This document shows, in pieces, positions 1 to 64,000 of a stretch of 64,000 bases of DNA. A program made the position numbers and the translations under genes. Source of the DNA: Hydrolagus affinis (lineage: Eukaryota). The stretch lies in assembly GCA_012026655.1 (NCBI GenBank), contig JAAILG010000198.1, forward strand, positions 1-64,000, read 5' to 3'. The notes beneath the pieces were generated by a model. The model was not told where the DNA came from and did not search any database. It was given only the letters and a program-made list of their open reading frames with translations. Numbering within the stretch: the first letter of the stretch is position 1; every line of letters starts with the position of its first letter.

Positions 1-884
1 TTTTGCATCATTACAGGATTATTATATAAGTTCAACAATGTTCTTCAACTATATGAAGAAAAGTTGACAGGAAAATTGATAGTGTATCACATTCTAACTT
101 AAATTAGTAAGTTGATATGTTTTACTGCTCATTATTTGACAACCCATTGAAACACATATATTAGATAACAACAATGAAAAAAAACTTCTTTGAAGATAGT
201 AATGTTACCTTTAAACACTTCTCTGAAAACCTGATGAGTCATATACTTCAGATCAGCTAACTATAAGGTGAAGTCAGGTAAGTGAACATCATAAGTTATT
301 TAGATTGAGCAACAACATTTAATAAAAGGTTGGCACCCTTCCAAGTGTAGAAGCCTAGGAGGAATGCAGATTTTTACCACTATGTTTTTTTAGTCAGTCT
401 AATCTTCTCCTTTAGCAAGAAGATAAACAGGAATTTGAGAAAGCAGAGACACACTTCACAGATGCTAGTAATATAATATGGAACAATCTTGATTTCCCCT
501 TTCTCCAGTGCTTCTATTAATCTTTGTGCAATTTTATTATTAACAGAGAATTCCAACCATGGCAAAAGGTCGTGTTTTTTTCCTCCCAATTTGATGCTAA
601 TTGTTGCAGTGTTGTTCTGTGCAAATCGAGCAGCTAATGCATGAATACATTCCAGAAACAAATAAAATTTAAATTAGCTTCATCTGAACATTCCAGTGAA
701 AACGTTGGAAGATCCCAAACCGCAAGAATATTCTCGGACAGGAGCATGGGGCCAATGGGAAAAAAAATAGCATTTTACAGTCAGTCGCATCATAAAAATC
801 CCTTTTGAAAGTCAAACCCACTGTAGATAAGTATGATTAAATGTAACAGTTTTCTTTGTGCCCTCTTTTAGTTATACTCCCATG

Positions 885-1085
885 ATGGTTCAGTTGATAA
901 AGTCACTGCTCTAAGTGAAATAGCTATACAGATCTAAAAAAAACAAGATTCAATTACTGAGTTGTTCTGAATCAGCTATTATAGCTGACTTCAGTCAGGT
1001 AAGAGTAAAGGTGTTACAGTTGATATCAGAGCACCCTGTTTGCGAAAAAGACAATAAGTCGGTGTTCTTGTTTTGAGTTACTCTT
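885..1085 (+). mobile_element. Highly degenerate ancient tRNA-SINE 5' part (AmnSINE2-like family; name tentative)
   Basis: GGTTCAGTTGATAAAGTCACTG (A-box-like), then TAGCTGACTTCAGTCAGG and GGTGTTACAGTTGATATCAGAGCACCC. This is colinear with the reverse copy at 3940-4205 and with a recalled consensus (TTAGCTGATCTCAGC...GCGCTACAATTGGCCTCAGCGCCCC). Confidence 0.45.
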
Positions 1086-1183
1086 CCCGGAATATCTAAA
1101 TAAAGTAATTTATTGGTATTTAAACTTTAAAGATTAACAATACCAATTTACAGTATAGTATTTATAAAGCAAGAATACTACTC

Positions 1184-1476
1184 ATAATAATCCTTGCATT
1201 TGATAGAGTGCGTTTTGCGTCTTCTAGATGTCTCAAAGCGTTTCACAGAATATACTGTAAAGTGATTTGACTGAATACTTTGTTGGTGAAACGCGGCAGC
1301 CAATTGCACACAGCAGTGTCCCACAGATGGTTGTGGATTGAGATAACCAATTTATTATTTGTTTTTCTTTTGAGGGATTATTATCAGGTGCGTGGAGTAA
1401 GGAAACTTGCCCAAGGTTTTGCCCTGCCTGGAATTGAATCCGGGTCTCTCATTTGCAAGACTGAGCTACAAGACTC
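1184..1476 (-). mobile_element. tRNA-derived SINE, near full length (chimaera SINE2-1_CM-like)
   Basis: Reverse tail ATAATAATCCTTGCATTTGATAG, body CAGCCAATTGCACACAGCAGTGTCCCACA, B-box region GGAATTGAATCCGGGTCTCTC. Colinear with 40373-40689 except for a ~20 bp deletion in the head. Confidence 0.92.
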
Positions 1477-1869
1477 TTAAGTTGAAAGAAGTTTAAAGCA
1501 AATTCACTGTCCTACATACAATCAGTCAGGTTATGCTTTGTTTGACTTTTTCCACAGCCGGAGGATTTTCATCCAGAATCTTGTACCCATCTTCACCTTC
1601 CCAGTGCTGATCCTCTGCAATAAACATTACACAATCTCTATCTTATTTACAGTTTGTACAGCAGGATTACCAGGGGGAGTCATCCAGGCCAGGACAACCT
1701 TCCAGAGAAGTAAAAAAACACACTGAATGAAAAAGTCCATCGACATTCTTTCAACGCATATTCTATGAGGGAATGTCTAATTAATTCCCCCAAGTGCAAG
1801 ACCTAGGTATGTTTAAGCTACAGTGATGGATACATTCTTCTGCAAGTTCCTGGTTCTCCAAATAAATAA

Positions 1870-2235
1870 AATAATAATTTCGGGCATATGACACAAAGCA
1901 CTTCATGGGATTTACTTTAAAATGTAGTGCCTGGGTATTTTGTACGTAAAACACAGCGGTCAATTTGTCAACACCAACGCCTCACAAGCAGCCGTGAAGT
2001 GAATGACCAATTTTGTCTGGGGTTTGTTGGCCCGGACGCCTCTTTTCAACCATGGAATCTTTAACATCCACCCAAACAGGCATAAATGAGACCTTAGTTC
2101 AAAGTCTCATCTGAAGAATGGAACATCAGACAATACAACATTCCCCACACACTGTATTGGATGATTTAGCTTTGGACTGCAAAATTGAAAGTCCCAACGT
2201 GGGCTTGAACCTACAACCCACACAGAGGCAGGAGT
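1870..2235 (-). mobile_element. Older DeuSINE (SacSINE1-like) with Deu domain and tRNA head
   Basis: Reverse Deu-domain motifs CCATGGAATCTTTAACATCCACC and GTCTCATCTGAAGAATGGAACATC, and reverse B box GTGGGCTTGAACCTACAACC. Confidence 0.8.
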
Positions 2236-3111
2236 CTGTATCAGGCCATCACCTAAGGATGAACTGTATTTGTTGTATTTTGTTATGGGAGAGCTGTGAA
2301 TATTGGACAGTTTAAGAGCAGTGGATTATCAGAGCCCCATCTTGGATGTGCTTTTCAGTGAAACTCTGTTCACAATTGTTTCAAGGACCTTTAATTGATC
2401 CCTTTCTATCTTTCTAACTCAATCTCAGAAATCCATTGCTCTCTGTGTAATTTAATATACAGTGGAGGCTACTTATTGTTAAATGTATAAGTAGCTTAAT
2501 TTACTTATTACATAATTTTTAAACATCAAATGCAGCACAATAGGCCAGCAAAGTAATACCACAGGGCTATCTTCCTAATGCTCTTTCAGGCATGCTGCAT
2601 TCTATCCCCAGGCCACCGCACCTATCATTTCATTGCTTTGATCCTCAACCTTTACATGTGTCCTCACTCTTCAATGATTGACAGACAAAGAGTAGCACTT
2701 GACTGTTTTTTCTGATATCCCTAACCTCTTCCTCTACCTTCACAGAACCAGTCAATATTTCTCAGGCAAAAAAATGTTTTCACAATTTCAGAGTTTGAAA
2801 AATCATGCTGATACATCTAATACCACACGAGGCACCATAAATCTAAATCTAATAAATCTAACCAAATAAAAACACACTTGACTTTATGGTTGATAGGTTT
2901 CGCAGCAGGTTCTTTAATCGCAAATAGGGGCGCATTGGAACACAGATGATATTTGGTTTGCCTTGCAATTAAAAAATTCTATTATCTAGTCCATTTATTA
3001 TCCTACCTTATCTAGATGAACTTTTTCACTGGAACAATTTTATGTTCATTTGAGGTAATTATACTCATTATGGTGAGATCCTTTTGCTGGTGCCAGGACG
3101 GGTCACTTCCT

Positions 3112-3256
3112 TCAACAACAACAACTTCTATTTATATAGTGCCCTCCACGCCAGACGGCGTCTCAGAGCGCTTCATGAGAAGAGGGAGAAATCCTTCAAA
3201 TGCTCTGGGAAGTTACTCTGTGCGAAGGGTACTATATAAATACAAGTTGTTGTTGA
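3112..3256. mobile_element. Inverted pair of L2-like 3' tail fragments, tails outward
   Basis: Left arm CAACAACAACAACTTCTATTTATATAGTGCCCT...CTCAGAGCGCTTCA and right arm TGCTCTGGGA...AGGGTACTATATAAATACAAGTTGTTGTTG are imperfect reverse complements around a ~20 bp spacer. Confidence 0.8.
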
Positions 3257-3939
3257 TTGTCCACACCATTGAATGGCTGTTGACTGACCACACCAACATT
3301 ATAAAGTGGGGAGACAGCATTGATCCTGAGGACCTTTCTTTCTAAATCTCGTTAAGTAGATTTCATATTAATAAGTATTTATTAAGGATCAAATAGATAT
3401 GTACAATTCTCATGACATATTCGCACAAAATGCTTGGGTGCGGCAGTAACTCATCAGATTGATCAAAGCTTTGAATTCTCTCAACTTATTAAAGAGCCAA
3501 TCTCATAAACAGATCATCAATAACTTTAACATTCCAGGACCCGATTTCAGTGTTGTGAACATGTGTCGGCTTGCCACAGAACGCCAGACTCAGGTATTTG
3601 TAAATTTAAAGGTCTAACATGGTACAATGTGAGACAAAGGGATAGATCAGGCCCCCACTCTATAATCACACTCCTGTAGTAATGCAGCACGAGCATTTCC
3701 TAATTATAATAATTAAACCTATTAATAGGGCCATCAGTATCATTGTCCTCATTTGAATATATTGAATTTGACCTTCCAAACAATCCCCTCAATCCTTTAA
3801 TTCCTTTTGTAATCTGTATCTTTCATTCTATTTTTTTTTTTAAATCTCTTCTGTTGTGACTTCATCATAAACTAACCCTAATGTGTTCATAATGGATTCT
3901 TCAACCCTTTTCTTCCCCAGGTTTTCCCCTCTTGTGTGA

Positions 3940-4205
3940 AGTGACCCCACCCTGAGAAATGGTTCAATTGCATCTGATACCACCTTGGAACCTTAACTAA
4001 GCGAGTGTTCTTAATGCACAGACCCAAAGAATGAATGCCACTAGACCATTCAAGCACAGTGGTATTACAGTCTCAGATGACATCCGAAAACATGTACTTA
4101 TACACAGGATATACCCAGAAGTGGGCAGTTTGGCTGAGGTCAATTGTAATGCTTCCACCATTAGCACATCTGAAACCAGGTAGCTCAGCAGACACCAGGG
4201 ATCCA
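3940..4205 (-). mobile_element. Ancient tRNA-SINE body (AmnSINE2-like; name tentative)
   Basis: The reverse complement reads GATCCCTGGTGTCTGCTGAGCTACCTGGTTTCAG...GCATTACAATTGACCTCAGC...TTGAATGGTCTAGTGGCATTCATT...CATTAAGAACACTCGCTTAG, colinear with a recalled ancient vertebrate SINE consensus. Confidence 0.6.
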
Positions 4206-5639
4206 ATCTGCGAAACTAAGCTATTGGGGGGTGAGCTTCAGAGCTTGGTGCCCTGAACCCAGTTGAATCTATTTAATTTAGCACAGGCCAAAATGACTTG
4301 CACTGAAAACAATTTCCCATGGTCCATACTTGCGGTTGACCCAATTGAGTTCATGTGCGCGGAAGTATTAAATTACCTGCCCAAGGCATGGACTGACTTT
4401 TTCTAACTGGCAGAAAACAGTAGGGTATCACGTCAGCCACTTAGCCCAATACGAATCACCTGTTTTGTAGCCAAAACAACCGCAAGGTCAAGTGATGCAA
4501 ATTCCCCTCTCCGTAATATTTTTTTCTCTCTCTCTCATTCTCCTTTTTTTTGCTCCCCTTCCTCTTCTTCCATCCACGTTCCCTCCAGCTGAGAAGCTAG
4601 ACAGACAACCTATTCCCAGGGGTGACTACTACAACATTACAAGGTTTGACGGAGAATACCTGTAAAACAAGAAACATAAAAACTGACACAAGCAACTGCA
4701 CTATCTATAAGCATCTGTTTAGTGTAATTCAGCTTGCGATTCAGTTCCAGGCAGGCCTGCTTTACTTTAACTTGTCTAAAACATTCATGACAAAGAGCAA
4801 TATGTCTGCTGCAGAACATCATGTCTTACTTTATAAAGACTTCACAACATTTCCTTTGAGTACGCACTCTCTTGGAACCCAATCGTTGACATTTGGTAAC
4901 TTTCACCACATATTCCCAGAGGCAATCCCTTCTTATGCAATATTGACATTGCTTTGCCATGCTCCCCAAAATGGAGTTGGTGTCCTCCAAGTTAACTCCC
5001 TGGCTAACAGTATTATTATTAAAGCATATAAGCTATAACACTGAGTAATGCAACCTCCTGCGTTTTAGGAATTGATTTCTGAAGCTTTCATATAAACATA
5101 TATATTTTATAACAGTCATTAATTTTGGAGGAGAATCCAACCAACCTATTGCCCAATGTTTGTCTCTGTGGCTAGAGACCACATTTATTTATAAATCCTG
5201 TTTGTTTTTCTTAACAGTCCGAGCTGCTGGTCCTACAGGGAGGGTTAAGTGCAGGATGCAAATCAAGTGTGACTGAAAACTAATAAATTTTTGCATGAAC
5301 AATCACAATGACAGTCATGACATGCGTGTCTCATTACTGCAAGTTCTGTTTGTACATCGGTATGGCTACTGCAGACAAAAGAATAGTATGAATAAAACAT
5401 TTACTTTGCAGCCTGAAACTCACTTGTTAATGAGCACAAGTCAAAGTATCTGGGCTGTTTAATTGGAATCAAGCCTTAAAATGGATGTGCGAATTAATGC
5501 TAGTATTGGTTTTAGTCAACTATTTCTATTCAGGTCATTGGATCTTGGCATTAAAAAGGAAGAAAATAATGAGGAAACAAATTATTTTTTTGATCACACG
5601 AGACCAAAGCTGTTTGAATTTTAAAAAAATACTCTTGTG

Positions 5640-5962
5640 GGTGACTTGGTAGTGTTGTGGGTTAGCACACTGTCTTTTCATCTTTAAAATGTTGATTTCA
5701 ATCTAGCCCAGACTGATGATATTAAACTTTTTCTTTGCAGGATACAGGGGTACTATGTGAAATGTGTTCAGCAATCAAAATCCAGTTTCTGGTCCACATG
5801 TAAAACTCTTAACAACTCAGCACAAATTGACCCTTACTGAGAGAAGCCATTATATGATTAGTATGAGAAACGGACATATTCCCTTTGTGTACATGTGTGA
5901 GGGGAGGTTGGGACAGTCAGAATATTCTAAAGCTGAAGATTGAAATACACTGTTGTGGCAGA
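5640..5962 (+). mobile_element. LF-SINE-like relic
   Basis: Ordered matches to the recalled LF-SINE consensus: CTTTTCATCT, TTCAATCTAGCCCAGA, CTATGTGAAATGTGTT, TCCAGTTTCTGGTCCACA, CACAAATTG, GATTGAAATACACTGTTGTGGCAG. Confidence 0.65.
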
Positions 5963-5968
5963 GGAGAC

Positions 5969-5990
5969 AGAGAGAGAGAGAGAGAGAGAG
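5969..5990. repeat. (AG)11 microsatellite
   Basis: Direct read of the sequence. Confidence 0.95.
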
Positions 5991-8573
5991 AAAAAGAGAA
6001 AGTTTACTCTACATTAAACAGGATCTTGCCTGACCTGTCCTGGGCATTCTCAAGTCTAACACTGGGTTCAAATCTATTCATTTCATATTCAAATTATGGA
6101 GGATAGATAGCAAAATGGATCAATGTCTTCCCCTTATGTGGACATGCAGAAGAGTTACAAAAAACACAAAACCCTAAACTGGCAATATGATGAACAAGAT
6201 TGCTTGTGATGGCCAGACGTAGAATAATCCAGATGAAAAGAACACATCCCCAAAGGATTTTTTTTGACTGGTCAGACACACAATACTCGCACAGGTTCCA
6301 ATTCATGAGACAGACATGACCTATAGCCAAATGCTTGAAGTTAAAACTGAAGTAAGATCTGGCATAGCAATAGTCATGCATCTACTGTAATTTTTTTCCA
6401 GGAACAATGTTTCTGTACAGCTGCAATGATGAGCTCCCTCATGACTTTGTAACTGTTCAGAAATATTGTTAATCGCAAAATTCATGGCAGGCTGCTCAAA
6501 AACATTATGAAAATGATGGCAGATGAAGCGACAATGGATTTCTAGTTCATGCTTCCCAGGACAAAAAAAAAAGATCTTTCTCTTCATTTACTCCATTGTG
6601 CTTAAAATTCCGATTTCAGAAGGTATCAACATGCAATACGATGGAAGCACATTACATGCACGTCTCTTGTGGTTCTGTCAACAAAACTCCTGCTCAAAGA
6701 ATAATAATCCCTGACCTGGAGGAATTTGGAAAGACTTCGCTCTGCTAAGCTGCTAATGCGTGTTATTTAAAGAACAATTATGCTTGCATTAACAGTTTGT
6801 GGCTGTTGTGCACTGCACTGTGTATGTCCAATTTGTACTTGAATAAACAGTCTGGGAAAATAAATATCTGTTGCGTCACCATAGCTTTTCATCTCCTTTG
6901 AAAATAAATTTTAACATCTTAATTTTCTTAAGACCCATAAATCCACAAACTGCATTTCAAAAGACATTGGTAATCAAAACATACTTACTCTCGTAGGTGA
7001 AAGGGAAACAGCAACTTGAATCGGGTAAAGTAATGTAGGCACTAGCTACATTGAACATGTGGTTTTTGGCTTATTCTGAAATAGATAAGACAAAAAAATT
7101 AGATTTAATTTGCCACATTTACAATCAGATGATTTTTGATTAGGTTGTTTCCAGTTACATATACGTAATACGAAAGTAATGTGTGTATTATTTGTGTATC
7201 TACAAAATTTGCGACGCCTGATCACTATCTCTTGTATTAGCTTGCTTTGCTCACAGGTTACACAGTAGTCGTATCACAATATGGTACAATTAGTATCCAA
7301 GTTTACTTACTGGCTCACAAAGCAACCTTCTGCCTCCCGCCACCCCCAAACTCACTTGTGCCTTACATTTCACAAAATTGCTGCAGGTGTATTTTAATCA
7401 GGTTGGCCCACAACAATTAATTTAATTAAAGGTTTACTCTTTGGAAGATTTTGCCTTGCACATTAACTGATCAACTTTGCGAAATAGGGTTTGCAATAAT
7501 TATTCCCAAAGTAGGATTATTGCTGAAGTAACTCTTCTGTCATAAGCTCCGATGGACCAATAACATTACCGCAAGGCAAAACACATCCATCCATCCATTT
7601 TCGTTTGAACCAGCAAATGTACTTTTTCAACTCTCTGCTGTCACCTCACCCTCATTTTGGTCTCCAAAGATGAACAAGCCTGCAGGAACAGCTTAAGCAG
7701 TCATTATAAGAGAGTTTTTTTTGTTAAAAACAATTTTATACTTAAGTTTTTTTGCCCATGGCAAACTACTGTACTTGACAATAGCATATGTAGAAATACA
7801 TGTTGATACGAATTGAACTTGTTCTTACTGCAAAACGCATAGTGCAAAGATGGCAATCGCCAACACACATCTTTTGTTTATTATTTTAATAAAGTGACAG
7901 ATTGCGGGGGAAATATATCCTCTAAATATTTCCCTACAATCACAAAACATGACTGAATTGGCTATCTGGCACGGCAAGACAATTGTCAGCTGCTATTATA
8001 TTCTGTGACGTAAATTCATGCATTAGTAAGTTACAAAATTCAGCACTGCAGCAAACACACTGCACTGTAATATCTCTGAAGAAAACCAACCCCTATCAAT
8101 GTGATTTTTTTCTCTTTCTCTATGCAGCATATCAAAGCAAGATTGCCGAATTTGTTTCAATTAGTGTTTAGGATGATGTAGCTTGGTAGTAAGTAAGTGA
8201 TGGATCTGTCATTCCTTTGTCCAAGACAGTTACACTGAAGATTAAATGAAAAATAGATTGTATTGTTATTGTGAGATAATTCATTGTAAAACTACTTTAG
8301 AAATTCATAGAAAATAGTTGTAGTGAAGTACAATTGTATTGTTAACATATCTATCACCAGCTATTGTGTTTGAAGTCACTAAGAGAAATATTCTCTCTCT
8401 TGGTGAACAAAGGGAATGGTGAACAAAGACTAGAATGATTACAAGCCGAGCATATAGCATCACAATTTATCTATCAGTGGTTACACAGATGTCATGTACT
8501 ATTTTTCCTAAAACTGCAATAAGTGAAAAAAACTGAAATAAAGTTATGATGGAGGACGGAGAGCAAACTAACA

Positions 8574-8820
8574 AATAATAACCCTTGCATTTGATATAGC
8601 GTCTTTCATTTTTGGATGGTGCCCCAAAGAGCTTTGAATGTAAAGTGTAGTGGCTGTGTATCTTGTAGGCAAATGTAGTAGCCAAGTCATACACAGCACT
8701 GTCCCACAAACATGAGGTGATTGACAAATGTTATCTCTGGGATTATTGCTGAGGACGCCAGGAGAAATTCTCTTTATCTAATAGTGCTGTGGGAACTTCA
8801 GCATCCACCTGAACAGGCAG
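8574..8820 (-). mobile_element. DeuSINE 3' half
   Basis: Reverse tail AATAATAACCCTTGCATTTGATATAGCG, then CACAGCACTGTCCCACAAAC, GGACGCCAGGAGAAATTCTC and ATAGTGCTGTGGGAACTTCAGCATCCACCTGAACAGGCAG. Confidence 0.85.
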
Positions 8821-11095
8821 GTGTTGAAGTTAGCCTTATCAAGCTATTAGTAAATTGTTCCTTTTCTTGTCTCTGTTTGGAAGCATTTCAATGTGTGAAA
8901 ACATCCAACTTCCCTGTCTGTTGAATTTGGTCAAATGATTAGCTGTTCCCCCAAATTAAATGTAAAATGAAATGTTTAATAAAGAGATAACCTTTTCGAT
9001 AAATAATAATAATAAATATACCATCACCATGAAGATTAGGGAGAAAGCACAGAGAGAATTGCGAAGAGAATTGTTTTATATTTTCTTCCTAAAATGCAAA
9101 GGGCTTTTCTCTTATTTATTTTTTCTCAATCATTGCCCTTTGCTTCTCACCCCACCTATGTGTGATGCATTAAAAATTATATAATAAAAAAAAGTTATAT
9201 ATACTATTGTCTCTTCTTTCAATATTTGAATTCCCAGGAAATGATAACATGTAGCCAAACCTTTGCTTACATTGCTTTGTAAATGACCCCCTTGCTATGC
9301 CTTGATTCACTGGCCAAGATCATGAATTCACTTTTGTGAATAGATGTGCCCACAATAACATTCTGCCATATAACTTTACCCATGTTGAGCCGAATTCTTA
9401 GAAGTACTATACTTATTGATTTCTTTTATAAATGGCAGCACTTTTGAACTGCCTCAAATGAAAAGTAACCGTAATAATGTGATAAAGTGTTCATTGAAAC
9501 ATGTCAATTGTAAAGTAGCATTATCAAAATTAGCTAAAAAGGTAAAAGTAAATGATTGAAATGCACGAGTTCTATCCTGTCAAATTACAGAAAACAAGAA
9601 GATTGTGGATTAACTGCGAATAAATCTAAAATTTAAAGACCAATTTATACCTGGAACACAGCTTGAAATACTCCAATGAAAATAATCAAATCTTTGATGC
9701 CTTTTAAAACCAGTCGGGCATTGTAGAAATAGATAAATTGGATGCCATGAATTATTCATCTACAAAGCCAAAGGACGTTTTAATAGGTTGCTTGAGATAG
9801 GGCAGATGTTAGCATCTGCATATTGTTAATTATTTGTTTCCAAATGAAATGCTGATCAATATAGTTATTTTACAAACAGGAAGCAACAGACAGACTGTAG
9901 GGTTTGTGAATAATAAAATGCAAAGACTAAAAATGGCTCTGTTGCAGTTGAACACAGTGAAGATAATTAAACATAACTTTTTCTTCATGCAAAGTTTGGC
10001 CCAAACTATAAGATCATTGCACCAGCAGTTTAATTAAGGATTAATAGTCCTTCCGAGTGATGAATTTCTGAAGAACAAATGTCAGGTTTTATTAAATGAA
10101 GTTATATTTTTGTGCAGCTTGTGCTGATGGAAAAGGGGTTACCACAACTGATACATTCTAAAGATCAAACAGACATTTCAGTCTATCTTGCAACTATCCA
10201 TTAGCATTTCTCATTTAGATGAAATGTTGGAAGAAAAGAAGCTTATGAGACATCAGAATTGTATACATTATTTTCATTTCTTTGATTAAAACGGGTCAAA
10301 AATTTCACTCACTAACTAGCCTAGGGCAAGTTATTCTCTAGTTTTGGCAATTGTGAATAAAAAAGCAACTCACCAGCTTGCAAGTACCATCAGATTAAGT
10401 AACCCCCATTAAAATAGTTCGAGATCAAATAGGAAATATTTTGAAAATGGACGGCAACTGAATACCAACGCTAGCGCCACCATAATTATCCAGGGACTTC
10501 AATGGAAAGGAAAGCCGTGAATGTGTTGGATGAAAAAAGATATTCATAGAGCTTGGAAATAATAATCGTGTCCTAAAACGTGACATTTGTAAAATTCTTT
10601 GATTCCAAATCAGCGTTGATCAAAATATCATTTCTCTTAGAAGCAGAAAAGACCAATTTAAAAATCCTTCAAAAAAAAAAGCACAATTCTGTCTGCATTT
10701 CTATTTCGATCATTTCGCAGAAAAGTTTGTATGTGGTAACAAGCCTGTTCTGTTTTAGTAAGGGGGTTTGCGACTTAATTTCGATTCATTGGAGCTACGA
10801 TGTTTTCCAACCACTTGATTATTTTTGTGCATGTGTGTGCACCATCTAGCTTGATACCTGAAAGGTATATAACAAAGGGAAAAAATTGAAAAGTGAAAAT
10901 GAAATCGTGAAAGAGAAAAAAAGGTTCCAAATTTAGATCAATAGCAACTTGTTATTTGGAAAAACTACTTTAAGTCACCAAATAGCACTTAGATGACTAA
11001 ATTATTTCCCTTGGATCTTCTGTGTCCTCTTTATTATCAAAGGCTGATGTCAAGGAAGAGTTCTCCATATGGCAATGAATCAATAACAAAGTATT

Positions 11096-11248
11096 TGTGA
11101 CGCAGGCCAAGGTCAGACAGAACTGAACACACGGAGGCAGACAAAAAGATGGTTTATTAGTACAGTGGAAAAATCTCAGAGGGCTCTCTCGTCTGCACAG
11201 ACAATGCTCACGGGATCAAAATTCCAATATCCATACTACACTTTAACA
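11096..11248 (-). mobile_element. Possible solo-LTR remnant
   Basis: Begins TGTGACG on the + strand, so the minus strand ends ...CGTCACA with AATAAA about 60 nt upstream (TTTATT at ~11153). No clear TSD. Confidence 0.25.
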
Positions 11249-12487
11249 AAGCGATTCTGACAATTTCTTTGGGGAGACATGGGACAAACTTTATGTTTGC
11301 GAGTGGACTGAGGAAGTATAAATTTTATCCAAAAGAGTGTTTGAAAAGCGTAATTCAAATTGAACTTGAACCCACCCATTACCCAAATATAACTCTCCTA
11401 CTGAGGAGAACGTTATTCCTGGGATGTTTGTTCCTTAAATCAGAAATAAGCCTCACCCCACAAAAAAAAACATTCCATGAAACAAAAGTCAGTAGCATAT
11501 CTATGACTTGTTTCCTGTCTCACTTGGGTTTTGAAGAAAAATATTTGGCCAACACAGGGATATGATGCTATAAAAGGTCAGTGGCTTGGAAACTGCGATT
11601 GTCCAAATGCCATCAGGAGGGGGTTGTGAGTGAGGGCCTGGTACTTTCTCACAGCATTTGTCTGATGACTAAGCCAAGGACAGTGTTGGCAATAACAATC
11701 TTTTAGCTACTGAATTGGAGCCTGCCCCAAGTAGACGAATAAATTGTGTGTGTGTAGAGGGGCGCGCGGGCAGGAAGATGGAAAATGGAAAATAAATACA
11801 ATTTTAAAACAGTGGTCAAAAAACATTAGACATTTATAAATAATATATAATAATATAAACACTCCATACAATCTTGAGCTGACAATACTTTTGTTTCAGT
11901 GAGAAAGTTAATTCCGGCAGTGGAAGAATGCAGAGTGTAAAGTGTGAACACTTTAGTTATTTCATGCCCTGATATACCCTGATATTTCATGTCTGATATA
12001 CTCAGACAGTTATTATTTACTTATCATCTGGCTTGGTCATGTACAAAAAAGAATCCTTTGGATATTTAATCTGATCTCGGCCGCCGAGTCTCATCGTGAC
12101 ATGTACTGTTTTCCAACCAAGAGGCCAAGCCGGTGAGTTGCTTTGCTAGCCAGTGGACACTTAGCGTGCATTTGTCTCGTACAGCTTGGCTCAGGTGCAC
12201 GCGATAGCTTCTGTAAAGCTTCTCTTTCAATGTGCCTTTGTCGTTGATCGGTTTCTTATACAGTAATACAAAACTATGCACACATCCACTTTATCACTTT
12301 TGTCATGCTCCAGTCACATGCAATTGTTCCTGCTCCCTCTAATGGTCGCGGTAATGAGAATCTCCACAAAATTGCACTGGGAGACATTGGCCACACAAAA
12401 AAATGATTCATTTCGGAGTGATTTTGTTGTAAAACCGGTCATCTTAGACGTCTGTCAGAAGCCAACTCCGATACACTGAAGCGAACA

Positions 12488-12620
12488 GCATTTCGCCCAC
12501 AAAGTACACAGTCATTTCACTTTACAGCATATGATGTGAAGCACTCGGAGACGTCTCGAAGACATGATAAGGCACGATATCAATAGCAAGGATTATTATT
12601 TGGTATTATTATTATTATTA
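12488..12620 (+). mobile_element. SINE 3' fragment
   Basis: GCATTTCGCCCACAAA...CACTTTACAGCATAT...GAGACGTCTCGAAGACATGATAAGGCAC...GCAAGGATTATTATT. Confidence 0.9.
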
Positions 12621-12794
12621 CTGCCTGCAGATTATCATAAGGTTGGCGGGGAAACTAAAAGCAATAATTTAATAAAGAACACATCCAGCCAGTCAACTTG
12701 CTTTCATCAATAGAACTCAACACAGCATATGTTGATTTGGCAATAATTCAACTAATTGATAATCCTAGCAATAACTACTTTGGTTGAAAAAAAC

Positions 12795-13245
12795 AAGAGG
12801 GCTGCATTCTCGCCAATTAACTCTCATCTCAGCCTGCGAAATTATGGATGGCCGTGATTCATTTATGCAAAAATAAAACCATTGGTAATCTGGTTTGCCA
12901 CTTGTGTTTAGCAGGGCTGTTTGCTGACCAAATCTGAAGTTTGCAAAAATTCAATCCATTGACTTCCTCTGGTTTCACCGTACAATTTAGCTAATGACAT
13001 TTTGCTAATCTTGTGATATAAATATTCTGTTCATGCCATTTTTAAAAAAAAAACATTGCTTTTTTGCCGGTGAAAAGAGGCTAATTTGTTGATTATTATA
13101 ACATTATACATCTTTTTTTTTTCTTTTAGCTAGCAGAGATGCTGCAATTATTTAATTAGCCATTAATCAACGCACAAGTATTCCATTATTTTTAGTCAAT
13201 TATGCTATTAAATGAAAAAGTGGCAATATAATTTCCTCCTTGTAT
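12795..13245. promoter_or_regulatory. Candidate conserved non-coding element (enhancer-like)
   Basis: Repeat-free and dense in TAAT/ATTA cores, with TGATTCATTTATGCAAAA (octamer-like) and TTATGGATGG (Pbx/Hox-like). Conservation not tested. Confidence 0.35.
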
Positions 13246-13468
13246 TCTCAAGGACTTATATAAATCATACCTAAGTTCCACTGGGTATAAATTGTATGTG
13301 ACCTACTTGTATAGATACAGAAAAACATCATGAAAAAAGAATCAATTCGTTGTGTGGCCGATTCACTAGAAGTGGGAGCTTTTTACTCTGAGAACATTCA
13401 AGGGTTGGTTTTTTTTTCACTCTGTACAGTTGGTTCCAACCCTCTCGCCCAATCCCTTGCACCTGCTC

Positions 13469-13500
13469 TGCTGTTCTGCAAATGGCCACTAGGAGGCGTG
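13469..13500 (+). promoter_or_regulatory. CTCF binding site with upstream (ZF9-11) motif
   Basis: TGCTGTTCT-GCAAA-TGGCCACTAGGAGGCGTG. The core matches the CTCF consensus TGGCCASYAGRKGGCRS, and an upstream TGCWGT motif lies at canonical spacing. Confidence 0.7.
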
Positions 13501-14311
13501 TGAGATTGCCCTGGGCTGGCTCACCCTCCAGTTTGCCTTTCCTCCTGGTATCTGACCCCTTCTGGGTGCTGGGCTCTGAAGCTACAGCTGAAAGCGGGAA
13601 CCAGCTGAGAAATAGCAGATGCAAACCAGAGAAAAAAACAACAAATCAGACTCAATCGCCTTCCCTTGTATCCCTTAATTTCCCTCCTTTGACCACTGGC
13701 TGATGTCTAGTCTTGCACAGTATGATCTTCCTTTCTGACTACTTCAATCTAACAACACTGGGCACTACTCAAAACACCAATCAATAATGAATGTTGATCT
13801 TTCCTTTGAGTGTTAATCTATCTTATACGGTGTGTGTAAGTGCCGATACATAATGTTACCCAGGCTCACTGGCTGAAGGGAGAGTTGGTGGGAAAATGGA
13901 TCCAAAGTTTCTTCCCAATTAAGCGTTCTTCCCACTTACTGCACTGAATGCCAACTCATTTGCAGCACTGAAAATAACAAATAAAGAAATCTCTGACTCG
14001 GAATGGAATAAGGGATATTGGTTTGGTGTAGAGGCAGGAAGTTATCTGTGTGAATGAATCAGAACCCAAAGCAACAATGTGACTTGGATGGGTCGTTCCT
14101 TCCTTTTACATTCCTTAACCTTTTGCGTAAAATATGAATTTGCTTGAATAAGCACTTCCAATATTATTTATTGCAAGGAATGGAACTGCACAAACGTTAC
14201 CCCTGTGAATTGATTGGGACAAGATTCATTGTAATACTCCTAGTTATCGTAAAAAAAAGTTTAATTAATGATAACTGATTGCGTCATCCAGAGACCTGAC
14301 CTATAAACATT

Positions 14312-14370
14312 ACAACAACAACAGTTTGCATTTATATAGTGCATGTCAGTAGGACATCCCAAGCCGCTGA
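14312..14370 (-). mobile_element. L2-like 3' tail fragment, (CAA)n type
   Basis: ACAACAACAACAGTTTGCATTTATATAGTGCATGTCAGTAGGACATCCCAAGCCGCT. Confidence 0.75.
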
Positions 14371-15289
14371 AACATTTACAGTAATACAGTCATTAAGGTG
14401 TATGAACAGTTTATTTAATCAGATTTGTGTACAATAAACCATCAGATAAATGCAAACACTGTTTGAGCCCATTCAAGTTTGTAAACCACAGTCACTGATG
14501 GTCCAGGATCTGTGCTCAACACTGATAGAGGTTAAAAGGGGAGTTTGATGATAGATGTAAAAGCTCACGATTTTGAATAGCAAAAATCACTGAGATATCT
14601 TAGTTATCAATTTAACCTACCAATCTGTGCATAGTGGAATCTAACTTCCTTATCTGATACCTGGTGCTGTGTTGCCATATCAAAAATTAAGGTTTTCACA
14701 AAACATATCTGCAAAACTCAAATTAACATTTTTTTTCTGTTCAGTGCACTATTCAATTCCGTCTTTTGTCTTCATTTAGTATTCAGTCGGTGGGACTTGT
14801 TTTACAATCCCTTTTAATCTGGCAGTTAAACTTAAATCAGTTTTATCCTGTAAATCTGTGCTCTGCTGGTAACATTTTCCATCAACTGCAATAGATTAGA
14901 TTGGGGTAGGAGACTCTACACTGGCCAATATCATCTATCCAATCAAAGGGTTAATCCCTAGACCACCCCCCACCCCCCCGGCCACCCCTCCAATCAACAC
15001 AAAAAATATGGAAATGTAGGATAATTTTGACAGTTCTGCTTTATGAGATACGATCTCACAAGTAAGAATTGTTTGAAACCACCCAAATTTAGAGTGAGTA
15101 CCCCATTGGAGATTTAAACATTCACTCTGCGACACTACCATTTGCTCCCTTTAAAGAACAAAGAACAATTACTGGATGCATTTGCTACACCAACGACTGC
15201 ACCAAAGTGACAACCATCACAACGCTACTTTGAGCGAAAACTCCAACATGGCTAAAAAAAAATTACTCGCAACCCCCCCCACCCCCCCA

Positions 15290-15545
15290 CTTACAATGAA
15301 TCAATGGATGTTATTGCATTTGGTTCCTTATTGTTTATGGTGACTGTCGAGCCGCACAATCTTTTAAAATATATGTTAAAACGATCATAAGGCATAATGG
15401 AATAATTTTGATTAAATTCATCATTTCAAATTCTTTTGTGTTGTGTGATCGTATCAGCAATAATTTGGACAAAATAATATAGCTGGATTGAATTATAATA
15501 CTCGTATTTGTTAGGTAGGCATGCATCAGCCATTAGGCTTATATT
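15290..15545. promoter_or_regulatory. Candidate conserved non-coding element
   Basis: Repeat-free AT-rich block with TGAATCAATGGATG, TTATTGTTTATGG (Fox/Sox-like) and many TAAT cores. Inference only. Confidence 0.25.
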
Positions 15546-17110
15546 GAAAGACTTCAACCCCCGCCTTCTCTTATTTGATCAAAAACTGCAAGGATAGGAT
15601 AAGATAGGCCTGGAGCCTTGGGGCATTTTTATCTTGCTTTTACCACAAGGACAAAAACAGGTTCAAGTTAAATGTTCAAAGGGAAGCGCGACTATTAGGT
15701 TGAAAATGATTTTGCAAACATTGTATGAAAGAAAGCTGGAAGCAGTACGATAGGGAAAAATGTCCAAAATGTTTTTAATTTTTTTTTAGCTTCTTAGATG
15801 GACCGACTGTCAGGGAAAAAAAAAACCATTACGTTCTCACACAATGAAATGAAATAAAACACTTTGTTATATTTTCCTGCTTCATAACCATGTGCCATAC
15901 ACGGCAATTTAAAGGAGATCAAAGGTCACCCACTGGAACTATTTTTCATTTGATTCCATGACTGCTAATGACATTGCTCTGCTAAAGAAAAGGAGCAGTG
16001 AGGCAGGCACAAAATTGGTTTTGAAGTATTCTAAAATTAAAAATATATGCTCTTTGCATACGATTAAAGTACATGTCACGAAAAAGAAAAGACGATATAA
16101 TAAAATATTTAAAAATGCCTCCATTCTTACTGAAAGTTAAAGCTCAAAAATGAATTCATAATGTAATATGCATCTTATGATCCTTTGCAACTGACAATTT
16201 AGAAAATTAACTCTGTACTGGATCAATATCCTTCTTATAATAACAGAAAGCATGTGACACATAATTAAAAGAATTGTGGTGGTTTGTGGTAAGGGAAGAA
16301 CATTTTGCAGTTCTTTTGGAAAAACTGCTCAAATAACACATTTTCATTTTGGAATGAGATGCGCATTTTTGTCTATTGCCAAACAAGACTCGATTGAAAG
16401 CTGAATAATACTATCCCAACTTCATTAAGTATAACACCAGGTCGGAATCTAGTTCAACAAAGTAGCACATTCTTGCTGTTCACATGACATAGGAAAGATC
16501 ACTTGAGTTTCATCCTCACAGTAGAAACATCATCTGAAATGCTGGCACTTCCTTGCTAATGCAATGTGTATTATTCCAGACAGATTAAATATGGTTTTTG
16601 AAAGATGCGGCTACTGTGCTTCATTCAGTTATTTGCAATTAGATCTTATCATATTAATGCAAGGTGCGTGACCTGGTGACTGGGCAAGGCTCATAGATTC
16701 AAGGTTAGATAAAGATAAAATACAACACAATAATAATCTCCAGGGGATTCTCGTACATCCCTGAGGTGTGAACCAAGAAACATTACATTGGAACTGAGTT
16801 ATAAACAGCAGTTTGAAATGAACAGTGCAATTGTGTTTACTAACCAGGAATGTGTGGAAAATTGAAATTGAAATGATTATTAGTTTGAGAAACCATTTGA
16901 TAGCAACTGCAGATAAAAACAAAATAAAATAAAGCGGAATCTTTGTATGACAGCCCATTTTAATTATTTATTCAGCAATTCAATCCCCCCACCAAACTTA
17001 GATCTTACTAGGAAAATGAACTTGACTAAACAGGGAACACTTTTCACCTGGAAAAAGACTTTACGGAAGAGAAATTAATCTTGAAAATCAGGAATAATAA
17101 TAAGAAGACA

Positions 17111-17218
17111 AATAATCCTTACAACTGATATAGTGACATATCACGTCTTTGAGACCTCTCAAAGCGCTTCACAGTATGAAGTGTAATGTGAATTGACTGT
17201 ATATTTTGTGGGCAAAAC
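17111..17218 (-). mobile_element. SINE 3' fragment
   Basis: AATAATCCTTACAACTGATATAG...CTCAAAGCGCTTCACAG...AATTGACTGTATATTTTGTGGGCAAAAC. Confidence 0.88.
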
Positions 17219-18211
17219 AGTACAGATTAGGAATAGAAGTGGTTTGGCACTTTGAAATGTTAATGCTAGAACAGGGATGTATTCAGATGCCATCGGTGAC
17301 AATAAGAATCAACAACGGTACCAAATTAAAGGTACTATTCATCAGGCATTTCAACTATTTCTCCAGCAAACGGGGATTGAATTGTACCAACATTCACGAA
17401 TAACACGAAACTGCCATTTTCAGAAAGCTTTGGCTGAAATGCCTGTAACAAGTCAGCAAATGAAAATGATCTAATGGCCGCAGCAATAACATTAATTCAT
17501 TTGAAGGCTGCGTGGGGGTTTAAACCAGCAGGCTACAGTTTTTCAGTTATATGGTGGCTTTGGAGCCACAAGGAAGGCTGTGTCTGCCAAAATACAGCTT
17601 TGATGTACTCGAAGTCTTAATTTCTGAGGTCACGAGCCACAGGGACAACTATTTAGCTGTATATGTATTAGATTGTCCCAGGGAGACCACAGCAAGATTG
17701 CAACAAGATCTGGCAGGATATAACTACCAAGGTCAACCTGGTCTCCAGAGGCAAGGGGTCTGTGAAAGAAATCAAGTCCTGTTGGGTAACCTCGTGTAGT
17801 GTAGCACTCTGAAGACTAAGTGGCAAATTTTGGTATATTTGCCACGAAATACAGGACAACGTCTCGACCGAAGACCCAACTCCAGGCCGGGCACCTCTAA
17901 CCACTTTAGTGAATGGAGTCATCTTGACAGTGTAGAAATACCACACTGGAGAATACGAACATAACTCAGGGTCGAGATTTTACTCAGTTAACGTGGCATT
18001 TTTTTTAGAGTGTCCATAATTTGACACATTCTTAAATTATACCCAAGTTTTTAATTTTCAAATCTTGGAAGTGAAGAATGAATGCAGCAATTTGGGAAGT
18101 TCCGGTGGAGTTTTTCCTACAGCTAAATGCCGCTGCCAATTATTTCTAAAATGAATCCCAAACCCAGGATTTTCAGGTCATATCTCAGTCGTGGCAATTT
18201 CATGTAGAGCT

Positions 18212-18437
18212 ACGCAGCGAGTTATTCGCATCTGAAACACATTGCCTGAAAGTGCGGTGGAAGCCGATTCGGTGATAGGTTTTAAGAGAGAAGTAGGTAG
18301 TTATTTCAGGAGGAAAAGTTTGCAGGGCTATGGGGAGAGAGTGGGAGAGTGGGATTGATTTGGACAGCTCTTTTCAAAGAGCTGGCGCAGGCGCGATGGG
18401 CCGAATGGTCTCCTTCTGTACTGCATGACTCTATGAT
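18212..18437 (+). mobile_element. CR1 LINE 3' end (ORF2 C-terminus plus 3' UTR)
   Basis: Translates QRVIRI*NTLPESAVEADSVIGFKREVGSYFRRKSLQGYGERVGEWD*, typical of the chondrichthyan CR1 ORF2 end, followed by GATGGGCCGAATGGTCTCCTTCTGTACTG...CTATG. Confidence 0.9.
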
Positions 18438-18834
18438 ACTTAATTGCTCACCAGACCTGTGGTTACTGGGAGCATGACATTTTGCTAATTGACAATCATG
18501 GATTGTGATCCATGAGTTTGAAGTCCAGTGTTAGAGACATGTCTTCTTCCTGCTTCCCCATTGACAATATCATCAGGCATTTCTGCCTCTGACGTATTTG
18601 ACGTGAGAAATGTCACATGGATTACAAACAAAATTTCACCCTATAATCTTCATAAAAGAGGTTTTTAAGGTGGAGGTGGGGTAGGGGGAGGGAGGGAGGG
18701 AGGGATAATATCTCTCAATTGATTTAACTAAGAGGAATTTAAATCGTCACTGGAAGTTAACTACAATCCAAGAGGCAGGTCAGCCCACATCTCAAGGTAT
18801 GTTCTCCCTTTCCACATGACTCGGATTGTCAAGC

Positions 18835-18902
18835 ACAACAACGAAACAGCAAATGACATTCGGATAGCGCCTTTCATGTCAGGAGGACGCCCCAAAGCAC
18901 TC
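18835..18902 (-). mobile_element. L2-like 3' tail fragment, (CAA)n type
   Basis: ACAACAACGAAACAGCAAATGACATTCGGATAGCGCCTTTCATGTCAGGAGGACGCCCCAAAGCAC. Confidence 0.8.
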
Positions 18903-19843
18903 CAGGGAGGAAGCTCTCCAATTACAGTCTGCTGTACGGAACTGAAGTGATAAGCACAGATTTTATTTTCACATTACAGCGGACAATGGCGGATCTCGGC
19001 AGAGAAATTTTTCTTGTAGCTCGCGTGCTTTACGTTATGTCACAGAACTAATAACGTACACCGGTCTTTGTGATTTAGTTCTGGAACGAGCGTACTTTCT
19101 GGGCATCACCTCCATCTATTACAGCTGCCACAGAGTGACGAGGTCGGACATTAGATGTGGGAACTGAAGGACTCGCAGCAAAGTCATCCCATTTCCCCGC
19201 AGCTCAATAATTCTGACCTCGTAATTTGGGGGAAATATCTTTTGCTTTAGGTGATTTCTCAGGCTCCTGGGATTCTTTTGGCAACAGTCGTACCTCAAAG
19301 TCTCAAATAACTGCAACTGATGATGAATTTCAACAGGTTTCTTCTTTGCGTTGAGTCGTGGAGCATTTGCACAAGCTCCGTGACGCTCTGATACTTCGGG
19401 TTGTACTGGAGGCTACAATGGCCCTGAGAGTGTAATTCCCTGTTTTAGGATTATTAGGAAGGAGACCAGTCACCCCTCCAGAGAGGTGAGAGGCAGGACA
19501 CAAAACATAATTTTGCAGCAATAAAGTGCCCTCTGCTCTCATAATAGTTCTTGTTAAAACTAGATTATAATAATGCAATAAATAGCACAAATTACTTTGA
19601 AAAGTAATATTTAAATAGCAATTTGAAGCCCAGCAAAGATCAGCAAACAGCGCGTGCATACTAAATTTCAATAAATCACGTACAAATTGATGGCTCAACT
19701 CAGAGTCAACTCAGGAAATGACTATTTTGCAGGGGAAGAAAAAGATGTAGAACCACAATTTGGTTTTGGAGATGGAGGAAGAAACAAATGGAAATCCCTC
19801 CCTATCTGTTCGTGGCTTACCCTGTACCAAGTTCATCTAGTTC

Positions 19844-19943
19844 NNNNNNNNNNNNNNNNNNNNNNNNNNNNNNNNNNNNNNNNNNNNNNNNNNNNNNNNN
19901 NNNNNNNNNNNNNNNNNNNNNNNNNNNNNNNNNNNNNNNNNNN
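19844..19943. other. Assembly gap (100 N)
   Basis: Run of exactly 100 N, probably a placeholder of unknown true size. Confidence 0.99.
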
Positions 19944-22544
19944 TCAGATATTGCTGTGTATATGATCTTTTAGAGGAGCAACAGTTTGAGGACATCTCTC
20001 CATGTTGTGAGATGGACTCGGCAATCCTCATCCAGTACACTAGAGCTACACTGAGCACGCTTTCCAAGGGCAAGGAATAGCCTGCCAAACATCATTCTCA
20101 TATCTCATCACCAAACAACAAAGTTTTATGTGGAGCTCTCGTAGTGTGTTTATACTGCGCTTTTCATAATGGATTAACCGTAAGAAATGTGAGGGTTGAA
20201 CAGCGCGTTTTGAAAGCAAATTGCGCTGGGACCCAATTCCAAGCCAACCTTGAGGGATGGTTTTGACAACACATTGATTTGCGCCAATTCAGCACAAATG
20301 AACCTTGTTCGAGTCTCTTCTGGCTCCACTCCCAAATGGTCCCGTGGAAAGTCTTGGGTGGCCAAATGGGCAGTTGTACGACCAGATCCTTAATAACATT
20401 AATAACAGATATACTCTGCTGAGCCCAGGCCAATGTGATTAGGAGCGGGAACTATAAATCAGGTTTCCAGCTTCTAATTGCTTTACTGCTGGAAGCGATA
20501 TCGCTTTGCTTCTAGCAGTATAAACAGGGCATGAAGTCGACTACTGTGACAAATAGGACCAATCATTTTTTGATTTTCCATTCTTCCATGAGTTTTTCTA
20601 GCCATCTTCAGTGTTTTATTGCTCTAGCAGAAGCTGGATTAAATGTTGTCTCAATGCTCTGGCTATTCATTCAGTGCCAAGGCAAGAATTAGAAATGCAC
20701 TAAACATACCATTGCAATGATCAGTTTACATCTGTAGTCCCTCTCTATGGAAATTCAAGTTCAACTGTGAACCATGATCAAAATAAAAAAGGACCTATCT
20801 TTTTGATCACTACTGCACGTTGCAAGCAATTTGAGCACTGTCTGTTTAATCTTGGTGTTGATTTAAATGATGCATCTCCATGTTGTTTTAGAAAGGATTT
20901 TTATTTTGTTTCTGTCTCAATGAATTAGCTAATAAAACATACCAAATAAGCAGGTATGACAATTGTGGCATCTAAAGTAATATTACAAATAAGGAAGGTG
21001 AGGAAGGAAGGTTGGGGCTACGGTTTTAAAGCATTAAATAACCTGCCTGCTACAGCAAGATAACCGGGCCATTTCAGATTTCCTAAGTAATAACAGTTAT
21101 TTGCTTACATCGCCATACTTGTAACATGCACTCACTGATATTACTCTGCAAAAGGTCTGATACTGATAAATCAGATTAGTTAATTGATAAATTTTAGAAA
21201 GTCCAAATAAAAATCAGTTGCAATATTTACGTTTATGAGCTGGGAGTTCAAGCCACGATACAATCTGATGCTTTGGACAATGAAACAAACCTTTATCCTC
21301 ATGGTCTTATAATACCACACTGCATTACCCCGATCTCTTAGAAATTCAGCATTTTTCTATGGATGTCCCTAAAATCTGTTAGAAACCTTATTTTTTTGTT
21401 GTTGAATAAACAAAGATCAAGTTTATCGTTGAAAATTCTGGATGATTTCATTAAGGTTACACTGTAATCTTTTATGTCGTTTTTTTTCACGGATGGTAAA
21501 ATTTAACAGATCAATAGCAGTCAAAAACACTGACAGTCTCAAATGTACAGACCTAACTAAAATGTGGAACATTCACAAAAGAATTGTGCATTAGAAACAG
21601 AAATAATGTTTTAAGTATGATTAGTTCATCTTGAGGGCACCTTGCATTCATTGTGAAAGGCCAGTAAATTACCTTTCAGCCTTTGAATTATTTCTGCAGA
21701 TCCCATTACACAAGAAAAGAAGAAGCAGAACAAATTTTATGAATTCCTGCATCCAGCTGTCTAGGAATCTGCCGAAAAGTACAGGCAATAAAAGATGCAT
21801 TTGTTTGCCATTCATCATGTTGTCATCCTCCGATGCAGATATTGGATAAATGATCTGCAATGGGGCAGCTGGCTGCTGATTACACACATTCACATATTCC
21901 CCAACAAAAAAAAGGCAATTCTTCCCCTAAATCATCAACCATTGGATTTATTTTCATATCACATCCATCACTGTGACTGGCAGATTTTCAGCAACAGAAA
22001 GGATGTGAAAAGATCCACCAACAGTGGTTTTGAGTTGAAATAATCCATTTTACATTTTTTTTTGTGTGTGTCTGCTGAACATTTGCATAGTAGACAAACA
22101 GCAAAAAAAGATAGCTCTTCAAGTGGGCAACTGGAAATGCTGTCATAACGAAAGCAGCTAGCAAATGATTAGTTGGCAATAAATCTTCAACTATGTTAAT
22201 GTGAGGATTTGGATAAATTTGCCTAGAAAATACATAACCAGTACAATTCACAGTAAAGTGTTTTGAGACATTCAATGGTATAATAAGCCTCAGCAAATGC
22301 AAATATTATTATATCCACATGTGTGTTTTTGTAGTTCAGTTCATATCTAAGTTTGCCTGCAAAAAAACCTCGATCACTGCCTATTGCAAAAGGATTAATT
22401 CTTTTTGGGGGATTCTGCCAATTCTACAGGAAAACAATGATTTCTCCCCCCAAATTCATCCAATTTAAATGGGACTAGCAGAATAATTTTTAAATATCGC
22501 ATAGAATGCATTGTTGTTTGAACTCACAGCATAGGTCAAGAATT

Positions 22545-22822
22545 CAGTGCGATGCTGGGGTGGGGGGTGCTGTATTTGTTGCAGGTGCCATTCTCCAGAT
22601 GTTAGTTGGTTAGCGGTTCGCTTTCTGGGAGTAATAATCCCTTTTTAAAAATCTGGTCACTGAATCCATGATTGTTTGTGGGACATTCACTGCTATGTGT
22701 AAGCGGCTGCTGTGTTTCTCCCACAAAATACAGTCACTACACTTTTCAATATATTATGTGAAGTGCTTTGAGATTCCTCAATGACGTAATAAGGCACTAT
22801 GTCAAATTTAAGGATTATTATT
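22545..22822 (+). mobile_element. DeuSINE/SINE composite fragment
   Basis: CAGTGCGATGCTGGGG...TGCTGTATTTGTTGCAGGTGCCATT (Deu 5' part), then TAATAATCCC...TGTTTGTGGGACA...GAAGTGCTTTGAGA...AAGGATTATTATT. Confidence 0.85.
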
Positions 22823-23620
22823 AAACTGGGATACCGTCTAATGCTACAAATCTTCAGACGTTTAGTCATGTTAAAACAAGTTGATATGTTCCTTCATAAT
22901 TCCGCAGAACACAGACCAAAATTCTTTACGGGAAATTCTGACGGGAAAGAAAGGAGAATGACATGTTTGACATTGTGTAGATATTAGTCTTTTATGCATA
23001 CAAAATACCGTTATGACTACTCTTTGCAAGACAAATAAATATAATCCCCCTAAAGAACTCTTCGAATATTGCGGAATCAATGTATATATTCACAAATGCT
23101 CTGGAGAGTAAGCTCCTTCATATTCCAGTCTGCTACTATATCTTTTCAAGGATGCATTCCCCTTGAAAGAGACCTCAATACAAGAGCTGAAGGGATTTGT
23201 TTGCTTCTGTTTGCAGTACAGGTGCAGTGTTTTTTCCATAAATCTAATAAAAAAAACTAATTTACACGAAAACCCCCTTAAAAATCCTAATGTCTTTGCT
23301 CAAAAATGTTCACATATTCCTCACAAAAATTAAATAGACAACAATGATCCCACACACTTCAGAAATAAAGAAACCCCCAAAATTCAGACTGTATTTGTAC
23401 TAATCATATATCATCCATTTTGATCATAATGCTATGTTATGCTCTGTTATGAAACTGGAGCAAGCAAACTGATTTCTAAGCATAATTAACATATCACAGC
23501 AACACATTATCAAAGTGATTGAGTTGCTTAAAACTGTCAAACACAATACTTTACCGGTAATAACTTGGTGCAGGATCAGAGGGGCAAAATCCTTATAGTA
23601 AATTTCTATCCATACATAAT

Positions 23621-23679
23621 ATAATAATAATCCTTGCATTTGATATAGTGCTTCATCATGTCAAATAGCTTCACAGAAC
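23621..23679 (-). mobile_element. SINE tail fragment
   Basis: ATAATAATAATCCTTGCATTTGATATAGTGCTT...CTTCACAGAA. Confidence 0.85.
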
Positions 23680-23714
23680 AAAACAAGCAAGATAATACTG
23701 GACTTTAGTAATTT

Positions 23715-24040
23715 TCTAAATTAAGAGGAAACTTTAAGGAAGTTGAATTCTTTTCGTTGGAAAAGTGGTAACTCGATAGAGGTTTTGAAGATTATGAAGG
23801 GGCAGGGCAAATTGTTCAATATTTTGAAGATTTCAAACACCAGGGGACAGACTCACATTAAACCTTAAGAGTAAGAAGGGAAGGCAGAAACTTTTCACAC
23901 CGACTTAAGAAATATGTTGGCCAGGAAGACCACTGAAGGAGGCAATATTAATGGGTTAAAGAGAAGACTAGGCCTGGTTATTGTTTATGGTGTCAATCTG
24001 GAAGTGAATCGTGGGGTGCTTCAATGGCCTTACTATCTTA
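23715..24040 (+). mobile_element. Degenerate CR1 LINE 3' region
   Basis: GATAGAGGTTTTGAAGATTATGAAGGGG (IEVLKIMKG), ACCAGGGGACA (TRG), CTTTTCACAC and a terminal AATGGCCT, colinear with the CR1 ORF2 C-terminus and UTR. Confidence 0.7.
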
Positions 24041-25677
24041 ATTTATTTCAACACAATTTACGCATGCTGTCAAGTCCAGTGCAAATGTGTACACTCACAT
24101 TCAGAGAGCTTGCATTCAAAACACAGCATCCCTACTGTAGATATTTTGGCTCATATTCAAACTCCGTAGATAATTTCACAGAGACTTGGCTACAACACAG
24201 GGAAAACCTCATGGTGATGGAATGTTTCATTTTAGGGAAGAAACATTCAGCAATGGGACCCTGGAAGGATTCCCTCCTGTTAGTGAATCAGAGTTGCATT
24301 GATATTAGTCGTGGCGCAGATGGTCTTGTTCTCCCCTTTCTGCCAAATGAATACACATAATATAAGGCGTACATTCTGAAGGATTAGGATTCTTGGAAAG
24401 TATATGAACTGAAGTATTCTTTTTGATGAACTAGTTCGAGACTCTCAAACCCCTAACCTTGAAGCAACAGTCTTGAAAAATTAACAATGTTCTCAAATTC
24501 TATTCTTATTGTATTTATTTATAAATAATGTGGGGTGTGGGTTTTGCCACATTTCATGACAGACTCAAAGTGATGTTATATTGAAGTGAAATCCGTGATG
24601 TTTCATAATTCACGCCTTCAGTGATTTCGCATTGAATGTGTGAATTCAAATTTCACTCCAACATGCAGATGGCATGCAGAAACAAAAAGCTTTTTCGCTG
24701 TTTTAAATTGATGATAATAAGAAAGGGAAAAATTGGTCTTTGCATATTTTCTTCTACGCGAAATCACATCCCTTTTAAGTGATAGATTATTTTCTCTTTA
24801 TTTGAAAAAAATTAGAGAGCATCTCTTCTTGTCAGACTTTCCAGGGTGGGTGAAATTCAAACCTGTCACTGATCAAAGTTACACAAAGCACTTTTGTAAA
24901 GAGAACTTTGATTTTTTTTACATATTTAATGGGGACATCGGAAAGTGGGAAAGTTCGATTTAAAATATATGATTTGCACAGTTTTGAATTATATAAATAA
25001 TATAGAGTAATATAAATCCGAAAAATTAGATATATGTTTTTTGTATGGTCATTAATCAGTATATTTACCGTTTACTTCTTTTCAATTGTAGCTTCTCTCC
25101 CTCCTCTTCCACATTGTTTTGACCTTAAAAAGTGTCTGTAAAGCATTTTACTAGGAACAAAGCCATCGTGAGGTTTTATTTGACATTTGTCTAAAGATGA
25201 AATTACCTTCTTGAACTGTAGCAAATCTCTGCCCAAATCAAAAGTCAAACAAAGGTCGCTTTTATTGGAAAAAAAAATTCAAAGGAATTCAAATTCAAAG
25301 ACTGAAGAGCATTTGAGTTGGCTGCTGGGAGATGCTTGCCTGTCGTTCAGGGATTCTCACCTATGGATTGTTGAGGAAGAGCCTGATCTTCACTCAGCAT
25401 TTCAAAGATCAGCGACTTTCCCATGTTGTGAAACACAGGCAGGAACACAAGATCTTTGCATTCCACTGAATGTCGACACGCAGTGATACTGTGGAAGGGC
25501 ATTGTACTCTTTCTCTGTGCAAACTGAAATAAACAAACACATCACGGGTACGTTATTTCTGTCCTGCTACTTCTGGGTTTGGGTGGTCTCTGGTTTGTGG
25601 TTTGTGGGATGAATAGGACAATGTTCCCCTGGCAGCATCCTTAGTGGATGTCTATTTGAATAACTGACGCAGCTCAG

Positions 25678-25798
25678 CTTCCTACAGTTTATGCGCCTTC
25701 TCTTGTGCGACGTCCTCCTGATGTGAAAGGAGGACGTCCCAAGGCACGTAAACAGTAGGAAGTGCGAGTACGAGTGCAATTTTGTTGCTGTTGTTGTT
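25678..25798. mobile_element. L2-like tail fragment with internal fold-back (hairpin)
   Basis: GACGTCCTCCT/AGGAGGACGTC is a perfect 11-bp inverted repeat. Outer arms CTTCCTACAGTTTATGCGCCTT/AAGGCACGTAAACAGTAGGAAG match at 19 of 22 positions. Ends GCAATTTTGTTGCTGTTGTTG. Confidence 0.8.
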
Positions 25799-25879
25799 GG
25801 TGTAACGAGATGAAGAGTGGAGATATATTTATAAACCAGGCACAAACGCAGCAATTGGTATAAATTGAGTGGCGGATCA

Positions 25880-26060
25880 CTTTCCAGGGGGTAATAATCC
25901 CTTTAAAAAAAATTGGTCATTCAATCCATGACTGTTTGTAAGACATTGCTATGTGCATTTGGCTGCCGTGTTTCACTCATAACATATAGTCAATTTACTT
26001 TACAGTATATTGTGTGAAACGGTTTGAGTGGCTCAATGATGTAATAAGGATTATTATTAC
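25880..26060 (+). mobile_element. SINE 3' part
   Basis: GTAATAATCCC...TTGGTCATTCAATCCATGACTGTTTGT...TTGGCTGCCGTGTTTC...AAGGATTATTATT. Confidence 0.88.
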
Positions 26061-26074
26061 TACAATACTATTAT

Positions 26075-26725
26075 TAAGTGATGGCTGCTGAGAGGAGGCG
26101 GGTGCTACCATTATAATACAGCGGCTGATTGCACAATTCTCTCGACAAATTTCTTAGCTCAGTGCAGATTCAGGCTGTGGACCCTGTTTGCGAATCATAC
26201 AGATGGTGAAGGAATGGTAGCAGAAGTCTGCCTTTGTTTGCAGACTATCACAGACTCCTCATCAATGATGCTTCTGATTTTTACTGGCTTTGTAAAGCGC
26301 AAACTGAAATTATTGTCCCGTGCAAAAGCAATGCATCTTCATCAGGCAAATATTTCCCAATGCACTACAGTATGGTGTTACACCGTACCCTTTAATGTAT
26401 GCATTTGATCTGTTTGATGAATTGCAAATTATTAATGCACTTGCAATGACAAAAATGCCCTGTGCTGTGCGCGCGAGTAACAATATATGTTTGGTTATGA
26501 CAGATGATCTAGAATCTATGACACCAAAGGTTTCTCTCTGAGCAAACAGTAATGAATAGGAACATGGCATGTCACATTTTTACTCTATTCAGCATTTTGT
26601 GGTTATTCATAGCAAAAGTAATCCCATTTTATTAAACTCTTAATTATTTATATTTGTGCTCTCGCAGATTTATTAAAACATTAAATAATAATTTGTAAAC
26701 CCTGCGCGGCTAAACCTATAAGGCA
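26075..26725. promoter_or_regulatory. Candidate long conserved non-coding element
   Basis: About 650 bp repeat-free, with retained CpGs, TGATGAATTGCAAATTATTAATGCA (POU/homeobox-like) and CCTTTGTT (Sox-like). Conservation not tested. Confidence 0.35.
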
Positions 26726-27159
26726 AAGAAAATAGGAAGCTATATAAATATTGAACAAAAATATAGAAATCGCATCAAACTACGCTGATGCAGTCCATGA
26801 AAATGTATTCTTATAGCAATTGTGATTCAGAGAGGTGTGGGGGAGGATCACTTATCTGCAATGCACAATGTATCGCTTGACTTGAACCAAATATAGAACA
26901 AGATCCATTCCTTTATGGGTGCTTCCGCCAGGATGATTATTGATGTAAAACGTAGGTAAACTTCAAGTGGGTTGTTTAAATAACAATTTGCCAGAATCAA
27001 ACAATCATGCACTCTGTTTAGCTGAAAAAAATCACTTTAAAGAATCTAGGAACACAGGAAGGCAGGAAGGTTGCTATCCTGGAAGACAAATCAAAAGGGA
27101 ACTTCTTCATCCAAACCTCGTTTGAATCGCAAGTGCTCAAATAAATATCACTTATCAAC

Positions 27160-27270
27160 ATTTTTGCCCATAAAATACACATTTAATTCACTTTATATAC
27201 AGTATATCCCGTGAAGAACTTTGAGACGTCTCGAAGACGTGATCAGGCACTAAATCAAATGCAAGGATTT
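27160..27270 (+). mobile_element. SINE 3' fragment
   Basis: TTTGCCCATAAAATAC...TTGAGACGTCTCGAAGACGTGATCAGGCAC...CAAATGCAAGGATT. Confidence 0.88.
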
Positions 27271-27954
27271 AAAAAAAAATTTACACACTTTTTAGCATTT
27301 TGAATTATTCAATGGTTGATAATGAAGCTGTGAGGGGCAAAATTTCTGAGTTCCAAATTCAGAAATGCAGCAGAATAGATAGGTCCTTGTGCAGAGTTGA
27401 AAAAAGCTGCAGAAAAACTGGCTTCCAAACTAAGACTGAAATTGAGAGTTTTTTTCTTCAACTGTGGATGATCCTACCTGTTAAGACAATGGCCTTCAGA
27501 CTAAGACCTTGCAAGATGTTGATCTTCCGAGCCAGGCAGCAGCAAGAGCCTCCTCCAAAAAGTAACTGTTCAAAATCCGAGTGCTTTCATAACTCCCTTC
27601 GATACTGGACTTGACCAGCACATTTACTCTGTGCGTTGTTTTGTTTTAGTAGAAATTCTACCACAGTATTAAAATTTAAGAGAGACTGAACCTTCCCATC
27701 CCCAATTTCTCCTCCGAGGTATCTAACACCCTCTCTCTAAAGTACTCGGAGACATGATGCTAATAAGAAGGGCGCTATATAAAGCCAAGTTTCAGACAGT
27801 ACCTAATTTTTCCAGGGAGGATCTGGTAACATATTTGAACTCTTTCCAACAAAATTGCGTTCCTGTTAACATAAATAAACAGTATTTAGAGAACGTTATT
27901 TGTCTGTAATATTTATATATTTAGTTCACACTAAACACACATTAGTTCACACTC

Positions 27955-28274
27955 GTGGAGCTCAGTGGTTAGAGCACTCGCCTCACAAGCGAGAGACCTG
28001 GGTTGAATTCCAGGCAAGTCAGGGAGAAACCGCGGGCATGTTAATCCTCACTCCACATGCCTGATAATAATCCCTCAAAAAATATTGGTAATTTTCAATC
28101 CACAACTGTTTGTGGGAAACTGCTGTGCGCTATTGGCAGCCACATTTTGCCCACAAATATACAGGCAATTAATTTACTTTACAGTAAATTCTGTGAAATG
28201 CTTTTGCGCAGCTGGAAGACGTGAAAAGCGCTGAATCAAATGCAAGGATTATTATTATTGCGTTATTATTATTA
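27955..28274 (+). mobile_element. Full-length tRNA-derived SINE (SINE2-1_CM-like)
   Basis: Head GTGGAGCTCAGTGGTTAGAGC (A box) and GGGTTGAATTCC (B box), body TGTTTGTGGGAAACTGCTGTGCG, tail AAATGCAAGG(ATT)n. Confidence 0.95.
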
Positions 28275-29609
28275 CTACATTGACACAGCATTTAAATACC
28301 TTTATTGAAGAAAATCCCAGTGCAAAGAAGACAGAGTAATAACCTCGGCAATTGTCTAGTGAATCCCACATTACTGCAATTACTAACACTCACTTTCGTG
28401 TGCATATGACTTCAATCACGTTCAGATTTGCTGCTATCCTCCTACCTGCCAGAAATGAACAATTTGGCTCTTGCACAATCAGATCATCAAGACCGATGTG
28501 CGGATATGAACTCGATTGACACCAACACTGAGCAGCGACGTCAAGGAAACTGCTCACATTAATTCTGTTTTGCGTAGAACTAGAATGTTGTTCTTTATTT
28601 TAAATGTAATGAAATTCGCTTCCTGTAAAGTCTGCCATTTATCACACCTTCAGGCCTGTTTAACGTACATCCTTCAAATATGTACAATTACAGAAATTAC
28701 CACAATAAAGCATTGGGGGCAACCTCTGCTTAGATGATACACAGAGGATATACATGCACAACAATGTATGGAAAATGCAATTTATAAATGTGAATATCCA
28801 ATGGTTCTAATGTGTTAATTGTCTCCAAGGGATTCTATTTTAATGCACAATTCTGTATATATATTGTGGCTACATAAAACTACCAGGCTAGTATATGATT
28901 ACTGCTGATCTATTGTATATGCAATTCAAAAGGCATATTATGTAATAATATTAATGTAATTGTACTCAATTATAGGGATTGCATAGACTAGTTTAGATTG
29001 TCCATGTTTAGGAGAGTAAGGGGAGCCTTTGCTTGCCATTTTTGGACCGTGTGCACTCATTAAAGTGAGAGGTGAAGACAACACAGGGGAAAGCAATATC
29101 ATCCATTGTGTACACACTGGTGCCATGTGGTACTCTCAGACAATGGCAAGGATCAGATAACAATTCCTATAGATTCCTGACTAAATTATACACAGATAGA
29201 TTACTACAAACAACTGTATTTATCCTACCCTAAATTGTAGTCACTTTTGTGCTCTCTTCTCCATTAGAAACTAAAGTGTGGATGAGCAGGCTCTTTGTCA
29301 ATGACATTTGTTTTTCCTTATCTAAAACCCCCTCTCTGGGTTGTGATCTGAAAGTTAGGACCTGTCATATGTTAATTATTATTGGTGAAAATTAAGCACC
29401 GGTGATAATTGTGCGGATGGATAGGGAACTCAACACGAACGTTATTTTTAAACTTCTCTGTGTGATAATAATGTACTGTGAACAAATTTGATTTGTGGAG
29501 TTATGTAACACACTGTGTCAGTTAGGTTCATCATTTCATTCTATCACTTCCTGGTACTGAGATACTGGTCAGCCAAAACACATCCCCGTAGCAAAGTGTG
29601 TATGTGTGA

Positions 29610-29790
29610 TTTGGTCACTCAATCCACAATTATTTTGTGGGACACTGCTGTGCGTAATTGGCTGCCGCATTTCTCCCTCCAAAATGCACGGTCAATCCAC
29701 TTTACAATATATTTGGTGAAGCGCTTCTTCTTCACATTGTCTGAACAATGTGGTGATGAGGTGTTATATCAAATGCAAAGATTATTATCA
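29610..29790 (+). mobile_element. SINE 3' part
   Basis: TTGGTCACTCAATCCAC...GGGACACTGCTGTGCGTAATTGGCTGCCGC...TATATCAAATGCAAAGATTATT. Confidence 0.9.
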
Positions 29791-32129
29791 TTTAGTTTCG
29801 CACCTCTTGACATTCACTGTTTCAAAGTAATGGAGAGACGCCACTGCAGTATTCAGTTTGCGGAAAAGACTTCTGTGCGTACAGGTAAGAGTATCCTGGA
29901 ATTAAAAATAGCACTCCAATTAGAACAGATAATTAACTCTGAAAAGGGAAAAAAAAAATCTCCTGAGGTGTTTGAATAGAGAGTAATGACAGTTCTTAGT
30001 CTGAATGATTTAGCCCGACATAGGAGAATTGCTGTCTTTGTATCAGAAGATGCTTCTAGTTTCTCCTCCCATTTTGTCTCACCAGGAAACTCATCTCGAT
30101 CACTCACAATCACACTCGTCTATGCACAAGATACAAAAAAAAATACAAAGTCATTTATATAATGCATTCCCCCGCTGTGTACAAAATGGTTGGTGGCTTT
30201 GTTCAGAAATCGCTGGCTACTCCTGATGGTTTTTTAACTGTGGCGCATCTTTGTTTTCCCTTCTTGTGCTACAATCCAGAGCTATCAAAGATCGAATATG
30301 TACATTATTTTTTCGCATTTGTGAACCTACTTATGAGGCTCAATGTTCAAATGCTCCTGCTTCGAAACTCGAAAGGCAAGCTTAGCTGGAATTGCACACT
30401 AAGTGGCTTCCATGGCGTATCCCATGGACTAAGGAGAATGATTCTTTAACAATAAAAATGTACTGTATAAATTAGCTCATATTTACCCATATTATTCACA
30501 GGCACTCCTAGCCAAATGTCAAATGCATGTGATCAAATCATTCGATTCTTACAAAAAAGGAAAGGAGGGTGAAATTCTACCAGTCGGTAAGGTTGTAATG
30601 GGGAATATTTACTGATTATGAGTAGAAATATGCACCTTGGCTTTAATACTGAAATCAATTTGATGTCAGAATAATAGTATCTCAAATACTTTTGTGTTTT
30701 GTTTTTAGAAACAATCTGCTGTTTATTGCTGTTTTGAGAGAGATGCAATCAATGCACACTTCTTCATTATTAAACTGTGTCTTACAATCAAACCTCACTT
30801 TAAGTCTGTTTCCCATCACGGTCCTCAATACTTGCCTCAAGGTATTTTCTTCTTTCGGGAAGGAGAGAAGCTGATGTACCGTAATGTCAATGACTCACAA
30901 TGTCATTGCCACTCCATATTCAACAAACAGAAGACACGCGCGCTGCAAGCTAAAAGTTTCAACATTTTCTCCCCCTGAGGTGAGATGTTCTCGCTTCTGG
31001 GAGGTGCCCTTGCCGCTCACCTCAGAACTAATGAACTCAGCGCACATGTGCAAGGTGAATTTAAGTGCAAGCATTTACTGGGTCATGACCTTGAGACCAC
31101 AGCAGTATGAAGTATGGATGAAAAAAAAATACTGTGTCCAATCACATCTTTACCAAGTGCAGGCCAACTCTAACCCATCAATGATTGGTATTCCTTCGCT
31201 CAGCTCAATGGCAAAAGCGAGAGCCTTGTGAAGCTCCAATTTCCATTCCACAATTGAAAAAATCCAAGAGCTTAGTGAGGTTTGGGAGGGCTGAATATTA
31301 CAATGCTCCTGTGTATGTCTTTCATATTTATGGTCTCTAACTGAGACTGAGATTAGCCACAATGTACTTGTACCAGCCGAGTCTGGATGAGGTTAGATTT
31401 CAAGGCCAATAGGCATCATGACCGCAATGTCACTGGCTTGCTGCCAAGACAAATTTACCTTTTTTAATGCTTGAAATTATTGAATTATATTTGATCATCT
31501 CTGATGGGAGCCAACGTATTGACTGAGGATGATTGAATGAAACAAACGTTCATTTTCCATACGCAGAATTGTACACAAATCAAAGTGCAACAATGCGTAT
31601 CTGTTAATCAGCTATTTTCCCCCAAGAAGGCAGTTTTTATGCAAATATTAATTTTAGCAAACGTTGTATGGCTTGTAACTCAATAGGTTCGGTGATCATT
31701 GCATTGTATATGAATGGGATAAATAGGATGTTTCCTCAAGGTACGTGTTTGCTCTCTGAGAGTTTGATAGAGAGCAGCTTGAACTTAACCACAAGACTTA
31801 TGGCTGCGCTCTTGAACTGGTACAGAAAAATAGAATGAAATTAACAAACAGTTTCCAGTTCCTTTGTCCTTTTTTTCATGTGAATGCAAATGAAACATTG
31901 AAGGCCCATTCTGTGGCAGTGGCGATTGACAATTTGCATCTTTGAAAATGCAAACTCTGCAAGCCCACATCCAATTTCTGCCTGTCTTTACTCTAATCAG
32001 ACAAGTCAGATTGTAGATAAGAATATTTTTGACTACAGTATTCCCTTCAAAAGTTCTTTCATGTAGCTATATATTCCCAAATTGCATGTGAATGTTATTA
32101 ATCCAATATAGTTTAAGGAAGTCTAGAGT

Positions 32130-32243
32130 TTGCCTACAAAATGCGTAGTCACTGCACCTTACATTAAATTCTGTGAAGTGCTTTGTGATATGCCCCCAAT
32201 ATGAAAGGTACTACATCAAATTCAAGAATTATTATTATTATTG
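32130..32243 (+). mobile_element. SINE 3' fragment
   Basis: TTTGCCTACAAAAT...CTGTGAAGTGCTTTG...TGAAAGGTACTACATCAAATTCAAGAATTATTATT. Confidence 0.82.
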
Positions 32244-34439
32244 ATATCATTACTATATAAGCTGCAAGCCAGAAGTGAATCATCGGTATATCACAAAAGA
32301 CAACACTGGCCCAGGCAGTACATTAAATACAACACTGATACACTGATCAGTCAATTATTTAGGATCTTGAAGGACTGAGCTACGTGGACGAGCTCTGCAG
32401 AATGAATGGCAATCTGTAGGGGCACATTATGGATTAAATTGCGCATCACATACAAAGGTTCTCACTGTGGGCTGAATTGTGCATTTCATTGAAGATCTCT
32501 ATGGATTAACGAACTGAGGGAGCATCTGTAGGCTGAATAACTTGAACCAAGAAAACCTTCATAAGAAATCACAAGCATTTGAAGAGAGTTGCGTAGATTT
32601 GATTTTTTGATGGTTTGAAATACTGTAAAGACTACAGTATGTAGGAACCCCCCCAAATAATTAGCATTTAGATTGTCTGCTCTGTGAGATACAAGCATGC
32701 GGTGGCGAGCGAGGCTGCGAAAATAGCTGTGTCGTTTCCCTGGACAAGTTGATTCAGAAACTTTAACTTGAGTATCAATAAGATTGTATGCTGTTTATCA
32801 CAGGCAGCTTCACTTTAAAAGTACAGCGCAGCTTCATTCATCTCAAACCCTTGGGACAGTGAGTATTTTTGATATGTGAATATTTTGTGATCTGCCAGTA
32901 TCCATTACCAATGACACAGTTAGTTCTAGGGGAAAAGCAAGAAGAAGGAAAACAGAGGAATTGGAGAGGACAAAAGGAATTCAAATTCAGAGCCGGTCTC
33001 TTTAACATGTTATAGATTATGAAGCTTTTGTAGCCGGGCAAAATTTGGTTACAAACACAAAGCATTGCTGTTTTCCATGTTATATATTTATGCTGCTATA
33101 ATTTCTCAAAGGGGAAAGCCCAGAATGATATATCACAAATAATTTAGCAGGAGGACATGAGTGTTAGCAGAGTTAATTTGAACAGGGTCTAGTAGCTCTG
33201 CCAGTTTCTGAAGATCCATTGGACAAATAGAATATCTTACTGGTTACAAGGAATCGCAAGCATTCTATAAATTGTGTGAAACCCATTATATTTCACATAT
33301 ACGTACAGAGCCAAGGGGCAGTGACTCTCCTGCGCTCACAAAAAGCCAAACTCTCTTTCTTGTTTTCCCACTGTTGCACAATAATGCAGCTACTTTAAGA
33401 CTGTTCTTAGATACACGACACCTCATGAGACCATAGTACGATCCCATGTCAGGGAATGGGGACATGGTCTTTGTGGCTGCCTAGAGAAACTGAGATCAGG
33501 CAACCTGCGATTGTGGTCCACCAATTCAGCTCAAAATAACCAAACTCCCCCAACGTGCAGCTCCTGAAATCTATACCCGGCTGGCGAAATAAATGCCCAA
33601 GTAGGAGAACAAAGAGAAACAGACTGAGCCAATCTAGCAAAAGTCTTGCTTTACAAGGTAAGAATTCCAAGTGTCTCAGGTTCTGTGATCGCACACTATT
33701 CTTGTACCTGTTCGGATTCGCAATGCCATTGAATACTTTCCAAGCACCTGAACAATTATAAACATTCATTCAGAAATGTAACAAACGCACATGGGCATAA
33801 CTTCTCTTTTCATCTACATGTGTAAACAATTGTCCTGTTTTACGTGTACGATGTGTGCGATGGCCCCAGCGATTTGCTGTTTTTAGGTACTAGAGTATTT
33901 GGAGAGTATTTCAGGACAACGAGTGCATTTTCCTGAATGCATGCGACTCAATAGTCAGAAAATACCCTCTTCTGCACTACTGGAAACAATGTGACTTTGC
34001 TTCTGGAGTACAGCAATTCGGAACAGGCACCAAGGGTTGAATCTTTTGGTTCCAAATTCACAGGCCAAGGCGTGTGCAATAAAACACTTGTCCAGGACTC
34101 CCCTACCTGGCGCTGAGTGCTGGCTAATATTTAAAAATATTTTTGATCAGATCAGCTGGCAACAACTTAAGAACAGTGCGATAGACCACACAGGAACGCA
34201 GTTCAGAAGTCATCGAGAGGCATCTCTCCACTTACTGGGAGTGCCTTTTGAGGGCTGTAATATGCGCTCCTAATCTGGGCAATGATTTATCATAAGCAGC
34301 TACATAACTGTTCTTAGGGATAGCTGGCTGACACCAGAAGCTGTCTGGGTTGGGATTCTTTTTCCACACCACTTAGGTCCACTGTCTGGTAAGATAAAAA
34401 TGGATTGCCCTGTCTCCTGATCAAAGACAAGAGTCACCA

Positions 34440-34570
34440 GTGCATTTAAGAGAAAGCTTGATGCATAAATGCGGAACAATGCGATGGAGGGGTATAGAAT
34501 AGGCTAATAGGAGGGGTGGGGGGCTTGTGTGGAATATAAACACTGGTATAGATAGATGAGTTGGGCTGTT
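34440..34570 (+). mobile_element. CR1 LINE 3' end fragment
   Basis: GCATTTAAGAGAAAGCTTGAT (AFKRKLD)...GAGGGGTAT...GGCTTGTGTGGAATATAAACACTGG...GTTGGGC. Confidence 0.75.
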
Positions 34571-35910
34571 TTGAAGCCATTCGCTCAACCTAATTCTGTG
34601 AAATAGTCATGAACGTTAGTTAACGTGCAAAATGGATGTGTAAAATAAGAAACATGAAGTTAAAAAATAATTCAACTCTGAGTTAATCTGCACCTTTGAC
34701 TTTTCTTCCCCATCCCAACCAACCCCACCGCCCACCCCCACCGCTGAGTGTTTGTCATTGTGGATGCTAAATGGAGCAAAAAAAAAGCTCCCCATGAACG
34801 TGACTAATGTTAATTCACAACAAGTGAATTACTCTGCTCCCCAGATCAGACCCAGCGTTCAATTTTATTTCACTGCATCTGCTTGCCATTGATGTGATCC
34901 ATAAAAAAGAGAAAAATTCCAACACATCGTTGATAAATTACTGGTGGCTGCTTCAGCGGCTCACACAAAAGCTTGTATTTCAAAAAGAAAGGGAGAGCTC
35001 TCTTTTAAAAAACCTTAGTTTTCTTATTCCATTAGCTGACCTGTAACATTGCTACTAAAACACTCCCCCAACTATCAGAGAAAAATTGTTCAAACCTTTT
35101 GTTCTGTGAAAATGATAACTCCTGTCTGACTACCTCTGTGTGCAGTTTCCGCCTTACATCTATAATTTACCCGCGATACACCTCACCAGTCAAGACTGTC
35201 ATTTCTTTCCACAGAAGAAAATGAAATCCAGTTTCAGCTCACAGTGGGATCGGCAACTGAATCCTGCTAGAGTAAATTGGTATCAGAAGTCTTCAGATTT
35301 AAAATCTCCATATGCCATTATTTTCATACTACATTATCTCCCTGTATCCCGGAGCCATCAGTTACCTGACCACCATTTAATTCACCCTGTCACGATGAAA
35401 GCCAGCTCAAAGAGAAACCCTCTTCATTTTATTCTTTACGGTAAATCTGCACAGCTCATTTTTTTTTCAAGAGCCTTTCGCTGAGGTTTCATTGTTAAGA
35501 TAGATAGCGCTAGAGTGAAGTAAACAGATGAGTGCGGATAGATGCTTTTAGGGTTCTGAAAAGCAAATTAAAAGCCTATGTCTACCTTATGTAAAAAATT
35601 TATACCTGCAATTTCCTAGCCCTAGTTCACTCCAATTTTGAAGCAATCTCAGTGAAAATACAATGGCTTATATCTAAGGCTTTTATTGTTAAGTGTCAGC
35701 AATTTTTTTTTGTAAACCTGCCTGTTTATTTGGGTGGCCAAGGATACTATTCAACCTTATAGGATTTCATTACTTCTTTATTCTTTGTTATTCTCTCTCC
35801 CATCTTTTTTGGTTTTCCTATGTAAGACTCCACTCTCTGCCTTAAAGTGTCAACGAACAATCTGCTCCCGGCGTCTCACTCCTCTCAGGTCGCTACAATA
35901 CTTCTACTTT

Positions 35911-36023
35911 AATAATAATAATAATCCTCGCATTTGAAACAGCGTCTTTCACATCAGGAGAATGTCTCAAAGCGCTTCACGGGATTTACTGTAAAGTGCT
36001 GACTGTATAGTTGTAGGTAAATG
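35911..36023 (-). mobile_element. SINE 3' fragment
   Basis: (AAT)5CCTCGCATTTGAAACAGCGTCTTTCACATCAGGAGAATGTCTCAAAGCGCTTCAC. Confidence 0.9.
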
Positions 36024-37442
36024 AAGCCTCACTCTTCTCTTTGCAGCAAATCATCAGCTGAAGCCTGGATTGCTGGAAGTTTAACGTCTAACGCAATGTC
36101 CATTTGGTGCCTTCTTTTCGATCTGGTCGAAAACTGTACATCTGGTGATTCACAGCTACCAACCTGTCCACCGCTACCTGGCACTCCACCATTGCTTGTG
36201 CAAACCAAAAGGTGCGTAAATGGCTATCTTATTTACCAGTGCAGAAAGATTATTCTGCTCGGAGGAAATAAACACCCGCTACTGGCAAAACGACACTGAA
36301 ATGAACATATTTGTCACTGAAATTTGCTGCAAGCTGGAAATTAAATGGTATTTCCCTATAAAAAAATTCTATAGGGCCATCCCGTCAGAAAACCCTCGAT
36401 GTTATTAGAACAATTGCTGTAGGATCCTAGAGGATAAATGATAAATCCTATAGGATTTTTACAGCTTAATAGGATACTGCGCAACACAATAGATCTGATT
36501 TAACATTTTTGTCTACACCCTGGTGCTATCTGCTTGGAGGCTGCTGCTCACTGCAAGCCCACTTTAAACAGCACATCAAAATAAAATGAAACAATGTCAT
36601 TCAATGCAAACAGACTGGAATAATCCTGCAATTTGTATCACGATGGGAGGTGGAATTGTTATGTAAAATACATTTACTTGTATTTCAGGCATTTTTAATT
36701 GCCTTTTGGTGCACACAAATAGGGTTTCTGTTTGAATGCTGTATTTTTCTTCTTTTAACACAAGGCGTCCATATTGAAAAGAATATTGGGTAACATGTCT
36801 ATGATGTCTGTCAGTTCCGCATTCTTGGGAACAAAAACATTTTGCTATAATCTTCCGAATTTTACAACACAGTTTATCACTGTTTTTTTTTCCTTTACTT
36901 CCTGTCCAAAATAAGTCTTCCAAACATAAGTGACGCAGGCACTAACTAATACACAATACTAAGCAACAGCCAGTGTAAAAGTACAGCTCAACTGAGGTGT
37001 AAATATTTCCATCAAAAATAAAATGACACATTTTGCTCACTTAAGCAGAATTTTCTCTCTATTATGTTTGTCAAGCCACAGAACATATCACCAACTATGT
37101 TTTATTTTGCAGGTTTTCTTAGACCATATAGTTGAAATTTTTACTATTTTTGCAAACCAATACCAGCTGTAATATCCATTTAAAACATGAATTAATAAAT
37201 CAGGCACCTCTCCTAAATTTTTTTTTAAAAAAGGGAAAAGGTCTGCGTTTGGCATTCCTTTGATCTTTCCACCTTACTGTAGTAAATCATAAAGTATCCT
37301 AAGCAAGGTGCACTTTACCATTGAAAATTACAGCTCATTATTTAGCCATTGCCCTTCCTCCTTTGAAAATAAAAAAAAAGGAAGATGAAAGAAAGAAATA
37401 ACTGAAGAAAACGTGACCCCAAAGCTGCTCTGCAAAGAGAGA

Positions 37443-37475
37443 GAGGAGGGGGGGGGGAGGGGGGGCGGCGGGGGG
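37443..37475 (+). repeat. G-rich tract (potential G-quadruplex)
   Basis: GAGGAG followed by long G runs interrupted by A and CGGC. Confidence 0.7.
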
Positions 37476-39408
37476 AAATACACAGTCCACAGTCTCAAGC
37501 ACTTCACTCTCATAAAAAAGCATTATATTGTATGCCTTCCATTTTCTAGGAGCAATTTCTAGTTATTCACGAAAGCCTGTGCATCAATAGGAGAGCTATA
37601 TTGCTTTTTGCGGAATTAAGTGTTCAAATGCAATTACAACATGTTCCTGATCCTAACTATTCAGAAATCTCTTGTTCTTATTTGCAAACAAAATGGGACT
37701 TTTTAGTGGTTCTGATGTGTCTGCATGCAATTAACTGTAGGCCAGCATTGCCTTATTTCTCTATGATGACTGGAATGACATTATATGCCAGGGCTTGTTT
37801 GCAGTGTAATGACAAGTAACAGGGGACCGAGATCTCCTAGGCAACAGCCTGAGCTCAATACATCATACCTCGTTACAGCAGTCAAGCGGGGGACATTTGG
37901 TCAAAAATTAATATATCAAAAAAATTGTCCTGTATTTGTTATGGAGCACTGATAACCGACCAAAACCCTAGCATTCTTAATTTAACACAGAAGCTGGCTG
38001 GCAGTGTAAATTACTGCTCTGTGACCCAGGTTCCAGTGTGTCTGCATACCAGCGTTAGCCTGATTTAAGGACTAATAAAAACCACAATTTAGAACATTTT
38101 AATTTTGATGTTTTTGTAGATTTGATAAATTTAGTCTCTCCGCTTGATGTTGAAAGAGCAATTATATATTCATTTGTGTGTGCGTTTTTTCTAAAAAGAA
38201 TGTTATTTTCAGGATTGACTGCGTTCTTCGGTAGTGTTGTTCAATGCACATTCGGCTGAGGATTACGAGTAGTTAAGAACAATGAATAAACCCCAAACCC
38301 CAAACCTAGCCCTCCGATACACTCATGAAGCCAATATGTAAAGATCTGAAAGCTAATGGCAAGAGTGAACTTAAATGTTTAACTTTATTATAGGGTCTTA
38401 GCACAGCAGTATCTATTTCAGTGCAGAGCCTGAAATCATGCTTAACTAGGCACTCATTTGCTAAAGCCTGTGATAAATGCAAAATTTTCCACATACCAAC
38501 CAAAGAAAACATCTGACTAACCAGTTACCTATCAGTATAATCCTTTACTTTAATTTACATTCTAATTACCAGTTGATAACATGTTCATAAAATTAGTAGA
38601 CCATACACAATTTAATTTTATTTGAAAGTTAAATTTATGTTTTGAATTCAAATAATAGCTCTGTGGGTCTCAGTAAATGACAAGGATGTGATTTAATGTC
38701 AAAGATTGTTGGGGGAAAAAAGAACAGGTTTACACATGTACCAACATATACTTTGCACCGTTCTTCTATTTAGTGGCAAAAAAAGTCTCACATCACATTC
38801 CTGTTTTGTTCAAACGGGTATTATTATCACCATTACTATTATTATCACAAATCTCTAGAAAAATGTAATTCGCATTCTCTGGAATTCATGTTGTAAGACA
38901 TCTCTTAACCTGCCCTATGCACCCCTGAAGGATTGGAACCACTGTGAATGGCACTTGCGGGGATAATGCTGAGATATTTTGTTCACCTAAAACATATACG
39001 TACAGTGTAATGTGCGCACTTAAGATTAATGTTCAAACAATGCATAAGCACAATGCACTTTGGATATTCCATTTCCTTCCACTATTTCTGTCAATACGCT
39101 AATGGTATGGATTTACATTTTACTGTAATGTACCTAATATCTACAGTTGCTGAATTGTATCTGTGTAACCAAGCCAGTCAGATTCATTCATGTACGTATT
39201 GTATAGACTTTCTGCTCTTCAATTTTACTTCTTTTTCTATATTTTGTGCATGTGTTTTCTATTATATTGCATTGATTTTCCAGATAATAGGAATTGTCTG
39301 TCTTCCATAAATTTCCTTATATCCCCTATAGGAACTGCGCGATACAACGCATAAACTTCAGCCAGTTGGGATTTTTTTTCTCTCTCTCTGTGAAAGGATT
39401 TCTCTCCT

Positions 39409-39460
39409 TCCCCCCCCCACCACCATTCCTGCTCCCCCCCACCCCCCCCCCACCACCCCA
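39409..39460 (-). repeat. C-rich tract (G4 potential on the minus strand)
   Basis: Several C7-C10 runs separated by A, CA or short linkers. Confidence 0.7.
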
Positions 39461-40153
39461 CTTTTGCTTTTAAGATGATTTTGACTTGGTGCAGATGTGC
39501 GCTCAGTCCTCTGGGGTCTGAGACTGCCAAAACGTAACTCATATAAAGCTGTACTGGAACATTTTTTTACCTATACTTTAAATAAAAATACTTTTTATCA
39601 TATTATAAAGCAGAGCTCAAGGTTAAAGGTTCGGAACAATAGTTCAGCTTCTCTTGTGCTGTATTATATAAAATCCCCCAATAGTCCAGCTGTCTATACT
39701 TTGATTCTTTAATATTTTGGGGTTAAATAAGAATAGCATTGAACATTCTTTTTCTTGAAAAAAAACATTCTTATAATGCACATCACCTTAGTGAACATGG
39801 TTACAGTAGCATTTGTCAAACCTGCAATAATTAAATCTTCATTCATCTCACCTTTTCCCATAAGTATATTTTTTTAATTCAAGGCCAAACTGTTCAGTAA
39901 AGCATTCCTGCCATAATTTCATTTTTAAACAGTTTTATTCAATGTGGGCATATCACTATTCTTCCCTTACACGTGAGAGGAGCATTGCAGCACTCAACCA
40001 CCAAAACTTTCAAGTTAATCACCTTGTCGTAGAACTGGCACACATACTAATGTATCAATTTTATTTCCTAAGCTTCAACCTCCAGAAACCAAACTCAATG
40101 CAGATTAAAGAAGAGCAGGTGGCTGTGCATTTGCTTCATACAAATAAGTTTGA

Positions 40154-40277
40154 AACAACAACAAAATTACATTTGTATAATGGCTTTCATGTCAGGAGGA
40201 TGTCCGAAGGCGCTGGGGACGTCCTCCGATGTGAAAAGCGCTGTACACATGTAATTTTGTTGTTGTTGCTGTTGTTG
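40154..40277. mobile_element. Palindromic fusion of two L2-like 3' tails, tails outward, almost no spacer
   Basis: AACAACAACAAAATTACATTTGTATAATGGCTTTCATGTCAGGAGGATGTCCGAAGGCGCT is joined to GGGGACGTCCTCCGATGTGAAAAGCGCTGTACACATGTAATTTTGTTGTTGTTG. Confidence 0.88.
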
Positions 40278-40372
40278 AAAGACTTATATATAAGTATATA
40301 AATTTCTAAAATACATAATTTCTAAGTAATTATAAACGATAGAGATTGTTATCATTGTGCTAGGAAGCATAC

Positions 40373-40689
40373 AATAATAATAATCCTTGCATTTGATATA
40401 GAGTCTTACCGGATCTTCCAGACGTCTCAAAGCGCATCACAGAATATACTGTAAAGTGAATTGACTGTATATTTTGGGTGAAATGCAGCAGCCAATTGCG
40501 CACAGCAGTGTCCCACAAATAGTTATGGATTCAAATGACCGATTTTATTATTGTTTTTTTTTAGGGATTATTATCAGGCATGTGGAGTAAGGAAACTTGC
40601 CCAAGGTTTCGCCCTAACCTGCCGAGAATTGAATCCAGGTCTCACGCTTATAATGCAAATGCTCTAACCACTGAGCCACAGGACTCCAC
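40373..40689 (-). mobile_element. Full-length tRNA-derived SINE (SINE2-1_CM-like)
   Basis: The reverse complement starts GTGGAGTCCTGTGGCTCAGTGGTTAGAGC...GGATTCAATTC and ends AAATGCAAGGATTATTATTATT. Confidence 0.96.
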
Positions 40690-43335
40690 ATTGAAAAGCC
40701 ATGGTCTGGATTTCGTACCAATTGTACAAGGCGGTAGCACTGTTTCCTTGAATGCATTAGTAAAGGAATTCAGTTTCACTGTAAAATACAAGGCTTGTTA
40801 GTTATTCTCATTTCTGGTTCAGAAATTCCTCTTATTTTGAAACTACTTAAGATAGAAATATCACTTTTTTTATTCGCAGATATCATTTAATTCAGTCCCT
40901 TCCATTCGGTGGAACAAAATGTGCAACTTTAGATTTCTTTTAGCTGCGCCAAGCAAATTTTCAAATCAAAACCCTATCCAGACCTAGCTGAACAATTGAA
41001 ACAACTAGAAGGATGTTAAAAATATATTAGTAGCGTGCAACAAATAAAATTGGAAAGTTAAGAAACTGTGAAGCCTTTTTCTAAGGTTTATATAGCATCG
41101 AAGAGCCAGAAAACAATAGTTGCCTTCACATAATACTTTTAAATGATTTAAACTGTCTCAAATTATATAACCCATTTTGCTATCTCATGATACTGGTATC
41201 TATTGCCACTGGTATCTTAGTATTGGCCATTCTATTGTCTTTTTAAAAAGAGCTGTCCCTAATGGTACAAGAAAGTGTCTACCACTGTTTTTTAAACAAA
41301 AATAAAATTGCTTTTATTCATCCTTTTCACATCAATATTTGTCATTAAACTAAAGATGCATATGACTTGGTCCAGTGATCATTGTAAGGGAGCATTTTTT
41401 ATGAAAAGGTTAGGGATAGGCCTTCTCCTTTTCAGAGACGTGACATGAAAGTTTTCTGCTCCCTTAAGTAATTTCTCTACTTTTCCTTCGCATATGCAGT
41501 GCTCACATGAACAGCTTCCTCATCAACTGAAATGGTGAGACAATACGGTTGTCAGCCGTCATCTTGGGTGATATTCAAAAAAAGCTCTTGAGTGAGGCTG
41601 CGTTGGAAATGCAATCCTATGTAAAGGACGCTATGTCAATGCAGATTATCATTGTCTTTGTTGCAGAATCTTTCTCCCAACTACGTTCCTGCAAAATACT
41701 GCAAAATGCAAAGGACAAGGTTATCCTGAATGCAATTGAGATACTTAACTTGCATCTTCCAGCTTTTATATTACTTTTATTGCTTGCTATCTCATAAAAA
41801 AAAATCCCAAATCCAAGCCTACACTGGGAGGGGACATAAAATCTGATTTGAATCTATCTTTTTAACCCATCTTTTTGGCTTCTGAGATCCTACAAAGAAA
41901 CGAATGTATTGTGATGAAGGTGATAAATGAGGCCTGACACGTGTATAGTTCCGTCCCAGATGTTCCCTATTAATGTAGAATAAGTGACATTTGTTGCTGT
42001 TTGTTGCTGGTCCAATATACAAAAGGATCAAAAGGCTTTCACGAGCATTTTGAAGACCGCACTAACAAATGTGCTGTTACCTGAATGTGGTGAGCAAAAT
42101 AAATCCAGACTAATAGATTCCTCCAAGTGAGTTACACGACTGTAATCTAATTGAGGGATGCAGATGACATCATAACCTGAGAGAGTGAAGCTCGAGTGAT
42201 TTATAAATGTCATCTGAACCTCAAGATTAAATTACAGCCTTCAACTCGCTCTGCGATCGTTGCCATTTGATATAACGTATGGAATTTTTGTGTTACTTTT
42301 TTTCCTCCCCCTTAGTGTTTTCGGGCGAGTTCCAGGACGCCTTGCCATTTTCGGAAGCATTCCGACGTCTCAGTGCAGTGCCAATTAACATTCGCAGAAA
42401 GGTATTATATTCCTCTCTAATGTCATTAACTGCAAATTTACCGCAAAGTAAAGCTGCCATGAGATTGCAAGGAAATTCCACAGAAACATTTCAGCAAATG
42501 TGTGCGTTCTATTAAAATCAGAAATCCAACTACAGGTCAGCTGTGTATTATTGCCATTTGAAATCATTCCACAGGTTGACTGCTGGAGATAGACAATAGG
42601 GTCTACATTTAATAACTTGTGACAGACTAGAATTATTTTATCACTTGTTTCCTTCATTAATAACTTGAACTGTGCTGTTGTTTGGGTCTGCTGGGAGAAA
42701 CGTTCTTGTGAATTTGTGAGAGAGGGATATAAAGGATTCAATATCTTTGAAGTGAATGCTCAACTTTCCATCCTACCCATTGCATAATTGGTGAGGAGAA
42801 CTAATTTCCTGCACATATTTTAGTTTATTTTTAGCGGTATCATTCTTAGGCCGTTATTTTTCATCCGGCATTCTGTATGTTTCAAAGTTGACAATCTGTT
42901 TTGAATATGTTTAATAATGCAACATTAGACTCAAGATACTAGCTAATAGAAACCAAATTCTCCTCGTTTTTAGAAATGTGCAATTACCATAGAATAGCTG
43001 CTAAGAAATCCATTATCAATTTATTTTTGCATAAAAAAGCAATTTGCCATGAATACGGCAGCAAAGATCTTTGTCACAAAGGCACACGTCCCCAGCACTT
43101 CCTTCGTGCTCCCCAATTGCTTCTAATGAGTTGATTAGTTTACTTTAACTTGTTTCCTCCCATCTCTCCAACATAGGGACCTCCTCACTTTCTAGACTTG
43201 TTTCCCTGGTCTGAAATCATCAACCATCAATGCTCAAGATGTGGAGGACACAGTAATCACTGACCAATGCCGAGCGCAGAAGAATTTGGTTGCATGTTTA
43301 AGGCACTTTTTAGAACATGGACAGAACAGAACATT

Positions 43336-43577
43336 TAAAGATCCCAAAGCACTATTCAAAAAGAGGAGGGAGTTGCTTCCAGGGTCCTTGCAAACAATCG
43401 CCCAAGTGAAATTAGTTATTTACTATGTGGCTATTTGTGGGACACTGGTGTGTGTAAATCGGCTGCTGTGTTTCCTACAAACACACAATCACTCAATTTC
43501 ACAGTGAATCCTGTGAAATGCTTTGGGATGTCCCCCTGACGTGCAAGGTTCTTTACCGAATGCAAGTAATATTATTA
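43336..43577 (+). mobile_element. DeuSINE 3' half
   Basis: AAAGATCCCAAAGCACTATTCAAAAAGAGGAGGGAGTT...TTTGTGGGACACTGG...GCTTTGGGATGTCCCCCTGACGTG...ATGCAAGTAATATTATT. Confidence 0.85.
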
Positions 43578-43604
43578 CTGTCAGCAATTGAGCATTGACC
43601 TTAA

Positions 43605-43650
43605 CAGCTCAGATCTTCCTGATCTGTGTGGCTATGGCAGCACTGAGCAA
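43605..43650 (-). mobile_element. Ancient SINE head fragment (same family as 3940-4205)
   Basis: The reverse complement GCTCAGTGCTGCCATAGCCACACAGATCAGGAAGATCTG resembles the recalled GAGCCATACAGACCAGGAAGGTCCC. Confidence 0.4.
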
Positions 43651-43928
43651 TGCCTTCAGCGTCTGAAACCAGCCTTCACCCGAGCCCGACTTTAAAATGC
43701 TCTTTAAATCCTCCCATTTCCCTACGTCTACCTGAATGTTCGGGAAAAGTGCTTTCGAGAGAAATTATTCAGCAAAATTCATATCCAAGCACACAGCAAT
43801 GCAATTTAAGTGTACACAAAGTATGTGGTATTCAGATGAGAACTTGAAGATGGAGTCCTAAAGTCCAATTCCGTGAATGTCTTAATAATTTTATGCTTCC
43901 GTGGAATAGAAACAGATTATACTATACT

Positions 43929-44260
43929 AACAGCAACAACAACAAACAACAAAATTACATTTATAGAGCGTCTTTCACGTTGGGAGGACATCCCAAGGCA
44001 TTAATTGAACATGCTGACAAATCAAACGGGATTTTGCAACAAAAAAGAATTCAGCCAGTTTACCCTCAAGACCGTTCTTTTGAACTGTGCCTTCAGTCTC
44101 CCTCCTCTCCTCTCTGCCCTCCCTCATCCTAACCCTGCCTGCCCCCACCACCCCCATGATTGGATCCTGACCCCTGACTGTTCAGCTCCTTGGGACATCC
44201 TCCCAACATGAAAGGCGCTCTATAAATGTAATTTTACCTGGTTGGTTGTTGTCGTTGTTT
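43929..44260. mobile_element. MITE-like inverted pair of L2-like tails around a ~190 bp spacer
   Basis: Arms AAAATTACATTTATAGAGCGTCTTTCACGTTGGGAGGACATCCCAAGG and CCTTGGGACATCCTCCCAACATGAAAGGCGCTCTATAAATGTAATTTT are complementary at 44 of 48 positions. ACAGCA lies at both outer ends. Confidence 0.88.
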
Positions 44261-44331
44261 ACAGCACTCAGTCCCACGTTTTCACTAGCTGGGTAAAGAA
44301 CTTCCTCTTAAACTCCCTCTTAGATCTGCCA

Positions 44332-44410
44332 CTGGACACCCACTTTCCTGGACACCACTCGTCTAAACGATATCACCTCTAAACAATATCTAAACAATAT
44401 CTCAGGACAC
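44332..44410. repeat. Short tandem duplications
   Basis: CTGGACACC(C)ACT occurs twice and TCTAAAC(G/A)ATATC three times. Confidence 0.75.
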
Positions 44411-45564
44411 AAGCAATTCAGCTTGCTGGCTTGGCTTTCTCTTGCGTGTGAGCAATGCGATTTTGACAGACAACAAGAAAGTTTGCACCTTCATATTGCA
44501 TGTGCCAGAGCCAGTGAGATGATTAACAGCAAGTAGGCGCTTGTTTCAAATGCAATTATTGATTTTTCCTGGCAGTCCAGTGATCACATGTCCGTCCATC
44601 TACCTACATTCCGTCAAAAATAAATGCCCATCTTTTCTGTGGTAACGTCATTGGTCAATTACTGCCTATAGCCCAACAGCTATCTTTGCAGTAACCTTAT
44701 TTTTTGACATGTTTTCTACAGGGAATTAACCCTCAAAAGTGCTACTGGCAAGATAGCTTGTTTTCAGTCGTGCTCAACTTCCTGCACTGCTGACAAGTTT
44801 TCTCATTGGGCAGTCAGATCGCAGGACATCAGCCCGAAAACCATGCCACAGTTTGACTGCGTAGCTCCAGTGACATGGTGAAGTCAAAGCAAAATGCTCA
44901 AGGAACCGTTTGGATTTAAAATGCAGAGAAGAAAAGAAGAAAAGACAAAATAGGGAAGGAGAGAGAACAGTACACAAAAAAAAGGCTGTGCAAAGTGTAA
45001 TTTTACTTAAAGTTACTTGAAACTGTACATGTTCCAATAATAAAGATGCTCTCAACATCTCTGGTTTAGGGCTTTTTTCAGCATCAAACATATATTTTTA
45101 AACTGAAAACAACAAACTCCACTGATCTGCTATGGGTTAAAAGGGATGTGGTTGCCTTGGTGCACAATGAGTAAAACTCCAAATAAACAACTGGGAGAGC
45201 GGCACCTGAGCGAGACATGTCTGTGTGCTGGCTGTGGCCTTACAGGCAAATTTGAAATGCGGTCGATATCTTCAACTGTTACATAAGAGCTAAGTAAGTC
45301 TATTGGAATGATCGGGGTTCATATCATTTAAGAGGAATGCAAATGTTGCAGATTTTTAGATCATGTAAGAAGTGATACCTGCTTCTCACCCCAGAATGTG
45401 CACAGTCCTATAATTTGAACAAGGCGAACTACTGAGACCTATGGCATATGTTTTCCAGTTAAAATGAGTGTTGGATAATAAGCAGGTATTACTAAAATGG
45501 GCAAAAAGGTTCTATCAAGCCTCTCTATCAGCTGGTTCCTGGAATCCACCCTGTTTACTTTTAT

Positions 45565-45812
45565 TTAAAAAAAACACAAAATAGTACAGATGCTGGGAAT
45601 TTGAAACACAAACAGAAGCTGCTGGGGAAACTCAGCAGGTCAGGCAGCATCCATGGAGAAAGGAAAGCGAGTCAACGTTTTGGGTCCATGATCCTTTGTC
45701 AAAACTCAAACTATCCTCTGACAAAGGGTCGTGGACCCGAAACGTTGACTCGCTTTCCTTTCTCCATGGATACTGTGTGACCTGCTGAATTTCCCCCCAG
45801 CAACTTCTGTTT
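45565..45812. mobile_element. Palindromic Penelope-like (pLTR-derived) insertion with hammerhead-like motif and 14-bp TSD
   Basis: Inverted arms of about 93 bp (45610-45702 and 45718-45812). CTGTTTACTTTTAT is duplicated at 45551-45564 and 45813-45826. The right arm contains CTGACAA-A-GGGTC-GTG-GACCC-GAAACGTT. Confidence 0.85.
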
Positions 45813-46007
45813 CTGTTTACTTTTATGATGCATCAAGCAAACACCAATGATGACACTGAAACACTGAAGCCGTGTGAACTCATTTCTGAGCAGTTGTTTC
45901 TAAATCAGGATCCATAACTTTTGACCCTGGTTCAGGGGAAGATTCCAGATTAGGTGGCTTCAATAGTTCACCGTCTGTTTTTACACACAACAGAAAACAA
46001 TATTACA

Positions 46008-46293
46008 GATGCCCTCGTTCACACGAGACGTCAAACTAAGATCTTGTCTCCCTGCGCAGGTGGAGGTTAAAGATCTCATCACACTAGTCGCAAAGAGAAG
46101 GGAGTTTTTCCCTCCAGCCCTGGCCAACCATCCTCTGGAAAAAGTGAATCTCTCACTCATAATTGTGTGATGTTGCTGTGGACAAATTAACTACAAAACA
46201 CACAGTCGCCACACTTCACATTAGATCCTGTGAGTGATGTCCCCCTGAAGTGAAAGGCGCTGTATCAGATTGCAAAGATTATTATTATTATTA
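46008..46293 (+). mobile_element. DeuSINE 3' two-thirds
   Basis: GAGACGTCAAACTAAG...CAGGTGGAGGTTAAAGATCTCATCACACTA...GGGAGTTTTTCC...GTGAAAGGCGCTGTATCAGATTGCAAAG(ATT)n. Confidence 0.85.
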
Positions 46294-47145
46294 CTATGAA
46301 CTAAAAACTGTTAAGTAAAATGAATCATGTTTTCCTCCACGATTCACACACTCATGTCGGATCCAACAGAGGCCACTAGATTGTGAGGAGGATCAAAAAT
46401 CCTGGCTCAAACCTTTTCCTTCACTCAGTCACTCAGGAGCATCGATTTCTCCCCCACTACCCCCACCCCCCTCTCACCCCCCACCCCAGTTAAGTAACTT
46501 GAAACCAAAGAAAGGATCCAATATTTGTGGAGAAAACAAACTTTTTTTCAGGAACAGAAGAACTGAAACAGACTATTGTCTGTTAAACTATTGTTCGATA
46601 GTTTAACAATTTCTACGATGGAATAGAATTCCTTTTTAAAAAAGCAACTGTAAAAAAAAACCCTTCAAATACAAAATTGTGCAATAGCCCTGTGATTAAA
46701 GTGAACCAGCGTTTAACTTGGCCAGTCCATACAAGTCCGTCCTTGGCCTTTGGATCCTGTTTGTTTGACTGTCACATCTGCCGTCCGTGATGTCAGGCTC
46801 AACTCAGGCAAAGCAAACAAAGCCAGTTTCGTTTTTGGCTTCTGTTCAGCTCAGCTCCATGTACAGCACAACCGGTTAATAATTCTGCCTTCCCAGTTGT
46901 ATTTTTACTTCTTTTTCCTGCAATAAGTGTGATTGACCAGCTTATGTGAAAAAAATTTGCAATTCATTCCTTTTTTTAAACTAGTGGGTGTTAATGATAC
47001 CTATTCTAAATCTGATTTAACTCAATTGTTTTATTCCCGTATTGCTCGCAGTCCAGCTTGTGGGTTAGGATGACTGTCATTCCTGCATCATCGCCCACAT
47101 CCATATCATTGCGTGAAACAAACCTAGCTATATATATAACTATGT

Positions 47146-47318
47146 TAATAATAACCCTTGCATTGGATCTAACATTTTCACATCAAGACATTTCAAAGCA
47201 CTTCACAGAATATACTGTAAAGTCAATTGATTGTATATTTGTGGGTGAAACGTGGCAGCCAATTGTACAAAGCAGTGTCCCACAAAGTCATGGATTTAAA
47301 TAACCAATTTATTATTGG
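47146..47318 (-). mobile_element. SINE 3' part
   Basis: TAATAATAACCCTTGCATTGGAT...CAAAGCACTTCACAGAATATACTGTAAAG...GCAGCCAATTG...GTCCCACAAA. Confidence 0.92.
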
Positions 47319-47580
47319 GGGGATGAATGATACGATACCATGATAGTTATAACAGTGAAATCTCATAAAGGTTCCTCTCAGTCTGAGCATTCATGTGGCA
47401 TTTGCCACTAGGTTGGCTGTAGCGTTGAATAATATGCATGGTGATGGCTTGCTGATCCTATACAATTCGAGATGGTGGTGCATTTGAAGGTGTCGTTGCA
47501 CTGACAGAGTTGATCACATCTCGCGAGGCCAGAACTTCCACCTATCGTTAACCTGGGAGACCTTTTCCACCCACAAAATC

Positions 47581-47696
47581 TTTTCCACCCACAAAATACA
47601 CAGTCAATCCACTTTCCAATACATTCTGTGAAGCGCTTTGAGACGTCTCAACAACGTGATATGGTGCCATAACCAATCCTAGGATTATTATTATTG
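47581..47696 (+). mobile_element. SINE 3' fragment preceded by a 17-bp tandem duplication of its 5' junction
   Basis: TTTTCCACCCACAAAAT occurs at 47563 and 47581, then CTGTGAAGCGCTTTGAGACGTCTC...AGGATTATTATT. Confidence 0.9.
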
Positions 47697-48260
47697 TTAA
47701 AAACGTGGGAATCACGCAGAACTGAGGGACACTCTTTAATTCAGCTTCACAATGTGGAAGCTGCTTTTCTGCAGTTCTTAAATTTAAAGAACTAAATCAC
47801 AGGCCAAGACTAATCAGGAGCTCCAGCCTTCACTGAGACCTGGTCAAGAACGCTGTGAGGCAGGTAGCAGAGGCATTCAGGCCTAACCAATCAATCTTTA
47901 AAAACAGCGATCACTTCAGTGCTTGGTTGGGGAGAGAGAGAGAGAGACGGGCTTTCCGTGTTTCGTGACTCAAAGAGACAATAATTCAGTTTACCCCATT
48001 GAGGCCATTTCATTATTACCTTCTGATAAGATCATTCATCTCTTAAATTGACAGTTTATACTTAAAAGGATTCCGTGCACACCAATCAAAATCATATTTT
48101 GCATGCTATGTGGAAACGTGTAGAGGTTTACTGACCATTTGGGGATACGGGTTAGTGGGAGAGCGTGACAGTGCCACTAACGAAGGTGATTGATTTGTTA
48201 CGTTCAGTTCCATTCAGTTTCTTCTCACTACAAACCCTAAACTACCTGAAGGTATGTATG

Positions 48261-48281
48261 TATATATATATATATATATAT
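48261..48281. repeat. (TA)n microsatellite
   Basis: Direct read of the sequence. Confidence 0.95.
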
Positions 48282-50740
48282 CTATATCTAGGGTGGCAAA
48301 AAAGTTTTTGGATGCTGCGATCTATTATTTGAATCTGATTTCATCCGCAGCAAAAAGAATCCTTTTCCTCTTAAATAAAAATTTTGCTTGGCAAAACTGA
48401 GTTGATCTTATCAGGATTGGACTGTGCTCAAACTGTTTCAGTAGTCCCACTGAAGGATCGGCCTTGACAGACCACAACTACTGTGTATGCAGTGACACAT
48501 GTAATACAACTGAGCTTTACAATTCTGTTTTCGCTGCCAAAACCTAAAGAACAACGATATAAGAGAGATAAAGCAAATGGTTTTACTCTACTGTGCTTCG
48601 GTTGCCAAAATTATTCTATTCTGGTTAAGAAAGGATTTGGACAATCCATGAGGATTATATTTATGTGGCACAGCCAGATCTGAAGCTGGAGGAATATATG
48701 AGTAAGCTGAGCGCAGGCTCCTGTTTCAAACACCTGGTCTCCATTAATTTCACATCCCCATATCCATGCATCCTGTATTGGACTGGTATGTAAATTAAGC
48801 CACAGGCGCTTTAATCTTTATATCATTAAACCGGTAAAAGGTCAACATGGAGTTGCAACACATTTTTTCTCTGAATTCTTAACAGCAGACTGACTCGAGT
48901 GGAAATCAAGGCCTGCCAGTATTTAAAAAGAGAACAATTATAGTATTAAGAACCCACTTTTCTCCTGGCCCTTTTCCCAGTGCTAAATGAAACTGTACCT
49001 TTGTGCCTCATGTTGAAGTTATTTATTCTCCTAAGCTTAGCTGATCAAAGGGACTGCTAAAGCAGGAACAGATAGACAGAGCTAATAGGTACTGAAAAGG
49101 CATTAAAATCTCATTGTTGCCAAAACATATTCCCTATTCATTTGAAAAAAATGAAGCATTCCTTGCACATATTAACCTAATTATTTGGGGAAAAATGATC
49201 AGCTCTTGTGTGCGTAGCTAATGTATTTCTGTCAAGGTCTATTTCTCCTCAGTTTTTCTCAAAGTCTTTCTGATGTTCTTCATTTAGGAATAAATGAAAA
49301 CAGAAGTTGTTGTGAAAACGAGGAGAGCTGCTATATGTTTCATGGTGTAAAAAAAACTTTGCTGTCTGCCAAGTACAAAGCCCCCCAAAATTTAATTCCA
49401 CCCCTCTGAGGCCTGTAACTAGGTTGTGGAGTAAAACAGCACATCTATAGAGAACTTGCAGTAATATATAAACTTCTGAACGTTATGCTTTAAAGGTCAA
49501 CATACGTCATAGTGCAAGGTTCGTAGGGAACAGATCCAAACCAATATATACGGTGAAATAATGGGGTCTTAAAGCAGGATTTCTAAAGGGATTCCTCAAC
49601 AGAAATAAGAGTTCTTTCTGATTTTACATCGCTGTGAAACTGTGATGGCTCTGCTTCAAGACCTACAATAGAGTGGGGTTCCATGAGTCATTAGCATCTT
49701 TTAAGTATCTTGGTAGACATTCCATACTTTAGATCCCAATAAATGAGGGTATAAACTGCTCTGTCCTGAGCAACATTGTTTTTTTTTTGTTGTAAGATGC
49801 AGAGATTTGGAGGGCTGTGTGGCCTTATTATTTTTTTTTTAGGTAGTTTAGGTCAAAGTGATGGTATGAATGGTATCTGAATCAGGTTCCATTTGCCAGG
49901 AACTCTGATAAACCAGAATAAACCAAATTCAGATTGATTTAGAATCTCATTTATTGCAGAGCTCATGCTTCGCATTGATACACAAATGGGTTCAATGCTA
50001 AAATATTTTCCCTTCAGAGCCACAGAATGCTTAAGAATGTGCGGCCACACCTGAAAACCAAGAGCTCTGAGTATGCAATGTAAAAATGCCTGAAGTCAAG
50101 GCCTAATGAGATTATCTGACTGTAACCTGAGAGGTAATATTTTGACACTTGCAGCCAGAAGATTGAGGTCTATTTAAAAACACAACTCCCTTCCTCCCAC
50201 CCCTGGAAGCCTCTTTTCTCGATACTGTTCACTTAAGGCAGAATGGATGGAGGTTGTTGAATGGTGGATTATATTCGGTGATGGTCCCAGTTACCTATTC
50301 CTATTTCTCACTAGTCACTAATCAATCGAGTATCAATCAGTCCAAAACTTGAACTAGGATCTCAGGTTTCACTGATAATACCCGCAAGGCTGTCTGGCCA
50401 TCAAACAATCAACGTTTGTTGTTACTGGAAGGTCCACGTAGAAGGAACACTGATAGTTACTACTTAAAGAGGTGACACGTTTGTAGAAAAGTGTTTGGAA
50501 AACCCTATTTACATTTGATTAAAAACATGCAGCGCGAAAATCATGTAAATGCCATGCCAAAAAGTGTCTTGCAAAAATGTCTCCTCATAATTTTCCTGAC
50601 CAAGTTGCCATAGATAGCAGTTTAGGAAGATGAGCGATACTACCACATATGCAAACGCTAGAACAAATGACTGGGCTATGTCGATCCAACATTCTGAATC
50701 GAAAATTGAAGTAAGAAAAATAATAATCTTTATATTTGAT

Positions 50741-51019
50741 CCAGGCCGGTCAGGGCGAAACCTTGGGCAAATTTCCTTACTCCACAGGCCTAATAATAAT
50801 CTCTCTAAAAAAAACACAATAATAAAATTGGTCATTTCAATCCACGACTGTTTGTGGGACACTGCTGTGCACAATTGGCTGCTGCATTTTGCCCACAAAT
50901 ATACATATACACAAATATAGGCGCAAATATATATGGCACTTTACAGTGTGTTCTGTGTAGCACTTTGAGACGTTTAGAAGACGTGAAAAGCACTATATCA
51001 AATGCAAGGATTATTATTA
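50741..51019 (+). mobile_element. 5'-truncated SINE nested in an antisense SINE tail, TSD TTGAT
   Basis: CCAGGCCGGTCAGGGCGAAACCTTGGGC...AAATGCAAGG(ATT)n. The flanks TAATAATCTTTATATTTGAT and TTGATATAGTGCCTT rejoin into a reverse tail. Confidence 0.92.
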
Positions 51020-51080
51020 TTGATATAGTGCCTTGCAAACTGGCTGCCATGCGTCTCCCACAAAATACATTTCATTTAGG

Positions 51081-51240
51081 AATTGCGGCCAGAACACCAG
51101 GAGAAATTCCCTTTTTTTCCCCGAAAAAGTGCCAATGGGATCTTTTAACGTCCATTTGAACAGATGGGACCTGGGATTAATACCTCACCTGAAGGACGGC
51201 ACCGCCAACAACGTGGAGCTCCTTCAGCCCTGCACTGAAG
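51081..51240 (-). mobile_element. DeuSINE Deu-domain fragment
   Basis: GGCCAGAACACCAGGAGAAATTCCC...AGTGCCAATGGGATCTTTTAACGTCCA...CTCACCTGAAGGACGGCACCGCCAACA...CTGCACTGAAG. Confidence 0.85.
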
Positions 51241-53999
51241 GTTGGTGGAGTCCCACAAAATGCTATTAAGGGTGGTTTGCTGCTGTCAGCTACTTGTTCA
51301 CTAGTAGGTGTCTCTGAGCAGTAAATCATTGCCAATATAGAAAACCTATGATTTGAAAGGAAAGACACATCTGTAGCGATGCAGTTTTCACCCTTATGAC
51401 ATTTTACCTATTATAGCTGCTCAAACCTTATCACCACAGTGAGTGTCAGATTCTTCCACTTTCCTTTAAACATTAAACAAAATTACTCCTGGTTTTGTAG
51501 GCTCGGTATTTCTGTCGGAAACCCACGGTTCCGATTGAAGAAAACAAAAGGGACTGAAAACAACAGCAAATAGGAATCATTCTCATTAATGAGGTGTCCA
51601 CAAGATGAGATTCAATTGCCACGACATTGACAGAAATAAAACCCTCAAATGCCAGTGAACAATACAACACAATGATCCAAATTGAACCGTCTCAAAATGC
51701 AATATAAAACAAGATAGTTTTTCTACATTAAAAAGCAATGCCAGGGGAGTTTCATTGCCTCTTTTTTTTCCTTAAGATCAGACTTTGTGTCTTTTGAACC
51801 TTTATTTATTCGAACATTAGCGATCATCATTACTTTTATTAGCACGTTAATGCTAAAGGGTGATGCTAGGCTTTGCAGTGTTGATGGTTCCTATTCATAA
51901 AGCTTTTGCTGATCCAATGGAACATATTCTCTGCATCTTTTTAGTAAAGAGCCATTTGTAGAATTGTTACTAAATTGTACAGCGGCACTTGGAATTTTTG
52001 TTTATTTTTGAAAACTGCATTTTTAGCAGATTTGCAAAAGTCTTTTGACTACAGAGCTTAATAGTTCACCGTCAAGATCCCATTCGCAAAACTCATCATA
52101 TGTCTGTGCATTATCCTTTCAGTGTCGCTAAGCGTCTCTAGCAGCACAGAGCCATCAAATGAAAGACAATTGAGATGGCTAAATTCTTTTCAGCAAAGAC
52201 GTAAAATTCACCATTACCGTGCCCCTCTTTGGGAGAGACAGAGAGACTGACGTACTGACAGAAAGAATGAATCTGTACGTGTATGTGTGCACGCATGTTT
52301 GCAGTTGATTCTAATAGCCATTGCAGTAACTCATTTTCTGATTCACCAAGACAAAATAACATTTAACATTTTTTCCATCAGCCACTTATCTATTATAATG
52401 TCCCAGGTTTAGCTGTCAAATTAACTACCCATATTGCTACCCCACATACATTTATCTTTGTGCAAGATAAAATTAAAAGAATAGATTTCTGTCTCTAAAT
52501 AGAAAATAGTCCAAACACAGGGTATATATGTACAGTATATGGATATTTTTGCCAATAGGCAAAACTGAGGAACTGTCATCTTTACTCATTTACATACACT
52601 GTGACCTTTCTTCCTTTGTGAAAATTTAAAAGGAAGCTTTTATTACATTAGTAGCTTAGCAACAGGAGATAGGCTATCATAAGATGGTCGGTATTACAAT
52701 AGGGAATGAACTGCAGTATAATGGCATCATGAGCTCACCAACCATACAGGCCTCACAACTGACTGACATCAAACAAAGCTTCTTTCATCATTATTCTGCT
52801 GTTTTAAAAATACCACCCATTAAAAGGAAGTGTATACCATGAATGTGGCAGACATGTTGAGTGAAGGAAACACTGGATATAACATTTGGCTCACTGCTAT
52901 CTAGCAGGTAGCTGCGTTTCTGATTTTAAAAAGTTGTTGTTGGGTGGTGGTTGTAAATATCACCATAAGATAAGGTGCTTTTCTAAAGGCACGATGGGAC
53001 AGTTTCCACAGGAGCAATCCTGAAGCCTATATTTCCATCTTTCCCATCAGTCAACCTTCACTCAGAAGGAAAATCCATTTGTTGTCAGTAGAAGAGTCAT
53101 TGGCTACAAAGAGCTAAGAAAAAGTCTCTCTGGTGAAAAAGTTTGTAAGAGGAAACATTCTGCTGTAGCCAAGCAAAACGAATGGCTGTTGAAGGCAATA
53201 GTATAAAAGATTATATCAGTTTTGTAAATACACTTAATGCTATGTGACCCTTCGTAAACCCTTCTGAATTAACCAATTGAAATTTGCCTCCCATTGTTTC
53301 TCAATGTGACTATCCCTGTGCAGTTAAAGCATAGAACAGAGTTATACAAGTGATGCAAGGTATATTTCTGTTACAAGGTAGAAAACTGAAGACAGAGTGT
53401 TATTGTACACTAGAGGTCACTCTTATAACCTGAAAAAAAACCACATTTGCACTATTTCCAGGTACATTGCATCTGGTAACTGTTTTGGCATCGCTACTGT
53501 CTGTTGTCATTTATTTAGACATTTATATCAGTTATTGTAATCAACCTAGTAAATACTCCGATGGTAAAGGTCTTGCCTGGCAATATTGTTATGTTCTTAT
53601 GTTTCTCGATGAGCCTACAGAAGAGTATAGGTACCTGAAGTGTGTTTGCATCCAATATTCTGCCTAAAGGTATTGCATATTAAAATCAATTTGCTGATAC
53701 CTCTCAGCAAGACAAGTTGAAACTAAGTCCATATAAAAAAAACTGTTCACAATACATCAATCGCAACAATACACATTGTCAAGCAAAGCAGCCAGGAGGT
53801 TGCTGCTTTTCACATTATTAACTATTGTTTCAAGTCCTAGAAGAGAGCAGAACATCAGCCTGCTAATGGTAACTATGCCGGCTTCAGTTAGCTCGGTAGT
53901 GAGCAGAACGTTTAAATGATAAAGACTTTCTATGTGGAAAATAGCTGAAAAGCGTCTAGCTTAACCTGAGTTCGAATACAACTGATTTTAATGGCCCTC

Positions 54000-54352
54000 A
54001 AGATCACAAGATTATGAGATCGGTTCAGATGAAGAAGACTTCTGGCCCCTTTTGATGTCATCCTTCCAAATTAACCGCTCTAGCATCTTGCCTTCGCTAC
54101 TTCAAGTTAATCAATCTTTTCTTGCGAATGAATCCAGCATACTGGCTTCAACCACTCTTTATGGTAACTCATTCCAGTTGTTAATTATTATTCTCCGGGT
54201 AAAGAAACACTTCCTGATTTCCGTTCAGAAATTTCCCTTTGCAACTCTAAACCTTTCATTTACTGCCTTGATACATCCACAGGTATTGTTCCTGATACAC
54301 CTTTTTCAATCCAATTTGAACTTTCACATACCTTCATCAGAAGCACTCTGAG
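54000..54352 (-). mobile_element. CR1 LINE 3' end, degenerate
   Basis: GCTTCAACCACTCTTTATGGTAACTCATTCCAG (reverse WNELP...VVEA), GGGTAAAGAAACACTTCCTG (reverse RKCFFTR), CATACCTTCATCAG. Confidence 0.75.
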
Positions 54353-55022
54353 GCATCTCCATTCGAGACCGACCAAGGTCAGAACAGGTATTGTTGTTGT
54401 TGACTTGTGATGTGATTGCGACCGAGGTGATAACCTTGAAGTCGGACTCTGAAAAAAGGAGTTTAACTTTTTGTACGAACGAAATAGCTACCAGAGCCAT
54501 GAAAATAGTCAAACCCTTCTCCCGCTTTCATTCATTTGTAGGCATTTTAGATGAAACACCTGGGATGGGTTACACAACAATCCTTGATGACATAGATTGA
54601 AATTGCTCATTCTTACTCGGCTTAGAGGAAGCGTAATTAAAAAGGTGATTTAAATCAGTTTATAGTGACCTGGAACGTTTTGGGTGGAGTGGGAAGCTTT
54701 TTAAATATCCGATACTTTGCTGTTTTCTCTGTGCCAATTCCCGAAGAATATATGGGTTAGAAAACTATCCAACCCACTGAAACAAAACAATGCTCCAGAG
54801 TTACAATAATCAGATGCATAATAATGCACTCCAAAATATTTGTTTGATTTTTAACTAGTGAAGCAACAAAACCCTTTTTAAGATTTGTTTCCGATTTGGT
54901 TCAGTGTTTTTCGGACTTGGACATTTCAGAGATTTGTCACGGGGGAAGCAGGCGGTGATCAGATTTAAAAGCAAATGGCGTAGACATAATTTCACCTATT
55001 TTCCCCGAACGTTCATCATTAT

Positions 55023-55480
55023 CATAAGAACAGAACAATTTATAGAATGAAAAATATGGGTCATTCAGTCCATTGAGTCCACTGCCTGGCGCAGATTGAT
55101 GTTTCAGGTAATCAACTTCCATTATAATTCTCAGTCTTATCCTTCCTTAATACCATATTGTGGTATTAAGGAAGATTGAAACTTAGAACCTGTAGCAACA
55201 TTGCAGTGAAATATGCAGTGCTTTGTAACAGATTCACTGTGAAAAATATCTCAAGATCTATTCAGAGAAAGCCCCTTTCTATCTTTTTATTTCAGTGATT
55301 CTTTAGTTTAATGTCCCTATTTTATAACTATTTTATATCTGATTCACATCCAACAATCTCACTAGATGACACTATGCAATACTTTTAATTGTTTCAAAAA
55401 ATCTAAACGGTGAATGCATCTTGTTTTGTGTTTTGTTAAAGAGAACAATTTCATGTCCTCAGCCAGTCCTCATTATTAAG
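55023..55480 (-). mobile_element. CR1 LINE 3' end, degenerate
   Basis: CATAAGAACAGAAC...GGTCATTCAGTCCATTGAGTCC (reverse CR1 3' UTR), followed by AAAGAGAACAA...CCAGTCCTCATTATT. Confidence 0.6.
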
Positions 55481-55959
55481 TTTGAGGAAACAAGAGGAAG
55501 TGTGGAATAAGAAAAGCCCATTCATCTTATCCAGATCCTTCCCAGTTTAATCAAGTAAAAAAAACTCCAGCACATAAATCTAACATTACATCTGCAATAA
55601 TTCAACCCTGACCCAGAATTATTTTTGCGATTCTCCTATGTTCTCTTTTTAATACTTCAATGTGCCTTTGGAAGTAATGTGTCCAAAATTATGAATATGT
55701 TATACAGAGTTAATGCCATATCTTTGGTCTGGGATTCCATGCTCGTAGCTTACTTTATTAACCACTATCTCATATTGCAGAGATTCGTTTTGAACACTAA
55801 TTCACAACCACTCCTTAGGCCTCTTTCTAAGTTCCAGCTATCTTGTAATCAGAGTTAATATTATCTGGATCTGTACGCATTACGTCTCATTTATCCACAC
55901 CAAAAAGCATTTGCCAATCATGATCTCATTTCCTAAGCTTCTACTGATCTCTTTGAATA

Positions 55960-56560
55960 ATATTGGCCTCTGCTAAGTAATATTTTGCCAACCCACACAA
56001 TTCCTGTCATTGGCAAACACAGAAATTCAACATTTTTTTTAAAAAGAAGCACTCATCTTTGTGTTTCATGGAGCTCGGGGATAATAGAGTTCCAATGAAC
56101 TCCACTTCTCTCCCGGCCTAAATAATACCTAATCAAAATTAAACTCCAGTTTTTAACTACAGTAGTTTTCAATCTACTTTAGTGTCTTGTAATTTATTAC
56201 ATCAAATCCCTTATGAGAGTTTTGATATATATCTTCTGGATTGCTCCCCTGCTATCAAATTAGTTATCTATTAAAGAAATTCCTATAAATCTTTAGGGGA
56301 AGCTTTCCTGTTCATAGCTCTCTTCTTTTCATGTCCATTTTACATGGATTTATAATTGTAACCTTTATAATCCTCTCCAGTCAGCACACAGTTCTATATG
56401 TCCTTTCTTACAAACTGATGCCATGGAACCAACTTTGTCTTCATTCACACTCCCTGTTCCAGTGATCTACGCTGCTCAAAGCTCTGCATTTCCTGTTGAT
56501 GTCCACTACCTTCTCTCTTATTTTAAGAAAGATGCAATCGAGTCCTGGTATTTTGGTACT
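55960..56560 (-). mobile_element. Highly degenerate CR1 reverse-transcriptase fragment
   Basis: TGTCATTGGCAAAC (reverse FAND, a decayed FADD), GAACTCCACT (reverse SGV of SGVPQG), and ATCAAATTAGTTATCTATTAAAGAAATTC in the expected order. Confidence 0.55.
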
Positions 56561-56600
56561 TTATTTTCTCTCGCTGTCATCCATTTTTAAAATATGCCAA

Positions 56601-56780
56601 AATAATAATCCTTGCCCTTCATACGGCACCTTCTCACGTCACCAAGATGCCTCATAGCACTTCATAGGGTTAGGGTGTAAAGTGGTCTGGAACTGTGTAT
56701 TTTTATTGGGTGAAAAACACGTCAGCCAATTTGCGCACAGCAACGTCCCCACAAACAGCCATTGAGTAATTGACCAACAA
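56601..56780 (-). mobile_element. SINE 3' part
   Basis: AATAATAATCCTTGCC...CAGCCAATTTGCGCACAGCAACGTCCCCACAAACAGCC...TGACCAA. Confidence 0.88.
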
Positions 56781-57358
56781 ATAAACTATCTTCAGCGAAT
56801 AAGTAATCTTGGCTTTGATGGCTCAGGTGTCTTGTTTGTGGAATGAGGATTGATGCCCCACTATCCTTCTCCATGAACTCTGCGGAGAGGAGCCCCATTG
56901 CAGATTCATCCGTGTCCTGATCCTCTGAGACTAATCCGTCAGTCTAACCCTTTACTAGGGGCCCAACTTGTTATCTAATCCTCTGCCAGCACAAACGTTT
57001 GATATAAACTTGTTTATAAGCTCCACATTGAATTCTAAGTGGTGCAGTTAAAAGCCTGAAGCCAAGTGCTGGTCTCCTGCTGTCTATCTCCCCTCCCGCC
57101 ATCGTCTGCTTCGCCTTCAAAGATTCACGGTCTCTTGCTCTCACTTAAATATTCTCTGATGCTCTTGGATTCATTGCTATCATGGATCTCAAGTTAAAAC
57201 AAACAAAATAATTTCTACGGTTAATCCTATCTGTTTTGTTCCCCAAACTGTATGTTTGGATTGAATCGGAGGAGTCTTTCAGTTGCTTCTTTTTGACGAC
57301 AGCCACATTTTGGTGCTTTATCCTGGCTGCATGTATATTGCTCAAGGTCCTATTTCTG

Positions 57359-57455
57359 AATAATAATAATCCTTGCATTTGCTATAGCACTGGGGGAGAG
57401 GACACCTAAAGGACGACACCCCAAAGCACTTCACTGGATTAACTGCAAAGTGAAG
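57359..57455 (-). mobile_element. SINE tail fragment
   Basis: AATAATAATAATCCTTGCATTTGCTATAGCAC...CCAAAGCACTTCAC...CTGCAAAGTG. Confidence 0.8.
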
Positions 57456-58874
57456 TAAATCCATGAGTCCTCTACCACCACACCATCTTCCCAAGGCCAA
57501 AAACCCTACCTCGTCTTAGCCTGCAAGGCCATCTTTTTCTTAAAAATGTAAGAGTGGTGGAAAATTCTCAAATTCAAAATATCCAAATTACAGTTCAATT
57601 GAAGAATTTTCCATAGTCCTGGAGTATGTTTAATTTTGAGGCAAAATGGTCATCCAGGCCACGAATAGGTAGAACTCCAGGGAACCCTGCCTTTCTCTCT
57701 AACAGTTCCCTCGAGTCTTTGCCCACTATTCATCCCTCCATTGTCACTATTACTTTCCCCCCTACCTGGGGGAATCATCAATACGTTCCTTTCTAATTCT
57801 CACCCTTTTTGCCCGCTGGAGCTGTTTACTGCCTGATTAATATAGTCCTCGTCATATTCCACGATATGAACACAACAAAAGCGGACATCAATTGCACGGG
57901 AAAATTACATATTTTAGGAGCTGACTCCAAAGAAGGAAGCTGTTGAAAAATAATACCTTGGAATGCGTTAAGGGAGTAAAGTACCTTTTGAGACATTTCT
58001 ATGCGGTAAGGTGCCTTTTTGTTTGGATTAGAAATACTTATTCTATCGGATACCTCCTTGTCTAAGTACTGTGTTATTGTCTCATCCAATCCTTCCTGTC
58101 TTACAGGTACCTGGCTGACTCTGAGTACTGCTCGGGAAGAGATGAGAGTGTATGGTTTGGTTTTCCTGGGCACACATTACTCAAATGTAACATGAATGTA
58201 ACTTAGCATTGTACATACTTTTCACAGGCAAAACTTAAATCTGATTAAAATTCTTCCCAGATAAATGTGTGAACACGTACAGCAGTTAAGATCCTATTTC
58301 AATGAAATTTCCCCCAAAGTAAAAACAGCCAAAACAAACAGGTTGTCAGGATTAGAAAAGCTCTTTACTTACAAACTGTAAAAGTACAGCTGGTTTGTGT
58401 TAGTGGTTTAATAGGGCAATAGTAATTCAGTCTGCAGCACTGTAAACATGATAAAATGCATTCTCGGGATAAAATTGCATTAACAGCTAAAATATTCTGT
58501 GTTCAAGAGTTGTCTCATTAAACGTACAACCCAAATTATGTTTGTCCTTCAAATCTCCGTTTTACCTTCCTAGAACTATTCAATATTTGGCTAGATTACA
58601 TACTGAGTGTAACCTGGGTGTGGCTCTGCGATGAAATGTTAAAAATGTGCAATTATGACTTAAGTTAAATGACATGTAATGGAAACCTTGATTGCCACAC
58701 TCTTTCATGAGAATTAATGTTGGTCTGTTTTACATGACTATTTGGGCAAAGTACTACATGAGGATGCGGTGAACATGTCCCTGTTTTCTTTACTGTTTTC
58801 AGCCTTTTAACAATTACGATTAAAATAATTTTATTTATGAACGCAGCTTAACTGTACCAGACAACATACTTGTA

Positions 58875-58927
58875 TTTGGGATGAACTCCTGACGTGGAAG
58901 GCGCTATGCATTGTAATTTTGTGTTGC
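58875..58927 (+). mobile_element. L2-like tail fragment
   Basis: TTTGGGATGAACTCCTGACGTGGAAGGCGCTATGCATTGTAATTTTGTGTTG. Confidence 0.7.
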
Positions 58928-59697
58928 ATTTTATTGTGCGTGTCTGAGTGAGTGAGGGAGAAGAAAAACAAACAATGATTTTTGCAAAGAGAAAATATTG
59001 GAGAATGAGCGTGTAACTGAAGTCAAGGGTTTGTAGATTATTTTCAAAGTATCTTGTGCGTCTATTCTGAACTGCATGAACGTTCCATTACCTTAAAAAC
59101 ACTTTCAATGTAGGATTACTGGTACAGCTATTTGTGTGACCAATGACTGTCCTGTTGCCTATTCTGTTCTGAAGGATTTGCTATTGCTGCCTCTTCAAGG
59201 TTGACTACTTTATTCCAGTGAATGGTGCTCTTTCTGAGACAACCGCACCTGAAACTATTTTTATTGTCACCTCAAAGACCACTTCTGTTTTTGCCTTCTG
59301 TACTTCTGGTTGGTCATTAACAATGTGTGAATTCAGGATAGAGGGTAATGTAAAAAAAAGACAAAGGCAGCTGAGGTAACAGTGAAAGAAGCAAGAGATT
59401 GTAGAACATTTTCAGTAAAAAAAGAGTGTAGAACGTGGAAAAAAAATTGGAGGCGACAGTCATGTTTTGAAGATGTTAATTTTGATGTTGAGGCCTGCTG
59501 GCTGGAGGGTGCCTGAAAAAAAAGCTTAAGTTTGCCTTGATCCAAAGGAGGTCATGAATGAAGAGGTCACAGAGATTAAGGGGATTTTCAGCGATGAATT
59601 TAGTCCCTCTCTTTCCTGTGCTGAAGACAAAATATTGGCAGCAAATTTTTACTTTGCAAAAACTCCTTCCTTTCTCTGACCCATCCATTTGTTTCCA

Positions 59698-60230
59698 GGT
59701 GTCATCCTGGCTCAGTCGGTAGCACTTCCACTTCTGAATCACAATATACAAGCTCTATATCGAGGCTTTGAACTCACAGTCTAGGCTGGCACTCCAATGC
59801 AGGAATGCAGGGTTGTCCTTTAGATGAGGCGTTGAACCATTAAGGTCCCATAAGTCTATTTATTCAGTTGCAGGTTAATCATCCCCTGGCACTAATAAGA
59901 ATAAATAATACAGTATTTTGCGTTTGATATAGTGCTTTTCACATCTTATCCAAAGCGCTTCACAGAATAAACTGTAAAGTGAATCGACTGTATATTTGTG
60001 GGCAAAAAGAGAAGAGAATTTCAATCCATATCCTGGTCAACAATTCCCAAGATTTTTTAAAAAATGTTGTCATTCACTTCCGGGCTAATTATGGGCTATT
60101 GCTGTGTGTAAATTGGCTGCCATGGTTGCACAGAAATGCACAATCCCAACACTTCACAGAAACCTCTGCAAAGTGCTTTGAGACATTTCTGTGCGACGAG
60201 ACATTGCATCAAATGGTACCAATATTATTA
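59698..60230 (+). mobile_element. Full-length older DeuSINE interrupted by a younger antisense SINE tail
   Basis: Head GGTGTCATCCTGGCTCAGTCGGTAGCAC, Deu motifs TCTAGGCTGGCACTCCAATGCAG and TTTAGATGAGGCGTTGAACC, tail AAAGTGCTTTGAGAC...ATATTATTA. Confidence 0.85.
59896..60005 (-). mobile_element. Nested SINE 3' fragment
   Basis: TTGCGTTTGATATAGTGCTTTTCAC...CAAAGCGCTTCACAGAATAAACTGTAAAGTGAATCGACTGTATATTTGTGGGCAAA. Confidence 0.88.
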
Positions 60231-60307
60231 TCAGTGCATGTTACACACACATTTTCCAAAGCCACTTCACTTGTTCCACCAGGTTTAAAATTGTTTGAGT
60301 AGGAACA

Positions 60308-60380
60308 CAACAACAAGAATAACAACCAAGTTACAGTTGTATAGCACCTTTCACGTCAGGAGGACGTCCCAAGGCGCTGC
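60308..60380 (-). mobile_element. L2-like 3' tail fragment, (CAA)n type
   Basis: CAACAACAAG...TTACAGTTGTATAGCACCTTTCACGTCAGGAGGACGTCCCAAGGCGCT. Confidence 0.85.
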
Positions 60381-62044
60381 AGAGGGGTTGACCAGCTGGG
60401 CCATCAACAGGAGATTTATTTACTACCTTCTAAATCCCATGCCCCTACCTTCTTGTCATATTCCCTAACTTTCTGCTTTCCGAGCTACATTTAAAAGCAT
60501 TATTGCATTGCACTGTGCCAATTTCAGTTTCTCTTGCGCAACCTTTTATTGGTAAGATTAAGGCTGAATAATTCACATTTTTAACGTGACCTCTTGTGAT
60601 TGAAATAGTTTGCTTTTCTTAAGAAGAATGGAAACATATCTTCCAATCTCACTTCTCCTTCCTCCAGAAGTTTGCATGCAATTCAGATTTTCCGAAACAC
60701 TGCTTAATTCCTCCTTGAAGATGTTTCTTTCATTTGAGTTTTAATAATAGATTGTGATGTGTACTCCTGTGCTTTTCTATGCATTGATGAGAATCTTCAC
60801 CTAATGAAACAATATGAAAATTGACCTTTGTTATGAATATAATTTTCTCACCTGGAGATGATTTTTCTTTCCCAGACCAAAGAGCTTGAACTAATTGTTT
60901 TTGTTAACCTCTTCTAAGCGAAGGTTAATTTTGGTCTCAGAAAATGGCTTCCTTAGTCTTTCTTGTGCTATTACTGGCATTCTTTTGGGCATATGTTCAA
61001 CATTTGGCCTTAAACTGCACGAGTTGTATCATTAGTGTGTCAAATTAGATTGTTTTTTTCCAGAATTTTACACCAAGGAAAATATGCTGGAAATAATACC
61101 TTTTGTGCTGTCAAAGTCCAAGCATTAACTCATTTTGTTCTCAAATAATACAACTTGGAAACATTTTGAAACTTTGGCTCTAATCTTTTTTTAAGGAGCC
61201 TTATATCACAATGATATCATTAATGTACACCATGACTGCACCTGTAAAGGTCTCATATCTTGACAGTCTGATTTAGAATTCTTAGTACACATCCAAAATT
61301 TGTCGGTAAGACTTGAAGCCTTTGGGTGCAGCCATCAATAAACCAACAATTTATTCAGGTGCACCACTGATCTACTCATTTAATTTCCGGATTAATGATG
61401 AGCAACTATTTGAAAGATTTATGTACGTTGGAAACACATTAGCATTCTATTACCAATGGCAACTACCAATAACATTTTCCACGAAACCTACAATTTTTGT
61501 TTGTTTGCTAACATTGCGGTAAATTATGTGCAACCCCTGACATAATTTTGCAAAGATTAACTGATCCTTTGTTCCATTGAAAATCATGGAAACTTGCAAA
61601 GAACACAAATCTGCACAGATACACTGGTGAATATGATGAGCACTTGAGGATTCATGCTCTGAGTTTGAACAGGAGAAACAAATTCCATGATAGGAATACC
61701 CACAGGACAAAGGACAGGATGAAAGATTGTGTGACTTTTAAACTAACTGTTTGTATTATTTAGGGCTCTTGAGGGTACCCTTGGAACTACACTGGGCGTC
61801 TTTTCAGAGTTAATATTTTCTCAGCGAGAACAGAGATTTCTAATTTTCTCATGCTTTCCACATTCCACTTTTTAATCACTCAAAGATTTTGTGAACAAAA
61901 ACTAATAAAATAATTATAATATTTATACGAGAAGCAGCCAGGTAGCTGGAATGCCAGAGAATCGCATGTTTGATTTCAGATCACAGTCACAGATACATGA
62001 ACGAGTTCGTGAATCTCGACTGACTTACCTGAGGAAAGCCAGTG

Positions 62045-62090
62045 TGGATTGGAGGTCTGTTTGCATGGCTGGAGTGGAGGTGTGTTTGCA
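62045..62090. repeat. 25-bp period tandem duplication
   Basis: TGGATTGGAGGTCTGTTTGCA and TGGAGTGGAGGTGTGTTTGCA. Confidence 0.8.
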
Positions 62091-63887
62091 GATTTCAAGA
62101 TGCCTTCTGGTAGGCTGGCGAACAATATGTTATTAATGACACTATGGAGGTTCTACAATTTGGACCACCTGACTTTCCATTCTACAAACAGCACAGATAA
62201 ATTGGGAAGCCAATGGAAACATTTCTGTAAATACTTCACCAGACATCTACTAACATCCCAGTAATCAATTGCATTAGAAGTCTATGAAGTAGAAGTTTTG
62301 CAAACCATTGTAAACAGAAGTTTGAATTTGATGTTCACACTAAATTATATGGCATAGCAAAATGTACCAAGAATTAGAATATAATGAAAGAATTTACAAA
62401 GGCTTAGATTCTGGGCAATTGTCATTCAATACCGACTAATGTAATGTAACGCTGTAAATTAGATTGCTCAGACATGCTTATAACCATGCTGATGATAGGG
62501 AAGCCAGTTCTCATGTAATAATTGACACACCATTGAAGAGATCTTCACATTTAAGTCAACAGGATATTGGAGGATATACTGTGAAGCATGGGATCAACAA
62601 TGATTTCATCAGAGCAATTTAATCTGAAGCCCGATCTTTAAAAATTGTTTTCAATTAGTTTGAGTACAATGGGTGAAATGTTCTTTTCTTGTTTCCATTA
62701 ATGTTCCTGGAGTGATTCATTGAGACCGGAGAAAAGTGACGTTTGTTTTCAATCAACAGTGTAACGTGCAGAGTTGTAACCTGACTTAAAAATTAGCAGG
62801 GACAACAATGTAAAATCATCTGCGTACAAGTAAAGGAACAGTCTACATTTTTTAGTGCAACTTCCAGCTGTGATACTTATCTCAATTGGCAGCAATGGTA
62901 GCTACAGTGCTCGATGTTCACATCAATACAGAGTTATAAATGAATAGTATTGCAAGAGAGCCATATTAACTGTAATCTGTACTTGGGTATATATCATTTT
63001 TCACGAGAAAATTTCCATGCCATACTAATTCAGTAAAATACAAGATATTTTCACCAAACTCAGCGACACACATTAATTTCTGTCTACAGGTTACATTGAT
63101 CCAGGTACAATTGCATTAGCATTCATTTCTATATATGGTTTTAAGGACACTGAATTCCTGTTTACAGCAAAACTGCAATACAAGTGATTTAGAGTTACTT
63201 AGCACTCTTTTGTTGTGTAGCCCATGCCATTAATCATTTATTAAGAACTCACAGTCTTATAATAAAGACTCGGAATGTGTTAATGGACGATTTATACCAG
63301 GTGAGAATAAAATGATATATATTGTCCTTCAATTTCAAAGGAACAGATTGTTATTTTCCAAATGAGATGCCTAATTGGAAGGTACCCAAAAAGTCTGTTT
63401 TTATTTTTAAAAATCCTTATACTGTATATGTATATATTTAGATCTGTAATGCGCAACCTCAGTTTTGCTAAACTGCAGGCCTATTTAAAATAATAATTCC
63501 TTGAAAAATTGTGAAAGGATTTAGTTTCCATGGAATTTATGTGTATGGATTCTGTCTGAATAAAAGAGATGATTTTACAAGGGGCGCACAGAGCGAGAAA
63601 GGTGAGTCCAAAGGAGAAGTGCTTATAGCTATGCTCACATAACAATTATTTTACCATGTTTAAAACACAGTAAATGTTACTGAAGGGTCAAATATCAATA
63701 CGACCTCCCCAGCACCAGAAATGGTCACACAGCAATTGTACTACCAGAGAGTGCAAATGTAGTGAGCTTTGCAGGCAGATATTTACATCAGAAAAGCATA
63801 TTTAACCAGTTTCCCTGCCTTCAGCCAGATACGCTTGTGAACAAAGTTGTATGGACAAACTGGCATGAAGATCCCAGTCCCATTTAA

Positions 63888-63992
63888 ACAGAATCGACAG
63901 CCAATCCACTTTTCCAATACAGTATATTCTGTGAAGCAGTTTTAGATGTCTCAATGACGCGATAAGGCATGATATCAAATGCACGGGTTATT
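63888..63992 (+). mobile_element. SINE 3' fragment
   Basis: CAGCCAATCCACTTT...TATATTCTGTGAAGC...GATGTCTCAATGACGCGATAAGGCATGATATCAAATGCACGGGTTATT. Confidence 0.85.
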
Positions 63993-64000
63993 TAGATTAC

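Follow-up and report, generated by a model that had tools for sequence, protein, structure and literature searches.

The closest described counterpart of the insert reported here is Pen2a_Av, a Penelope-like element (PLE) of Adineta vaga. According to the available text of PMC3846280 and of the overview PMC8557442, it also has a head-to-head inverted pseudo-LTR (pLTR), a one-sided tail of ~35 nt and a variable target duplication, together with an Inr-like motif near the pLTR start and a parent that encodes a reverse transcriptase (RT) plus a C-terminal GIY-YIG nuclease. The same portions of both sources call the origin of inverted pseudo-LTRs and one-sided tails unresolved. For the Poseidon element of anole, the available part of PMC11167929 reports that both strands were cut and extended in vitro, that the tail lies between two RT start sites and that uncleaved RNA was the substrate. 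As far as that text goes, neither start site had a strand preference, coupling between the two was not shown, and the later steps of integration were left open. Minimal hammerhead ribozymes of metazoan PLEs are described in PMC4209133, whose available text also mentions nearby pairs of hammerheads on opposite strands.

We compared these systems with an insert at positions 45551-45826 of the window, by which we mean the whole 64,000-nt stretch of DNA analysed. The insert is likely a dead, ordinary stub that holds only the 5' end of an abundant, endonuclease-bearing Penelope-like retroelement. Sequence comparison within the window found exact 14-bp direct repeats at 45551-45564 and 45813-45826, as the first-pass annotation had reported, and we read the AT-rich left copy and the right copy as the two halves of a target-site duplication. 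Alignment to the solo copy L063, on which all unit positions are numbered, placed a whole pseudo-LTR unit in the left arm (45568-45707, minus strand, unit 1-140), read outwards from the centre, and unit 5-104 with a 2-nt insertion in the right arm (45717-45818, plus strand). Three extra bases outside the aligned unit (45565-45567) separate the left duplication from its arm. A 9-nt junction filler (45708-45716), unmatched by the fillers of other copies examined, lies between the arms and takes the place of the 5' strand of hammerhead helix I, which the right arm lacks. The insert is asymmetric: unit 106-140 forms a ~35-nt tail (45568-45602, minus strand) on the left arm only, without a mirror partner, a feature that the first reading had overlooked. 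In ORF-bearing copies this tail runs into the body of the element. We refer to the outer end of the left arm as long and to that of the right arm as short. The right duplication shares its first 6 nt (45813-45818) with the short end of the element, which blurs that boundary by 6 nt.

The inverted arms pair through one block of 78 nt (45624-45701 with 45719-45796, 91% complementary) and a second block of 24 nt (45604-45627 with 45795-45818, 92% complementary). They total about 100 nt with a 2-nt indel, around a loop of 16-17 nt; the earlier figures of ~93 bp and ~15 nt came close. The two arms differ at 10 sites. The predicted RNA fold of the ~200-nt hairpin reached -165.6 kcal/mol with a z-score of -20.6, and 0 of 200 shuffles folded equally well. 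No further copy of the insert was found within the 64-kb window.

No host gene was detected near the insert when 36 of the 41 window ORFs of at least 95 aa were scanned with Pfam, a scan that short exons would escape. A weak match to Na_Pi_cotrans at 26082-26405 (plus strand, E 0.0097) lay well under the cut-off and is probably due to chance. No empty site appeared among the joints listed from four DNA runs, in which no piece spanned the whole insert. Just upstream of the insert lies a 21-nt inverted repeat (45371-45391 and 45473-45493, 81%, 81 nt apart), and a 70-nt inverted pair at 43929-43998 and 44188-44259 (85% identity) belongs to another repeat family. An abundant dispersed repeat of ~290 bp occurs at 40362-40643, 1168-1448, 27960-28260, 50744-51037, 47146-47317 and further positions in the window, with 72-83% identity between the longest copies. 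Its end resembles the head of a tRNA-derived SINE, and ARAGORN found no tRNA gene.

The pseudo-LTR unit is ~140 nt long, with the 5' strand of hammerhead helix I at its start. A search of the 1.11-Gb genome with the whole insert gave 4,733 first-look candidates, and the best of the 40 that were scored had 83-88% identity. The hammerhead core pattern had 2,798 exact matches in the genome and a 32-mer from the downstream part of the unit had 3,353, each with 0 in the control; both counts are of arms rather than inserts and are lower bounds. The copies are old, at about 4% non-CpG divergence. Three of them (L087, L148 and L156) have ~40 nt of downstream flank in common at nearly the same offset, and this flank resembles the abundant repeat of the window, possibly marking an insertion hot spot inside another repeat. 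Right at the short end, unit ~65-109 (window 45599-45643, minus strand) holds a motif resembling a branch point, a tract of pyrimidines and a CAG. Together these motifs look like a 3' splice site, and in L189 the tail beyond is in frame with the start region of the ORF. PLEs are known to hold introns.

Judged by the context of its copies, the unit represents a pseudo-LTR, belonging to an EN+ Penelope-like element, because L189 carries it at both ends and because 20 of the 30 loci retrieved with the 5' part of the body have it immediately ahead of the body. L189 is a near-full copy of 3.15 kb between short direct repeats, in the order unit 62-140, ORF, 3' region and unit 2-139, with the two units as direct repeats and the 5' unit continuous with the body. 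Another 30 loci were found with the 3' part of the ORF, and in 22 of them the unit lay ~0.8-1.0 kb beyond the coding stretch. Several of 80 loci retrieved with the core pattern, namely the first 80 in a list of 100 out of 2,798 matches, have common sequence upstream of the unit, and partial unit tandems occur in L212 and L216. As in EN+ PLEs, whose nuclease bears a CCHH motif, a single ORF combines an RT with a C-terminal GIY-YIG nuclease, and the inserts show a 30-40 bp tail at one end, an inverted 5'-truncated copy and a variable duplication. The Penelope origin proposed in the first-pass annotation is supported by this arrangement, in which the unit flanks the RT and GIY-YIG ORF as direct repeats.

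The ORFs of L174 and L165 matched Pfam RVT_1 at E 1.5e-6 and 28.6 bits, just under the cut-off of 29.6, and a CX4CxxC linker and a VVY-CxxC-YIG nuclease motif are visible in both. Pfam gave no direct GIY-YIG match for the parent ORFs. L189 aligned at 49% to residues 259-800 of the PF01541-bearing P0013, and the L165 ORF matched a GIY-YIG-positive ORF of the same genome at E 7e-22. In the available text of PMC8557442, a CX2-5CxxC linker between RT and nuclease marks Neptune and Nematis. The linker of L174 and L165 has this form, and by this motif the parent is of Neptune or Nematis type and not Penelope or Poseidon. Among named proteins, those closest to the parent ORF come from sharks and rays (58-64% identity), which makes a cartilaginous fish the likely host, and no named reference PLE protein was among the 120 matches listed.

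A Pfam GIY-YIG search of the genome also found a second PLE family (L031-L050). It was rejected as the parent at 25% protein identity and with the unit unmatched in 20 of 20 loci. Its members, for example L047, are succeeded by hexamers of telomere-like sequence and by CA repeats, and the stretch read held no convincing hammerhead. Among loci of the family studied here, six (L193, L197, L200, L206, L217 and L220) have body fragments of ~80-675 nt that lead directly into the unit from position 1-2, as if the RT had hit the 5' end of the RNA and then jumped elsewhere in the body. Upstream of the unit start, the body-bearing copies L194, L196, L198 and L202 have one non-element sequence in common, which may reflect a derived master, flank capture or duplication.

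By its core boxes, the family carries a predicted minimal type I hammerhead with CUGANGA, GAAA, an NUH cleavage site and helices I and II. The site reads GUU, and the motif has an extra base before helix II, a 5-bp helix II, a 4-bp helix I and a palindromic insert of 2 nt. A helix I of 5 bp, beginning with G, was rejected, since 27 of 39 copies have C as the base before AGTT, which leaves 4 bp. The intact CTGANGA/GAAA core that had been suggested as a check on the family was recovered in the exact core matches counted above, and a hand count of the first 100 matches listed gave G8 in 83. The helices were predicted to form in all 3 other copies folded. Double changes in helix II kept Watson-Crick pairs in 15 of 25 cases, gave wobble pairs in 4 and broke pairing in 6; some rows are duplicates, and the support is modest. 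The Rfam hammerhead models, also suggested as a check, gave no match at E<=10 for the window insert and none for four other loci, three of them with the core motif. The hammerhead assignment draws on the core boxes and helices rather than on any Rfam model.

In the right arm, positions 45718-45749 read as the first-pass annotation had given them, and the hammerhead remnant (45718-45751, plus strand) keeps an intact 5-bp helix II and the GAAA box. Its predicted cut lies between 45746 and 45747 (plus strand), placed by descriptor features in the available text of PMC4209133. The motif had been claimed for both arms, but the left arm holds a decayed version (45669-45707, minus strand) that keeps the helix I 5' strand and has C3U, G8A (45697), G12A (45681) and two changes in helix II. 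G12 is a catalytic residue of the hammerhead. Neither core fits an intact minimal type I hammerhead: the right has a C3/A8 mismatch from G8A at 45723 and no helix I, and the left has a U3-A8 pair, a variant named in the available text of PMC4209133, together with G12A and disrupted pairing in helix II. In the anole element, cleavage is lost when C3 or G8 alone is changed, according to the portion of PMC11167929 available. The ribozyme of the window copy is probably inactive, as had been proposed, given the mutations in both of its cores.

G8 sits in a CpG, and of the first 100 core matches listed 15 carried G8A and 19 the neutral change at this CpG. In 40 other inserts G8A was unassociated between the arms (28/5/5/2, Fisher p=0.58), 29 of the 41 other inserts compared having been chosen for likeness to the window copy. 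The earlier suggestion that G8A predated the inversion or was homogenised was rejected on this result and on the 10 arm differences. Its presence in both arms fits two independent CpG changes.

We pooled 135 inserts, made up of 77 of the 80 core-pattern loci and 58 of 70 loci picked by the downstream 32-mer, as first-listed matches on the longest contigs. Three core-pattern loci were dropped for internal indels and twelve 32-mer loci as repeats of the same insert. The 3' ends of the arms fell into two classes at about 101-107 (short) and about 136-140 (long), with the class limits set after both peaks were seen. Two arms were present in 63 inserts and one arm in 72. Both ends could be classified in 57 of the 63 two-armed inserts and not in the other 6; 56 of the 57 joined a long end to a short end, one was short+short and none was long+long (binomial p 4e-16 against 0.5). 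One-armed inserts ended long in 39 cases, short in 31 and elsewhere in 2. The same opposite-end pairing was observed in the ORF-bearing inserts L163, L168, L179 and L183. Duplications of at least 11 bp flank 45 of the 56 long+short inserts, compared with 1.2% of shuffled flank pairs, which upholds the target duplication claimed for this locus; they measure 11-18 bp, most commonly 14 as here, and are 70% AT. The architecture of the insert is already known in print. Strict coupling of one long with one short end was not found stated in the portions of open-access main text searched.

The gap between the arms ranged from 0 to 116 nt across two-armed inserts, and the 12 inserts with both arms complete have 12 different fillers. 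In 28 of the 56 long+short inserts, the start of the long arm lies more than 10 nt further in than that of the short arm, and 8 long arms consist of the tail only, beside a complete short arm. Because the long arm starts inside the short arm and yet holds the tail that the short arm lacks, neither arm of these 28 inserts can have been copied from the other. The 5' boundary was reached by 42 of 58 short arms versus 21 of 52 long arms (p=0.001). Long arms ended near the short site in slight excess (7 of 17, p=0.018), a weak signal with its interval chosen post hoc. Subfamily sites were common to both arms of one insert (p 2e-8 and 8e-7). Rare variants were common to both arms in 9 cases, against a shuffled mean of 1.0 and maximum of 5; 103 were unshared, and some of the 9 look like subfamily markers. 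These agreements point to one source for both arms of an insert, whether one RNA or two RNAs from that source.

Arms picked by the downstream 32-mer, which is blind to the core, started at unit 1-7 in 45 of 66 cases, and the 5' units of the body-bearing copies L194, L196, L197, L198, L200 and L202 start at 2-6. We take the sequence at the unit start to fit the initiator consensus, and we infer that unit positions 1-7 correspond to the transcript start. An Inr-like motif has been noted in a pLTR in the available text of PMC3846280. Around the predicted cut (unit 33-37), 3 of 119 arm starts were found, versus about 3.4 expected from the 36 starts over 8-60. With no excess of ends at the cut site, cleaved RNA was rejected as the template. 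This background level of starts at 33-37 is in line with the uncleaved-RNA substrate in the available text of PMC11167929.

We propose, with a probability of about 0.75, that twin priming from a staggered cut at two RT start sites made the stub at this site. Both strands of the cut would prime reverse transcription on the element RNA, one at unit ~140 and the other at ~105. Each cDNA would run towards the 5' end of the RNA (unit 1-7); the two ends would then be repaired into a head-to-head joint holding a short filler, and the 14-bp duplication would be left behind. What the genomic copies show is the parent element, the existence of two end classes that pair almost strictly, the duplications, centres that vary and a common 5' boundary. 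Cutting and extension of both strands, with the tail between two RT start sites, are carried over from the in vitro results on anole Poseidon, a different clade. The two starts would have been coupled in one event, probably on one RNA; the template would have been uncleaved RNA; and decay of the ribozyme would have come after insertion. Given that 72 of the 135 inserts are one-armed, the second priming would often leave no trace.

The head-to-head geometry and the variants common to both arms are also explained by fold-back or self-priming, in which the first strand copies itself, or an antisense RNA primes itself as proposed in the available text of PMC3846280, and a nuclease trims the tail of the second arm. 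Such a process is formally compatible with 20 of the 56 long+short inserts, 8 with a shorter short arm and 12 with both arms complete, which is the type of the window copy. We nevertheless consider it unlikely, since 28 of the 56 have unique sequence in each arm, 8 of them as a tail alone beside a complete short arm, and since the one-armed inserts end at both sites (39 and 31), showing that a short end needs no long arm. The 12 inserts with both arms complete would be simpler to derive from two RNAs, each held by one protomer of an asymmetric dimer, with priming at the two sites; the anole protein is predicted to dimerise in the available part of PMC11167929. Subfamily and rare variants common to the arms of one insert speak against separate templates, as do long arms that are cut short more often, which is expected when two starts compete for one template. 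To this origin we give the same low weight as to fold-back.

The first-pass annotation had viewed the insert as a non-autonomous palindromic cassette, SINE-like or MITE-like, copied as a unit. Another 29 near-full palindromes were indeed recovered at 83-88% identity, but these were selected by likeness to the window copy, and all their centres differ. If a cassette moved as a palindrome, its variation would have to include fillers and arm lengths that vary per copy (every arm length occurs in the unbiased samples), 72 one-armed inserts among 135, the same pairing on ORF-bearing inserts and a unit that is continuous with an RT-nuclease ORF. Its variable duplications of 11-18 bp are unlike a DNA-transposon footprint, and we regard this view as very improbable. 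A MITE or other DNA-transposon derivative was rejected on the asymmetric arms, the 11-18 bp duplications and interiors that differ per copy. Least probable of all, and scarcely credible, is a hairpin RNA or working ribozyme selected by the host at this locus. The very stable predicted hairpin would suit such a role, miRNA-precursor models match it below their cut-offs, and the right junction is covered, over 45742-45912, by a contig of run X1, which comes from a related organism. Set against these points are 10 arm differences without compensation, the breakage of both cores, a frequency of G8A about the same as that of the neutral neighbouring CpG change and the lack of a detected host gene nearby. 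A miRNA precursor was likewise rejected, the Rfam matches below cut-off reflecting the hairpin only.

Twin priming may also be cast in a stronger form, in which PLEs integrate by obligate asymmetric twin priming on one RNA, each nicked strand taking one RT start site; we judge the odds for this version to be even. The inner start would run first to the 5' end of the transcript, and the outer start would follow by displacement. If true, this version would account for the inverted pseudo-LTR, for the tail on one side only and for the abundance of ~140-nt stubs. It would also carry the in vitro finding from anole over to the Neptune/Nematis clade, where the hammerhead would stay uncleaved while the element integrates. 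The thousands of short, readable inserts yield a sharp and testable rule on PLE integration, namely long + short in 56 of 57. They also present an annotation hazard, since such stubs resemble MITEs or miRNA hairpins.

Set beside the known systems, the present insert differs from Pen2a_Av as described in the available text in that it consists of two pLTR arms only. The tail is optional or often one-sided in the portions of PMC3846280 and PMC8557442 available, and one-sided in 56 of 57 inserts in the present family; PMC3846280, to the same extent, favours self-priming, which half of the present inserts do not fit. The family hammerhead resembles the metazoan PLE minimal type I hammerheads of PMC4209133, as far as its text is available, in the core boxes, the extra nucleotide before helix II, the G-C first pair, a helix I of 4-5 bp and the 2-nt palindromic insert at helix III. 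It differs in that both motifs of the window copy are mutated and in that the family hammerhead is known here from sequence. Non-LTR retrozymes (bioRxiv 10.64898/2026.07.22.740005, available text) are likewise short hammerhead-bearing PLE derivatives in vertebrates. In contrast to their head-to-tail tandem arrays, the present insert is a stub of the dispersed, head-to-head kind, and its ends do not fall at the cut site. A retrozyme was rejected for the sampled inserts, which are one-armed or head-to-head, with a few short tandems that have jumps into the body. With the anole Poseidon element (PAc, PMC11167929, available text), the present family has in common two classes of 3' ends separated by the length of the tail, targets rich in AT (70% here), extension of both strands and an uncleaved RNA template, these last two as parts of the mechanism proposed here. 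Unlike anole Poseidon, the present parent has the CX2-5CxxC linker of the Neptune/Nematis type, and its start sites lie in U-rich rather than AC-rich tracts.
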